A DNA stretch of 64,000 bases from Okamejei kenojei (Eukaryota), in assembly GCA_035221665.1 (NCBI GenBank), contig CM069143.1, positions 16,554,001 to 16,618,000 of the forward strand. The letters run 5' to 3'. Below, piece by piece: positions 1 through 64,000 of this stretch. A program made the position numbers and the translations under genes. Below the pieces are notes generated by a model, which saw only the letters and a list, made by a program, of their open reading frames with translations, was not told the origin of the DNA and did not search any database. Within the stretch, counting starts at the first letter, position 1. Each line of letters opens with the position of its first letter.

Positions 1-196
1 GTTTTTGCCGCCAAAGTGGATAACTGCACATTTATCTATATTATACTGCATCTGCCATGCATCTGCCCACTCACTCAACCAGGTCATATTGCAACCTACT
101 ATCATCCTCCTCACAGTTCACACTGCCACCCAGCTTTGTGTCATCTGCAAACTTGCTAGTGTTGCTCCAAATTCCCTCTTCCAAATCATTAATATA

Positions 197-1761
197 TAGT
201 GGCTTGCAAACGTTTTCATACCCCTTGAACTTTTGCACATTTTGTCACGTTATAACCACAAACGTAAATGTATTTTATTGGGATTTTATGTGATAGACCA
301 ACACAAAGTGGCGCATTATTGTGAAGTGGAAGGAAAATGATACATGGTTTCCAAATGTTATTACAAATAAAAAATAAAAAGTGTGGCGTGCAAATGTATT
401 CACCTAACCACCTTTCGCTGCAATTACAGCTGCAAGTCTTTTGGGGTATGTCTCTACCAGCTTTGCACATCCAGAGACTGACATTTTTGCCCATTCTTCT
501 TTGCAAAATAGCTCAAGCTCAGTCAGATTGGATGGAGAGCATCTGTGAAGAGCAATTTTCAAGTCTTGCCAGAGATTCTCAATTGGATTTAGGTCTGGAC
601 TATGACTGGGCCATTCTAACACATGAATATGCTTTGATCTAAACCATTCCATTGTAGCTCTGGCTGTATGTTTAGGGTCGTTAAAGTCTTTTAGTCTATT
701 TAAAGTATTTTACAGATTCTAACAGGTTTTCTTCCACGATTGCTCTGTATTTGGCTCCATCCATCTTCCCATCAACTCTGACCAGCTTCCCTGTCCCTGC
801 TGACGAAAAGCATCCACACAGCATGATGCTGCCACCACCATGTTTCACAGTGGGGATGGTGTGTTCAGGGTGATGTGCAGTGCTAGTTTTCCGCCACACA
901 TAGTGTTTTGCATTTAGGCCAAAAATTTCAATTTTGGTCTCATCAGACCAGAGCACCTTCCTCCACATGTTTGTTGTGTCCCCCACATGGCTTGTGGCAA
1001 ACTGCAAATGGGACTTCTTATGGCTTTCAACAATGGCTTTCTTCTTGCCACTCTTGCATAAAGGCCCGATTTGTAGAGCGCACAACTAATAGTTGTCCTG
1101 TCGACAGATTCTCCCACCTGAGCTGTGGATCTCTGCAGCTCCTCCAGAATTACCATGGGCCTCTTTGCTGCTTCTCTGATTATTTCTCTCCTTGCCCGGC
1201 CTGTCAGTTTAGGTGCACGGCCATGTCTTGGTAGGTTTGCAATTGTGCCATACTCTTTCCATTTTCAGATGATGGATTAAACAGTGCTCCGTGAGATGTT
1301 CAAAGCTTGGGATTTTTTTTATAACCTACCCCTGCTTTAAACTTCTCCATAACATTATCCCTGACCTGTCTGGTGTGTTCCTTGGGCTTCATGATGCTGT
1401 TTGTTCACTAATGTTCTCTAACAAACCTCTGAGGCCTTCACAGAACAACTGTATTTATACTGTGATTCGATTACACACAAGTGGACTCTATTTACAAATT
1501 TGGTGACTTTTGGTTGCACTGGATTTTATTTAGGGGTATCAGAGTAAAGGGGGCTGAATACTTTTGCACGCCACACTTTTCAGTTTTTTATTTTTAAAAA
1601 CATTTGAAAACCATGTATCAATTTCCTTCCGCTTCACAATTATGTGCCCCTATGTGTTGGTCTATCACATTAAACCCCAATATAATACATTTACGTTTGT
1701 GGTTGTAACGTGACAAAATGTGGAAAAGTTCAAGGGGTATGAAAACATTTGCAAGCCACTG
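197..1761 (-). mobile_element. Tc1-family (IR/DR type) DNA transposon, defective
   Basis: Terminal inverted repeats of about 200 bp (tagtggcttgcaaacgttttcatacccc ... ggggtatgaaaacatttgcaagccactg). TA at 195-196 and 1762-1763; removing the element and one TA restores the CR1 sequence length. Confidence 0.95.
404..1394 (-). pseudogene. Tc1 transposase pseudogene (DD34E type)
   Basis: Frameshifted fragments ARRKPLL, VLWSDETKIE, TVKHGGGSIM, NDPKHTA and [15 protein letters not shown]. The region before NDPKH, containing the second catalytic Asp, is deleted or replaced. Confidence 0.9.
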
Positions 1762-2162
1762 TATATAGTAAACAGTTGAGGCCCCAACACTGAGCCTTGC
1801 GGCACTCCTCTCCACTGCCTGCCATTCTGAAAAGGATCCGTTCACTCCAACTCTTTGCTTCCTGTCTGCCAACTAATTTTCTATCCATGTCAACACCCTA
1901 CCCCCAATACGATGTGCTCTAATTTTAGTCACCTGTCTCCTTATGTGGGACCTTATCAAAGGCTTTCTGAAATTCTAGAAACACTACATCCACTGACACC
2001 CCTTCATCCACTTTACTTGTCACATCCTCAAAAAATTCCAGAGGATTAGTCAAGCATGATATCCCTTCCATAAATCCATGTTGACTTGGACTAATCTTTT
2101 TACTGCTATGCAAATGTCCCATTATTACCCCGTCCACTGACACCCTCCTCCGCCTAGCAGAG

Positions 2163-3399
2163 TTGGTCCTCACCCTCAATAACTTCTCTTTTGATTCCTC
2201 CCATTTCCTCCAAACACAAGGCGTAGCTATGGGGACACGCATGGGCCCCAGCTACGCTTGCCTCTTTGTTGGGTACGTCGAACAATCCTTGTTCTCGGCG
2301 TACCAGGGCCCCATCCCCGACCTCTACCTCTGTTACATCGACGACTGCTTTGGTGTCACCTCCTGCACCCACACACAACTGACTGACTTCATTCATTTCA
2401 CCACCAACTTCCATCCGGCACTCAAATACACTTGGACCATTTCCGACACTTCCCTACCATTCCTTGACCTCACCATCTCTATTGCAGGTGATACGCTCCT
2501 GACCGACATCCACTACAAACCTACTGACTCCCACAGCTACCTGGACTACTCTTCCTCCCACCCTGCTTCCTGTAAGGACTCCATCCCCTATTCCCAATTC
2601 CTCCGTCTACGCCGCATCTGCTCCCAGGATGAGGTGTTCCACACCAGGTCATCACAAAATGGCCTCATTCTTCAGAGAACGGGGATTCCCCTCCCCCACT
2701 ATTGATGAGGCTCGCACCAGGGTCTCCTCCATACCCCGCAACACTGCCCTCGCTCCCCATTCCCCCACTCGCAAACAGGGCAGAGTCCCCCTGGTCCTCA
2801 CCTTTCACCCCACCAGCCGGCAAATACAACATATAGTCCTCCGCCAGTTTCGCCACCTCCAACGTGACCCCTCCACCCGCCACATCTTCCCATCTCCCCC
2901 CCTGTCTGCCTTCCGCAAAGACCGCTCCCTCCGCAACTCCCTTGTCCATTCTTCCCTCCCCTCCCACTCTACCCCTTCCCCGGGCACTTTCCCTTGCAAC
3001 CGCAAGAAATGCAACACTTGTCCCTTCACCTCCCCCCTCCACTCCTTTCAGGGACCCAAGCAGTCCTTCCAGGTCCGACAGAGGTTCACCTGCACCTCCT
3101 CCAACCTCATCTACTGCATCCGCTGCTCCAGATGCCAGATGATCTATATCGGTGAGACCAAGCGGAGGCTTGGCGATCGCTTCGCCGAACACCTCCGCTC
3201 GGTCCGCAATAACCAACCCGACCTCCCGGTGGCTCAGCACTTCAACTCCCCCTCCCATTCCACATCCGACCTCTCGGTCCTGGGCCTCCTCCACGGCCAG
3301 AGTGAGCAACACCGCAAGCTGGAGGAACAGCACCTCATATTCCGCTTGGGGAGTCTGCATCCTTTGGGCTTGAATATTGAATTTTCTCAATTCTGTTAA
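2163..3399 (+). pseudogene. PLE reverse transcriptase / GIY-YIG endonuclease (one frameshift near 2655)
   Basis: GVAMGTRMGPSYA, YIDD, FLD, YKPTD and SIPYSQFLRLRRICS; linker CNRKKCNTC; endonuclease LIYCIRC..C..IYIGET.R.L..RF.EH. Confidence 0.92.
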
Positions 3400-3630
3400 C
3401 CCTTGCTGTCTCCTCCCCTTCCCACCTCTCCCTCAGCCCTCGGGCCCTGGCATTCCCTCTATCTCTATCTCTCCCCCACCCTAGTCGCACTAGCTTCTCA
3501 TTTTCACACCACAAACAGCTTACAATGGCTTGTTCCCTTTATCACCGATACTTTTTTGCATATCTTTCACTCATTGTTCCTTATCTCTCCACATCACCGT
3601 CTATATCTCTCGTTTCCCTGATCCCTGACC

Positions 3631-3665
3631 AGTCTGAAGAAGGGTCTTGACCCGAAACGTCGCCT
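3631..3665 (+). ncRNA. Minimal type-I hammerhead ribozyme-like motif in the PLE pLTR
   Basis: CUGAAGA-A-[GGGUC-UU-GACCC]-GAAA-CG-UC. Conserved core boxes, stem II hairpin and palindromic ACGU in place of stem III, as described for PLE hammerheads. Stem I pairing is weak and activity is untested. Confidence 0.65.
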
Positions 3666-3900
3666 ATCTCCTTCGCTCCTTAGATGCTGCTGCACCCGCT
3701 GAGTTTCTCCAGCTTTTTGTGTACCCCCATTACCTCTTTAATAATTGACCAGCATCTTCCCCACCACCGAAGTCAGGCTAACTGGTCTGTAATTCCTTGT
3801 TTTCTCTCGCGCTCTTTTCTTGAAAAGTGGGATAGCATTAGCTGTCCTCCAATCCACAGGAACTGATCGTGAATCTATTGAATGTTGGGAAATGATCACC

Positions 3901-4500
3901 AATAATAATAATAACAATAATAATAATAATATTTTATTGTCATTGCACATATATGCAATGAGATTTGGTATGCAGCTTCCATCCAATGTCATAACTTAAA
4001 CAACTAGTAAAATTTAGGTTTAGATACCCCGAGAATATGGTTTATAAAAAGAACAGTAAAACAGTCAAAACAGTCTAAAGTGCAAATGTGTCTGTGCGAC
4101 GTGACCATCCGAGGGAGACAGTTCATGGGGATGGGGGGCACTCAGCAGGGCCGGTTCAGAGCAGTTATAGCTCTGGGGATGAAGCTGTTCCTGAGTCTGG
4201 AGGTGCGGTCGTAGAAGGCCTTGTAACGTCTGCCGGAAGGTAGGAGTTCAAACAGTCCATTACAAGGGTGTGAGGAGTCTTTATGGATGCTGACGGCCTG
4301 CCTGAGGCACCATGTGTGGTAGATGCCCTCCAAGGCTGGTAGCTGTGTCGCAATAATCTTCTGCGCTCTGTGGACGACGCGCTGAAGAGCTCTCCTCTCC
4401 GCCTCCGTACAGCTGAGATACCACATAGAGATGCTATACATTAGTATGCTCTCTGTTGTGCAGTGGTAGAAGGCTGTCAGCAGCTGTTGGGGCAGACTAT
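3901..4500 (-). mobile_element. Rex1/Babar-clade LINE 3' fragment with (ATT)n tail
   Basis: ORF 4142-4441 LQRVVHRAQKII...DSSHP..LFELLPSGRRY...RLRNSFIPRAITALN. (AAT)n run at 3901-3930. Confidence 0.85.
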
Positions 4501-7097
4501 TGCGTCCACTATTTCTCGAGCCACCTCCATGTGGACCCTGGGATGCAGAGCATCAGGTCCAGGGGATGTATCATCCTTCAGTTGCATTAGCCTACCCAAT
4601 ACAATTTCTCGCCTAATGAAAATGTATTTCAGTTCCTCTACCCGCTTAGATGCTCTGTCGTCCAGTATTTCTGGGAGATTTTTTGTGTCTTCCTTAGTGA
4701 AGACCGATCCGAAGTACCTGTTCAACTCTTCTGCCATTTCCTTGTTACCCATAATAATTTCACCCGTGTCTGCCTACAAGGGACCCACATTTGACTTTGC
4801 TACTCTTTTTCCCTTAACATATCTAAAGAAGCTTTTACTGTCCTTCTTTATATTCCTGGCCAGCTTCCCTTTGTGCTACATCTTTTCAGCCCGTATCGCC
4901 TGTTTTGTTTCCTTCTGTTGTCCTATGAATGTTTTGCAATCCTCTGGCTTCCGGCTAATCTTTGCAGCGTTATACATCTTTTCTTTTAGTTATATTCTAT
5001 ACCTAACTTCTCTTGTCAGCCACGGTTACCTCCTACTCCCCTTAGAATCATTCTTCCTTATTGGAATGAAATGGTCCTGCATCTTCCAGATTATGCCCAG
5101 AAATTCCTGCCATTGCTGTTCCACCGTCATTCCTGCTAGGATCCCTTTCCAGTCTACCTTGCCCAGTTCCCCTCTCATGCCTTCATAGTACCCTTTGTTC
5201 AACTGCATCACTGACACTACCAATTTAACCTTCTCCTTCTCCTTCAAAATAATTGATCAATGTTGAATTCATTTCCAATCTCTGACATTGACTTAGAGAT
5301 GCACGTACCAACCTCGGATTAACTAAGGAATTAATTTTCCAGTCCACTGGTGTGTGACATTTCAAATTTAATGTGGAGTTAAAAACATTAAAAGCAAAGT
5401 TCCTGCCTTGAGTTGATGGTCATCTTACAGAATATCCCTTCATTCTACTCACTGCTAAGAAATGACTGCATTGACTTTATTGTCAAACTGCCAGCCCAAA
5501 AACACATAGACTAATCTCAGATAGCTAGATGTAATTGCTTAAAAGGAAGGACATTGTGTCAAAATATATTTGAAAAGTAGGTTAGTCCTCTGTTGTAAGT
5601 TAATCAACTCCCTTGTCTTGCTTCATAACGTGTGTTATCTCACTCACATCAGAGTTATGGTTTGGTTTCCATGGTCTTGCTTCTCTATTTTAAAATGATC
5701 TCAGAACTTTTAAGAATTAAGTGTACTTTTGCCATGTACGTGCGTAAAATACATTTGAGAGAAGGCTAACTTTAGCTTAAGTTTTATAACTAACTTCTTT
5801 CTGCAATCCTACACAACTTTCTGAGAGCTTTGAGAGATTTTGACATCTTTGGGCCAGGGATTTGTGTCTTACATCCAATAGTAGTCTCCAGTTGTTTCAT
5901 AGTCAGCTTGATTTTATACCTATCAACTTCACCTGATTGACTCAATATCATCAACCTGTCAATCCAGACTTCCTTTGCTCTTCTGTGTCCACCCTGTGGA
6001 CATATTTTATCTATGTTCAGCAGAAAGCCAAACTGAAGGAAGAACTGTATTATAAAGATTATTTGCTTCAGAAATATAATTGTTACTCAAGTTAACTAGC
6101 CCTCACAGGACTGGTGTACTGTCCTGTAGCTTGATTTATGTAAGTGAATAAATTTAGAAGATTTTGCAATATGGCACTTAATGTTGCTATGATTATTTTC
6201 TAAGTATTTATTTATTATAATTGCACATCTAATCATAAATTACATTGCATCTGCATATTTCTAAAACAATGAGCACTGATATGAAATTTATCTTTGTGGG
6301 ATATTGTGCGATATTAAAGTGATATTGATCACTATCTCTACCAGTCCTTCAGGAACTCTGCCTGTTTCATGCCTATTATACACATGGACATATGTATTAG
6401 GATTAGAAGAAGGGCATCCAGCCCTTAAGATTGCTGATCCATTTAATGTTCATAGTTAATTTAATTTTAAACTCAACTCTGCGTTCCCATTTATCCATGG
6501 TAATCCTTCACTCCCTTGCTTATTAAGGATTTATCTGCTGCTGCCTTAGAAATATTCAATGATTCTTGTTCCATCAACGCTTTGGTGGGCATAGTTCTAA
6601 AATCCAATTGAGACAAAAATAAACACTTAAAGGGAAGACTGCTTATTTTTAAACATTGACCTTTAATCTACATTTTCTTTCAAAAATAAATTTGAATAAT
6701 TGATTGTTGCAGGAATTTGACCTTGATGGTCTTACGTCTGATGCCAATATTAGTTGATGGTGGAGATGCTGACCTGGTGTTACTCAGTATTGCCCTGCTC
6801 AGTTTTTGGAGCTGAGATGTTCTCAGCTGGTGTTTTGGGTGCCTTGGCTATTCAGAATCACATGTATTTTTAATCGTCACCTTGTATTCTTCTAAACTCC
6901 ATCAGATACAAATTATCTTCATTAGACAACATGCCCATTCCAGCTATTGGTCTTGTAAATTTTCTCTGAACTGCTTCCTGTACATTAAAATCTTTCCTGC
7001 ACTAAGATTTGATGGCCCAAAGGGCCTGTTTCTATGCTATATCTCTAAACGATTAAACTAAACCAAGTATTTAGCTTTTTACCATGTAAGCATTGTA

Positions 7098-8065
7098 CCG
7101 TATTTCCCGGCAATGAAGACGCACCTGCGTCAAAGAAGCACCCCCATTTTGAGTTGCTAAATTTTGAATAAAGGCTGGCAGCACAGAATTTCTCACGCTC
7201 AAAAAAAATAAATAAATAAATAAGAAAGAAAGAAAGTAAAAATTCAATTTGCCAAAGGCTTCCAGATCTCCTCCATTCTGAATGACTGAATGGGTGAGGG
7301 TGGAGGAAGAAGGCAGGTGGAGAGATGGTGGGAAAAACAGGAGCACACTGGGAGAAATAAGATCACAACTGATTCACAAAGTTGAATCAGTTGTGATCTT
7401 ATTGAATGACAATACTAGTTCAAGGGACCAATTGAGGTTACACACGCTGACACAGGAGTAAGCTCCACTGCCCGCTGTCCTGTTATTCATCGCCTGCTGA
7501 CCTGCTCCGCTCTATGGTCTTTGCTCTTGAGTTGGTCCCCTCACTGTATGGTCTCCAAGCCAGGTAAAAAATAGGGATAACGAGAATTTCAAAATTAATA
7601 CCAACTGCTTTTAGTGCGTGTCTGTTGACAAGGCAGCAGTTCTCTCCTTTATTCTCACTTGACCGACAACCGCCACACACCACCAAAGCCTGCGTGCCAC
7701 GGGACTGGCTGTAGCGCCCAGGTCGGCTGCATGCCCAGCGAATGGCTGCAGTTCCCAGGTCAGCTCGCTGGCCCCAGGTCTGGCTGTTGCGCCCAGGTTG
7801 GCTGTGTGCCCCGCGAATGGCTGCAGTTCCCAGATCAGCTTGCTTGGGTTCGCTTGATTTCAGATTACATGCCGGATCCGGGCCATAGGTTGCCAACCCC
7901 TGTGTTAGGCCCCATTGTGTCCCCCTCCCCCCATGTTTTAAAAGCGATTTGGCCCAAGTCTATCTTTCTTGGCTAACAATCTAGCCTTCGGCCTCCAAGA
8001 CGCAGGTAAATGTTCGGACCTTACTTTAGGGTAAAAATTAGCGTCCTCATTGCCGGGAAATACGT
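7098..8065. mobile_element. Non-autonomous Tc1/mariner (Tc2/pogo-like) element
   Basis: TIR ccgtatttcccggcaatgaagacgc / gcgtcctcattgccgggaaatacgt, with TA at 7096-7097 and 8066-8067. No transposase. Contains a ~60-bp tandem duplication (7703-7840) and an hAT-like end (rc CAGGGGTTGGCAACCTATGGCCC, 7880-7902). Confidence 0.75.
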
Positions 8066-8224
8066 TACTTCATTTACCAAATCTGTGCCCACTCACTTAA
8101 TCTATCTATATCCTCTTTATAACCTCTATGCCATCTTCAAAACTATTTCCCATCTACTTTTGTCATGTGCAAATTTAGCAACTGTACTTCAATGATTTAA
8201 TCAATAATTTATTTATATAAATAA

Positions 8225-8730
8225 ATTGTCATAGTCGGAGAGCTGTAGAGCATAGGACAGGCCCTTCATCCCATCTTTTCCATGCTGACAAATTTGGCAT
8301 ATTGGTCAAGAACCACTCGCCTGCATTTGACATTTAGCCCAGCATTTGACTTTTAGCCCAGCATTTGACCCATTGACCAGAAATGTGCATCACACTCCAA
8401 ATGTGGTCTAATCAAAGTCCTACAAAGCTGAAACATGGCTTACTTATATTCAATCGATGAGCGCAAGCATACCATACACCTACTTTTCCTCTCTATTTAT
8501 GTTGTTGCCATTTTCAGGAAGCTCTGGACTTGGACCACAAGATTCATCTGCATATCAATATTATAAATTGTATACTTTCCCATTACATTCAGACTCCCAA
8601 AGTGCAACATCTCACACTTGATTGGATTAAACTCCATCTGCCATTTCTCGGCCCAGTTCTCTAACCTATATGCTGCTGCATACTTTGACAACCTCCCTCA
8701 ACATGTAAAAGTCCACCAATTCTGATGTTT
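8225..8730 (-). mobile_element. CR1-like LINE 3' fragment
   Basis: ORF 8497-8691 LENWAEKWQMEFNPIKCEMLHFG matches the CR1 RT C-terminal region. Confidence 0.75.
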
Positions 8731-9353
8731 CGTATTATTTACTCAAAATGGAACCTACTCCTTTTCTCCAGAGATTCTGCCTGACTCACTGAGTTTCTCC
8801 AGCTTTACCAACTAGTAAAAGGTGAAACATCTTATGCCGTACTGTTCTGTGTCATAGCAGGAACAGACAGCAAATGAATCTGAGAGACAAGAACAGTTAT
8901 GTTATGTGGAAGAAAATGATTGATTTTCAGATGCTTTAGTCCTGTAAGATTCCAAAAATGTTACACCCAGCATCCAAGGGAACCGCAATAGCAGTACATA
9001 GTCCCTATGACAACACCACTAATTTATAGAGAATAATGGTTTAGTAATTTGGTTCAGTGTGAGAGCAAAAATTAGATAACCATGCAAATCTTGATTTCAT
9101 AATACCAAATAGTTATGATTCTGAAAAGTTCAAATCCTTTTGGAAGACAAAAAGCTGAACACATTGACCCACTGAGCAAATGCACACAATGTTTGTGTTC
9201 TATTTGTACCTTGACTCATATCTGATTAATTGTTTATTACTCATGGCTGTGCATGAGTTACTGGGAATATATTTTGAATGGGGCCCAAACATGACGTATC
9301 ATGAGAAAAACTGAAAACTTTAGGTACTTCAAAGTGAATATCCAGTTATACTT

Positions 9354-9583
9354 GTTTAAGAAGGAATTGTAGATGCTGGAAAATCGAAGGCAGACAAAAA
9401 TGCTGGAGAAACCCAGCGGGTGAGGCGGCATCGATGGAGCGAAGGAAATAGACAACGTTTCAGGCCAAAACCCTTCCTCGGAAATTAGGACATAGGCTAC
9501 GTTTCGGCCCCAAATGTTGACTATTTGCTTCGCTGCATCGATGCTGCCTCACCTGCCGAGTTACTCCAGCATTTTTGTCTACC
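9354..9583. mobile_element. Inverted pair of PLE pLTR fragments with 14-bp TSD
   Basis: atccagttatactt at 9340-9353 and 9584-9597. Left arm is a minus-strand pLTR plus tail; right arm is a plus-strand pLTR. Confidence 0.85.
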
Positions 9584-10561
9584 ATCCAGTTATACTTACC
9601 AATTACTAACACCAATAATATATTTATAACAATTCAGTTCAGCCCAACATTGGGACAATTAATCTTCCTATAAGCAAAATGCCAGCATCTAAATTTCATC
9701 TAAATTTTGGCAGTGAAATAATTGATTTAATCACTGAGAAAATACAATCATCAACTTTACTTGGGATGCAGCTGTAATTAAGTTGTTTTTTGATTTGGCA
9801 AGGTCAGCAAAGTCAGGAAGCAACATCAATTTATTTGCTATCTTTCTTTAGCCATTCAAAAAAGTTGGAAGATACAGATGATTGAATACAAAGATTACGC
9901 ACATCAGTTGCAGTGAAGGTGTCAGGTCCCATCAACATTCCCGATATAGAGTAGAAGTCATTAGTTTACAACTAGGCTTCTTCCCACCACGCTGTTCTGC
10001 ACCACCAGTGTCTGTGTGACAGAAAACCAAGTGACAAAAGTAACAAATCGTAAGATTAAACGAGAACCTACCAGTTTGATGTTTGATCTTTATTTTATGA
10101 GGAGTTACGATGAGGGATTATGTGAAGAACCCCATACAGCCGCACATGCGGCAATCTTCAAAGCAACTGAGTGAAATCACAGGTAATAGTGACTGAAGTA
10201 TAATAGTAAGATAAAAGAAGACTAGAGCTACCAGATGATATTTATGAGGGTTGGGAGCGGAGGGCACGTAATCCCTCATCGTAACTCCTCATAAAATAAA
10301 GACCAAACGTCGAACTGGTAAGTTCTCATTTAATCTTACTATTTTACTTCGGAGTCACATGAGTGACTACGTGAAGATTTCAAAGCTCTCTGATTTCATG
10401 CCGCAGACCCAAATCCGGCGTTCACACTGCATTGATTGAATCAAATCGTTAAATAATCAATAATGCATCAATCATAACATTGTTTAAATGAATTAATGGT
10501 TTATTTACAAAGAAAAACAATAGCAACCCCTCTATCTCAGGGGGAAACTATATAACAGAAC

Positions 10562-11479
10562 TCAAAACAGACTCAGCAAATACCCCAGCATTGCCATCGG
10601 CTTATGATTGAATTTCTGGAAGGTCAGCTCACTGAACCACCCTGCATCCATGAGGATATGGTATATAGGCACGTCCATCGCCCTGGCCACGGATGTTGAT
10701 GCCGCCCTGGTGGAATGAGATTTGAATTTATCAGTATTAATCCCAGCACTTCCCAGTACCTGCTTTAGCCACCTTGAAATTGTTTGCACCGACTCCTTAT
10801 AGTGTGGTTTTTTGTAGCTAATAAATAATGCAGACTCTGTTCCTCGTAGGACTCTGTTAGCCTCAATGTAATGAGACAAATATGACACTACACACAGGTG
10901 AGCATCTGTTGAGTATGCTGAAAAAAATCTTACATCCTGTCATGCCTATTCTATTCTGTTTGAGAAGATCATAAACATAAAAAGTAATGGCATCTGCCGA
11001 TACCTGCATTCTGTCTAGCCGTAGCTTCTGCAATGTCTGCACACGTTGGGCTGATACCAACGCCATAAGCATGACCACCTTCATGGTTAGTTTGGCTAGA
11101 GATAGGCTTGTAACAGGAGCCCACTGGCGAAGGAGCATAAGGACTTTGCTCACATTCCAAATACCGGAATACCTGGGTTTAGGAGGATTAGAATTAAAAA
11201 CTCCCTTCATAAATCTAGAGACTAACGGATGTGTCCTTACTGAATGCAACTCTGAACTCATTTGTAAAGAAGAAGAGCACTTCAGGCTGTATTAATCACA
11301 CTATAGCTTAATTTTTTATCTAAGTAAAGAGTGGACAAAAACTCCAGTATGTCTGGGATGCCTCCCACTTCGTTATCGAGGTGATGTACTGCTTCTGAGT
11401 ACTATACCTGCAGGCCGACGTGAGAACGTCCACGGTATGATCAGACAGTCCTCTCCCCCAGGTATGGCCTCCTTAAAAT
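10562..11479 (-). pseudogene. DIRS tyrosine recombinase pseudogene
   Basis: HPLVSRFMKGVFNSNPPKPRY, SAQRVQ, LFISYKKPH, HSTRAASTS and AGW..E.TFQKF, with frameshifts and deletions. Confidence 0.9.
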
Positions 11480-13369
11480 CTGCTAAAAGGATGTTGATCG
11501 CCAGTTAATGGGTTCACCAGTAGGTGTTTATGTTTGGGAATAATCATATGAGGCTGAATAGCCATCTGCAATACGAGAGGAAACCATGGCTGGGTAGGCC
11601 AATCTGGCACTACCAATACTCCTGAAGTGGAGTCCTGCTTGACTTTTTGCAGGCATCGACTGATGAGAGAGAATGGGGGAAATGCATATACAAACATTCC
11701 ACCCCAATGAAGCAAGAAGGCATCCACCGTTGCTATGCCAGGATCTGGTTCCCATGAAACACATCTGGGCAACTGATGGTAGTCTAGATGCAAACAAGTC
11801 AATATCTGGCATTCCATACTGAGCAACCACTTGATTAAATATGTCCTGATTTATCATCCATTCTATGTTATCATTGAATTGGCATGACCTAGTGTCTGCT
11901 ACTTAGTTGAATCTACCTAGTAAATATATTGCTGAAAGCCAGATGTTTTTGTCAATGCACCAGCCCCAGATATGATTATCCAGTCTGCCACAAGACTGTG
12001 ACTTGACTCCTCCCATGTGGTTGACATATGCCACTGCTGTGGTGTTGTCAATCGTAACCTGCACATGCAAGTGACTCCTGGCAGAGCAATAAGCTTTAAG
12101 TCCATACCAGATTCCGAAAAGCTCTAAATAATTGATCCCTCTTAATTGCAGAAGGGATGTCTCATCAGTATCCCATCCGCCTCCACAACTGGAAGACATA
12201 TCCGTAGCACCCCAACCCAGCGCACTAACATCCGTATGTAAGATTATGGAAGGTGGTTCAACCAAAACTTCCCTTGGACTTTTTGAGACATTTGTGATCC
12301 ACCATTGAATTTCTGAAATTGCCTCTGCTGACAATTGCATAAGCCTATAAAAATGACCCACATGTGTCCTCAGTGCCTGTTCTTTTGCTCGTTGTAAGTG
12401 TTGATAATGCAGAGGTCCAAACTGCACAGCTGGAAAAGCATCCACCAATTTACCAACTGGCTACCTGTCTAATTGAAGGTCATTGCACACTAAGGAGGTT
12501 GACGCAATCCTCAATTAACTGCTGCTTTTTGTCCCTGGGCAAAGTCACTAACATGTGATCCAAATTAATGGTAAAGCCCAAGTAATCAATAATATTATCT
12601 GGTGATAATTTGGATTTATCTGGATGATTGATGAACCCCAAATGTTCAAAAGCGAGTTTAACAATTGAAACAGATGACTCAGCTGCAGTCCGAGTCTTCC
12701 CGATAATTAAAATATCATCCAAATAAGCCATTACAACATGCCCCTGAGCTCGGAGTAGTCCTAGAACATTTCAACATTTTGGTAAATAATCTAGGAGCTG
12801 AATTTAACCCATTAGGCAATGCTTTGAATTGCGACAACTGACACATCCAGGTAAATTTCAAATACCTCCTATCATCACAATGAACAGACACTGAGTAATA
12901 TGCATCCTTCAAATCTATGCTGGCCATATAACACCCATTTGTAAACCAGTTGTTTAGCAGTAGAAAAAGTTTCCATTTTGAAATGCCTATAGCGTACAAA
13001 GGAGTTCAAGCTCGTCGGGTCCAGAATGATTCTACATTCCCCAGTTTTTTTAGACCTAGGAAAAATACTTGACACAAACTGATGGTTTTGATGAACTGAC
13101 TTCTCAATAGCCCCTTTTTTGTGTAATTTGTTAAGTTCTGCTTGTATGTGCATATTCTCTTCTTGTGAAAATATAAGTTTCCGACTTGGAACATACTGAC
13201 TGGGTGGACACAAAGTAGGGTAAAATTCAATTTCAACCCCCTCTATACTGTTCAGTATAAATGAACCTGATGTTATCTCCTGCCATTGTTTGAGAAACAA
13301 GTGTAATCTGCCCCCAATTTGAACATCTATTTCACTTGATTTATATTCCTTAGGAGCAAAATCTCTCAC
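11473..13369 (-). pseudogene. DIRS RT / RNase H / N6-adenine methyltransferase-like pseudogene
   Basis: IGGRL, SIDLKDAYY, ALPNGL.SAPRLFTK and YLDD; RNase H TDVSALGWG, INYLEL and DNTTAVAYVN; MT DLFASR and DAF...YAFPPF. Confidence 0.9.
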
Positions 13370-14535
13370 CTGCACATGTCCTGACTGCTCTTGTTGCCCT
13401 CGGCCCTTTGTAAGGAAATTAATCCTTCCCCTCATGCCTGTGGCAGGCTGCCAGCTCCGAGTTTGTGAAACTGAGTGGCTCGCCCCTTCACCGGCATCTG
13501 TGATGGTATCCCGCCGATAAGGAAAAACCCTTTTTCCTGGTTTGCCACTTGGCTTGATGAGGCCCATCGTTCTTGCGTCCTCATGTAGTTCTTTAACTCG
13601 CTTAGCGAGATCCTTGCCAAACAAAAGGTTAGGCGGTTGTACGCTGCTCGGCTTACATAGTGATGCCAGTTTTGGGTTTATGACTGGGCGTATAGCACTC
13701 CTCCTTATATTATTAATTTCAAAGACTGCACCACACAGGAGTCCAAGCGCATCCTGGTGGGATTCTGTCATGTGCCCCTTGTCTACAATAGTTGCAAATG
13801 CAGTAAGCCCTGCTGAGAGTAATTTAAGTGCTTTTTGAAACTTCAACTCCTGCGCCCTTGCTGAAACCCCAATTGTGTCCGTATAAGATGGTTCACCATC
13901 GGCACTTTTAACAACCCACAATTAATTGGGGCTTCATATTTTTTGGCCGCCTCGGCCATAGCCAATTCTTGAAGCTGATGTGAGAGCATATATTGAATGG
14001 CTGCTGCCAATTCTTCCCCTAATGGCTCCCCTGCTTCTCTGGGGACTGCAAATTTCTCCGCTATATTTGGAATGATTTCTAGTTCCACTCCCTTGTGGCT
14101 CTCCCCAGCCACTGATTCAGCGCCAGTGTATTGCTGAGCAGGTATACCCTCCTTCCTCAAAAGATGGGTAATCTTGCAGCCCTATTGCAGGCGCTGCTGG
14201 CACAGGCTCTCGAATAGGCTGGCGTGGGCACCACTTCTCCTGTCCTTCTGTAATAAGATCTCGACCTGGGAGAGCCGTGAGCAAACAGTCTCTCCTTGTG
14301 AAGGTAAAACCTCCAGGCCCGACTCTGGGTCAACGGGCCTATTCAATTTCAAAGTTGCCATGCGCCCTACCGGCGTGGCTACGCTGCTCACAGGCAGCGG
14401 GTCCGGTGTCGCTAGCTCCATTGCTGGCGACAGACTTGGTGACCTAGGCGGGCATCCGCTAACCACACTCTCGCGGTCCTCCAACTTTTTTCCCCCGGAT
14501 CGCCTCGCCGACACATTTTTTACTTTCTGTATCAT
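13370..14535 (-). pseudogene. DIRS gag-like ORF1 pseudogene
   Basis: YEAPINC..LKVPMVN and DALGLLC.A.FEINNIRRSAIRP.INPKLASLC are homologous to copy 2 ORF 18873-19460. Confidence 0.8.
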
Positions 14536-14739
14536 TTTAACGGTATGAACGTTACCGCTAACGCAGAAAGTGAGCACAAGAAAAAGTTTGAAACTTACCT
14601 TGCGTTTTAAACTTACCACTTGGAGGAGCTCTGTTGCTCCAACCGGCCGACTGAACCAATGCGTCTGACGTAATGATGCACGTGCGGCTGGACAGGGTTC
14701 TTCACGTAGTCACTCACGTGACTCCGAAGTAAAATGATG

Positions 14740-15665
14740 AATGTACTGGCAACCTAAATATGAAATTATTACTTGCTGCAGCTTCACAGGCCCATTAAAG
14801 TAATAACTCAATAAATAAACGTAAAATAATCAATAAGACAATACATTAATCATCAGTAATATGAGGTAACCAGACCATAATAGTGTAAAAATGAAATACT
14901 TAATATAGCCAAAACAAAATGCATAGTAGGTCATAGTCACTGCAACGGGGTTGTGATTAATGTTATGCCATGTTCAAGATCTTGATGGTTGCTGAGAAGA
15001 AGCTGTTCTTGAACCTGGAGGTCATGGTTTTCAGGTGCCCATACCTTCTTCCTGATGTTAGTAATAAGATGAGAGCATGGCCAGGATGATGTGGATCTTT
15101 AATGGTATTAGCTGCATTTTTGAGGCAGTGGCGCCTGTAGATCTCTTTCATGGTGGGACATCAGTACATGTCATAGACTGGGCAATCTTTACAAATTTTT
15201 GAAGCCTCCTTTATTCCTTGGTGTTTGACTTACTGAACCGGGCCATGACACAACCAGTGTGCTCTCTGCTATACACTTGTAGAAATTCCAAGGAGTATTC
15301 AGAAACATTCCAAATCTCTGTAACCTTCTAAGGAAGTAGATATATTCATGAACTTTATTTGTGATTGCTTCAATGACGTTGGCCCAAGGCAGATCTTTGG
15401 GGATATGCACACCCAGGAACTTTAAATTGTTGACTCTCTCCACCGCCATCCCATTAAAGAAAACAGGTTAATGGATTTTTAGCTGTCACTTCCTAAAGCC
15501 AATAGTCAATTCCTTGGTCTTGCTAACATTGAGAGCAAGATTGCTGTTCTGGCACCATTCAATCAGATTATCAATCTCCCTCCTGTACTCCGACTCATCA
15601 TTACTGATACTTGTTCAACAACGTTGATATCTTCAACAAATTTAAAGATGGTGCTGTAGCTGTTT
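14740..15665 (-). mobile_element. Rex1-clade LINE fragment
   Basis: ORFs 15189-15449 (VERVNNLKFLGVHI, YFLRRL) and 14963-15151 (IKDPHHPGH..L.SGRRY..FKNSFF). Confidence 0.85.
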
Positions 15666-16574
15666 TGCAACATACGAGGATTTTGTTTTGCCATATAGTG
15701 ATACTAATAAAAAGCACACAAAATACATTTTAACATAAACATAATCATCCACCACAGTGACTCCTCCACATTCCTCACTGTGATGAAATGCGTAAAATAG
15801 TTAAATCTCTTTCCTTTTTGTCCTCCGTGTCGGGGCGATCAAGGTCCTGCATCGGGGGGAATCTCAGATTCCCCACGCTGGGCGATCTACCCCATGGACA
15901 AAATTGCATTCTTCAGATTACCACTTATGATCCTCCTCTAATTAATGAACCAAAGCACCTCCATATTGAATGGCACATGGAAAGAGTATACTCAGTATGG
16001 TGTCTGTGGCACTGTTGCTGATTGAGCTGGTCAAAGCCTAATGATATAGCTGCCGGACGAGGTCAGGGGCTAGTGGTGTGAAAACCATCATGAGAGATAA
16101 AACTGTCTAACCCCTTCCTGACTAAAGTATTTGCAATCCTCTACAGCCAGATGTGCCATGAATGGCATAACTCGGTGTCCTCCTGACATTTTTACCATTA
16201 TAAAGGGCAGTTTTCTATCAATTCTATTCATGCTGCCTCATATCAAGAACCAATTAAGTAGCGTATATACAGCAGAGGTTCAGCACTCAGTAACATCTGT
16301 CATCCTGAAAAAAATGCTTGAGAACCAGACATGCCTCTCATCAAGCACTTGTTGTACTGCAATGGAATCAAATCAATCTCTCACTCTAGTCTATTTTATT
16401 AGCAGTGGTGTAAAGTGTAATTGATGGTCTGCAGACTGAAGCTTAGTGTGTGACCTGCCAGGACTATTTGATTCCAGAACCCATTACAGATTTGGTCCAA
16501 CAGTACTGAATACTGGAGGTGAGATGGGAGTGACTGTCTTAGTCACTATAGCAACTATGAGGCAGCAGATAATC

Positions 16575-16826
16575 TGGAAAACTGAAGAATTTGGAAACTA
16601 GGGATAAGTTTCTACCAGAGAAAAGGAATAGCTGACTGTTTTTTATTTGAAACCCTTCTTCAGACAGAGTCATGAGGGAAGAAAACTAGAAGAATGAAAA
16701 GGTTCAAAACAATTCAGTGCCAGACCCAATAAACAAGGATAGCTGAAGTCCACAATGGTCCATTGTTGGCTGTGGGTGATAACGAAGGGGTATATGGATG
16801 CGAACAGTGTGAATGGCAGGATGACT
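16575..16826 (-). mobile_element. PLE 3' UTR/pLTR fragment
   Basis: cccttcttcagac motif at about 16653-16665 and similarity to the reverse complement of 3480-3720. Truncated by an assembly gap. Confidence 0.65.
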
Positions 16827-16961
16827 NNNNNNNNNNNNNNNNNNNNNNNNNNNNNNNNNNNNNNNNNNNNNNNNNNNNNNNNNNNNNNNNNNNNNNNNNN
16901 NNNNNNNNNNNNNNNNNNNNNNNNNNNNNNNNNNNNNNNNNNNNNNNNNNNNNNNNNNNNN
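16827..16961. other. Assembly gap (N run)
   Basis: 135 N. Confidence 1.
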
Positions 16962-17691
16962 ATTCACATTATGGAAATATGTGTTTATTAAGAACAATCT
17001 GTATAATCTCTAATGCAACAGCTTACTAAAAATGCAATTAAATCCTGGAAATTTGGGCTATGTCTGTATTTAAGGCTGCAACATGAGAAAAAATCTTAAT
17101 GAAGATCTTGTTAATCATACGTGACATTAACATCTTAGAGAATAAGTTAAGACCCATTAGGATGCATACATTCAAATAATTTCATGAGTTCGAAAACTAT
17201 CAATGGTTAAACAAATGAATTGGCTTATTGCAGTTTGATATACAATGATACAAAATAGTAGAAATGGATTGAAGCAATATTATAAAATATGTACAGTAAT
17301 GTAATACTAGAAAGCACAATTCTGCAATAATTTTAATTTACAATGCTTTTTTGTGAGATTGCATTATAGTTTAGTTTAGTTTAAGTTTATTGTCACATGT
17401 AGCGAAGTAGAGTGAAAGCAGTGAGTAAGGTGGACAGTGAACCATGAGGTACATCTGTTTAAGAGCTCATCATTTTACTTCGGAGTCACGTGAGTGACTT
17501 CGTGAAGACCCCGCCAGCACGCATTCGTGACATATCGTCGCTCGCATTTGCTACCGACAAGCTGGGGGGGGGGGGGGGGGGGGGAGTGCGCTCTCTCCAC
17601 AGCTCCTTCAAAAGGACCAGGAAAAGGTAAGTTCACTAACCTTAAGCTGGTTTGCATGTAGGAGTCCTTGTGTTTCTACCTGCAGGAAACG

Positions 17692-19460
17692 ATGGAAGGA
17701 AAAGGGAAAGGTAAGCTTTCCAAGCGCTGCAGGACTTCTGGTCAGCGGGACACTTCTCCGGAGCTATTCACCACACCGGCGGCGTCCGGGAAATGGATGG
17801 GGGAAAAGGTGCGGAAGTTGGGCGCACCTGTTACACCAGCGTCCATCTCGTCTCCAAAGGCAGCCGCACTGGTGCAGGGTATGTGCAACCCTGATTTCAT
17901 GCCTCCATCCCCCGGGAGGGGGGGGAGCAAGAAGGTACGTGGAGTGCCTCGCACACCAGTGACAGCAACACCTCGTCTGGGGGGAAGACCGCGCCGACGT
18001 CGAGCCCCGCAGCCGAAGCAGGTCTCGAGAAGCCGCCGGGGTGTCCTGACTTAGAGCGGGCCGGTAGAGCTGCTGCGGAGTCGAGCAGCCCTGCCGGAAT
18101 AGGAGCTGCCAGCTTCACACCGGGGTATGCTCGAGTGCAAACCGATGGCAGCCACATGCGGTCGGTTAGTTTGCCTGGGGCCGCTGCTGACCATGCACCC
18201 CTACCGAGACATAATGTCAGGAATAGGGGTAAGCCTGCATGGACTCCGGGGAGCCAGGCACTGGGGGCCGGCACCGACTTATATCCACTGCCTTCCCACC
18301 AGGCACGGGGACCGCCACAGTCCGCTCGTGGGCGGACTAGCGGAGAGTCTGTGTGGGAGTCGTACGGGCCTGCAGGAGCGGGTGTCGACGACCTCCTGCC
18401 ACCAGATCGCACTCACCATTTCCTGGGGGTAAGATCTGCTGGTAGAAGCCCCAGCGACATTGCAGAGCCTGGGGAAGTCGGCTTGTTGGCTACATGCAGT
18501 AGCGACGGTCGCATGGACCGGTTGGTGGATGGTGGAGCGCCTAGTTCAACAAGAACAGGACAGGAAAGAACGGTGGTCCCGGGCCTCGCTACCCACAGCC
18601 GTCAGCCACCAAGCATCTCGCCTTCCTCTGCTGGGAGTGCCAGAAGTCTGCAGGAGGTCAAGTTCGATGCCGAGCCAGACATGCCGGAGGTCGATACTCC
18701 AGAGGCAGATGAGGACCTACTGGATGTTGTGGGCAAATTTGCTACTGCGCCTCCTTCGGGGGGCTGCACTACATCCAACACTGGCAGGGACGATTAACTT
18801 TCTCACCTCACACCAGCTACAGGAACGACATCATGGATAAATTCAAGCCACCGGAGAATTGCTTTAATCTGAATGTCCCCATGGTCAATGCTCAAATTTG
18901 GAGGAATGAGTAATACCGCCAGAGTTCAGGACGCACGCCTCCAGAAAATCCTGAAACTCCTCTCAATGGGAATCACTGCTTACGCCAGGACCCTCGATGG
19001 GGAGAACATGTCCAGAGAGCAGCAGGATGCTCTGGCTTTACTCTGCAATGCCCAGTTTGAGATTAATTGTCTCCGAAAAAGCTCTATCCGGCCCACGCTC
19101 AACCCTAAATTTGCAGGGTTGTGCCGTACCTCCACCACTCCACCACCACATCAGCTGTTCAGGGAAGACCTGCCGAAAAAGGTAAAAGAGATGGACGAGG
19201 AGGCCAAAGCCGTCAGCCTCATGAAGCCGCCTTCATCAAGGGCCTACGCCTATCAGCAACCGCCGTATACCGCTTGGAAACCTCGCCCACCAGACAGGAC
19301 ACCTCGGGCAAATCCACCGCCAGTTCCCCAACAGCAGATCCCTTTTTTAGGGCAGGGCCCTCGGAGGCCCACCTGGAAAATGCGGCCTCCACCTCGTCAA
19401 GCCACACGATGTCCCCCCAAACCACCATACACCAGGACCTGCCGTTGCCCATGGAGGTAA
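17692..19460 (+). pseudogene. DIRS gag-like ORF1 pseudogene
   Basis: Broken ORFs 17668-18054, 18135-18797 and 18873-19460. QDARLQKILKLL and DALALLCNAQFEINCLRK are shared with copies 1 and 4. Confidence 0.8.
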
Positions 19461-21359
19461 GGGGGTCTGGTTCTACTAAGCAAGTATCAATGGTACCCTC
19501 ACAAGTAGGGGGACGGTTGCGGGCTTTCAGTGGTGCATGGGATAAAATAACTACCGACTCTTTTATTTTACAAAGTGTTCGGGGTTATGTCATAGAGTTT
19601 ATTAACGGTCAACGTCCCCCTACTCAGCATGTACCTAATCGCACATTTGCGCTCTCTCACAAAGAGATCGAGCAAGGACATGCAGCAATATTATGGCTGG
19701 CAGCCAAAGGGGTGATAGGGAAGACGACACATGAACCCATTGAGTTCGTGTCCAACATCTTTATTAAAACCAAAAAAGATGGAGGTTGTCGGATCATCAT
19801 TGAACTAACTCAGTTGAACACTTTCGTACAATATACCCATTTCAAAATGGAAACCTTTGAAACTGCTAAGCAGCTACTGTATCCGGGGTACTTTATGGCT
19901 TGCATCGATCTCAAAGATGCATACTATACAGTCCCCATCATAGAATCCCATAGGAAATTCTTGAAATTTGTCTGGTAGGGACAATTATGGCAATATGAAG
20001 CTTTACCCCATGGCTTAACCACAGCCCCTAGACTGTTTATCAAAATAGTCAAACCGATACTGGCTATCCTACGGCAACAGCATTATATCGTCATGGCTTA
20101 CCTAAACGATATCCTTATAGTGGGACCAACCCTCCACTTGGCAGAGCTGGCAGTCACAGCGACCAAATATTTATTCGAGACATTAGGGTTTGTTACCCAT
20201 CCAGACAAATCCAAATTCACCCCATCTCAAATCATGGAGTATCTGGGCTTTACTATCGACACCACCTGAATGATAGTCACTATCCCACCCAGCAAAGCAT
20301 CTGATATAAAAGATGCATGTACCAGCCTTGCTTGCGCCAGGGTGCCGACCATTCGACATACTGCCAAGGTGATTGGGAAACTGGTAGCAACATTTCCAGC
20401 TGCGCAATTCGGCCCACTGCACTATCAAAACTTACAACGAGCAAAGATTTCAGCATTAAAAGCCAATGCTGGGCACTTTGACAGGCCAATACGGCTACCA
20501 ATTAAGGCTAATCTGAGCTACAGTGGTGGGTTGACAATATTAGTGCGTGTTACAAACCCATCATTACTAGCAACCCGTCAGTCGTGTTACAAACTGACGC
20601 AAGTGCTCAAGGTTGGTGTGCAACTGACACCACGTCTAGTTGTGGTGGCAGATGGGATCCTCCCGAGTCTACCCTCCTTCAGACACACGGGATAAATTAT
20701 TTGGAGATGCTTGGGGCTTTCCATGGTCTGAGGGCATACATGTCCGTCTTCAAATAGATAATACCACGATGGTGGCTTACATAAATCATATGGGTGGTAT
20801 CAGGTCGTTATCTTGTGACGAATTGGCGAACACAATTTGGCCTTGGTGTATTGAAAGAAATATTTGGCTCACAGCGACCTATCTACCAGGGAAGCTCAAC
20901 ACAGTGGCAGACACCAGGTCACATGTGTTCAATGATAACATCGAGTGGATGTTGGACCCCCAAATATTTGCTCAAATTATAGCTAACTTTGATACACCAG
21001 ATATCGACCTCTTTGCGTCCAGGTTGAACCATCAGATACCAACGTAACTGTCTTGGGAACCAGACCCTGGGGCAGTGGCTATGGATGCTTTTTCACTCCA
21101 TTGGGGGAAATGGTTCTACTACGCATTTCCCCCATTCTGCCTCATCAGTCGGGTATTGCAGAAAATACAACTGGATTCTGCTTCAGGCATATTGATCATT
21201 CCCGATTGGCCTACACAGCCATGGTACCCGGTGGTTCTCCAAATAATAATACGTCCGTGGGTTAAAATTGCTAAACACCCCACATTACTCACTGACCCCA
21301 TTACGGGGGACAGTCACCCGTGCCATGGTCACTTACACCTTTTAGCTTGCAGGTTCTGA
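19451..21359 (+). pseudogene. DIRS RT / RNase H / methyltransferase-like pseudogene
   Basis: VGGRL, KKDGGCRII, CIDLKDAYY, YLND (YLDD mutated), QTDAS.QGW, DNTTMVAYINHMGG, DLFASRLN and YAFPPF, with several stops and frameshifts. Confidence 0.9.
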
Positions 21360-22315
21360 AGAAGCCGCTCATGGAGGCCAGCATATCGGCCAGAGCTATG
21401 GACCTCATTTCAGCATCGTGCAGAGTATCAACCCGGCAGCAGTACCTCACCCAGATCAGGAAGTGGGAGGCCTACTGCTCCCGAACACATACCACCTACA
21501 ACTCTGGCACGATCCCTGACGTCCTGGAATTCCTAGCGGGCCTTCATTACGATGAGGGTCTCAGCTACAGTGCCATCAACTGCGCCAGGAGTGCGCTCTC
21601 CTCATACCTGAATATAGGTGTGGGCACGCACCATCTGGTGTCCAAATTCATGAGGGGAGTGTTCAACACCAACCCTCCACGACCCCGATACAACATCACA
21701 TGGGATGTGGGCGTAGTACTTACACTACTGAGAAGCTGGTCCCCTTTGACAGGACTACCTCTTGACAAGCTCACCCTTAAAGTGGTGATGCTGATGGCAC
21801 TCACTTCAGCTCAACGAGTCCAGGCCTTACAGAAGCTTCGGCTGGACCCGATGGTCTCGACTCCTGCAAAGGTGACTTTCTTTGTCAAGGACCTGCTGAA
21901 GTAACATAGGCCTGGGACTTCTGGGCTGCAGTTGGAGTTCTGGGCATACCCCACTGATGCCACCCTCTGCATAGCCACCCATCACCGCTATTACATCCGA
22001 ACAACTCGAACCATCCGGAAGATGGAGCAGGGGCTCCTCATCAGCCACAAACAACCACATCACCGGGTGACTGTGCAGACTATCGCAAGGTGGCTCAGGG
22101 TGGTGTTGGGTGCAGCTGGTATCGATACTAACATTTTTAACTCTCATTCTACCAGGGCTGCATCCACATCAGCGGCAAGGGCCATGGAGGTGCCCATGGA
22201 CCACATCCTCACCACTGCGGGCTGGGCCAGTGAATCGACTTTCCAGAGCTTTTATAATAAATCGGTGGTCGCCCCCGCTACATTTGCGGATGCCGTGCTG
22301 AGAGCCGCTCCGTGA
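21353..22315 (+). pseudogene. DIRS tyrosine recombinase, one in-frame stop (21902-21904)
   Basis: ORFs 21320-21904 and 21932-22315 are in the same frame. R (AQRVQ), HSTR, AGW and FY catalytic motifs are present. Confidence 0.92.
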
Positions 22316-23280
22316 ATGTTTACTCCCCGAGTATGGGTTTTTCTTTGTTATTCTTTGTTTAATAAATCTGCATTATTTGTCAGCCTCTTCAGTCTGGAAT
22401 GCATTAACAACCTTCCTCCATCAGTATTGCGGCAGTGTGATAGCATGGACGTTGTCCAGGGCGTGTAATCACAGAAGCTTTGAAGTCTTCACGTAGTCAC
22501 TCATGTGACTCCGAAGTAAAATAGTAAGATTAAACGAGAACTTACCAAGTTTGAAGGTTGATCTTTATTTTATGAGGAGTTGCGATGAGGGATTTCGTGC
22601 CCTCCGCTCCTATCCCTCTATCATAAGGTCAACTGGTATGTTCTACTTTGTTAATCTTACTATCTACTTCCATGATATGTTCGGTGATTCCACACCGCTG
22701 CTTTAAAGAATGTCGCGCATGCGTGCTGGCGGGGTCCTCACGAAATCCCTCATCGCAACTCCTCATAAAATAAAGATCAACCTTCAAACTTGGTAAGTTC
22801 TCGTTTATTATTACTATTTAACTCTGAACATTTGGCTATTTTGCCATTGAAGGGCAGAGATCAATCTAATAGGCCTTTCAACTATTCTCATTGGGGAAAA
22901 TTGGAAAGCAAGTTAATTCAAAAACATTTATGCACCTTTGATGCAGTATCCACCAGCTGGATATGGAAGATAGGAAATGGGTTATTGTAAATTAGCTATT
23001 TTAAGTAATATTGAAAACAACTTTAAAATAATATAAGTAGCAGTGCAACTCATACAATATCTGAGTTTTCAAAATTCAGCACATTTAAATGGAATCTGTG
23101 CAACTCAACAATGTTATTTTTTGGTTAGGTGAAGGAAAGCATTGATTACTACGTCAAAGACAATCAAAATGTAATGGACAACCATGCAGAATAATGTAAT
23201 ATCAGACTTCTGTGTGCAAATAATATTGGCTTCACTGCTCAGGCCTCCAATAGTTTCTCTGCTTAGCTTTTTAGAGAATA

Positions 23281-24371
23281 TTAGACTAAGTGGGACAAGT
23301 TGGGTCTCTGTCACATGGGAGGCCTGGTCCCACAAAGCAACCCGTTCCCCAATGCAATATTCCACTACTCACCCATTCCCCCAACGCTACCCGTTCCCCC
23401 AATGCAATATTGCACCACTCACCCATAGCCCCCAACTGTGTAGGCATAGCTCATTTCCCCTCATCCCTCAGCACACTTTTCCCCTCATCCCCCAGCACTC
23501 TTCACCCTTCCTCTTCTTTCCCCTCTCCTCCTCCACTCCCCCAATCCCTCACTCACCTCTCCCTCCCTCTCCTTCCCCTGCCCTCAGTCACTCCATCCCT
23601 CCATAACTCCTCTCCCCTCCCTACCTTCCCTTCTCCCTCTATCCCCCCTCCTCCCCCACACTCCCTCCTCACCTCACCCCCATTCCCATCCCTCTCTGTC
23701 CCTACCCTGTCCTCTCCCTCAATCTCCCCACTCTCCTTCCCCACCTCCCCAGAATTTCGAGGTTGCTGCTCCTCTCCCTCCTTCTGTGTCCAGTGGAGCA
23801 GCAGCCATCAGCGCCCTCAGAGCCAGGCTCAGTGCTCAGGCCTCGGATTGTCGCATGGCCTCTCCCCATCCCCGGAGCCAGCCGGTTTCCGCCGCCACTG
23901 CCAGCCTCGGCGCCCAGGCCTTGGACCATTACGTGGCCTCCCACCGCTGCCAGCCTCTGCGCCCAGGCCCCAGATCATTGCATGTCCTCTCCCTGTCCCC
24001 GGAGCCGGCTGGCCAGGCGAAGCAAGCGCCACCGGTGACAGACAGCGGACGCAGCCAATCAATGTGGTGATGGTGCAGGAAGGGGCATCACCATCCCGGC
24101 CATGGTGGTGACTGACAGAAGTGGAGACCAATCTGCATGGCGGTGACTGACAGGAGAGTTCAATCTGCGCATGCGTGGTATTTAAGATTTTTAAACCTTT
24201 ATAACTTTTTAAATATACAATCGATTGGAACTAAACTTACTGCACTTGCAGCACAGGAGAATGGTGAGTAAGGTGCAAAAAATTGTAGCACTATTGTGTA
24301 CCGTTTTTGCGCAAAAACAAAAACCACGCAGACCGGAAGATAACAAGATCAGAGTTTTCATTATATATAGA
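23281..24371 (-). mobile_element. Non-autonomous Helitron
   Basis: The minus strand starts A|TCTATATATAATGAAAACTC and ends with a GC hairpin plus TTAGTCTAA|T (degenerate CTAG). No TSD. Internal CT-rich tract and GC-rich tandem repeats; termini homologous to 30232-31721. Confidence 0.75.
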
Positions 24372-24714
24372 TGCCTTATCTGATTTTATTCATTCATTAA
24401 AGCATACTCTCATATTCTGACTCTCGTTGGCATTTTCAGAAGGACAGTGAAATCGTTACAGATATCAGTCTATTTAATCTGATTTTCTTTGTTTATCAAA
24501 ATAAGTTCAGGCTGAGTTCATTGACAGAGAAGAATTATTGGTTGCCTTTTCTTTGGTTATCCACATAGTAGCTTGCTCATCTTTTGTTCATGATACCAAC
24601 AGAACAAGCTACCTGTCATTTGAAACGCTCATGTCAAATATTTATTTTGAAGATCCTTTAAACTAATGAACAGCATCTAATGAAGGAAAAGGTTTGGTTG
24701 CAACTGAGCACTGT

Positions 24715-24802
24715 GTCTGAAGAAGGGTCTGACCCGAAATGCACCTATGCACGACCAGGGATGGTGCCTGACCCCCTGAATTATTACAACACTTTGTGTC
24801 CT
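24715..24802 (+). mobile_element. Solo PLE pLTR (degenerate hammerhead motif)
   Basis: gtctgaagaagggtctgacccgaaatgcacc...actttgtgtc. Confidence 0.7.
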
Positions 24803-26885
24803 ATTTGCCAGGGAAAAGCCTTGACATGTGTATTTTTATGTGCCTAATGGCCAGATTTAAAAATAAACAAGCACACTTTTGAGATATCTTTAATTTTCTT
24901 TAATTGAATAAAATTCATTTAAAGTACCATAAATACAAACAAAATTAAAACATTGCATAAAGCAGAATAAATAAAAAATAACTGGATGAATTGCACAGGG
25001 GCCAGGGGTGAAGGGTATCTTGCCTCTTTCTCAGCACATCAGTAGTCTGTTGCTGAGTTGAGTGATTGGTCCACTGTTGGAGGGGTACTTCAGGTGCACC
25101 TGCATCATTCTTGAAGTAATCGCAATCTGACTGAACATGTTTGGACTCTGGATGTAAGATGTCATAATATCAAGCTGCCTGCCAACTTAATTTGGCTCAG
25201 TGTGTTTGTCCTCGTTTGGTATCCATATGTATCCGAGTTTGTTCTTTTTTGTTATTTATGTTGGTGTTACCATAACCTCCTTTTTGGTAATAGCATTAAA
25301 AAAGAAACGCATTCAACAGACCCTTCACATATCTGTCAAATTAATTGGGGAACAATCCTGTTACTATGTTACCTTTAACTTTTACACGAGAATTAAATCA
25401 ATGCAGGCAACAAATTTCATAACAGTTATTTTTTAATTTCTGGAATTACATTCTCTACGGCGAAAATGATGAAGGTTAAAATGAGAATAATATAAATGAA
25501 CATTTCTCAAATGCTTGAATCACAGTGAAACACAAATTTATACAATTAATTCGATTTAATTGAGAATAATTTGGCAACCTGCTTCATTTTCTCAATCACC
25601 TCACATTTTTTTTGTTCATAATTTAGATACCATTAAACGCCTTTGAATACTGAATGTAAAAATTTACAAAATCACAGGAAAATTATAGCTGAAATAGTTT
25701 GTTCAGAAAATCTTCATCTATTTGTAGAGATTATAATGTCAATTTGGAAATATTGGCTCAGACTGCTGGTAAATGTCAGCAAATCCTTGATTTTCATACA
25801 TGAAAATTCAACCATTTCCAATGGACTTTGCCACAGGAGTCCACATGGAAGTCTCTAACATTTTGGCTGTAAATCTACTCTTAAATGTTATGCCAAATTA
25901 TGATCCAAGAACACATCAATTTCACAATCAATTAGAGAGCTGACATGAAAACAGGAATGGGGATAGGTCTGTTACATTTTTTTAAATAAAGTAGTTGATT
26001 TTACTTTATTAAATTTATGATTTTATTAGTTTTTAAATGCTTCTGAAATCTAAACAAGCTGTCAAAGTTGTTAAAGGAATTTTGGAACAAGGCACAGAAA
26101 CAGGCCCTTTGGCCTACAATATTTCTGCTGAACATGATGCCAAGACCAACTCTTTTCAGTCTGCACATTTTCCACATCCCTCTAATTGTGACTTCTAATC
26201 TGTTGAACGTTAATTAGCTGTTACCAGTATATGGAAATGTGTTTGGTGTACTGTTTTGACAATAGTTCTTAACACATTTTGCTCAATTTATCAGCCCTAT
26301 AATATGGGTTATATGACATTAAATATCTTCAGGCCTTATTATTATGGCATGTTTTAGCAGTATTTTCATGCCTATTATTCTCTTCTGCTCATGGTCTGCT
26401 TCTATTATGTGGAACAAGATAGCAGCAGTTCTAATGAATTCTATATTGATTACATCAACACAAATGGGGGACAAGTATAGGTTTTAAAGCTCCAAGGCAG
26501 GTCAATTTCGACTTGAACCCATGTCAGTCAAAGTCGATAGTGCAGTTTCAAAATCAGTTCCTTGTTTGGAAAGGGATACAGAGACTTCTCTTTACGTGAA
26601 GATAAATTTAATTTAGTTATAAATTCTAAAATATCTGAGACTGCAACACTGGCCTTTGTTATCCAGTCAGGAATAAGAGCTTCCTATGTTGGTAACCAAC
26701 CCTATCACAGGGTATTTTAGACTAAAAATAACTAAAAGTAACTGTGACCTCTGAATTCTACACCACAAATTTAACTCGTCTCACCCATGTTAGGTATTTT
26801 ACACAGAAGTAATTGAACTTCAGACCCTCACTTTGAGTTGAATCCATCCTGCCACCTACACTTGAACACGGCAACATTTCATTGA

Positions 26886-26976
26886 ATAGGCACAAAATGC
26901 TACAGTAACTCAACGGGTCAGGCAGCATCTCTGGCGAGAAAGAATAGGTAACATTTCGGGTCGGAGCCCATCTTCA
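26886..26976 (-). mobile_element. Solo PLE pLTR
   Basis: cacaaaatgctacagtaactcaacgggtcaggcagcatctct...tttcgggtcggagccc, homologous to 38808-38901. Confidence 0.7.
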
Positions 26977-28419
26977 TTTCTGTGACACTTAACTTTTATG
27001 GGGTCCAGGGTTGACTTGTCCTTGAGCTCTGAATGCCAAAGCTGTCCCACATGGTGTAATTAAGACTCAGCTGATGGACCCTGAGCATTCTGGCCCAGAC
27101 CATCATGTTGGCGACTTTGTTGCAGACAGAGGCCTTGCAATTGCATTTAAATACGAGATGATCAGAAATATAACAGCCAATAGAATTTAATAATTAAATG
27201 AAGATAATTAGAAAATGTTAAAAAAGTTATAACTATGTTTTGCAAAATAAAATTATTACAAACATTAGGATTCAATAAAATAAAAATCAGACATTTACCT
27301 ACACTTAGCTTTTCAATCAAGATTGGCAATGCCATGTGAATGGGGCCACAATACATACACCAGCAGTGGTCAGCATAATGCTGAGGGGCCATCTACTACC
27401 TCAAGACCCTTGTACTCTGTCCCTGGCTTAAGTGTCAGCATCTGATCTCAACCTTATCTCTAACGTCTATATTGCCAGGAAGAACTCACTCTTATAGGAC
27501 CTGTCACCGGCATATTGGAATGAGCTTCACCAGTAAAGGGTAAAGCTGTTTTGAGCAGTCAGTTTAATCACCCAGCTAACAAATCTTTGCCAAGATAGAA
27601 TTCATGTATTGATAGATTAAAGGCCTAGATTTGGGACATCTTGATAAAAAATGGAAACATGAGTTCTTCAGTAGTGGAGCCTCTAGCTTAGGCTTCATGA
27701 GACGAGAACAATTAAATTCCTTTTAAGTTAAAGCAACTAGAGATCTCTGTTCACCTCGACCAGATCAGAAGAAGACAGTCTCATCTCAAGTTAAATGCTT
27801 ATATTTAGTGTCCTGGCTTTGTGAACCAAGAGACGAATCTTCCTCTGGGATATTGTGCTTCGCTGAGTTAATGAATGAAATGTCAAGCACAAAAATAAAG
27901 AGTAAAAGATATTCCCTGAGGCTTAGCCAGGAAGCTGGTGTAGTTGTAAAAGTATAAGACATTATTTCTTTCTCATCAAACTCAGATTTTTGCTCTAACC
28001 TGCAAAAACGTCAGCCCAGATTGACTTAAATGTTGCCTCACGAGCTCAGTGTTTAAACATATAAATATTCCTGTCCTCTCCTAAAAGTGTTATCATTTAT
28101 TTTCACAAGCAACAGACTGGCATTAGATATTTTATTTTACATATAATGATGGAATGCCTGGAAAGTTACTGCTCACATTATGATTTATCTTCTCATTACC
28201 ATGCTATTGTTTTTTGATTCATCATCACAGTGTGCAAAAAGAAAGAAATGTCGAAATCCATTTGGATTGAGACCATTGTTAATTTACTTGACACACAAGA
28301 AACACAAAGGCTTTTTTCTTTCAGAAGAAAAACGATAAAGCAGGGATTAAGACCAGTGTGAAGATCAGTTACTTAATTTAGATCAACCTCATGAAAACAT
28401 TTGTTTTTACTGTGTGTAG

Positions 28420-28645
28420 GGGTAAGTTGAGAGATATTTAAAAGGGACCTCATAAGCAATGTTTTCAATCAGAGGACAGTCTATAACTGGAACGAGCTGC
28501 CAGAGGAAGCTGTAGAAAAAATGACAATTATGATTTTCAAAATACATTTGAACATATGGGTAGGGCGAGTTTGGGGGGAAAGGGGCCAAATGTAGGGAAA
28601 TGATACCAGCTCAGAATGCCAACTTGGTCAGCATGACTGTAGGAC
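28420..28645 (+). mobile_element. CR1-like LINE 3' fragment
   Basis: tggaacgagctgccagaggaag (WNELPEE) and flanking sequence resemble the CR1 C-terminus. Confidence 0.6.
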
Positions 28646-29769
28646 ATAATATGTATGATATTTTCTGTTTAAAATGCATCCATCAGGAACTTAGTTTATG
28701 ACAGGCATAACCAATGTATTGTCAACAGTTGATTTTGCCTTGACTTTTAGGACATGCTCTGTGCTGGGGGAGCCATGATTACTTCACCATCATTATCACC
28801 AGCTACCAGTTGCCACTGACAATGAGATGGGATCTACCTTTCTGAATCACTGAAAGAGATGCAGTGAAAATGTTTCAAAATGCTGTTAACTGGGGACACC
28901 CACGATTGGGACCAAGTGATGATAAGAAGCAGTTTTTTTCCTGATCTTATTTGGGATATTTTTTGAAGGGTAATCTGAAAGTTGTGGTGTTGCCATGAGG
29001 ATAACTTTGAATAGTTGGCTATATACTAATATACCATTTCATACTCGCGAATTATCCAGTTTTATTGCTTGGCATATAATCTAGTTTACAAACTCAAATG
29101 GAGTAGACAAGCAACAAAAAACAGAACAATTTGCATCATGCATTAACATGTTGCTATGGAAATAGAGAAAAAAATATTAACTTTTAGCAGTATATCACCC
29201 TAATTAAGAGAACAAATGATGATATCTTGACATAACCAAGATAGATTGCTTTTGACAGTTTTTCATTTTTCTTGCTGAGCACATTCACTTTCATCATATC
29301 TTGTACTTTAAGAAAGTAATTCCTTTTTGTTAAATCCTAAAGACTCCTGTTGTGCAGAAATGAGATGTGTTTTTCAGTTTTGCTTCTGTGCCATTTGACT
29401 TTTGATGTAATGAGCAAAATCGAAAATCCCGTTATATTTATGAAGGCATACAAGCAGAAACATTAACAACTACAATATAAATCCCTTCAAAGTCAGATTG
29501 GATCCAAATTATGCTAAATATGGTTGCCTAAAATCAAATTAGTCCTGTGTGTCTCTTTACAAAAATCAGTGGCCCTGTAGCAAAATCAGTTTTTTTAAAT
29601 AAATGTCTAATTGCGGTTTAATGGGTCTTTTGTTGTTGTATGTCATGGCCCACTATATACAGAGGTTGCATTCCAATTATATGCACAGATTTAATTCTAA
29701 CCACGTTTACTTTCTCCCAGTATGATCATATTTGGCAACATGAGGTGAAGCACCAACACATGGTTAACA

Positions 29770-29980
29770 TAGAATCCTTGCACTCCCTCTCTTTCTGCCC
29801 CTCCCTAACCCTAGTCGTTCTGCTAGTTCCACTTTTCAGATCCATCTATCCCTACATTATCACCTCTTTCATAGCCAACAATGGACCATTGTAGGCTCCA
29901 CCTTTCCTTGATCAATGATTTGTTCTGAACCTTTTCATACCTCTAGTTTCCCTCTCCAATGAATCTCAGTCTGAAGAGGA
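29770..29980 (+). mobile_element. PLE 3' UTR fragment
   Basis: ccctagtcg..ctagtt, acaatggacc and cagtctgaagagg, similar to 3478-3645. Confidence 0.6.
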
Positions 29981-30624
29981 TATCAGAAAATCAAATCTCT
30001 ATCATGCTGCCTTAAGACGGTTAATAATTCTTAAACTAGGTGCAATACATTGTGTGTAGGGTTCTGTGTGTCAGAGTTTAGAATACAGCCAAATCTTCCA
30101 TTCTTGGGATGGTGGTGTTTATGGATAAATTCAAAAGTGAGTCCAGTTTCTAACTGAAATGGTGACAATATCAAGGTAAATGATCTTGGCAACGGTAAAA
30201 AAAAATTCTGCTAAGTATGTGAGTGCAAGAAACATATATAATTAAAAGTCTCATCTTGACCACTTCCTGTCTGCACTGTATATTGATTTTAGAAAAAATG
30301 CTACCCTGTATCGCTGCGACTTTTGGCCATCTTACTCACAGTCGTCCTCCACAGAGCCAGCCCCGAGGATTGTTCCCATCGATGAAAATAAAAAAAAGTT
30401 ATGAGTGTATAAAAAACCTTGAGATCAGCTGATTGGTCCTCGCGCCTGGCAATCACCATGATGAAGGTAACGCCCCTTCCTGGGGGGGGGGGGCAGGACT
30501 TTAAAACCCCAGATACCTGGACACGAGTTATTCACTCTGCAAGATCACGAGGGAGAGGCCACGACTGTCATTCTAAGCTGTGAATCAACTGAACTGTGAA
30601 TGCAATAAATGGTTTGTTAGCCCT

Positions 30625-31190
30625 AAAGGACAATGCCATGAGTTGTTTGGCCTGTTACCCTGCCTGTGCTTGAAAGTGCAATGCTTAATTGGAAATGAAA
30701 TGAAATGTCAATGCAATGAGTTGTTTGACCTGCAGCCTGCCTGTGTTTGAATGTGCAATGCGTAATTGGAAATGAAATGACAATGCCAAGAGTTGTTTGG
30801 CCTGCTGCCCTGCCTGTGCTTGAAACTGCAATGCTTTATTAGGTCCGACGTTCTTTAGACAGAATAAATGCTTTATTAGATCCGATTGAGTTTGGAAGGA
30901 ATAAATGCTTTAATTAGGTGCGACTGTGTTTGGAAGGAATATATGTTTTATTAGGTCCAACTGTGTTTGGAAGGAATAAATGCTTTATTAGGTCCAACTG
31001 TGTTTGGAAGGAATAAATTCTTTATTAGGTCTGACTGTGTTTAGCCCAAAAGTCCCACACATTTTGTGACTTGTGCTTGGTGGACAGGTCACGCTGATTG
31101 CATAATTTCCGGTGAGTGCAGAGGTCAAGCTGATTGCGTAATTTCCGGTAAGTGCTGAGGTCATGCAGATTACGGAAGTGCTGCTGACTG
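30625..31190. repeat. Three adjacent tandem arrays (~75 bp x3, ~36 bp x5-6, ~33 bp x3)
   Basis: Units gagttgtttggcctg..cctgcctgtgcttgaa..tgcaatgc; ggaataaatgctttattaggtccaactgtgtttggaa; aatttccggtgagtgcagaggtcaagctgattgcgt. Confidence 0.9.
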
Positions 31191-31250
31191 CGAAAGCCCC
31201 ACAGTGGAGAGGCCATGCTCAGCCATGTGAGTAGATTCAAGAAAGTTTAC

Positions 31251-31538
31251 NNNNNNNNNNNNNNNNNNNNNNNNNNNNNNNNNNNNNNNNNNNNNNNNNN
31301 NNNNNNNNNNNNNNNNNNNNNNNNNNNNNNNNNNNNNNNNNNNNNNNNNNNNNNNNNNNNNNNNNNNNNNNNNNNNNNNNNNNNNNNNNNNNNNNNNNNN
31401 NNNNNNNNNNNNNNNNNNNNNNNNNNNNNNNNNNNNNNNNNNNNNNNNNNNNNNNNNNNNNNNNNNNNNNNNNNNNNNNNNNNNNNNNNNNNNNNNNNNN
31501 NNNNNNNNNNNNNNNNNNNNNNNNNNNNNNNNNNNNNN
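31251..31538. other. Assembly gap (N run)
   Basis: 288 N, followed by a (GT)n/(GAGTGA)n microsatellite to about 31632. Confidence 1.
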
Positions 31539-31576
31539 TATGTATGCATGTGAGAGTGTGTGTGTGTGTGTGAGTG

Positions 31577-31618
<42 letters not shown>

Positions 31619-32394
31619 TGTGTGTGTGTGTGTATTGGAATTGGTGGAGAGGTGGAATATTGCATTGGGGGACCAGCCCTCCCGTGTGAAGCTGGGACCC
31701 GACGGGTCTCACTTAGTTTAGTTGTTCCTAGGTTTGGTAGAGGGAAACATGTAATGATCTAACTAGAACAACTATAATAAGATTCCAATTTACCATATTC
31801 ACATTTTTGTTACTTCTTTGCCTACAAAAATATATATAGCGCCATCACTCATGTGATTTCTTTCACCACTCATTTCAAGGGCAGATTTGAGCAACACATT
31901 TTTTTAGCCACTGGCACACTCAACAGTTTATTCCCCTCAGTTCAATATAATTGTATATTATGATACCTTGACAGATGTATCTTCACCACCTTTCTGAATG
32001 CCAACCACAGCTAGTTCCTATCATACTGATGGAGAGTCAGCCATATAATGAATATGCTCAGGAGGAGACAACAATTGTTTTAACCTAGGTGCCTAATTGG
32101 AAGGGGCAACCATTGATGAAATGTGCAAGCCAATATCAAAGGGATGTCTTAATTATTAATCTTGGAGGATTCAATCCTCCATAATTTCCCTTTCACTGTT
32201 GCATATTCTATTTAGGATGATTGTTGTTCCATGAGCTACGAGCTCATATTTCTCTGCTTACTTTTGTCAATCCTTTCCATATCCATCTTCCCTTTTGACT
32301 CAAATTGGAAGAACAGGAGCAGGCAGATCAAATAGACAACATCACCCAGCCCTCTCATTTTTTGGACTACATTGAGCAACCATTGCTATGAGTA

Positions 32395-32780
32395 GAAACA
32401 AAGAACTGCAGATACTGGTTAATACACAAAAGAACACCAAGTGCTGGAGTAACGCAGCAAGTCAGGTAGCATATTGGGAGAATATGGATAGGTGATGTTT
32501 TGGGTCAAGACCCTTCTCAGATTGTAGGGGGGAAAAGAAAACTGGAAAAGGGGGAGAGGTAGGACAAAGCGTGGCATTTAATAGGTGAACATAGGCGAGG
32601 AGGGGGGTTGATAGACAGATGGCTGGAACAAAGGCCAGAGATAGGAGTCGAAGGTGTGACAGGTTGTGGATTGTGAAGCCAGAGCAAGGAAAGTAGCAGG
32701 AGAGGGGGAGGGAGGGGGTGGAGGAATTGAGAGTAGAGAATAGCATCTTTGAAAGGGGAGGGTGGGAGGAAATGTATGCA
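32395..32780 (-). mobile_element. PLE 3' end (tail, pLTR, purine-rich UTR complement)
   Basis: aagaactgcagatactgg...gtgctggagtaac...gggtcaagacccttctcaga. Confidence 0.7.
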
Positions 32781-34002
32781 GATAACTGTGGGTTCATAGG
32801 ATTTCAGGTGGGGCACAAGGGAGGGGGCGGGGAGGATTTACAGAAATATGTGGGTAATTGTTCAGAGATAGAAAGATATGCTGATAATTGGTCAGACATT
32901 GAATTTAAAGATGTATTTTAATAGGTGGAAGTGGGCGACAGAGAGCTGGATAAATTGAGAGAGAGAATTCTGATTTTAAAAGTTTAAATATTTTTGATGG
33001 AACTAAATGATATTCGTCCCGTTTTTTTTTCTTCTTTCTAGAAAAGTTAGAAAATAATGTATGCTGCCTAAACTAACATGAGCAAATAGGACTAGCTTAG
33101 TGGGGCATCTTGATCAGCACGGGTGAGTGGGGCCAAAAGGCATTTTTCCATGCTCTGAGTTTGCTTGTATACAACTGAAAAATATAATGTACTTTTCTTC
33201 CTATCTTTAGCAAGAAATTCTGTGATGAGTAGCATCAGCTAAATAATTACCACTATATTATGATTCTATCCACTATTTTACAAATTGTTTTAACATATTT
33301 AAAGATGAATTTCTAAGCTTTTATCATTATTTGTCTTGAGAGCCATACCATAGTGCTTTCATTAAATAACTATAGATTTGTCAGCAGGAAAACCAAAGGT
33401 GACATTTGAATGAACATATCGATTTAGTGCACTGTAAATAATCCTTAGAAGTGAAGTTATGCAGCTAAGCATACAACCTGCTTCTGACAGTGGTGCCATC
33501 AGTAGAATTTCTGTGTTTAATTACTCAGTCGCAAGTCACAAGCAACACAAGCCATGTCTACTTCCTGTTTTATAGAAAATCATTGCAAGAATCCAGAAAA
33601 CATGTATCCAACAAATCAAGGATGACTGATTATATTGGTTAAATAATTTATAGACCCTTCAGCAGAAAGAAAAAAATCTTTACTGAAAGTGTTATTGTGG
33701 TCCAGCAAGAAAAGATACTTCACAATTGTAAATCACTTAAAAACAGTTTATCATAATGTAGTTTCTAGGCATGATATTGACCGACTATTGCAGCATGCTG
33801 CAGAAAATTAATTAATTTCTCTACCAATCAGTCATAATTTAAGCATTTTTCATAATAAGATCATTAAATATCATGATCCAATTCCATATTGCGGACAGAT
33901 AATAATGTCAATTTTAATTACTGGTGGTCACGGATCAAATATACTTTCTGGTCTTTTATGGGGAATATAAATGCTCTATACCAAATTTCAAAAAGGTAGC
34001 TT

Positions 34003-34071
34003 TCAAAATGTCATCATATTCCAAAGAGACAGTAATCTTCGAGCTAATTGAAAGTCTGCATCCGATAGGTT
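34003..34071 (-). CDS. Candidate terminal coding exon of an unidentified host gene (NLSDADFQLARRLLSLWNMMTF*)
   Basis: Acceptor gattttaacag|AAC in phase 0, TGA at 34005-34003, and ATTAAA about 90 nt downstream. Phase matches the exon at 46868-46735. Non-repetitive context. Confidence 0.55.
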   Translation of the reverse strand, partial: NLSDADFQLARRLLSLWNMMTF

Positions 34072-34219
34072 CTGTTAAAATCAATGCAATTAATGTTACA
34101 AGAGTCTGTACACCAATCAAAGTAGTTGAATTCATAAAACATCTGAGCAACACTCACCTGCTACAATATTACATAATCTGAAAAATAGATGAACTTTATT
34201 CTTGGTCATTACCAAGGTA

Positions 34220-34455
34220 AAACGCACACCTCCAGATTCAGGGATAGTTTTTCCCAACTGTTCTCAGGCAACTGAACCATCCCATCAAGTGGAAAGCAGT
34301 ACTGAACTACCATCTACCTCATTGGAGACTCTCGGACTATCTATATCTTTGATTGGATTTTACTGACTTTATCTCGCACTAAACGTTATTTTCAATATTT
34401 CCTTTACCATACATCTCTACACTGTGGATGGTTCGATTTTAATCATTTATTGACT
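34220..34455 (+). mobile_element. Rex1-like LINE 3' tail
   Basis: cacacctccagattcagggatagtttttccc (RFRDSFFP) followed by the 3' UTR shared with 39915-40215. Confidence 0.7.
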
Positions 34456-35174
34456 GCCTTTTGAAAATACCCCGTAAAATATGTAATCACTTAACATTGT
34501 CATTGCAAGCACAAATCGAGCAATCACCATTCAAGGAATTTTTGCTGTGAGATTCATGGTGCAGAGAATGCATAGAAGAAGGCCAAAATGTTCAGATAAT
34601 TCAGGAAACACTGACCACCCAACAGGTTGCATCCTGCCTTTGCTTTATAAAGTGTACCTGTAGCTTAATGACTTCAGGTCCATTCTGTACAGCATAAATG
34701 ATTGCTGTGCCACCATCAAACACTCAGGTCCTTTCACTCCCTGCCAGGGATTGTCCCATGGTAATGAATGTAGCCATATCTGTATCGAGACATTTGACAA
34801 ATTATGCCTATGTTAACAGTGTCAGAGGCTGTGCTGTGTACATATACAGAAATTAACCAACGTTTAATATCCCAGCATGGTATGAGAAAATTAAGGATGT
34901 GTCAATGTACAACAAGCTGAAGTGACACAAGGAAAGAGAGTGAGGGATGAGTTTATTAAAATTAATCCTCTGCATTGACACGATGTAGCTTTTGACCACC
35001 AACAATTGAAAAACATCTTAAAAGATTGCAAAAATCGGCACCAAATGATATTTTGTGCTCAAAGCCTTTGAAAATGTTGCTTCAAATGCTGAAATAATGG
35101 AATTTTGTCACAAATCTTTGGCTAAGGCTGTGTGTACGGAATGTTTTTTTCACATAAACCATTTCAGATTCAAT

Positions 35175-35345
35175 AATGCTCAGCTGGTAGAGCTGCTGCC
35201 ACACCGACACAGGGAACCTGCATTCAATTCTGACCTCATGTGCCGTTTGTGTAGAGTTTGCACATCCTCGTTGTAACCACATAGGTCTCCTCCAGATGAA
35301 CATTTTTGCCCGTATCCCAAAGATATGCGTGTTTGTAGGTTAAGT
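35175..35345 (+). mobile_element. V-SINE (HE1-like) fragment
   Basis: tRNA-like head gctcagctggtagagctgctgcc and V-domain-like gtagagtttgcacatcctc...ccaaagat. Confidence 0.65.
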
Positions 35346-35689
35346 ACTCAGTGAATTGCCCCTGGTGTCCACTCTCCTTTAAGATCATAGAACCACCTGA
35401 GGCTGTGGGAGAGGGATGTGGTGTTGCAATGATTCTGCGTAACTTCACTTCATAGCCCATTAGAGCATGCAAGCCTTACCACAATCAACTGGTGTTTGTG
35501 TGGTTATTCTGGGGCTCTAGCTGGGTCTGCTATTCTCACTTGGCGTCTCTGATGGTTTTGTGAAGGGCGTACCTACATTTCTTGTACAGGTCAGGCTAAC
35601 CTTACTTGAACACCTCAGAACTGGGCATTACTAGGGAGTGGACCTCACAATTCATCCCTGGTTTCTGATTGGGGAACGCTTGGATTGAC

Positions 35690-36718
35690 TTTGTCTCCAT
35701 CACAGGAGACAGACTATCGACTGACATCTATTACAAACCCACTGACTTCCATAGTTATCTAGACTGCATATCTTCCAACCCTGCTTCCTGTAAAGACTCT
35801 ATCCCCTACTTACAATTCCTCCATCTACGCAGCATCTGTAGCCAGGATGAGGTGTTCCATACCAGGTCATTGGAGATGTCCTTATACTTTAGAGAACGGG
35901 GGTTTCCCTCTTCCATTATAGATGAGGCTCTCACAAAGGGTCTACTTGATCCACTCTTGCTCCCCTTCCAACCATTCGTAACAAGGACAGAGTCCCCGTT
36001 GTCTTCACCTTCCACCCCATCAGCCGTAGCATACAAAACATAATCCTCCAACATTGTTTCCACCTCCAATGGGATCCTACCACTAGCCACATCTTCCCAT
36101 TCCCACACCTCTCTGCTCTCTGCACAGTTCCCTCCGCAACTCCATGGTCAACTCATCCCTTCCCACCCAAACCATTCCCTTCCCAGGTACTTTCCCCTGC
36201 AACCGTAGGAGATAAACCACCTGTCCCTATACCCCCTCGACTTCATCCAAGGACCCCGACAGTCTGTTCAGATGAGGTAGATGTTCACTTGCATCTCTTC
36301 CAACCTCATCTACTATAACCACTGTTCCAGTGTGGTCTCCTGTATGTCGGTGAGACCAAGCGCAGGCTTGGCGATCGTTTTGCTGAACACCTCCGCTCAG
36401 TCCGACTAAACCTACCTGATCTCCTGGTTGCTCAAAACTTTAACTGCCCCTCCCATTCCCAATCTGACCTTTCTGTCCTGGGTCTCCTCCATTGTCAGAA
36501 TGAGGCCCAGCGCAATTTGGAGGCACAGCACCTCATTTGCTTCCGTAGCTTACACCCCAGTGGTATGAACATTGACTTCTCGAACTTCAAGTTGCCATTG
36601 CTTTCCTTCTCTCTCCATTCCCTCCTCCTTCCCAGTTCTCCTATGTGTCTTACTGTCTCCGACTACATTTTATCTCTGTACCGCCCACTCCCCTGACATC
36701 AGTCAGATGAAGGGTCTC
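35690..36718 (+). mobile_element. Degenerate Neptune-type PLE (pLTR continues at 39250-39335)
   Basis: IYYKPTDFHSYLD, CKDSIPY.QF and the YVGETKRRLGDRFAEH region, colinear with 2470-3725. Its pLTR is split by the Gypsy insertion. Confidence 0.88.
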
Positions 36719-39249
36719 TGTTCAAGGACAAGCATTTCCTGTAAGTAAAACTCCTATGCATGCCTGGAAACCCCACGCATGCATGGTCTTTATTAAGTTG
36801 TTAAAGGCACATTACACATATCATAACATCCCCTCTTTTTCCAAAAGAGAAAAACGTACAGCTGTACAATGTGTATATCTGTCCAAGTGAGAAAATAACA
36901 CTTTTTCTAAAGTAAAATTTCCTTTCCTTCTCATTATTTTATTTAAATAAACTTATTTTATCTTACTTGCAACCCCATACAGACATAATAATTGATAAGA
37001 ACTAAATCAATGGGTCACATAGTCTCCAAAATATTTAGGTGGTCTTACAGCTCATCCTGAGCGAGTTCTCTCTGTTTCGATAATGTCAATATCTTTGTTT
37101 TTGTCAGATTGCTCAGTAGCTGGTTTTTTTCGTAGGCGCTAGCTGCTGTTTCAACGCCTGTGTTGCGTTAGTTGTGGTCGGTGTAATAGATTTGCCCTGG
37201 TCTTTGATGGTCAGACCGTGCTTCGCGTGTGCACGTGTGACTAGCTTGTCTGGTGGGTTTTCACAGGTCTTGCAAAGATGTACGCGATTACGACAGCATA
37301 TGCCAGATGGGCTCTGAACCACATATGAATGCTCGACAGGCTAGCGAGAAATGATGGCTTTCTCCAAACACTTCTTGTCTTGTACAAGGGGTTGCATTCG
37401 CACTGTGTCGCCCTCATGAAGTGTGGTAAAGTCTTTAGCTGACTTATTGTAATTGTCAGCTTGCTGCTGAACGCACTGCTTTATTTGTTCATGCTCGTAC
37501 ACAACTCTGGGTTCAAGTCGTCTCGCTGTCCTCGGCAGAAGTGTACGTGTGCAATGATTCATGAGGCACTGAGCGGGACTTGTGCTCAGCCCTTGCAAAG
37601 GCGTATTACGATGATCCATCATGACTGGGTAGGGGTCGGATTGTGATTTGCTGCTCTTCATCATGATTTGCTTCGCTGTTTTGATGGCTGATTCTGTCTT
37701 CCCATTCACTTTGCTCCATAGATGCTGCCTCACCCACTGAGTTTCTCCAGCATTTGTTATCTACCTTTGATTTTTCCATTCGCTGATTAGCTTTGCTTCC
37801 AAGCAGTGGTATGAAGCCATCACTGACCACAATGAACTCCACAGAATATTTGCAGTTTGTCTTGGGGTTGAGCAGCTTAACCCGGCAAACTCCTTCCGCG
37901 TCCATTGTAGTCTTATTTTACCATGGGGCTAGTGTGTGTCTACGCCGTGTAAATATCTGAGTGGCAAGATGTTCACGACTGCTCCGCTGTCCACTTGGAA
38001 GTCGACCTGCTTCCTATTGACACACATCGATGTCTAGGTTGCACCGTGTTAATTGTGAGCGTGATACTATCAATGTACTCAATACTTGTGTCACTTCCGG
38101 CCTGGTTGTCCACTTTGCGTACTTTCTTCTTTCTGCACACTTTGGCAAAGTGGTTGTGACTGCCACTTGCCCTACACGTCTGTCCGTAGGCTGGACATTG
38201 CTGTTTGTCCATTGCATGTTCTTTGCCACAATACTTGAATGCTTTCGCTTCTTGATTGTGCTTGCCTTGGCTTTTCTTAGGCTTAGCCCACTTGCTTTGC
38301 ATGTGTGGGTATTGCACAGCCGCGCCTCTCTTGCCGCTCTGCTGTCTGACTTTGTGGACTGCAGCAACAGACCTGCTGCGTCCGGTAAAAATGTGGTGAT
38401 GTGACTCAGCAGTCTCGGCACTTTTGCAGATGTCGATACAGCCGTTGAGCGTGAGCTTCCTTTCCTGCAGCAAACTTCTCCTCGTTTGCGAGTCGCTAAT
38501 GCCCAACACATGAATGATATTGGCTAGTTCATGGCTCTCCTTGTTGTTGGCGAACACAAAACTGTTGTAAATCTCCAGTCCTGATTTGCCAATTGTATGG
38601 AGAAACAATACCATCTGTTATGCTGGTGTTTGCCAGTTTAGCTGTGCGAACACGCTGTAGTTTGCCCACATCCAACGCCATGTTTTCCAACCCTCCTTCA
38701 CTCCACGGTTGACGGTTAATGGGGTCGGTGGTCGTATACTGCTCACAGGAGGCAGACCGGCAGTGTGCTGTGGAGTGCTAGCGGTGGCCATATGTGTAGG
38801 CTGGTGGGTTACACAAAAAGCTGGAGAAACTCAGCGGGTGCAGCAGCATCTAAGGAGCGAAGGAGATAGGCGACGTTTCGGGTCGAGACCCTTCTTCAGA
38901 CTGTAGGCTGGTGGTCGCCCGTCTCCTCGTCCACACTCTGCTTGCTGCTGAGCAGCCGTCTGCCCCACCCTTCGGGTAGCCATGTCGTTTTCCGGCAGTT
39001 TTAATATTTTCCGTGCCTTAAATGCTGCTCACTCACCAATCCTACGGTGCTTGACAGTTTCACCAATACTTAGCTGCTAACTGTTCCTGCCCGGAGATTC
39101 AGGTTGTGGAAGAAAAAATATTCTTTAAGGCACCACCGCTGCCACCATGTTTAAGGACAAGCTTTTCCAGTAAGTAAAACTCCTACGCATGCCTGGAACC
39201 CTCATGGACTTTATCAAGTCGTGAAAGGCTCATTACACATATCATAACA
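36719..39249 (-). mobile_element. Gypsy-like LTR retrotransposon, internally deleted (no RT/RNase H)
   Basis: TG...CA LTRs at 36719-36828 and 39148-39249. 5-bp TSD gtctc/atctc. PBS TGGTGGCAGCGGTGG (tRNA-Leu 3' complement) and PPT AAAAAGAGGGGA. Gag zinc knuckles (CGKEH....CPA, NHFAKVC) and integrase end (NGKTESAIK, RNTP, SPAQ). Confidence 0.92.
38808..38901 (-). mobile_element. Solo 94-bp PLE pLTR with hammerhead motif, 13-bp TSD
   Basis: TSD tgtaggctggtgg at 38795-38807 and 38902-38914. Essentially identical to 50175-50271 and to 3632-3725. Confidence 0.92.
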
Positions 39250-39679
39250 ATCTCAACCCAAAACAATACCCATTTCTTATCTCCAGAATCTGCCTGTCCT
39301 GCTGAGTTACTCCAGCATTTTGTGTCTATCTTGGATTGACTCCTTTGGCACGTTGTCCTAAACATACCAACTGATGAAGACGACGATGGCTGTGGTGTTT
39401 TCATTTAGATGGTCCCCTGTGTCCTTGAATATGGACCAATCTCGCTGGTGAAGCTCTGGATGGTAGTGTAGTGTGGACATTATCTCCTTGTTTAGAATAT
39501 GTGATTGACAAGCTGAGCTGGGAAAAGAAACAGCTAACAGATTGATTCAGATTGAATAAACTTTGCCACTACTAGGAAGGAGACAAAAAGAAGCTAGCTA
39601 AGCTATAGTGAGGGGGGGGGAAGGTTCATGTCTCTGAAAGGCAAAACCAGGGTGACCATGAGGATAAGATATAAACAGT

Positions 39680-40215
39680 CCCAGACTATCACTCAAACCG
39701 ACCTCCCTTCCATTGACCTCTACACTGCGCGCTGCCTAGGCAAGGACTACCAGCATAATCGAGGACCAGTCTCTACCCGCTCACTCCCTCTTCTCCTCTC
39801 TCCCATCAGGCAAGAGTTGCAGAAGTTTAAAAAAGCATTGACCCGAAAAGTCGCCTATTCCTTCTCTCCATAGATGCTGCCTCACTAGCTGAGTTCCTCC
39901 AGCATTTTTGTCTACCTCCAGATTCAAGGACAGTTTCTTCCTTGTTATCAGGCAACTGAGCTAACCTATCACCATCTATAGTGTGATCCTAACCTCCCAT
40001 CTACTTCATTGGAGATCTTTGAACTATTTTTTAATCAGACATTATGGACTTCATCTAGAACCAAACATTATACTCTTTGTGTTGTATCTGTACACTTTGG
40101 ATGGCTTGATTGTAATCGTGTATAGACTTTTTGCAGACTGGATAGTACACAACAAAAAGCTTTTCACTGTACCTCGATACACACGACAATAATAAACTAA
40201 GCTAAACTAAACTAA
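39680..40215 (+). mobile_element. Rex1-like LINE 3' fragment with an inserted PLE pLTR piece (39840-39916)
   Basis: LPSIDLYTARCLGK...RF.DSFF remnants with an (AAACT)n tail, and internal gacccgaaaagtcgcctattcc...tttgtctacc. Confidence 0.75.
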
Positions 40216-41284
40216 GCTTCTCTGGTCCATTAGTGAGTGGGAGCGATTGGGACAGAGGCCAAAGGAAAAATAACATAAGCAAAAGAATATGAAGATATGA
40301 GCTGATCTGCTGAATATTTCCAGTATTTTCTGTTTTCATTTAGGATTTTAAGCATTTGCAGTTTTATTTATTTTTAATAAAATAATTTAAATATCACGGC
40401 TTCGGGGATAGTGCTGGGTGGACAATCACTACACTGACACTCACAGTAGGCTGAACTCACATGATATGTTTTATTTATAGGAGAAGAAAGTCCAGGTGCA
40501 TTTGAGGGAGCCATCCCTTGTCATTGATGCGCTTGTGAGGAGTTGCTGTCGGTCTCTGGCTTGTCATGGCAGCTAAGCCCTTGCCTCTGTGTATGGGTCA
40601 GTCGGTCCGTCAGTCCCTCTGTCCGTCAGTCTCTCCATTTGTTCAGTCGGTCGGTTTGTGGGCTGCACCCCCCCCCCCCCCCCCCAAGACCTCCTCATCT
40701 TCCCTACAGTGTGTAAAGCAGAATTCCACACAATACTCCTAATGTGGCCGAACAAAAGTTTTATACAGCAGCAGTGCAATTAACAACTTTTACGCTCAAT
40801 GCCCTGCCATGCTGTAAATCTTCTTTATCACCCTTCCCACTTGTATTCACATTTTCAGGGAGCAATGGATATTGGCTACAATGTTGCTGGCTGAAGTGAC
40901 TTTTATGACTTTTAAAATTCAGGGCCATGATAACCATACCTTTGTCCAGAATTGATTTATATCATATAGTCCTGGTGGTCAGCTACTACTGTAAGTCGTG
41001 CTGCTTGTGCAGTTTTGCCTAAGCTGTGCTGATATCCTTCTGCAGGGGAATGCTGTAGTGGATATAGTAGACATTTGTTTTTATTGGTTGATATCGTTGC
41101 AGTCTCTTGAACTGTTCTGAATGCTGTAAACACTAATAATCTGCTACAACTACAGCTAACAATAGCCCATTATTCACTTGAAAACGTGCTCTGTTTCTCT
41201 CAAAGACCAAATATCTTCAGGGAATGACCTGGCGTGGGATACTTTGTATCTTTGTCAGCGCAATTCTTTGGTGTGCCAAACATA

Positions 41285-44200
41285 GAGTAGTAAGATTAAA
41301 CGAGAACTTACCAGTTTGAAGTTTGATCTTTATTTTATGAGGAGTCGAGTTGAGGGACTACGTGAATAGAAGCCCGTACAGCCGTTGGTGCGTCAATCTT
41401 CAAAGCAGCGGAATGAATTCACAGCTAACAATGACTGAAGTATAACGGTAAGATGATAAAACTAGAACTACCAGATGAGATCTATGAGGGTGGGAGCGGA
41501 GGGCACGTAGTCCCTCAACTCGACTCCTCATAAAATAAAGATCAAACTTCAAACTGGTAAGTTCTCGTTTAATCTTACTATTTTACTTCGGAGTCACGTG
41601 AGTGACTACGTGAAGACTTCAAAGCACTGTGAATTCACGCCGCAGACTCAAATCCGACGTTCACACTGCCTGGATTGACTCAAAAGTCGTTAACAATCAA
41701 TCATGCATCAGTAATACATTTGTTAAATGAAATAACAGTTTATTTACAAACAAATCATAACAAACCCCTCTAACTCAGGGGAAAAATGTAACAGTACTGA
41801 CACCAATCAGCAAACACCCCGAGCCTTGAAATCGGCTTGTGATAAAACCTCTGAAAATTTAGCTCACTGGACCATCCTGCGGCCGCGAGGACCTTGAAAT
41901 CGTTGCACCGACACCTTACTGTGTGGTTTTTTGTGACTAATAAACAAAGCCAACTCTGTTCCTCTCAGAGGTTTAGTAATCTCAATGTAACGAGATAAAT
42001 GTGAGACTATACAGAAGCGATCATCTGCGGGGTATGCTGAAACACAATCTTACATCCTGTCATGCCTCTTTTATTATGTTTAAGCAAATCATAGGCATAA
42101 AATATAATGGCATCAGCCGACACATGCATTCTATCTAGCCGTAGCTTTTGCAATGTTTGTACACGTTGGGCTGAAACCAACACCATAAGCATGACCACCT
42201 TCACAGTTAATTTGGCTATAGATAGGCTTGTAACCGGAGCCCACTGGCGAAGAACCATAAGAACCTCACTCACATTCCAAATCCCGGCATACCTGGGTTT
42301 AGGAGGATTAGAATTGAAAACTCCCTTCATGAATCGTGAACTAACGGATGTGTCCCTACTGTATGCAATTCTGCATTCATAGGTAAATAAGAAGACAGAG
42401 CACTTCTGGCTGAATTAATCGCACTGTAACTTAATTTTTTGGTCAAAATAAAGAGTTGACAAACTCCAATACATCCGTGATCCCTGCAGTGTGATATACA
42501 ATATCCTGCTGTAGGCAGAATTGCTCCCACTTCCTTATCTAGTTGATATATTGCTGCTGTGTACTATCCCTGCAGGCTGACGTGAGAACATCCACCGTCC
42601 GATGAGACAGTCCTCTCCCCAGGTATGGCCTCCTTAAAATCTGCAAATTAACAGATCAATACGATCCTACAAAGGATGTTGATCCCCAGTGACTGGATTT
42701 ACCAGTAGATTTTCTATTCGTGGGCATAAGCATGTAAGGCTCCCTAGCCATTTGTAATACAACGGGAAACCATGCTCGTGTAGGCCAATCTGGCACTACC
42801 AATACCCCTGAAGCAGAGTCCTCCTTGATCTTTTGCAAACATCTGCTGATGAGACAGAATGAAGGAAATACATACACAAACATTCCTCCCCCAATGCAGC
42901 TAAAATGCATCCACTGCTACTGCCCCAGAATCTGGTTACCATGAAACATATCTAGGTAACTGATGATTTAATCGAGATGCAAACAAGTCAATATCTGGCA
43001 ATGCATACTGATCAATCATTTGGTTAAATACATCCTGATTTAACATCCATTCAATGTTGTCATTAAACTGACGTGACCTCTTCCTGGCAAATAAAGTGCT
43101 GAAAGCCAGATATTTTGGTCAATACACCAGCTCCAAATCTGGTTAGCCAGTCTATCACAAGACTGTGACTTAACTCCACCCATGTGGTTTACATATGCCA
43201 CTGCTGTGGTGTTGTCAATCTGACCTGCACATGCAGATCCCTCCTTGTAGAACAATAAGCTTTGAGCCCATACCAGGTGCCCAACAACTCTAAATAATTA
43301 ATCCCTCTTAATTGAGGAAGTGATGTCTCATCCACATTCCATCTGCCTCCACAACTAGAAGACATATCTGTTGCACCCCAACCCAGTGCACTTACATCAG
43401 TCTGTAATCAGTGACGGTGATTCCACCAAACCTTCCTTAAATTTTTGGAAACATGTACTATCCACCATTGTATGTCAGCAATCGCCCCAGCTGACAACTG
43501 CATAGGCCTATCAAAAATGGCCCCTTTGTATTCTCAGTGCCTGTTCCTTTGATGGTTGTAATTGTTGATAATGCAGAGGACCATACTGCACAGCTGGAAA
43601 GGCTGCAACAACTTCCCAATAAAACTGGCTACTTGTCTAATCGAAGGCCGTTGTTCTCCAATGAGATTAACACAGTCCTCAATTAACTGATTCAATTTAT
43701 TAACACGAGATCCAACGAGATTAACACAATTAACTGATTCAATTTATCCCTGGGCAAAGTTACCAACATGTGATTGGAATTAATGGTAAATCCCAGATAA
43801 TCAATAATTTGGACTGGTGATAATTTAGATTTATCTGGGTGAATAACAAATCCCATTTGTTCAAAAGTGATTTTAACAACTGAAACTGATGATTGGGTTT
43901 CAGCATGAGTCTTTCCAACAATCAGAATATCATCTAAATAGGCCATTACCACATGCCCCTGAGCTCTAAGTAATGCTAACACAGGTTTTACCAATTTAGT
44001 AAATAACCTAGGAGCTGAAGTTAATCCATTCGGCAATGTCCTGAATTGCCACAGCTCAGTCATCCAAATAAATTTCAAATATCTTCTATCATCACCATGA
44101 ATAGACACTGCGTAATACGCATTCTTTAAATCAATGGTTCCCCGTGGTAAAGGTCTCCATTTTGAAATGCCTATAACAAACAAATTTGTTCGATAAATCC

Positions 44201-44315
44201 AGAATAATTGTACATCCCCCAGTCTTTTTAGATCTGGGAAATATACTTGACAGACACACCAACGGCTGTACGGGCTTCTATTCACGTAGTCACTCACGTG
44301 ACTCCGAAGTAAAAT
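41285..44315 (-). mobile_element. DIRS1-type copy 3, gag-less deletion derivative with intact termini and ICR
   Basis: 5' end at 44315. The ITR is joined directly to the middle of the RT 5' region at about 44250. RT YLDD, RH, MT and YR remnants; ICR at 41504-41615. Confidence 0.93.
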
Positions 44316-45291
44316 ATTACTGTCTTGTCACATGTGATGCATTCATTCATTCATTCATTCTGAAAAGGTTAGCCTAGAAGTACATCAATGTGAAAGTTGA
44401 AATCTGATTCTCTCTCTGTAGATGTTACCTGACCTGCTGAGTATCTACAGTGTTTTCTGTTTCATTCTTTTAATTTCAGGGAATATGTTCCTGACACTCA
44501 GAAAAATCAATGTAAGATGAAATAATCTTAGCTTCTGGGATGGTCATATTGATTCTTCAAACATTAGAGCTGTCCGATGAATCAGTGGATATGAAGATTT
44601 TTCATATGTATGCAGAATTCATTCAGAGTATTCTTTTGATCCCAAATGAAGTCTTCTTATGAATACAAATGATACAAAGGTCAACATTTCATGCTGAGAG
44701 TGAAATATATAATTTTAGATATAATGTTTTATTAAATTCTACCAAGTTTAGCTGCAGTAGCTAAATTCCAATTACTGTTAAAATTAGTGGCCTTCTTTAT
44801 ATCTGTGAGCTGGAGAATGTCTGAAACTGTTAGCTGGCACCATTAATCATAACAGCAAAACTATTCCCACATGCAAAGGAATAGTTGAGAGAAGATTACT
44901 GGAGCTTAATCTTCACATCCGAGGAGAAAAAAAATAGCTATGAGAGATTCTTTGAAGAACATCAAAGAACATTAAATATTGAAAGAACAATAGATATTGT
45001 AGATAGGAGACCTGAAATTACTTTGAAGGACATTGGAAATAGAGTTGTATAAATGTTGAGGCAGAAGTTGGCTCTTCGGCATTCTACATCTGTACTAACC
45101 TTTTTCTAACCTACTCTAATCCCATTTGCCTGCATTAGGACTATGTCCTTCATTGCCTTGCCTATTCATTTTTCTGTTGAAATGCCATTTAAATGTAGTA
45201 ATTGCACCTGATAAGTAGGACTACAGGACATCAATAAAAGCAGTGAAAAGAAAAATTCAGAACAGACTTAAAAAAAAAAAAAAAGTCTTAA

Positions 45292-45617
45292 AACCCCTGT
45301 CCCACAGTACGAGTTCATTCCAAGAGCTCTCCCGAGTTTGCCCTGATTCGAACTCGGAAATTTACGGTAATGGCCACTCATCGATACTCAGGGCTTTCGT
45401 GGACATTTTTCAACATGTTGAAAAATCTTCACGAGTCTTCCTGTGCTTACCTGCCATTAGCAAGTCTTCCCGAGTACCTGCACGTTACGAGCCAGAAAGA
45501 GACATCCCCGAGCTCCGACGTACCCACTACATTCATTCTCCGTGCTCACCACGAGTTAGAATTTTTTTTAAACTCTGGAGAGCTCTTGGAATGAACTCGT
45601 ACCGTGGGACAGGGCTA
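45292..45617. mobile_element. PIF/Harbinger-like MITE
   Basis: TIR of about 48 bp (aacccctgtcccacagtacgagttcattccaagagctctc / gagagctcttggaatgaactcgtaccgtgggacagggcta) with TAA/TTA flanks. Confidence 0.8.
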
Positions 45618-46134
45618 TTACTTAGTGTACAAAGTACATAACTGGAAACAGAAAAATTGTTGGGGTTATCCAAAATAAGACTAGAAGGTATGGTGAACTT
45701 AAAAAAAAATTACATCCATTTGCTTCACCCTCGATTTCACTTATGCACTTGTGTTTCTTTTCATTGGCCTTTGGAATGATTTTTAAAAAAAATCAGGATG
45801 TATTGTTCTTCATTACTCGATTGTAATCATGTATAATCTTTCTGCTCACTGGTGAGCATGCACAAAAAGGCTTTTCACTGTACCTCGATACAAGTGACAA
45901 TAAACTAAACTAAATAAAATGCAGCTGTGCAATGGTACAAATATGCCAAAGGAGAAAGATGTGGTCCAGCATCTCGAAGACTGCAGACCGGATGAACAGG
46001 GAGAGATATATCACTTTGTCAACATGAAAGAGAATGTCATTAGTGACTTTGTTAAGAATATTAGTTAAGAATGTTAATTCTTAATAATAAGAATAGTTAA
46101 CAATAAGAAAAATAGTTAATTTGTTAAATGATTA

Positions 46135-46272
46135 GTATGCGTGTCAGAGGTTATGGGGAGAAGGCAGGAGAATGGGGTAGGAGGGAGAAATAGGTCAGCC
46201 ATGATTGATTGGCAGAGTAGACTTGAAGGGCCGATTGGCCTAATTCTGCTCCTATCACTTATGATCTTATGA
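46135..46272 (+). mobile_element. CR1-like LINE 3' tail
   Basis: ggttatggggagaaggcagg...tcagccatgattga...aagggccgattggcct, with cttatgat repeats. Confidence 0.7.
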
Positions 46273-46734
46273 TTATTGGTATTGTAAAAAGGCCAGGAGC
46301 TGATTGGAAGGATATAGACACAGAGGTTGGGGTGATATTGGAACGGATTTTGGACAATGTACCACAATCTATTCTGCAGATCATACACATTGCAAAACAG
46401 TGATGGAGTGGACATTGACAAACACATCACCATCTCCTGGTCTTCACAGCTTACGTCTGTTTGGTTCTCATATTATTTATTGATTCACAACATCCAGTAC
46501 CTTTGATTATCTTCCCTCATCTTAAAATCCAGGTATTACCAGTAACATAACCAAAGGGAAAGAGCAACAGCAAATTCTGCCTGGAGGTACAATGCCATTG
46601 TAATACTTCTGTTATAAACTTGAGTCCACATTCATCTTTCACATCAAGCTATTTGGAATGCTGTGGGGATATTGCCAGCACTTATGATCCAAATATCAAG
46701 TGTATTAGCTCATACATTGTAAAAAAAATCATAC

Positions 46735-46868
46735 TGTAGCTGCGTTTAATGCTGCTGATAAATCTAATTTGAAAGCGCACAGTGGAACCCCCTCTTCATC
46801 ATATCCACGTTGCCCGTGACACTTATAATCCATAGCAAACTGCCGTAAAAGGTGGTTTGTCACAGATA
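46735..46868 (-). CDS. Candidate internal coding exon of an unidentified host gene (xSVTNHLLRQFAMDYKCHGQRGYDEEGVPLCAFKLDLSAALNAAT)
   Basis: Acceptor tacctcttacag|TA and donor ACA|gtatga. 134 nt, phase 1 to 0, open and protein-like. Confidence 0.6.
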
Positions 46869-47209
46869 CTGTAAGAGGTATAAATCTAGATCGGATCATC
46901 TTTCCCCTTATATCAATATGAATCTGCATTATTTATGTTTGCTGCAGGAAATTTGTTAGAACTAGAACTTAATATGTTATCTTAATTAATTGCTGGTGAA
47001 GAAATCTCACTGCCTAACATGTTATCATTTGAAGCTTTGTTGTCTTCCCCTCAATTTAGATACTGTAATGCTAGCAACAGGAAATTATAACAGAATGAAC
47101 ACATTTTGGGAAGTTTGAGGAGCTAAAAGCATGTAACAATTGAAATTTGGATAGTTGATAACTGGAAGGATGAAATAAGAAATATATGAATTACGAGATA
47201 TTGTTGTGG

Positions 47210-47560
47210 CTCTGTGGGAGAACTTGCATCTGAACTGGATGTCAGGGATTCAATTCTTAATGCAGAGAATTGTGCACAGTTTTGTGATGGCATACCAGTG
47301 TGGAATGGTGGGAGTGCTATACTGTCAGAGAAGGCATGTGGGCTGCGGATTATAAGTGGATGTGAAAGATCCTACAGTATCACTAGTCTACATTTACTGC
47401 TCAAACAACACGTAACACAGATGATCTTCTCATTTATTTCCTTTTAAATGGTTGTGCACAGATAAGCTGTCTCATTCCAACATTGTGATGAGTATATTTC
47501 AAAACTATTTTTAAAGCATTGTGGATTGGAAAAGATAATTAAAAAGACAGAACAAAGATT
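47210..47560 (+). mobile_element. Ancient DeuSINE/SacSINE1-like remnant
   Basis: gggagtgctatactgtcagag and the ctgtctcattccaacatt...ttcaaaa tail resemble remembered Deu-domain SINE segments. Highly decayed. Confidence 0.4.
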
Positions 47561-48054
47561 GTTCTGCTTTTTCTTCAGAATGGGTATGTTACCGAGAAAC
47601 ACAAACCAGGGTTAAATGCAAGGGCCATAGGAGAAGTTATTCAAATAGCTTGCATTTGGTTGACTTCTGGAGAATTTGCATGGATTAGTTGTCCATATAA
47701 AGTTGGAAGTAGCTGATAACATGACTACATTGACCAGCAAGGCAGTGCTTAATCTTTTAATTTAATATTCTTAAATTATCTATTCTGCAAGTTATATTTC
47801 AATGTCAGCACCAATAAAGAATTCAGTCTATGTGCAGAACTGACATTGCCGTAGTTCCTATTATGTGTTCCAACAGTATAAAAGTTCACATTTCCTTCTT
47901 TTTAACTAATCAGTTTAAGTATTTAAATTTAAATGGTTAATATTACTTTCATTTACCTTTCAGTTTTAAAAGTCTTACATAAAACATTTTAGATTAAATA
48001 TTTGTACCCAGAAACTAGGAAAAGCATTTTGTAATATTTTCATATTATCTTACT

Positions 48055-48378
48055 TGGAGAGAGGCCATACAGCCCATCAAGTCTATGCTAGCTCACAGAG
48101 CGAGCCTATTCCCCATCAATTTTCCAATCTCCTCGAATTCCCAACAGCATTTGCCCAGATTCTACCACTTGTACAGAGAGTAATTTAAAGTGGCCAATTG
48201 ACCCTCCAATCTACCCATCTTTACCATATGGGAGGAAACTGAAGCATCAGGGAGACACCTGCAGATGAATGTGAAACTCCATGTAGACAACACCAGAAGA
48301 CTCGGATGAACCTCGTTCACTGGAGGTGTGAAGCAGCAACACAGCAACTCTACCAGCTGTGCAACTGCTCCACCCAAA
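48055..48378 (-). mobile_element. V-SINE (HE1-like)
   Basis: Reverse complement gives head ggtggagcagttgcacagctggtagagttgctg, V domain tggagtttcacattc...gtttcctcccatatgg and a CR1-like tail. Confidence 0.7.
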
Positions 48379-48547
48379 ATGTTAATTCATGTCTTTTAAA
48401 TCCCACTAGTGTTTGAAATACACAACAATACATCCTTACCACTCTCAATTGAAATTCTATTTTCAATAAAGCCCCAATTTATGAAGTCTGCTCATGCTGC
48501 ATACTCTTTTGGTTGTGCGATGATTCTGTGTGCCAGAGCAATCAGTT

Positions 48548-49212
48548 ACGTTTAGTTTTTTGTCACATGTAATGAGGTACAGTGAAAAGCTTTTGTTGTG
48601 TCCTAACCAGTCAACAGAAAGACATACATAATTACAATCAATCCATTTACAGTGTATAGATACATGATAAGTGATTAACGTTTAGTGCAAGTGTAAGCCA
48701 TTTAGAATGGAGATGAGGAAAAACCTTTTCACACAGAGAATTGTGAGTGTGAAATTCTCTGCCTCAGAAGGCGGTAGATGCCGATTCTCTGGATGCTTTC
48801 AAGAGAGATTTAGCAAAGATACCAGCGCCAGAGGATATGGGGAGAAGGCAGGAATGGGGCACTGATTGTGGATAATCAGCCATGGATGGCGGTGCAGCCT
48901 CAAAGGGCCGAATGGCCTATTCCTGCACCTATTATCTATTGTCTATTGTCTAAAGCCAACAAAGTCTAATCAAGGATAGTCCAAGGGTCATCAAAGTGGT
49001 AGATGGTAGTTCAGTACTGCTCTCTGGTTGTCGTGGGATGATTCAGTTGCCTGATAACAGCTGGGAAGAAACTGTACCTGAATCTAGTGGTGTGCATTTT
49101 CATACTTCTATCTCTTTTGCCTGATGGGAGAGGGGAGAAGTGGGAGTGGCCAGGATGCAACTCATCCTTGAGTATGCTGCTGGTGTAAATGGAGTCAATA
49201 GAAGGGAGAAAC
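48548..49212 (-). mobile_element. Rex1-like 3' fragment, interrupted by a CR1 3' fragment (+, about 48701-48952)
   Basis: LPSIDSIYTSSILKDELHPGHSHFSPLPSGKR...RFRYSFFPAVIRQLN. The CR1 piece is flanked by aagcca and ends in (ctattgt) repeats. Confidence 0.8.
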
Positions 49213-49217
49213 ATTGT

Positions 49218-49288
49218 TGCACTTGTTGGGAATTGAAAGCGTGCCTCTTGCATGGCAAGCGAGAATTCTACCATTGAACCAAAAATTA
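49218..49288 (-). pseudogene. tRNA-Gly(GCC) pseudogene
   Basis: Reverse complement tggttcaatggtagaattctcgcttGCCatgcaagaggcacgctttcaattcccaacaagtgca aligns to vertebrate tRNA-Gly-GCC. The acceptor and T stems are disrupted. Confidence 0.8.
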
Positions 49289-50174
49289 TGGACAGCACAA
49301 AACCAGACCCAGATTCACAATTCTGATATACATATGCAGGTTGGAATTTTAGTTTTTTGTGTCCTTAAATCAAACTGGCATGGATTTGCTCTTTAGCAGC
49401 ATTCCATTTGAATAATTGTTAGCCTGCCATGTTTTGGATGAGATGATGGACTGATAATTCCTCCAATGAGATAGAAATGAGAAACACATATGGCTATATT
49501 CAATGATAGCCAAGGAGTGCATAACTAAATGATTAAATTCATCTTTAAATAACTATATCATGCAAATCACATAATATTGCTTGAAATTTAACAGTAATTG
49601 TTCTTCAAAACCACTCTATTAGCTGTAAAACATTAAAACATGCTGAAGAAATAATTAGGTATTATATAAATATAATTTATCTTTTAGAATATTATTTCTT
49701 GCTTTAATAAAAACATATTTACTGTGGAAAGTCAACACGTGTGATGAAAAGCTGACCAAAAATCAACACACAAAAAAATAACTCAACAGTAAAGTCCTAA
49801 AATATCTCAGGACTTGGGAAATTGTTGGTATATAACAGGCTCTGTGCAAAGTACATTAAAAATACATACATTTTATTTTATGGCTTCATGAAATGATACT
49901 GTGAATGAAGAGATTGCTTGAAAATGGCTCAATTACTTTCATGGAGACAGAAGGGTGATCAGTGTTTTGGGTTGCATTAAGACAGGAAGTGAAGAGGGGA
50001 GATAGGCAGGAGCTGGCAGGAGACAAAGGGGTGGGAGGGAGAGGTGTGGCAGGGAGTGGCAGATGATAAATAGATTCAGGTGAGGTGGGAGATTAAAAAT
50101 GGAGATGCAAGAGGCGGCAGATTCTGGATTCCAAAAAGTGAGGAAGCTGATAAGTGAAACATTAGGAAGGGATG

Positions 50175-50271
50175 GGGGGTACACAAAAAGCTGGAGAAAC
50201 TCAGCGGGTGCAGCAGCATCTAAGGAGCGAAGGAGATAGGCGACGTTTCGGGTCGAGACCCTTCTTCAGAC
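50175..50271 (-). mobile_element. Solo 97-bp PLE pLTR with hammerhead motif, 13-bp TSD
   Basis: TSD ttaggaagggatg at 50162-50174 and 50272-50284. Inserted in an older PLE 3' remnant (about 49940-50310). Confidence 0.92.
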
Positions 50272-50315
50272 TTAGGAAGGGATGATGGGCACATGGAACC
50301 ACATGGAGAAAAGGT

Positions 50316-50632
50316 CGGTACAGTGGTGCAACGGTAGTGTTCTACCTAACAGCACACTACCAGAGACATGGGTTTGATCATGACTGTGGATGCTGGCTGT
50401 ATGGAATGTGTATGTTCTCCCCATGATCGCGTGTGTTTACCATGTTTCCTCCAGTGCTCCAGTTTCCTCCCATACTTCAAAGACAAAAGTTTAGAGAACA
50501 ATTTGGCTTTGGTAAAAATTGTAAATTGTCCCTGGTGTGTAGGATAGTGTGAGTGTACGAGGATCACTGGTCAGCATGTACTCGCTAGGCCAAAGGGCAT
50601 GTTTCTGCATTGTATCTCTAAACTAAACTAAA
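50316..50632 (+). mobile_element. V-SINE (HE1-like)
   Basis: cggtacagtggtgcaacggtag head, V domain gttctccccatgatcgcgtgtg...tttcctcccatacttcaaagac and tail tgtatctctaaactaaact. Confidence 0.8.
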
Positions 50633-51881
50633 AAAAGTAAAGAGATCCAGTAAAGATGTGGGTGATAGACAGATAGCAACCAGCTTCAACCTGTGCACCA
50701 CCGTATTGTACTGTAGTCCGTGTCTTTGGCAAAGCTGTACTGTACTATCCTTCTGTGACTTAGTGTAACACCATGCGGTGTAATTCAGACATAGAACTAG
50801 CGTATGGGTAATCGTCGGCGCAAACTCAGTAGACAAAAAGGCCTGTTTCCCCACTGTATCTCTAAACTAAGACTTTTGAAGTCACTTTCTCAAACTTAAA
50901 CACCACTAATTTGAAGTTCTATTCCTTTTGTTTAGTTTCAGAAATTATTTTATCTTGAGAGCTTTTATTCAAAATGACCTGTTGCATATTCAATTAGAAG
51001 ATAAGGACAATAATGGTTTAATTTGATAGTATAGGATATCTTAAGAAGTAATGGAAACATGACAAATCAAAGGGCAACCAAATAATCCTTTAATTAAAGA
51101 ATTGGAAAAAGTAATTGAAGAACTATTTCCAATTTTACATTTAGAACATTTTTCCTAGCATGTTAATTCAGTTGTTTACATTCCACTTTGAAGTTATTGA
51201 GACTATTGTATATTCATGATATCTTGGCAATACCACAAATTAGGTATGCACAAACTTTTAACATTTGACAAATATTTGAATGAAACCTGAAATCAGCAAA
51301 CTCAATGTCATTATTTTGCAAAGAATTAACAGCAGGATAAGGTTATAAGTATTCCAATAGTTTTTCATGTAATTGAGCATTTCAGCTTTCTGGCAGGTAT
51401 GGCTAAATTGGGGCTTTTTGATAAATTAAATAGGAAAACTATTTGGGCAGGTTATTGAAGGCTGGGGGAGGCTGTATAGCAAAGTAAAATAAAATCACAA
51501 GCCAATCTGTTATACAGCATATTTTAATGGATATTTATTCTGATGTAAAATTCTAATCAGAAATAAAAATTGATGAAAATGCTTTTTAACTGCAAGTGCA
51601 TTAAATATCAGAAGATGTTTTTATTTTGAGAATGGACAGAAACATATTTGTTTGATTTAGATTTTCCTAATGTAGTGTTCATCCCTCATCGCTCCTGCAA
51701 AAGTGGTTGAGCTATTCTTTTGAGGTACTGTGGGGAAAGTGCTCTCACGGTCCTGTTGTGTAATAAGTTCCAAAATGTACAGTATACCTAGTTATACATT
51801 TCCAAATCAGGGTAGTGTTTGAGCAGTAGAAGAACCTACAAGTTGGTGGCATGGTGACACAGCGGTAGAGTTGCTGCTTTA

Positions 51882-52113
51882 AACCCCTGTCTCACGGTGC
51901 GAGTCGACCCACGAGTGACCCCGAGTTTTCACTCGTTCTAATCACGTACAATTAACGTAGCGGGAACGTCGGAACTCGTTAACGTAGCGGGAACGTGGGA
52001 ACTCGGTTAAACTCTTGAACATAAACTTAGAATCTCGTACACAACCACGAGTCTGTTTTTTTTCTTTCACTTGGGGTCACTCGTGGGTAGACTCACACCA
52101 TGAGACAGGGCTT
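51882..52113. mobile_element. PIF/Harbinger-like MITE
   Basis: TIR aacccctgtctcacggtgcgagtcgacccacgagtgacccc / ggggtcactcgtgggtagactcacaccatgagacagggctt. TTA TSD at 51879-51881 and 52114-52116. Internal 27-bp tandem duplication. Confidence 0.85.
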
Positions 52114-52299
52114 TTACAGTGCTTACAGTGCAAGAGACCCAGGTTTGATCCTGGCTACGGGTGCTGTCTATACGGAGTTTGTACTTTCTCCCCATGACCT
52201 GCGTGGGTTTTCTCCAAGACCTTTGGTTTCCTTCCACACTCCAAAGACAAGCAGGTTTGTAGATTAATTGACATAGTATAAATGTAAAAAAAAATCTTG

Positions 52300-52937
52300 T
52301 CTTCTTCTTGCATATGGGGTGCACAGCCTAAAGGGCCTGTCCCACTTAGGAGACATAAACAGCAACCTCTGGTGACCTTGCCCACCACCCAAGGTTTCCA
52401 TGACGTCACAGGAGGTTTTGGTCACTTTCCCTAATGGTCAAAAGTGGTTTCCGCGTGGTCGAGGCTTCATCTAGGTTGCTGCTATGTTTTCATCATGACT
52501 AAAACCGGCCTCGACTAAAAATAAGCTGCCGTTTTAAAAATCGATAATTTTTTTGTCGCAGGTCTAGTCGAAGCCGATTTTCTTAATAGTCGAGGAAGGT
52601 TTTCAACATATGCATGGGAGGTGGTAGGAGGTTGCAGGTCACCTCGACCTTGATTTTTTTTTTGGGTGCCGGACAAGAACCCCAGAGGTTGCTTTTAGGT
52701 GTTTTGTTGTAGATCAAGGGTAGACATCCAGGCCAGGACAGCATCAGTTACTGGGTGGATGGCTTTGATGCCACCAGGTAAAAGCCTCAGTGTGCAGTCA
52801 TTCACGATGTGTGCGATGGTCTACTCTGGATGTCCACAGTCGCAAGCAGGGCTGTCTGTCACCCCCACTATGCAGGTGATGGGCAGTTCTTGCATGGAGG
52901 GTGCGGATTCTGTTCAGGGTTAGCCATTGCTCAAGAG
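52300..52937 (-). mobile_element. Vingi/Ingi-like LINE 3' end, interrupted by a MITE
   Basis: Reverse translation gives WLTLNRIRT...SPACDCGHPE*TIAHIVNDC...GGIKAIH...AVLAWMSTLDLQ (C-terminal CCHC region). 3' tail ccatatgcaagaagaaga. Confidence 0.7.
52332..52700. mobile_element. Harbinger-like MITE, right tip missing
   Basis: TAA followed by agggcctgtcccacttagg. Subterminal inverted pair agcaacctctgg / ccagaggttgct. Confidence 0.65.
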
Positions 52938-53633
52938 TATGTTGGATAGTGTTAATGTGCGGGGATCGCTGGTGCGGACTTGGTGGGCTGAAGAGCCTGT
53001 TTCCGCGCTGTATCTCTAAACTAAATCTAAACTAAACTGATATATTGTTCTTATCTACAAACTCCCCTGTTAACTCAGTGATCAAGGTTATCAATTTTGG
53101 AGTTGTTGCAGAAGGCTAGGCAAGCAAATGCAGCACACTTTATGGAAGGTACAGAGCCAGCCATTCCACAGGTGGAACTACTGAATCTTTAAGGTGGAAC
53201 AAATGAAGTGAGTTGCATTGCCCATAATTGTATCAAGCCTCTGCAGCATTGTTAGAACTGCAGTCATCGAAGAGACTATATTACCATACTTCTGACATCC
53301 TGCCAATTGTAAAAAAAATGGAGTGTTGTTAGAGGAATCACTCACTGGTAAATATCTAATCCCTGACATTCCTGCAGTCACAATACAAACCTAGTTGTTC
53401 CAATTACCTTTTAAACCCATGGCAAAACCCAGAATTTTGATGGTTGAGGATTTTGCAATGCTAATCATGCTATTGAACATAAATGATACGTGATTTTATT
53501 CCCTCTTGTTGAATAGTTACTGTGTTGCCTGGCAGTGTATGGTGAAAAATGTACTTGTCAGCTTATAAGTCCACATATAGATGTTGTGTAGGTCTTGTCA
53601 TATATATGACGTCTTCCCAAACCACAAACATAC

Positions 53634-53766
53634 CCTACTGAATGGTTTCCCACGTGCTGATCGAATCTGAATCCATCGGAAAAGCAACTGATTAAATGTC
53701 ACAGCTTTACTGGCATTAACATTAGACATTTCCTCAGAGGATCTTGTACTGAAATGCAGTTTGTTC
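53634..53766 (-). CDS. Candidate internal coding exon of an unidentified host gene (xNKLHFSTRSSEEMSNVNASKAVTFNQLLFRWIQIRSARGKPFSR)
   Basis: Acceptor ttgattgtcacag|G and donor AGG|gtatgt. Only one frame is open. Its phase-0 end does not directly match the phase-1 start at 46868. Confidence 0.45.
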
Positions 53767-54874
53767 CTGTGACAATCAAGCCAACTATGTAAACAAAATT
53801 ATAGATTACATTTGCTAGGCTTGTGCTGACTGTTAGCCTAGAATGGAGCTTTGTTCATGTCTGAACACAAAGATCTCTAAATATTTAAACTGAAGCTAGC
53901 CAGATATTTGTTAAATGTCAGCACAAACGTTAAACAGATTCCCTGAGTTCCAAAGGTGTATTTTAGTACCATTTGATTCAAACCAGAACTGCAGTGACTT
54001 TACCTCAGAGATTGTTTAAGAAAGAACTGCAGATGCTGGAAAAATCGAGATTGTTCATGTTCAGCTTAAAATATAAGTGCATTTGTAACTCCATGATCAA
54101 GTACAGGATGTTCTTAGAAATGATCAATAAAAAAGCATGAAAATAAGTCGTGTTTCCTGCCTCACTTCTAAAGGAAATAAATAACATACACTTGAGCATC
54201 TTTGAGGCAGAGAAATCTCTTGCTCAATTTAATCCAATCTACTAAGTGATTATTGATTTAATTGATGTTTTAAATACCCTGAACTAATCCATTGTAAAAC
54301 AGGATAAAAAATCTCAGTCAGATATAGTGTAACACCAAAGAACATTCATCCTAATATCTCCCTTGCAGTAGCAATATGCTTTGAGAAGCAAAGAATATTG
54401 ATCAAGTAAACATTCATGAACATGTTGACTGCTGACTGCAAGTTCTTGCCTTTAGTCTAGTGTAGGCTAATACTTCAAATAGTTTGATCCAATCAGTCAA
54501 ATATCATAATCTCCCCTTCCCGCTGTTCTGGTTCAGCCATGACATTGTCAACTTTTGAGGGAAGGAGACAGGCAGGGTTTCAAGGTATTCATCATTGGGC
54601 ATTCCACAAACATTTCATCTCTATTATAAACAGCATATACTTCAGTCCTATAGCCAACAAGCAGAAAGACAGAAACATTGCACAGTTGGAGGCTCTGAAT
54701 TCACAGCAGGAAGTTTATGCCTCATCCTGAACTAATCATCAGACAATCAAAATACTCAAATGGTCGAGGCCACCAGTGTGCTTTATTTAAACAAAGCTAA
54801 TTTTGAGAACTGAAGGTGGCTTTATAAATCTCTTTTCCATAATTAGGTAAGCACACAAAACACGGTCCTTAACT

Positions 54875-56130
54875 CAAAAAACAGACAACTGGGGCAACTC
54901 AATGGGCCAGGCAGCATTTGTGGAGGAAAATGGACAAACCATGTGTTGGGTACGGATACTTATTCAGACCATTTCCCTCCACCTGCTGCCAGACCTACCG
55001 AGATATTCCATCAGTTTGTTTTTTGCTAAACATTCCAGCATCTGCAGTTTCTTGTGTCTCTACTAACCTTCTTTCATAGAAGTCCTATTTATTCAGTAAA
55101 CGTGGTTGCTTAACTGCAGTCACAGATGGATCCCTCACCTGTGTCTCCTCTGTCTCCTGTAGTTCTGCTCTCACTCCCCCTCCCCCAGACGGAAGAAGGA
55201 TAGAGTTACCCTGGTCCTCACCATTCACCATCCAGCTCCCATATCCAACACATTATCGTCCCACATTTCTGTCACTTCCAACATGATCCCATCACCGGTC
55301 ACACCTTCCCATCTCTACCCTTTTCCACCTTATGCAGAGACCACTCGCTCAGCAACTCATTGGCTTACTCATCGCTTTCCATCTAAACCATCCCTCCCCA
55401 GGTATTTTTCCCTGCAGCAGCAGATGTAACACCTGTCTTTATAACTTCTCCCTCGTCACGTGCACCTCATCTACTGAATCTGGTGTTCCCAATGTGGTAT
55501 CCTGTATATCGATGAGACCAAGCGTAGACTTTGCTATAGTTTTGCTGAACACTTGTGCTTGGTCTGCCAAGGCCTAATGGTTCTCTCATTTTAACGGTCC
55601 TTCCCATGCCCAGACTGACTTTTCGGTCCTGGGCATCCTCCAATGCCAGAGTGAGCCACACATATTCCATTTAGGCAGCTTACACCCCAAAGGTATGAGC
55701 ATTGAGTTCTCCAATCTTAGATCATCTCAAACAACCTCCCCCCCCCCCCACTTCCCTTTCTCCCCTACTTCCTTTCTCCCCTGCATCCCCCTCTCTCCCC
55801 CCACGTTCCTCCACCAAAACTCATACCTACTTCTCCTTTTCCATTCTCCCTCCAACTACTTTCTTTTCTCTGGCTTCACAACTCTTTTGTTTCCAACATT
55901 CTGTTTTTTGTTTAATATCTCTGGCCATTGTTTAACCATCTGCCGATCAAAACACCCCATTGCCTGTGTTCACCTATTAAGTGCTATACTTTGCTCTGCC
56001 CATCCTCTCTTCCAGCTTTCTCCCCCACTACATTCAGTCTGCAGGAGGGTCGCGACACAAACATCAGCTAGTATCTCTCTTCTCCAGAGATGCTGTCTGA
56101 CCCACTGAGTTACTCCAGCCCTTTGTGTCT
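54875..56130 (+). mobile_element. Degenerate PLE with an upstream inverted pLTR pair (54875-55060)
   Basis: Colinear with 2690-3725 (agagttaccctggtcctcacc, gagaccaagcg, attgagttctccaat, pLTR 56035-56130). Confidence 0.8.
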
Positions 56131-57384
56131 TCAGTCCTAAACTTTACTTGGACTGAAACTGAACCATGACTAGAAACACACAATGGCATTGCACCGGTAA
56201 AATTCTGCATTGTTAAATTCCCAACAAAACTACATATGTATCATTACAGTCATGCATTATTCTTTATTTTTAAATAAATTGCCAGTACATGCATAGGTTT
56301 ATGCTTTTATTCAAATAGAAAAAAAAAATCAATAACTACATTAAACAATGTATTATTATCTTTCGACAATAGATAGTCACTTTTCAGATTTTGATCTGTT
56401 GCAAGGGAAAGCCATTCAATTGACATTGTGTCTCTTCCACCCTTGTTGCACACCACTCTATCATACCCTATAAATATAATTAAACAGACTTTAATGATCT
56501 GTTCAACCTGAGCTGAACTTCCATCCAACTTTTCATCCATTATTCAACTGTCCTGATTCTATCCTCATTACATCGCATGCCTGATGATCTCTTATCATGC
56601 TTTCAATTCAAAATTTTCTACTGTTTTTGTTTTCATTTCAAATCTTATTTTATCTCATGTCTGCAATTCGCTCTCACGGTTTATCTAAATATGCATTTGC
56701 TGTTCCGACACCGGACTACTGTACAATTCATCCTTTTCTTTCCTTATCATTTGCATAGCACACAAGTCTGCTAAACCAACTGTGTCCTGGAATTCTGTTC
56801 ACTTGCTCTGTCATTCCTTAATTTGCATCCTTAAAACATGCCTCTTTTGGTTACCATATCATGTAATTTGGTTACCATCTGATGTGCTCTGCTTTTCTGT
56901 TTAATTTCCAGTTTCTTTCTAGTAAAGTACTTTGAGATCATTTGAAATCCAAAACATAAATTGACTTCATTGCACCTAGATGCAGATAAGATGAAGAAAA
57001 ATGTTTATTCTGTGCTGAGAGTGTACAATATTTGGAAGCTTGAGATATTGAATGAAGACTGCGTCTGTAATTCTTTAGATTCTCAACATTTTTTCAGCAC
57101 AAATGTAAGATGCTTCTTCACAAAGAATCAGTGTGATGGCCCAGTGTAGCTTTACACATTCTTTAACTGGTCCATTGCTGGAGGTCTGGAAATATGACTC
57201 TTTATTGTGTGCCTTCTAAATCATAGACGGTCTATGGCACTATTTAAAACTAGTTGAAACAATCACCAAAAGACTGCAAATGCCAAAGATTAGGTATGAA
57301 TATTAAAGTGTAAATATTAGTTAGTTAATTATTTTGCAAGCAGTCAATGAAGACCTACATTATTTGCAGGACCTATTTAAAGAT

Positions 57385-57865
57385 TTAAAGTGGAGATTGA
57401 GAGGTTCTTGATTAGTAAAGGAGAAGGCAGGAGATTGGGATTGAGAGGGAAAGATGGGTCAGCCATGGTTGAATGGTGGAGTAGGCTTGATGGGCCAAAT
57501 GGCTTGATTTTGCTCCATTTACTTTTAAACTTATGAAGATTAAGTCATACTCATACTACATGGTGACAGGTCCATTGGCTCACCACATTCATTAATGCCC
57601 ATTTACACTAATGTGACACTGATTGCATTTATTCTTCCCACTTACCCATTTTGTCCACCAGATTCTATGCCTCACTTACACACTAGGGGCAATTTGCAAA
57701 GGCCAATTAATCTATCAGGCTACTTGTCTTGGGATGTATAAGGAAACTGGAACAGCTGGAGAAAGCCTAGATGGTCACAAAGACAATAACTTGAGTCCAT
57801 ACACGCAATGTCTGAGGACAGGACATGAATCCATGTCACCAGACCTGTGAGGCAACAGTTCTATT
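57385..57865. mobile_element. CR1 3' tail (+, 57385-57535) followed by a V-SINE remnant (-)
   Basis: ggagaaggcagg...tcagccatggttgaatgg; cacactaggggcaattt...aggaaactggaac. Confidence 0.55.
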
Positions 57866-57914
57866 TAGCCTTTGATAGGGCTTATCATGAATAGGGCTTA
57901 AGAACAATTGGAAC

Positions 57915-58055
57915 CAAACCTCAGCAGGTCAGGTAGCATGCCTGGAGAACATGGATAAGTAACATTTTGGGTCAGGACCCTTGTTTTGACTGATCGAAGT
58001 ATGGGGGAGAAAGTTGAAAGAGAGGTGAGGGAGCAGGGACAAAGTCGGGCAAGTG
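57915..58055 (-). mobile_element. PLE pLTR/3' UTR fragment
   Basis: ctcagcaggtcaggtagcat...ttttgggtcaggaccctt. Confidence 0.6.
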
Positions 58056-59600
58056 AAGTAATGGAATACTCTCCACTTGGCTGGGTGAAACTCACCACCA
58101 TTCAAGACAAAGCAGCCTCCTTTACAACAGGTTAACTTCCCAATTCACCTCTCCAAACATTTATTCTCACACCATCGGTGCAGAATGACCACAGTACAAA
58201 CCTTCTGCTGTTGCTCCCCAAAGTTATTCTATGCCAAGAAGGTCAAGGACATCAGGCATATGGGAAGAGCATTACCATCATGTACTTCTCCAAGTTGTGT
58301 GCCATCCTGACTTGGAAATATATTACTGGTCATGATCATCTCTGGGTCTGAAATCTAGAAATCCCAATCCAATGCTACCGTGAGAGTGGCTTCATTAGAA
58401 GGAACCCAGCAGTTTGAGAAGGAGGCGTGCTATTATCTTTTCAAGGGTATTTAGGGGTGAGTAATAAATGCTGTCCATGCCTGGATCCCAAAAAATCAAT
58501 AGCTAAATAAGATATCCTAATTCTTCCTCTTCTAACTTATACTGTGGTTATGAAATGTGAGGGTTAAACTACTTTTGGGGCCCTCTGATTGGAATCAATG
58601 CTGATAAAAAGATACAATACTGCCTTTTCTTTCTGAAAACAACTGATTATCTCTTTACATCAGAAGTTAACTTTGAATTTTTTTTCAAATGTTTTTGGGT
58701 CATTCAAGGAGAAAGTATCCTAATAACAATTACCTGCACATGTTAATACATTGATCAATCATGAAAAATAATGTCTGCAACACTTACCCTGACAATAGTT
58801 TTCAATATAATTCAAAACTGTGAAATAAATAACCACTAACCTGCACGATCAATATGTTTTGGGCACAGCAATCAATAATCCTGACATTCTTAATTAAAGT
58901 ATTTTGCAAGTCACTGAGGACAGTTATACAGATTGTAGAGCTGCTCACTGCTAGTTTATAAAAGATACACAACAGTAAGCAATATTACACTTTGCAATTT
59001 AATGCAAGAATCAGCATTCCTTCCCTATGAATGGTTTTAGCGTACAGTATTCAATAAACAAGACTAAGGCTACTTTAAAAGCATATATTGCTAGTTGTCA
59101 GCTGATGAAATGCCAGAGACATGCAAAAAACTGTTATGAACTCACTAATGGGTGCAATCATTTTATGTATTTGAATTAATATTCTATTGTAGAATCTTAA
59201 TTTTACTTCGGAGTCACGTGAGTGACTACGTGAAGAATCCTCGCCAGGCGCATGCGCGTCATTACGTCCGCGCATGCCGCACTGAACGGGCTGGAGGGCA
59301 CAGCTCCACCAGCGGGTAAGTAGGAACTTCTAAGATAAGTGTTTTAAAAACTTTACTTAGAAGTATTTCCACTCCGTAAAGCTGGCTCGAGCAGTCAGTA
59401 GGAGTGGGGACTTGGAGCTGTCACTTCTGAAGATTTGTCTTAGCAACGCCGGTTCCGATGCCGTGTGCCGTTTTACCGGCAGCAGTTAAAATAGCACGCT
59501 AATTTTCCCCACTAGCTCCATTGACAAATGGCAGGCCAACTGGAATTTGCTTCAGAATGAGCCTGGTCCATCTGTTTATTTCCAAGGGTGCTAGCAGACT

Positions 59601-62378
59601 GAGGCTGCACCGCCATTCAATATGATCATGGCTGATCATCCAACTCAGTACCCTGTACCTGCCTTCTCTCCATACCCCCTGATCCCTTCAGCCACAAGGG
59701 CCACATCCAACTCCCTCTTAAATATGGCCAACGAACTGGCCTCAACTACCTTCTGTGGCAGAGAATTCCACAGATTCACCATTCTCTGAGTGAAAAACGA
59801 TTTTCTCATCTCGGTCCTAAATGACTTCCCCCTTATCCTTAAACTGTGACCCCTTGTCCTGGACTTCCCCGACATCGGGAACAATCTTACTGCATCTAGC
59901 CTGTCCAACCCCTTAAGAATTTTGTAAGTCTCTATGAGATCACCCCTCAATCTTCTAAATTCCAGCGAGTACAAGCCGAGTCTATCCAGTCTTTCTTCAT
60001 ATGGAAGTCGTGCCATCCCAGGAATCAGTCTTGCAAACCTTCTCTGTACTCCCTCTATGGCAAGAATGTCTTTCCTCAGATTAGGAGACCAAAACTGTAC
60101 ACAATACTCCAGGTGTGGCCTCACCAAGACCCCCCTATACAACTGCAGTAGAACCTCCCTGCTCTTGTACTCAAATCCTTTTGCTATGAATGCTAACATA
60201 CCATTTGCTTTCTTCACAGCCTGCTGCACCTGCATGCCTACTTTCAATGACTGGTGTACCATGACACCCAGGTCTCGTTGCATCTCCCCTTTTCCTAATC
60301 GGTCACCATTCAAATAATAGTCTACTTTCCTGTTTTTGCCACCAAAGTGGATAACCTCACATTTATCCACATTATACTGCATCTGCCATGCATTTGCCCA
60401 CTCACCCAGTCTATCCAAGTCATCTTGCAGCCTCCTAGCATCCTCCTCATAGCTAAGACTGCCCCCCAGCTTCGTGTAATCCGCAAACTTTGAGATGTTG
60501 CATTTAATTCCCTCGTCCAAATCATTAATGTATATTGTAAATAGCTGGGGACCCAGCACTGAGCCTTGCGGCACCCCACCAGTCACTGCCTGCCATCCTG
60601 AAAAGGACCCGTTCATTCGTACTCTTTGCTTCCTGTCTGCCAGCCAGTTCTCTATCCACATCAATACTGAACCACCAATACCGTGTGCTTTAAGTTTGTA
60701 TACCAATCTCTTGTGTGGGACTTTGTTGAAAGCCTTCTGAAAGTCCAGATATAACACATTCACTGCTTCTCCCTTATCCACTCTACTAGTTACATCCTCA
60801 AAAAATTCAATAAGATTCGTCAGAAATGATTTACCTTTCGTAAATCCATTCTGACTTTGTCCAATGATTTCACCTCTTTCCAAATGCGCTGCTATCCTAA
60901 CTTTAATAACTGACTCTAGCAGTTTCCCCACTACCGATGTTAGACTAACTGGTCTGTAATTCCCTGCTTTCTCTCTCCCTCCCTTTTTAAAATGTGGGGT
61001 TGCATTAGCTACCCTCCAATCCTCAGGAACTACTCCAGAATCTAAAGAGTTTTGAAAAAATATCACTAAGGCATCTGCTATTTCTGGGGCTACTTCCTTA
61101 AGTACCCTGGGATGCAGCCTATCTGGTCCTGGGGATTTATCGGCCTTTAATCCATTCAATTTACCTAACACCACTTTCCGGCTAACCTGGATTTCACTCA
61201 GTTCCTCCATCTCATTTGACCCGCAATCCCCTGCTATTTCCGGCAAATTATTTATGTCTTCCTTAGTGAAGACAGAACCAAAGTAGGTATTCAATTGGTC
61301 TGCCATGTCCTTTTCCCCCGTTTCTGACTGCAAGGGACCTACATTTGTTTTAACTAACCTTTTTCGCTTCACATATCGATAAAAAATGTTTGCAGTCAGT
61401 TTTTATGTTTCCTGCCAGTTTTCTTTCATACTCCATTTTCCCTTTCCTAATTAAGCCCTTTGTCCTCCTCTGTTGGTCTCTGAATTTCTCCCAGTCCCCT
61501 GGTAGGCTGCTTTTTCTGGCTAATTTGTACGCTTCATCTTTTGCTTTGACACTATCCCTGATTTTCCTTGTTATCCACGGATGCGCTACCTTCCCTGATT
61601 TATTCTTTTGCCATACTGGGATGAACAATTGTTGTAGTTCATCCATGCAGTCTTTAAATGACTTCCATTGCATAACCACCGTCAACCCTTCAAGAATCAA
61701 TTGCCAGTCCATCTTGGCCAATTCACGTCTCATACCCTCAAAGTTACCTTTCTTTAAGTTCAGGACCCGTGTTTCTGAATTAACAATGTCACTCTCCATC
61801 CTAATGGAGAACTCAACCATATTATGCTCACTCTTGCCCAACGGGCCACGTGCAACAAGGCTGCTAACTAACCCTTCCTCATTACTCAATACCCAGTCTA
61901 GAATAGCCTGCTCTCTCGTTGGTTCCTCTACATGTTGGTTTAGAAAACTATCCCGCATACATTCCAAGAAATCCTCTTCCTCAGCACCCCTGCCAATTTG
62001 ATTCACCCAATCTATATGTAGATTGAAGTCACCCATTATAACGGTTTTACCTTCGTTGCACGCATTTCTCATTTCCTGTTTGATGCCATCCCCAACTCCA
62101 CTACTACTGTTAGGTGGCCTGTACACAACACCCACTAGTGTTTTCTGCCCCTTAGTATTTCGCAGCTCCACCCATATCGATTCCACATCCTCCAAGCTAA
62201 TGTCATTCCTTTCTATTGCGTTAATCTCCTCTCTAACCATCAACGCTACCCCACCTCCCTTTCCTCTCTGTCTATCCCTCCTGAATATTGAATATCCCTG
62301 GATGTTCAGCTCCCAGCCTTGGTCACCCTGGAGCCATGTCTCCGTGATCCCAACTATATCATAATTATTAATAGCTAG
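59601..62378 (-). mobile_element. Young CR1-clade (HER1-like) LINE, truncated at both ends
   Basis: Contains nearly all of ORF2. The 3' end stops at ...ggcggtgcagcctc. Confidence 0.95.
59645..62378 (-). pseudogene. CR1 ORF2 (AP endonuclease + reverse transcriptase), one frameshift near 61380
   Basis: EN motifs IVGITETWL, GGGVAL, YRPP, MGDFN, LD.VL and SEH. RT motifs YRPVSLTS, YLDFQKAF, GVPQGSVLGP and FADY (FADD mutated). Confidence 0.95.
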
Positions 62379-64000
62379 TAATAAGGATCCAAGGGCCAGC
62401 AATGTCCAAGATGGCCATATCAAGACCAACATATGGAGGGTCCATATATTGGGGTTCCTTCCAGCGCCTTGTTTAGGACTGGAAGATGCCTCCCTACTAT
62501 ATGATTTGGGAGAAGCGGGCAGAATGCAGCTGACCCTGATGCTGGTGTCCCTGCTTAAATGCAAACACCAGCGCACACAAGAGCCACGCTCCGGGTGTCT
62601 CGGAAAAGACACTGAGTTGCTATTCCAGAGGGGACTGGTGAGTCAATGGAACAATCTCTTGCCAGCGGTATCAATTATGTAGTACCTCACCAGCTCCAGC
62701 AAGGTATGATGAAAGTGACTGCAAACAAATATGAGACACCTGTTTAATGTGCATTACTGAAAATGCCTATGGTGACCCAGGTTCTGGGCACCCATGAGTC
62801 CTTCTTTGACGGGACAGGAGGTTCGATGTTAACCTCCTGTTGGGTATTTTATGCAATGCATTTTTCAGGAAATTGCATCAGGGAATATCGTCATCAGGCC
62901 AACACTAAACCAAAAATTTGCTGCTCTATGTAAGGCGACTAATGTACAAACGCCTGAAATATTGTTTGGAATGGACCTTGTCGTGAAAATTTGTGAAATT
63001 CATGATGAGGCCAAAGCAATTGGCTTAATGTAGTCAAGCATTTCGAGGCCACCTATTCGCAACCCTGGGTTAATACTGAAGGTCAGATCCAGGTGCTGGG
63101 CTCAGCAGGGGCAGGCCAGTGGGGCAACGAGGGTACCCACCGAGACAGACCGGCTACAGTCCCAATATGAGCAGAGAACAGCTTTACAACTGTAGAGGTA
63201 CAGGGACTTTTCTTAACGATAAAGCTCTGGTGGCCAATCTGCTATTGGAGGTTGATTACAACTGTTTTCTAATGAACGGTGCTGTATAATGTATGACATG
63301 TTTATACTAAATACTGTCTCACGTCTCCCATTGAGTTTATCTCAGGGATAGATCCACCTCAACAGCACAAGCCTAATAAAATGTGGGTGTTTTCTGCTCA
63401 AGAGCTGAACAGATAGATAATGGTGTCTAATATTTCCCCAGATCTCAAAAAGATGGGTGTTGTAGAGTAATTCTCGTCCTCAATCACTTAAATTAATTTC
63501 TGCTAAACACCTACTATCACAGGGCTGTTATTGGTTTGCAAGATGTGTATTATTCACAGCCAATTCATGCTCATTATCGCAGGTACTTGAAATTTAATTG
63601 GATGGCACAGCTGTGGCAATACAAAGCATTGACTCCTGGATTAAGTTCAGCACCCAGGCTATTTATTAATTTGTTAAAACCTGTGCTGGTGCTATTCAGC
63701 CCATCATCACATTGTAATTGCTTATTTAGCTGATATCTTAATTATCAGCAACACTAATGAGTCAGCTGAAGAATCGCTGCTTGAGTCATTAGGGGTTGCT
63801 CCATCCAATGAAGTCCAAGTTACAGCCAACCCAAAATATTGAGTATTTGGGGTTTCTTATTAATTCCATTGCTATAACAGTAACATTACCAACAGCCAAG
63901 GTTGTCGATGATGATGATGTCTGTACTTGTCTCCCACAAAATGTTAAACCCTCCATCCGATAAGACGCTACGGTTATTAGTAAATGGGGAGCAGGTTCTT

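Follow-up and report, generated by a model that had tools for sequence, protein, structure and literature searches.

Likely expression of the tyrosine recombinase from spliced RNA in DIRS1-like retrotransposons of Okamejei kenojei

In a decayed DIRS1-like retrotransposon of Okamejei kenojei and in its relatives, the pol region (RT-RH-MT) lies between a conserved splice donor and a conserved splice acceptor that are in phase with each other, and there are genomic copies that lack exactly the stretch from GT to AG. Removal of pol is quite probably how the mRNA for the tyrosine recombinase (YR) is made, with YR predicted to be reached from gag. Because conserved sites flank pol, and because sister copies lack precisely that stretch, the integration enzyme is likely to be expressed from spliced RNA, and probably as a fusion to Gag. 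A first-pass annotation of this DNA had suggested that pol is intron-like and that its removal puts YR in frame, which is upheld here; it had also proposed a middle exon and a general Met-Glu start, which are not.

The element copies and their predicted splice sites

The sequence analysed (the window) is the 64,000 nt of assembly GCA_035221665.1, contig CM069143.1, positions 16,554,001-16,618,000 of the forward strand. It holds four element copies, all of which are decayed DIRS1-like retrotransposons.

10038..14746, minus strand: copy 1; gag and pol in the same frame; GT of the donor at 13369 and acceptor preceding 11479
17472..22823, plus strand: copy 2; DIRS1-like element, full-length and decayed; divergence from the nearest relatives about 4-5% across the YR start
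41288..44319, minus strand: copy 3; belongs to a young non-autonomous family and is internally deleted; the donor is lost, the acceptor precedes 42640
59193..64000, plus strand: copy 4; continues beyond the end of the window; GT of a weak donor at 63198

The family of copy 3 has 39 other best matches at 98-99%. Copy 4 carries a LINE insertion on the minus strand at about 59620-62450, and its acceptor falls past the end of the window (L090:6058). The features of copy 2, all on the plus strand, are as follows.

17499..17533, plus: left short inverted terminal repeat, pairing with 22710-22744 (3 mismatches in 35)
17627..17632, plus: leader donor-consensus GTAAGT; site in 82/92 copies with a 5' end, and still present in joined copies
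17684..17685, plus: leader acceptor-like AG, 7 nt 5' of the gag ATG (17692) and 59 nt from the leader donor
17692..19460, plus: gag frame, with frameshifts and stops; homologous to open gag frames of relatives
19343..19349, plus: heptamer T-TTT-TTA, read in the gag frame; putative site of -1 frameshifting, and the 'middle acceptor' of the first-pass annotation
19343..19456, plus: transframe segment in the pol frame, 38 codons from heptamer to donor; across families open in 24/26, with an ATG in 6/26
19451..19453, plus: ATG two codons 5' of the donor, 2 nt past the gag stop in relatives; possible reinitiation start in some families only
19457..19462, plus: predicted phase-0 splice donor GTAAGG, from cross-family comparison
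19457..21352, plus: RT-RH-MT region, the predicted intron (1,896 nt), here with several stops and frameshifts
21147..21148, plus: another in-phase AG, preceded by a long run of pyrimidines; kept in 9/19 families of the genome
21351..21352, plus: predicted phase-0 splice acceptor at the YR start, from cross-family comparison
21353..22315, plus: tyrosine recombinase frame, with one internal stop
22485..22599, plus: ICR; its complement matches 17472-17509 at 94.7% and 22739-22823 at 96.5%

The leader AG at 17684-17685 and the second in-phase AG at 21147-21148 had been overlooked in the earlier annotation.

The inverted terminal repeats, and an ICR complementary to both ends, are as in DIRS1-like elements. 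Pfam recognised the RT of copy 2 (RVT_1, E 9e-11 at 19979-20266), and gave no match to RNase H or methyltransferase when run on fragments of the region after it. The motifs TDAS, DNTT, DLFASRLN and FPPF are present in pol, and may belong to RNase H and methyltransferase-like domains. The YR of copy 2 matched in two pieces, both below the curated cut-offs (Phage_int_SAM_4, E 1.4e-4; Phage_integrase, E 5.7e-4), and its relatives gave 96 matches above the Pfam cut-off in the genome. An AATAAA between YR and ICR was found in 9/21 genome and 11/40 metagenome representatives, and is thus not a general poly(A) signal. A genome search for LAP2alpha (PF11560) gave zero matches, and its control was likewise silent.

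The coordinates and sites quoted in the first-pass annotation were all found in the sequence (a slash marks the exon border). Copy 2 reads ATG GAG/GTAAGG, with GT at 19457, and cttttagcttgcAG/GTT at 21351-21352, both in phase 0. Copy 1 has CAG/GTGAGA (GT at 13369) and ttttagcAG/ATT (exon from 11479); copy 3 has taatttgcAG/ATT (exon from 42640), with the YR frame interrupted by a stop six codons upstream; and copy 4 has GAG/GTACAG at 63195.

Families were compared using representatives from the O. kenojei genome and from metagenome contigs. Donors were scored with a weight matrix, on the 46 of 70 representatives that have an RT start. Upstream of this start the highest-scoring donor falls in phase 0 in 38/46 representatives, compared with 169/503 windows inside pol, and it scores at least 6 bits in 19/46, compared with 3/503. 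Counts of donor codons are partly circular, because the matrix that picked the donors rewards AG/GTR. The residues flanking the donor are variable (E, Q or K, followed by V-R, V-S, V-G, V-Q, V-L or V-C). Among scorable copies of the copy-2 family the donor GT is kept in 15/16, and the acceptor AG is kept in 18/20 copies; the corresponding figures for a young family are 19/19 and 20/20. The GT and its consensus context are those of a U2 intron, with the exception of copy-4 type families, where the donor is weak (about 0 bits).

The in-phase acceptor is located either at the YR start or about 70 codons upstream. The YR frame upstream is closed in 28/31 representatives with a YAG at the YR start, compared with 6/37 without (68 representatives, including the privately damaged c1, L117, L050 and L192), and since the proximal-acceptor families form one clade (support 98), this correlation represents a single evolutionary change. 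With the four damaged representatives dropped, an in-phase YAG lies 64-76 codons upstream in 29/33 of the families whose YR start lacks one, compared with 0/10 metagenome families that have the YR-start YAG. The serine of FPPFS at this upstream acceptor is encoded by AGY in 25/30, against 277/1112 of serine codons in pol. A further AG occurs within 22 nt before the proximal AG in 5/29, against 24/33, and the strict branch-point motif YTRAY (12-45 nt upstream) is found in only 10/29, against 3/33. The pyrimidine share at the proximal site is 0.56-0.81 in closed-frame families. A YAG with a pyrimidine tract and an AG-free zone is what is found at a U2 acceptor. The pyrimidine tracts previously described for copies 1 and 2 are present but partly private, relatives reading CCTGTTGGCTTGCAG and GATCTGTTAATTTGCAG. 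In the 9/19 families of this genome that keep the competing in-phase AG upstream, its use would lead into a stop, and in copy 2 the YR frame is closed 3' of it.

The end of gag and the predicted frameshift

In elements of the copy-2 type, in which pol lies in the -1 frame, some ribosomes close to the end of gag would slip, at T-TTT-TTA or A-AAA-AAC, and would then read a short transframe peptide followed by RT-RH-MT on unspliced RNA or by YR on spliced RNA. In copy-1 type families, where gag and pol share a frame, no slip would be necessary. The predicted products are Gag, Gag-Pol (unspliced) and Gag-YR (spliced). The fusions would carry both enzymes into the Gag particle, and a weak-to-moderate donor would leave enough unspliced RNA to act as genome.

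The heptamer is locked to the gag frame (27 in this frame compared with 3 in other frames). It is present in 22/22 families whose pol lies in the -1 frame, and near the donor in 0/9 of those whose gag and pol share a frame. An X-XXY-YYZ heptamer in the upstream frame, with an open -1 frame downstream, is the arrangement of a frameshift site. The transframe from heptamer to donor is open in 24/26 families and has no in-frame ATG in 20/26 (L074 dropped). RNA folding after the heptamer is weak, with a mean z of -1.1 and a value of +0.2 for copy 2; z is below -1 in 13/27 and below -2 in 8/27, in folds calculated without pseudoknots.

Pol could be spliced out and yet YR and Pol of the copy-2 type be started at the ATG before the donor, by ribosomes reinitiating past the gag stop (stop-CC-ATG); the proteins would then be Met-Glu-YR and Met-Glu-Pol. 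The sequence TGA or TAA-CC-ATG-GAG/GT provides a good context and is kept in the copy-2 family, in its sister family at 85%, in the young family and in family J; and 13 fetched relatives of copy 2 with a shared deletion have lost the heptamer and retain the ATG, although this deleted subfamily may have been mobilised by proteins of other copies. Against this, the ATG two codons before the donor is in place in just 8/38 representatives, which also leaves the Met-Glu leader of the first-pass annotation unsupported as a general start. The predominance of transframes lacking an ATG argues in the same direction, as does their openness, for which reinitiation has no need. We therefore consider reinitiation unlikely as the main route, while noting that it could coexist with frameshifting.

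The first-pass annotation proposed instead three messages, in which the leader donor after 17626 is joined to a middle acceptor, ccctttttttAG at 19349-19350, skipping gag, and a 106-nt exon carrying the ATG is joined to RT or YR. The sequence, the 106 nt to the donor and the leader donor are as described, and the leader donor is strongly conserved (82/92). The AG in the leader is too near (29-59 nt, in 9 families examined) for an ordinary intron, and the leader donor may therefore need a distant partner; TTTTTTAG/G is compatible with an acceptor in 15/26 families. The same pair of leader sites was rejected as an ordinary intron on the grounds of this length and of its retention in joined copies. 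The acceptor role at 19350, and with it the middle exon and the junction 17626^19351, is not supported: the site is the frame-locked heptamer, it is A-AAA-AAC, T-TTT-TTG or a form without the AG in 11/26 families, and it is absent where gag and pol share a frame. Most families have no pol-frame ATG between the site and the donor, and genomic copies joined across pol retain gag and leader. Because the family of copy 1 has gag and pol in one frame, splicing there would give Gag-YR and not a YR with a short leader. Of 20 relatives of copy 2 that were fetched, 13 are without the stretch containing the proposed middle acceptor, the alignment showing that they share a deletion or are truncated there, and only 3 keep it. 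Three messages of this kind are very improbable.

Contigs of four runs (of guessed type, two of them probably DNA) were placed on copy 2, and neither 19456^21353 nor 17626^19351 was among the 15 of 32 joints listed; such contigs show presence only, and the result counts neither for nor against splicing.

Genomic copies from which pol is exactly removed

Family J is a sister family in the same genome, and 13 of its copies lack exactly the stretch homologous to 19457..21352, cut from GT to AG. The pattern for the joined copies gave 13 exact matches on 12 contigs, and a control pattern gave 0. Within family J, 9/43 copies are joined and 34/43 have the donor; 13/20 fetched unjoined copies are traceable to CAG/GTTCTGAAGAGG. 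The joined copies share diagnostic columns and form a single clade (76/86) in a tree from which 7/33 rows were left out as having too little aligned sequence, and they therefore probably derive from one founding event. They retain the whole of gag 5' of the heptamer. They also retain the leader donor-acceptor stretch, and thus offer no further intron loss by which an RNA origin could be confirmed.

Exact removal from GT to AG, as expected of a U2 intron, was found in genomic DNA of family J only. No joined copies were found in three other families covered by the same junction pattern. A broader pattern gave two matches, neither of them real (a small insertion, and a deletion inside MT), and a screen for missing pol of 154 loci with gag and YR gave 5 short loci, 0 of them joined at the splice sites.

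These copies bear on the suggestion that there is no splicing, that YR is made by a frameshift at the overlap with pol, that GT and AG reflect protein constraint, and that the joined copies arose by template switching at AGGT. In a passage quoted in PMC13003380, Poulter and Butler 2015 proposed such a frameshift for Ngaro; here too YR overlaps the end of pol in the -1 frame, there is a 4-nt microhomology (AGGT) at the join, and the Cys-Arg with which the MT frame ends is encoded by TGC-AG. However, 30,686 microhomology deletions of 0.5-3 kb would be possible, 205 of them in frame and near the same ends, and the exact join is only one in either set. The residue after Cys is variable in relatives (L, K, H, N, Y, P, R), and where it is Arg the codon is CGN in 7 families, 6 of them with the upstream AG. 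The overlap of pol and YR is mostly 6-24 codons in this genome, and inspection by eye of the families read showed no X-XXY-YYZ heptamer in it; the phase bias of the donor is left unexplained. We regard this explanation too as having very little probability. Least probable of all is that YR is translated independently, from an internal Met or from the TTG that precedes the AG, on mRNA transcribed from a promoter inside the element: a Met occurs at YR codon 16-20 in many families, and an ATG lies two codons upstream in several metagenome families, but the first Met in copy-1 and copy-3 types is codon 88, beyond the N-terminal SAM-like domain, and the donor and joined copies are unaccounted for.

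Comparison with other elements and significance

Splicing that removes pol may form part of a plan shared by animal DIRS1 elements, from cartilaginous fish to echinoderms and molluscs, and on the sequence comparisons we lean towards this wider reading. A gag-end frameshift or in-frame fusion would lead into a transframe ending at the donor, and splicing would select Gag-Pol or Gag-YR. The acceptor would have moved along the methyltransferase region, which would explain the varying overlap of pol and YR, and spliced RNA would at least once have founded a pol-less family.

Retroviruses and gypsy elements combine env splicing with gag-pol frameshifting: one RNA is both genome and message, balanced splicing exposes the 3' gene, and a -1 slip joins Gag to the enzymes. 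HIV-1 slips at U-UUU-UUA, where Gag reads FLG and the transframe FFR. The expression proposed here is similar in all three respects. It differs in that the DIRS1 donor comes after gag, so that splicing takes out pol alone and the spliced RNA still contains gag, and in that the 3' gene encodes the integration enzyme and not an envelope.

Predicted RefSeq models from Diadema antillarum (XP_071483612.1, XP_071502116.1) and Amphiura filiformis (XP_072032829.1, XP_072043497.1) fuse gag and an FFR transframe to YR at E/V or E/I, with no pol and at the same two points as in the skate elements, and a predicted model from Haliotis rubra (XP_046546323.1) joins at the upstream acceptor.

Passages describing the DIRS1-like superfamily (PMC3266345, PMC9210276) report, as found here, gag, RT/RH/MT and YR frames, inverted termini, an ICR, TTT ends and a short overlap of pol and YR; they describe the frames as overlapping. 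The words 'splice' and 'intron' are absent from the main texts of these two papers, which do not describe a pol-skipping splice with a frameshift signal at the gag end. Such a splice is undescribed in the literature searched, and an earlier mention is possible in Poulter and Butler 2015, Goodwin and Poulter 2001, Poulter and Goodwin 2005, Repbase reports or supplements. In Ngaro, as here, YR overlaps the end of pol in -1 and has no obvious start. The proposal quoted for Ngaro is a frameshift from pol into YR, whereas the evidence here favours a splice that removes pol and a frameshift at the end of gag. According to passages in Oberlin et al. (2017, PMC5580714), a conserved alternative splice sets protein ratios in plant Ty1/Copia, where splicing and early termination give Gag alone; the DIRS1 splice would exchange Pol for YR. 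A DIRS1 gag exonised in mammals has been inferred to have carried an acceptor (PMC4495291), which a pol-skipping splice would fit.

One published view of how a YR without a start is translated in DIRS-order elements, as given in PMC13003380, is a frameshift out of pol. If the splice and the gag-end frameshift proposed here are correct, exact junctions and protein ends are predicted, and the proteins to study would be Gag-YR and Gag-Pol. Differences between families in the length of the overlap would be explained, and annotated 'gag + integrase' gene models would be messages of the element. Control of splicing by the host could then turn abundant DIRS1 elements on or off.

Sites flanking pol

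Four decayed DIRS1-like elements lie in the window.

10038-14746, minus strand: copy 1, DIRS1-like, decayed
17472-22823, plus strand: copy 2, DIRS1-like, decayed
41288-44319, minus strand: copy 3, DIRS1-like, internally deleted, decayed
59193 to past the window end, plus strand: copy 4, DIRS1-like, split by a LINE, decayed

Copy 2 has short inverted termini, an internal complementary region (ICR) matching both ends, an RT match and recombinase matches. Copy 3 (41288-44319) belongs to a young family (98-99%) from which gag and the start of RT are missing, and is therefore likely to be mobilised in trans. The LINE in gag of copy 4 (about 59620-62450, minus strand) is a near-complete endonuclease-RT element with one frameshift region. 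The closest named homologues come from Leucoraja erinacea, which together with the type of LINE points to a cartilaginous fish as the probable host.

The first-pass annotation proposed that pol (RT-RH-MT) is an intron, with a donor just before RT (GT at 19457 in copy 2) and an acceptor at the start of the tyrosine recombinase, YR (AG at 21351-21352). All the sites it quoted sit where it placed them in the window sequence. For comparison, 120 genome stretches around DIRS copies and 80 metagenome loci, falling into 48 clusters, were fetched, and were represented by 22 genome and 48 metagenome sequences, the genome ones being chosen by eye and including near relatives. One young family includes copies whose stop-to-stop frames span 434 codons for gag, 690 for pol and 334 for YR; it keeps the donor in 19/19 scorable copies and the acceptor in 20/20, and the sites are therefore not products of decay.

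The donor was taken as the site scoring best on a weight matrix in the 141 nt upstream of the RT start, in the 46 representatives whose sequence includes that start; windows of the same length within pol (503) served as control. The best site is in pol phase in 38/46 representatives versus 169/503 control windows, and scores at least 6 bits in 19/46 versus 3/503. Several of the 8 out-of-phase cases reflect a frameshift in a single copy or a weak site of the kind seen in copy 4. Where gag and pol have separate frames, the donor is placed at the gag stop or a few codons past it. The codon preceding the donor is Glu, Gln or Lys in 35/38, ending in G in 34 of those 35 compared to 937/2661 in pol (a partly circular count), and an ATG lies two codons upstream in 8/38.

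On the acceptor side, a stop occurs within 30 codons upstream in 28/31 representatives with a YAG at the YR start, and in 6/37 of those without. In the tree of YR sequences the class with this proximal acceptor forms a single clade (support 98), so that its association with a closed frame counts as one change. In families lacking it, the YR frame is mostly open for about 70-90 codons further, and an in-phase YAG lies 64-76 codons upstream in 29/33, mostly within the pyrimidine-rich FPPFS codons. The Ser of FPPFS at this upstream acceptor is AGY in 25/30; in pol, AGY makes up a quarter of the Ser codons. An additional in-phase AG upstream, whose use would run into a stop, is found in 9/19 families of this genome, and a strict branch-point motif is present in only 10/29. 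The earlier caveat that TGCAG also encodes the Cys-Arg end of MT does not account for the AG, because the residue following the terminal Cys is variable among relatives.

A heptamer upstream of the donor

Strict heptamers (T-TTT-TTA, T-TTT-TTG, A-AAA-AAC) were scanned upstream of the donor in 38 representatives, giving 27 in the gag frame and 3 in other frames. A heptamer is present in 22/22 representatives with pol in the -1 frame; of the nine whose gag and pol share a frame, eight lack a heptamer and one has it 255 nt away; the frame relation was untyped in 7/38. From heptamer to donor the pol frame is open in 24/26, versus 3/26 for the same length upstream, and contains an ATG in 6/26. The site at 19349-19350 of copy 2, previously read as a middle acceptor, instead overlaps a heptamer locked to the gag frame, which offers no AG in 11/26. 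These features together are those expected of a -1 frameshift site, which is therefore predicted here. It resembles the HIV-1 frameshift site. RNA folding downstream of it is weak.

Most of the copy 2 relatives that were fetched (L011-L030) have lost the heptamer through a common deletion of some 90 nt (window 19307-19390) but retain the ATG and donor. Gag and pol form a single open frame in a large group of families (L031, L078, L112, L118, L123 and copy 1), of 1090 codons in L031, and free Gag therefore has no obvious source.

Joined copies lacking pol

The genome was searched for the exact junction that the predicted splice would create; 13 places on 12 contigs matched, and none matched a control pattern. 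All 13 belong to family J, the sister family of copy 2, and are 75-79% like copy 2 across YR and the 3' end. Among 43 exact matches to the donor-side sequence of family J, 9 run on into YR, and in the other 34 the donor follows. Twenty unjoined copies were fetched and 13 were traceable to CAG|GTTCTGAAGAGG, showing that the joined form is a precise GT-to-AG excision. The rival explanation is template switching at the AGGT common to both sides of the join, but 30,686 microhomology deletions of 0.5-3 kb would be possible, of which the observed join is one; counting just the in-frame ones close to these ends, it is one of 205.

The joined copies retain gag, the heptamer region, the leader and the 3' end with the ICR. 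They occupy one side of a branch (76/86) and have common diagnostic columns, and so probably descend from a single founding spliced RNA, which gave rise to a pol-less subfamily probably mobilised by proteins of other copies. Activity of DIRS-1 RT in trans has been reported (PMC7192593). In the other families tested, neither pattern searches nor a screen of loci with gag and YR yielded a joined copy. Joined copies L221-L233 have 5' ends near +95 of the parent, preceded by pieces of other DIRS leaders in tandem; in L227 the 5' piece is a different one, also present in unjoined L245 and L250.

Protein homologues were also screened (40 longer and 120 near-length among the matches listed, and 150 profile matches). 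Five RefSeq models among the matches listed have gag and YR without pol. Two from Diadema antillarum and two from Amphiura filiformis have an FFR transframe joined to YR, the joint reading E|V or E|I. The one from Haliotis rubra joins 72 codons upstream, at the second acceptor position; further models join at other points. The gag-to-transframe links in the five look like model artefacts, as would be expected if the true link were a frameshift.

Terminal signals and predicted expression

A donor consensus occurs 60-200 nt from the 5' end in 82/92 copies, often paired with an AG directly before the gag ATG at a spacing of 29-59 nt. At window 17627-17685 and in relatives L061, L067, L102 and L234, a perfect leader donor runs directly into CACTAAC, and a YAG then precedes the gag ATG. 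Because of the short spacing, and because the stretch is kept in joined copies, the pair is probably not an ordinary intron; the sites possibly serve to bind U1 and to accept donors from outside. All 3' ends seen carry a donor-like TG|GTAAGT some 30 nt from the terminus (window 22791-22800); if elements were circular or in head-to-tail tandem, it would precede the leader acceptor. The 5' terminus (window 17487-17530) has CACGTG and GCGCATGCGC-like motifs, which resemble E-box and NRF1 promoter sites. An AATAAA at window 22361 is 45 nt past the YR stop, ahead of the ICR; only 9/21 genome representatives have AATAAA between YR and ICR. Its use on spliced RNA would lose the ICR, which could account for the scarcity of joined copies.

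The terms 'splic' and 'intron' are absent from the main text of a DIRS1 overview (PMC3266345), a Xenopus study (PMC9210276) and a fungal study (PMC3783388), and in passages of PMC7192593 and PMC5633606 they refer to a reporter intron. An acceptor ahead of DIRS1 gag was inferred in PMC4495291, Ngaro YR is probably translated by frameshift (Poulter and Butler 2015, quoted in PMC13003380), and plant Copia has a conserved splice (PMC5580714). We found no description of a pol-removing splice of DIRS1 in the openly available main texts searched.

The sites, their phases, their conservation and the exact loss of pol in DNA are observed, and the splice-site arrangement of these DIRS1 elements is real and conserved. 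It is very likely that pol is spliced out of element RNA between the conserved in-phase donor and acceptor. A frameshift or in-frame fusion is the likely route into the pol/YR frame, and reinitiation at an ATG may be an added route in some families of this genome. The predicted products would be Gag-YR and Gag-Pol, and the mechanism as a whole is probable, a little less so than either step. The likeness to retroviruses, predicted here from DIRS1 sequence, lies in splicing plus frameshifting: DIRS1 elements would combine the two, with a genomic fossil of the putative spliced form.
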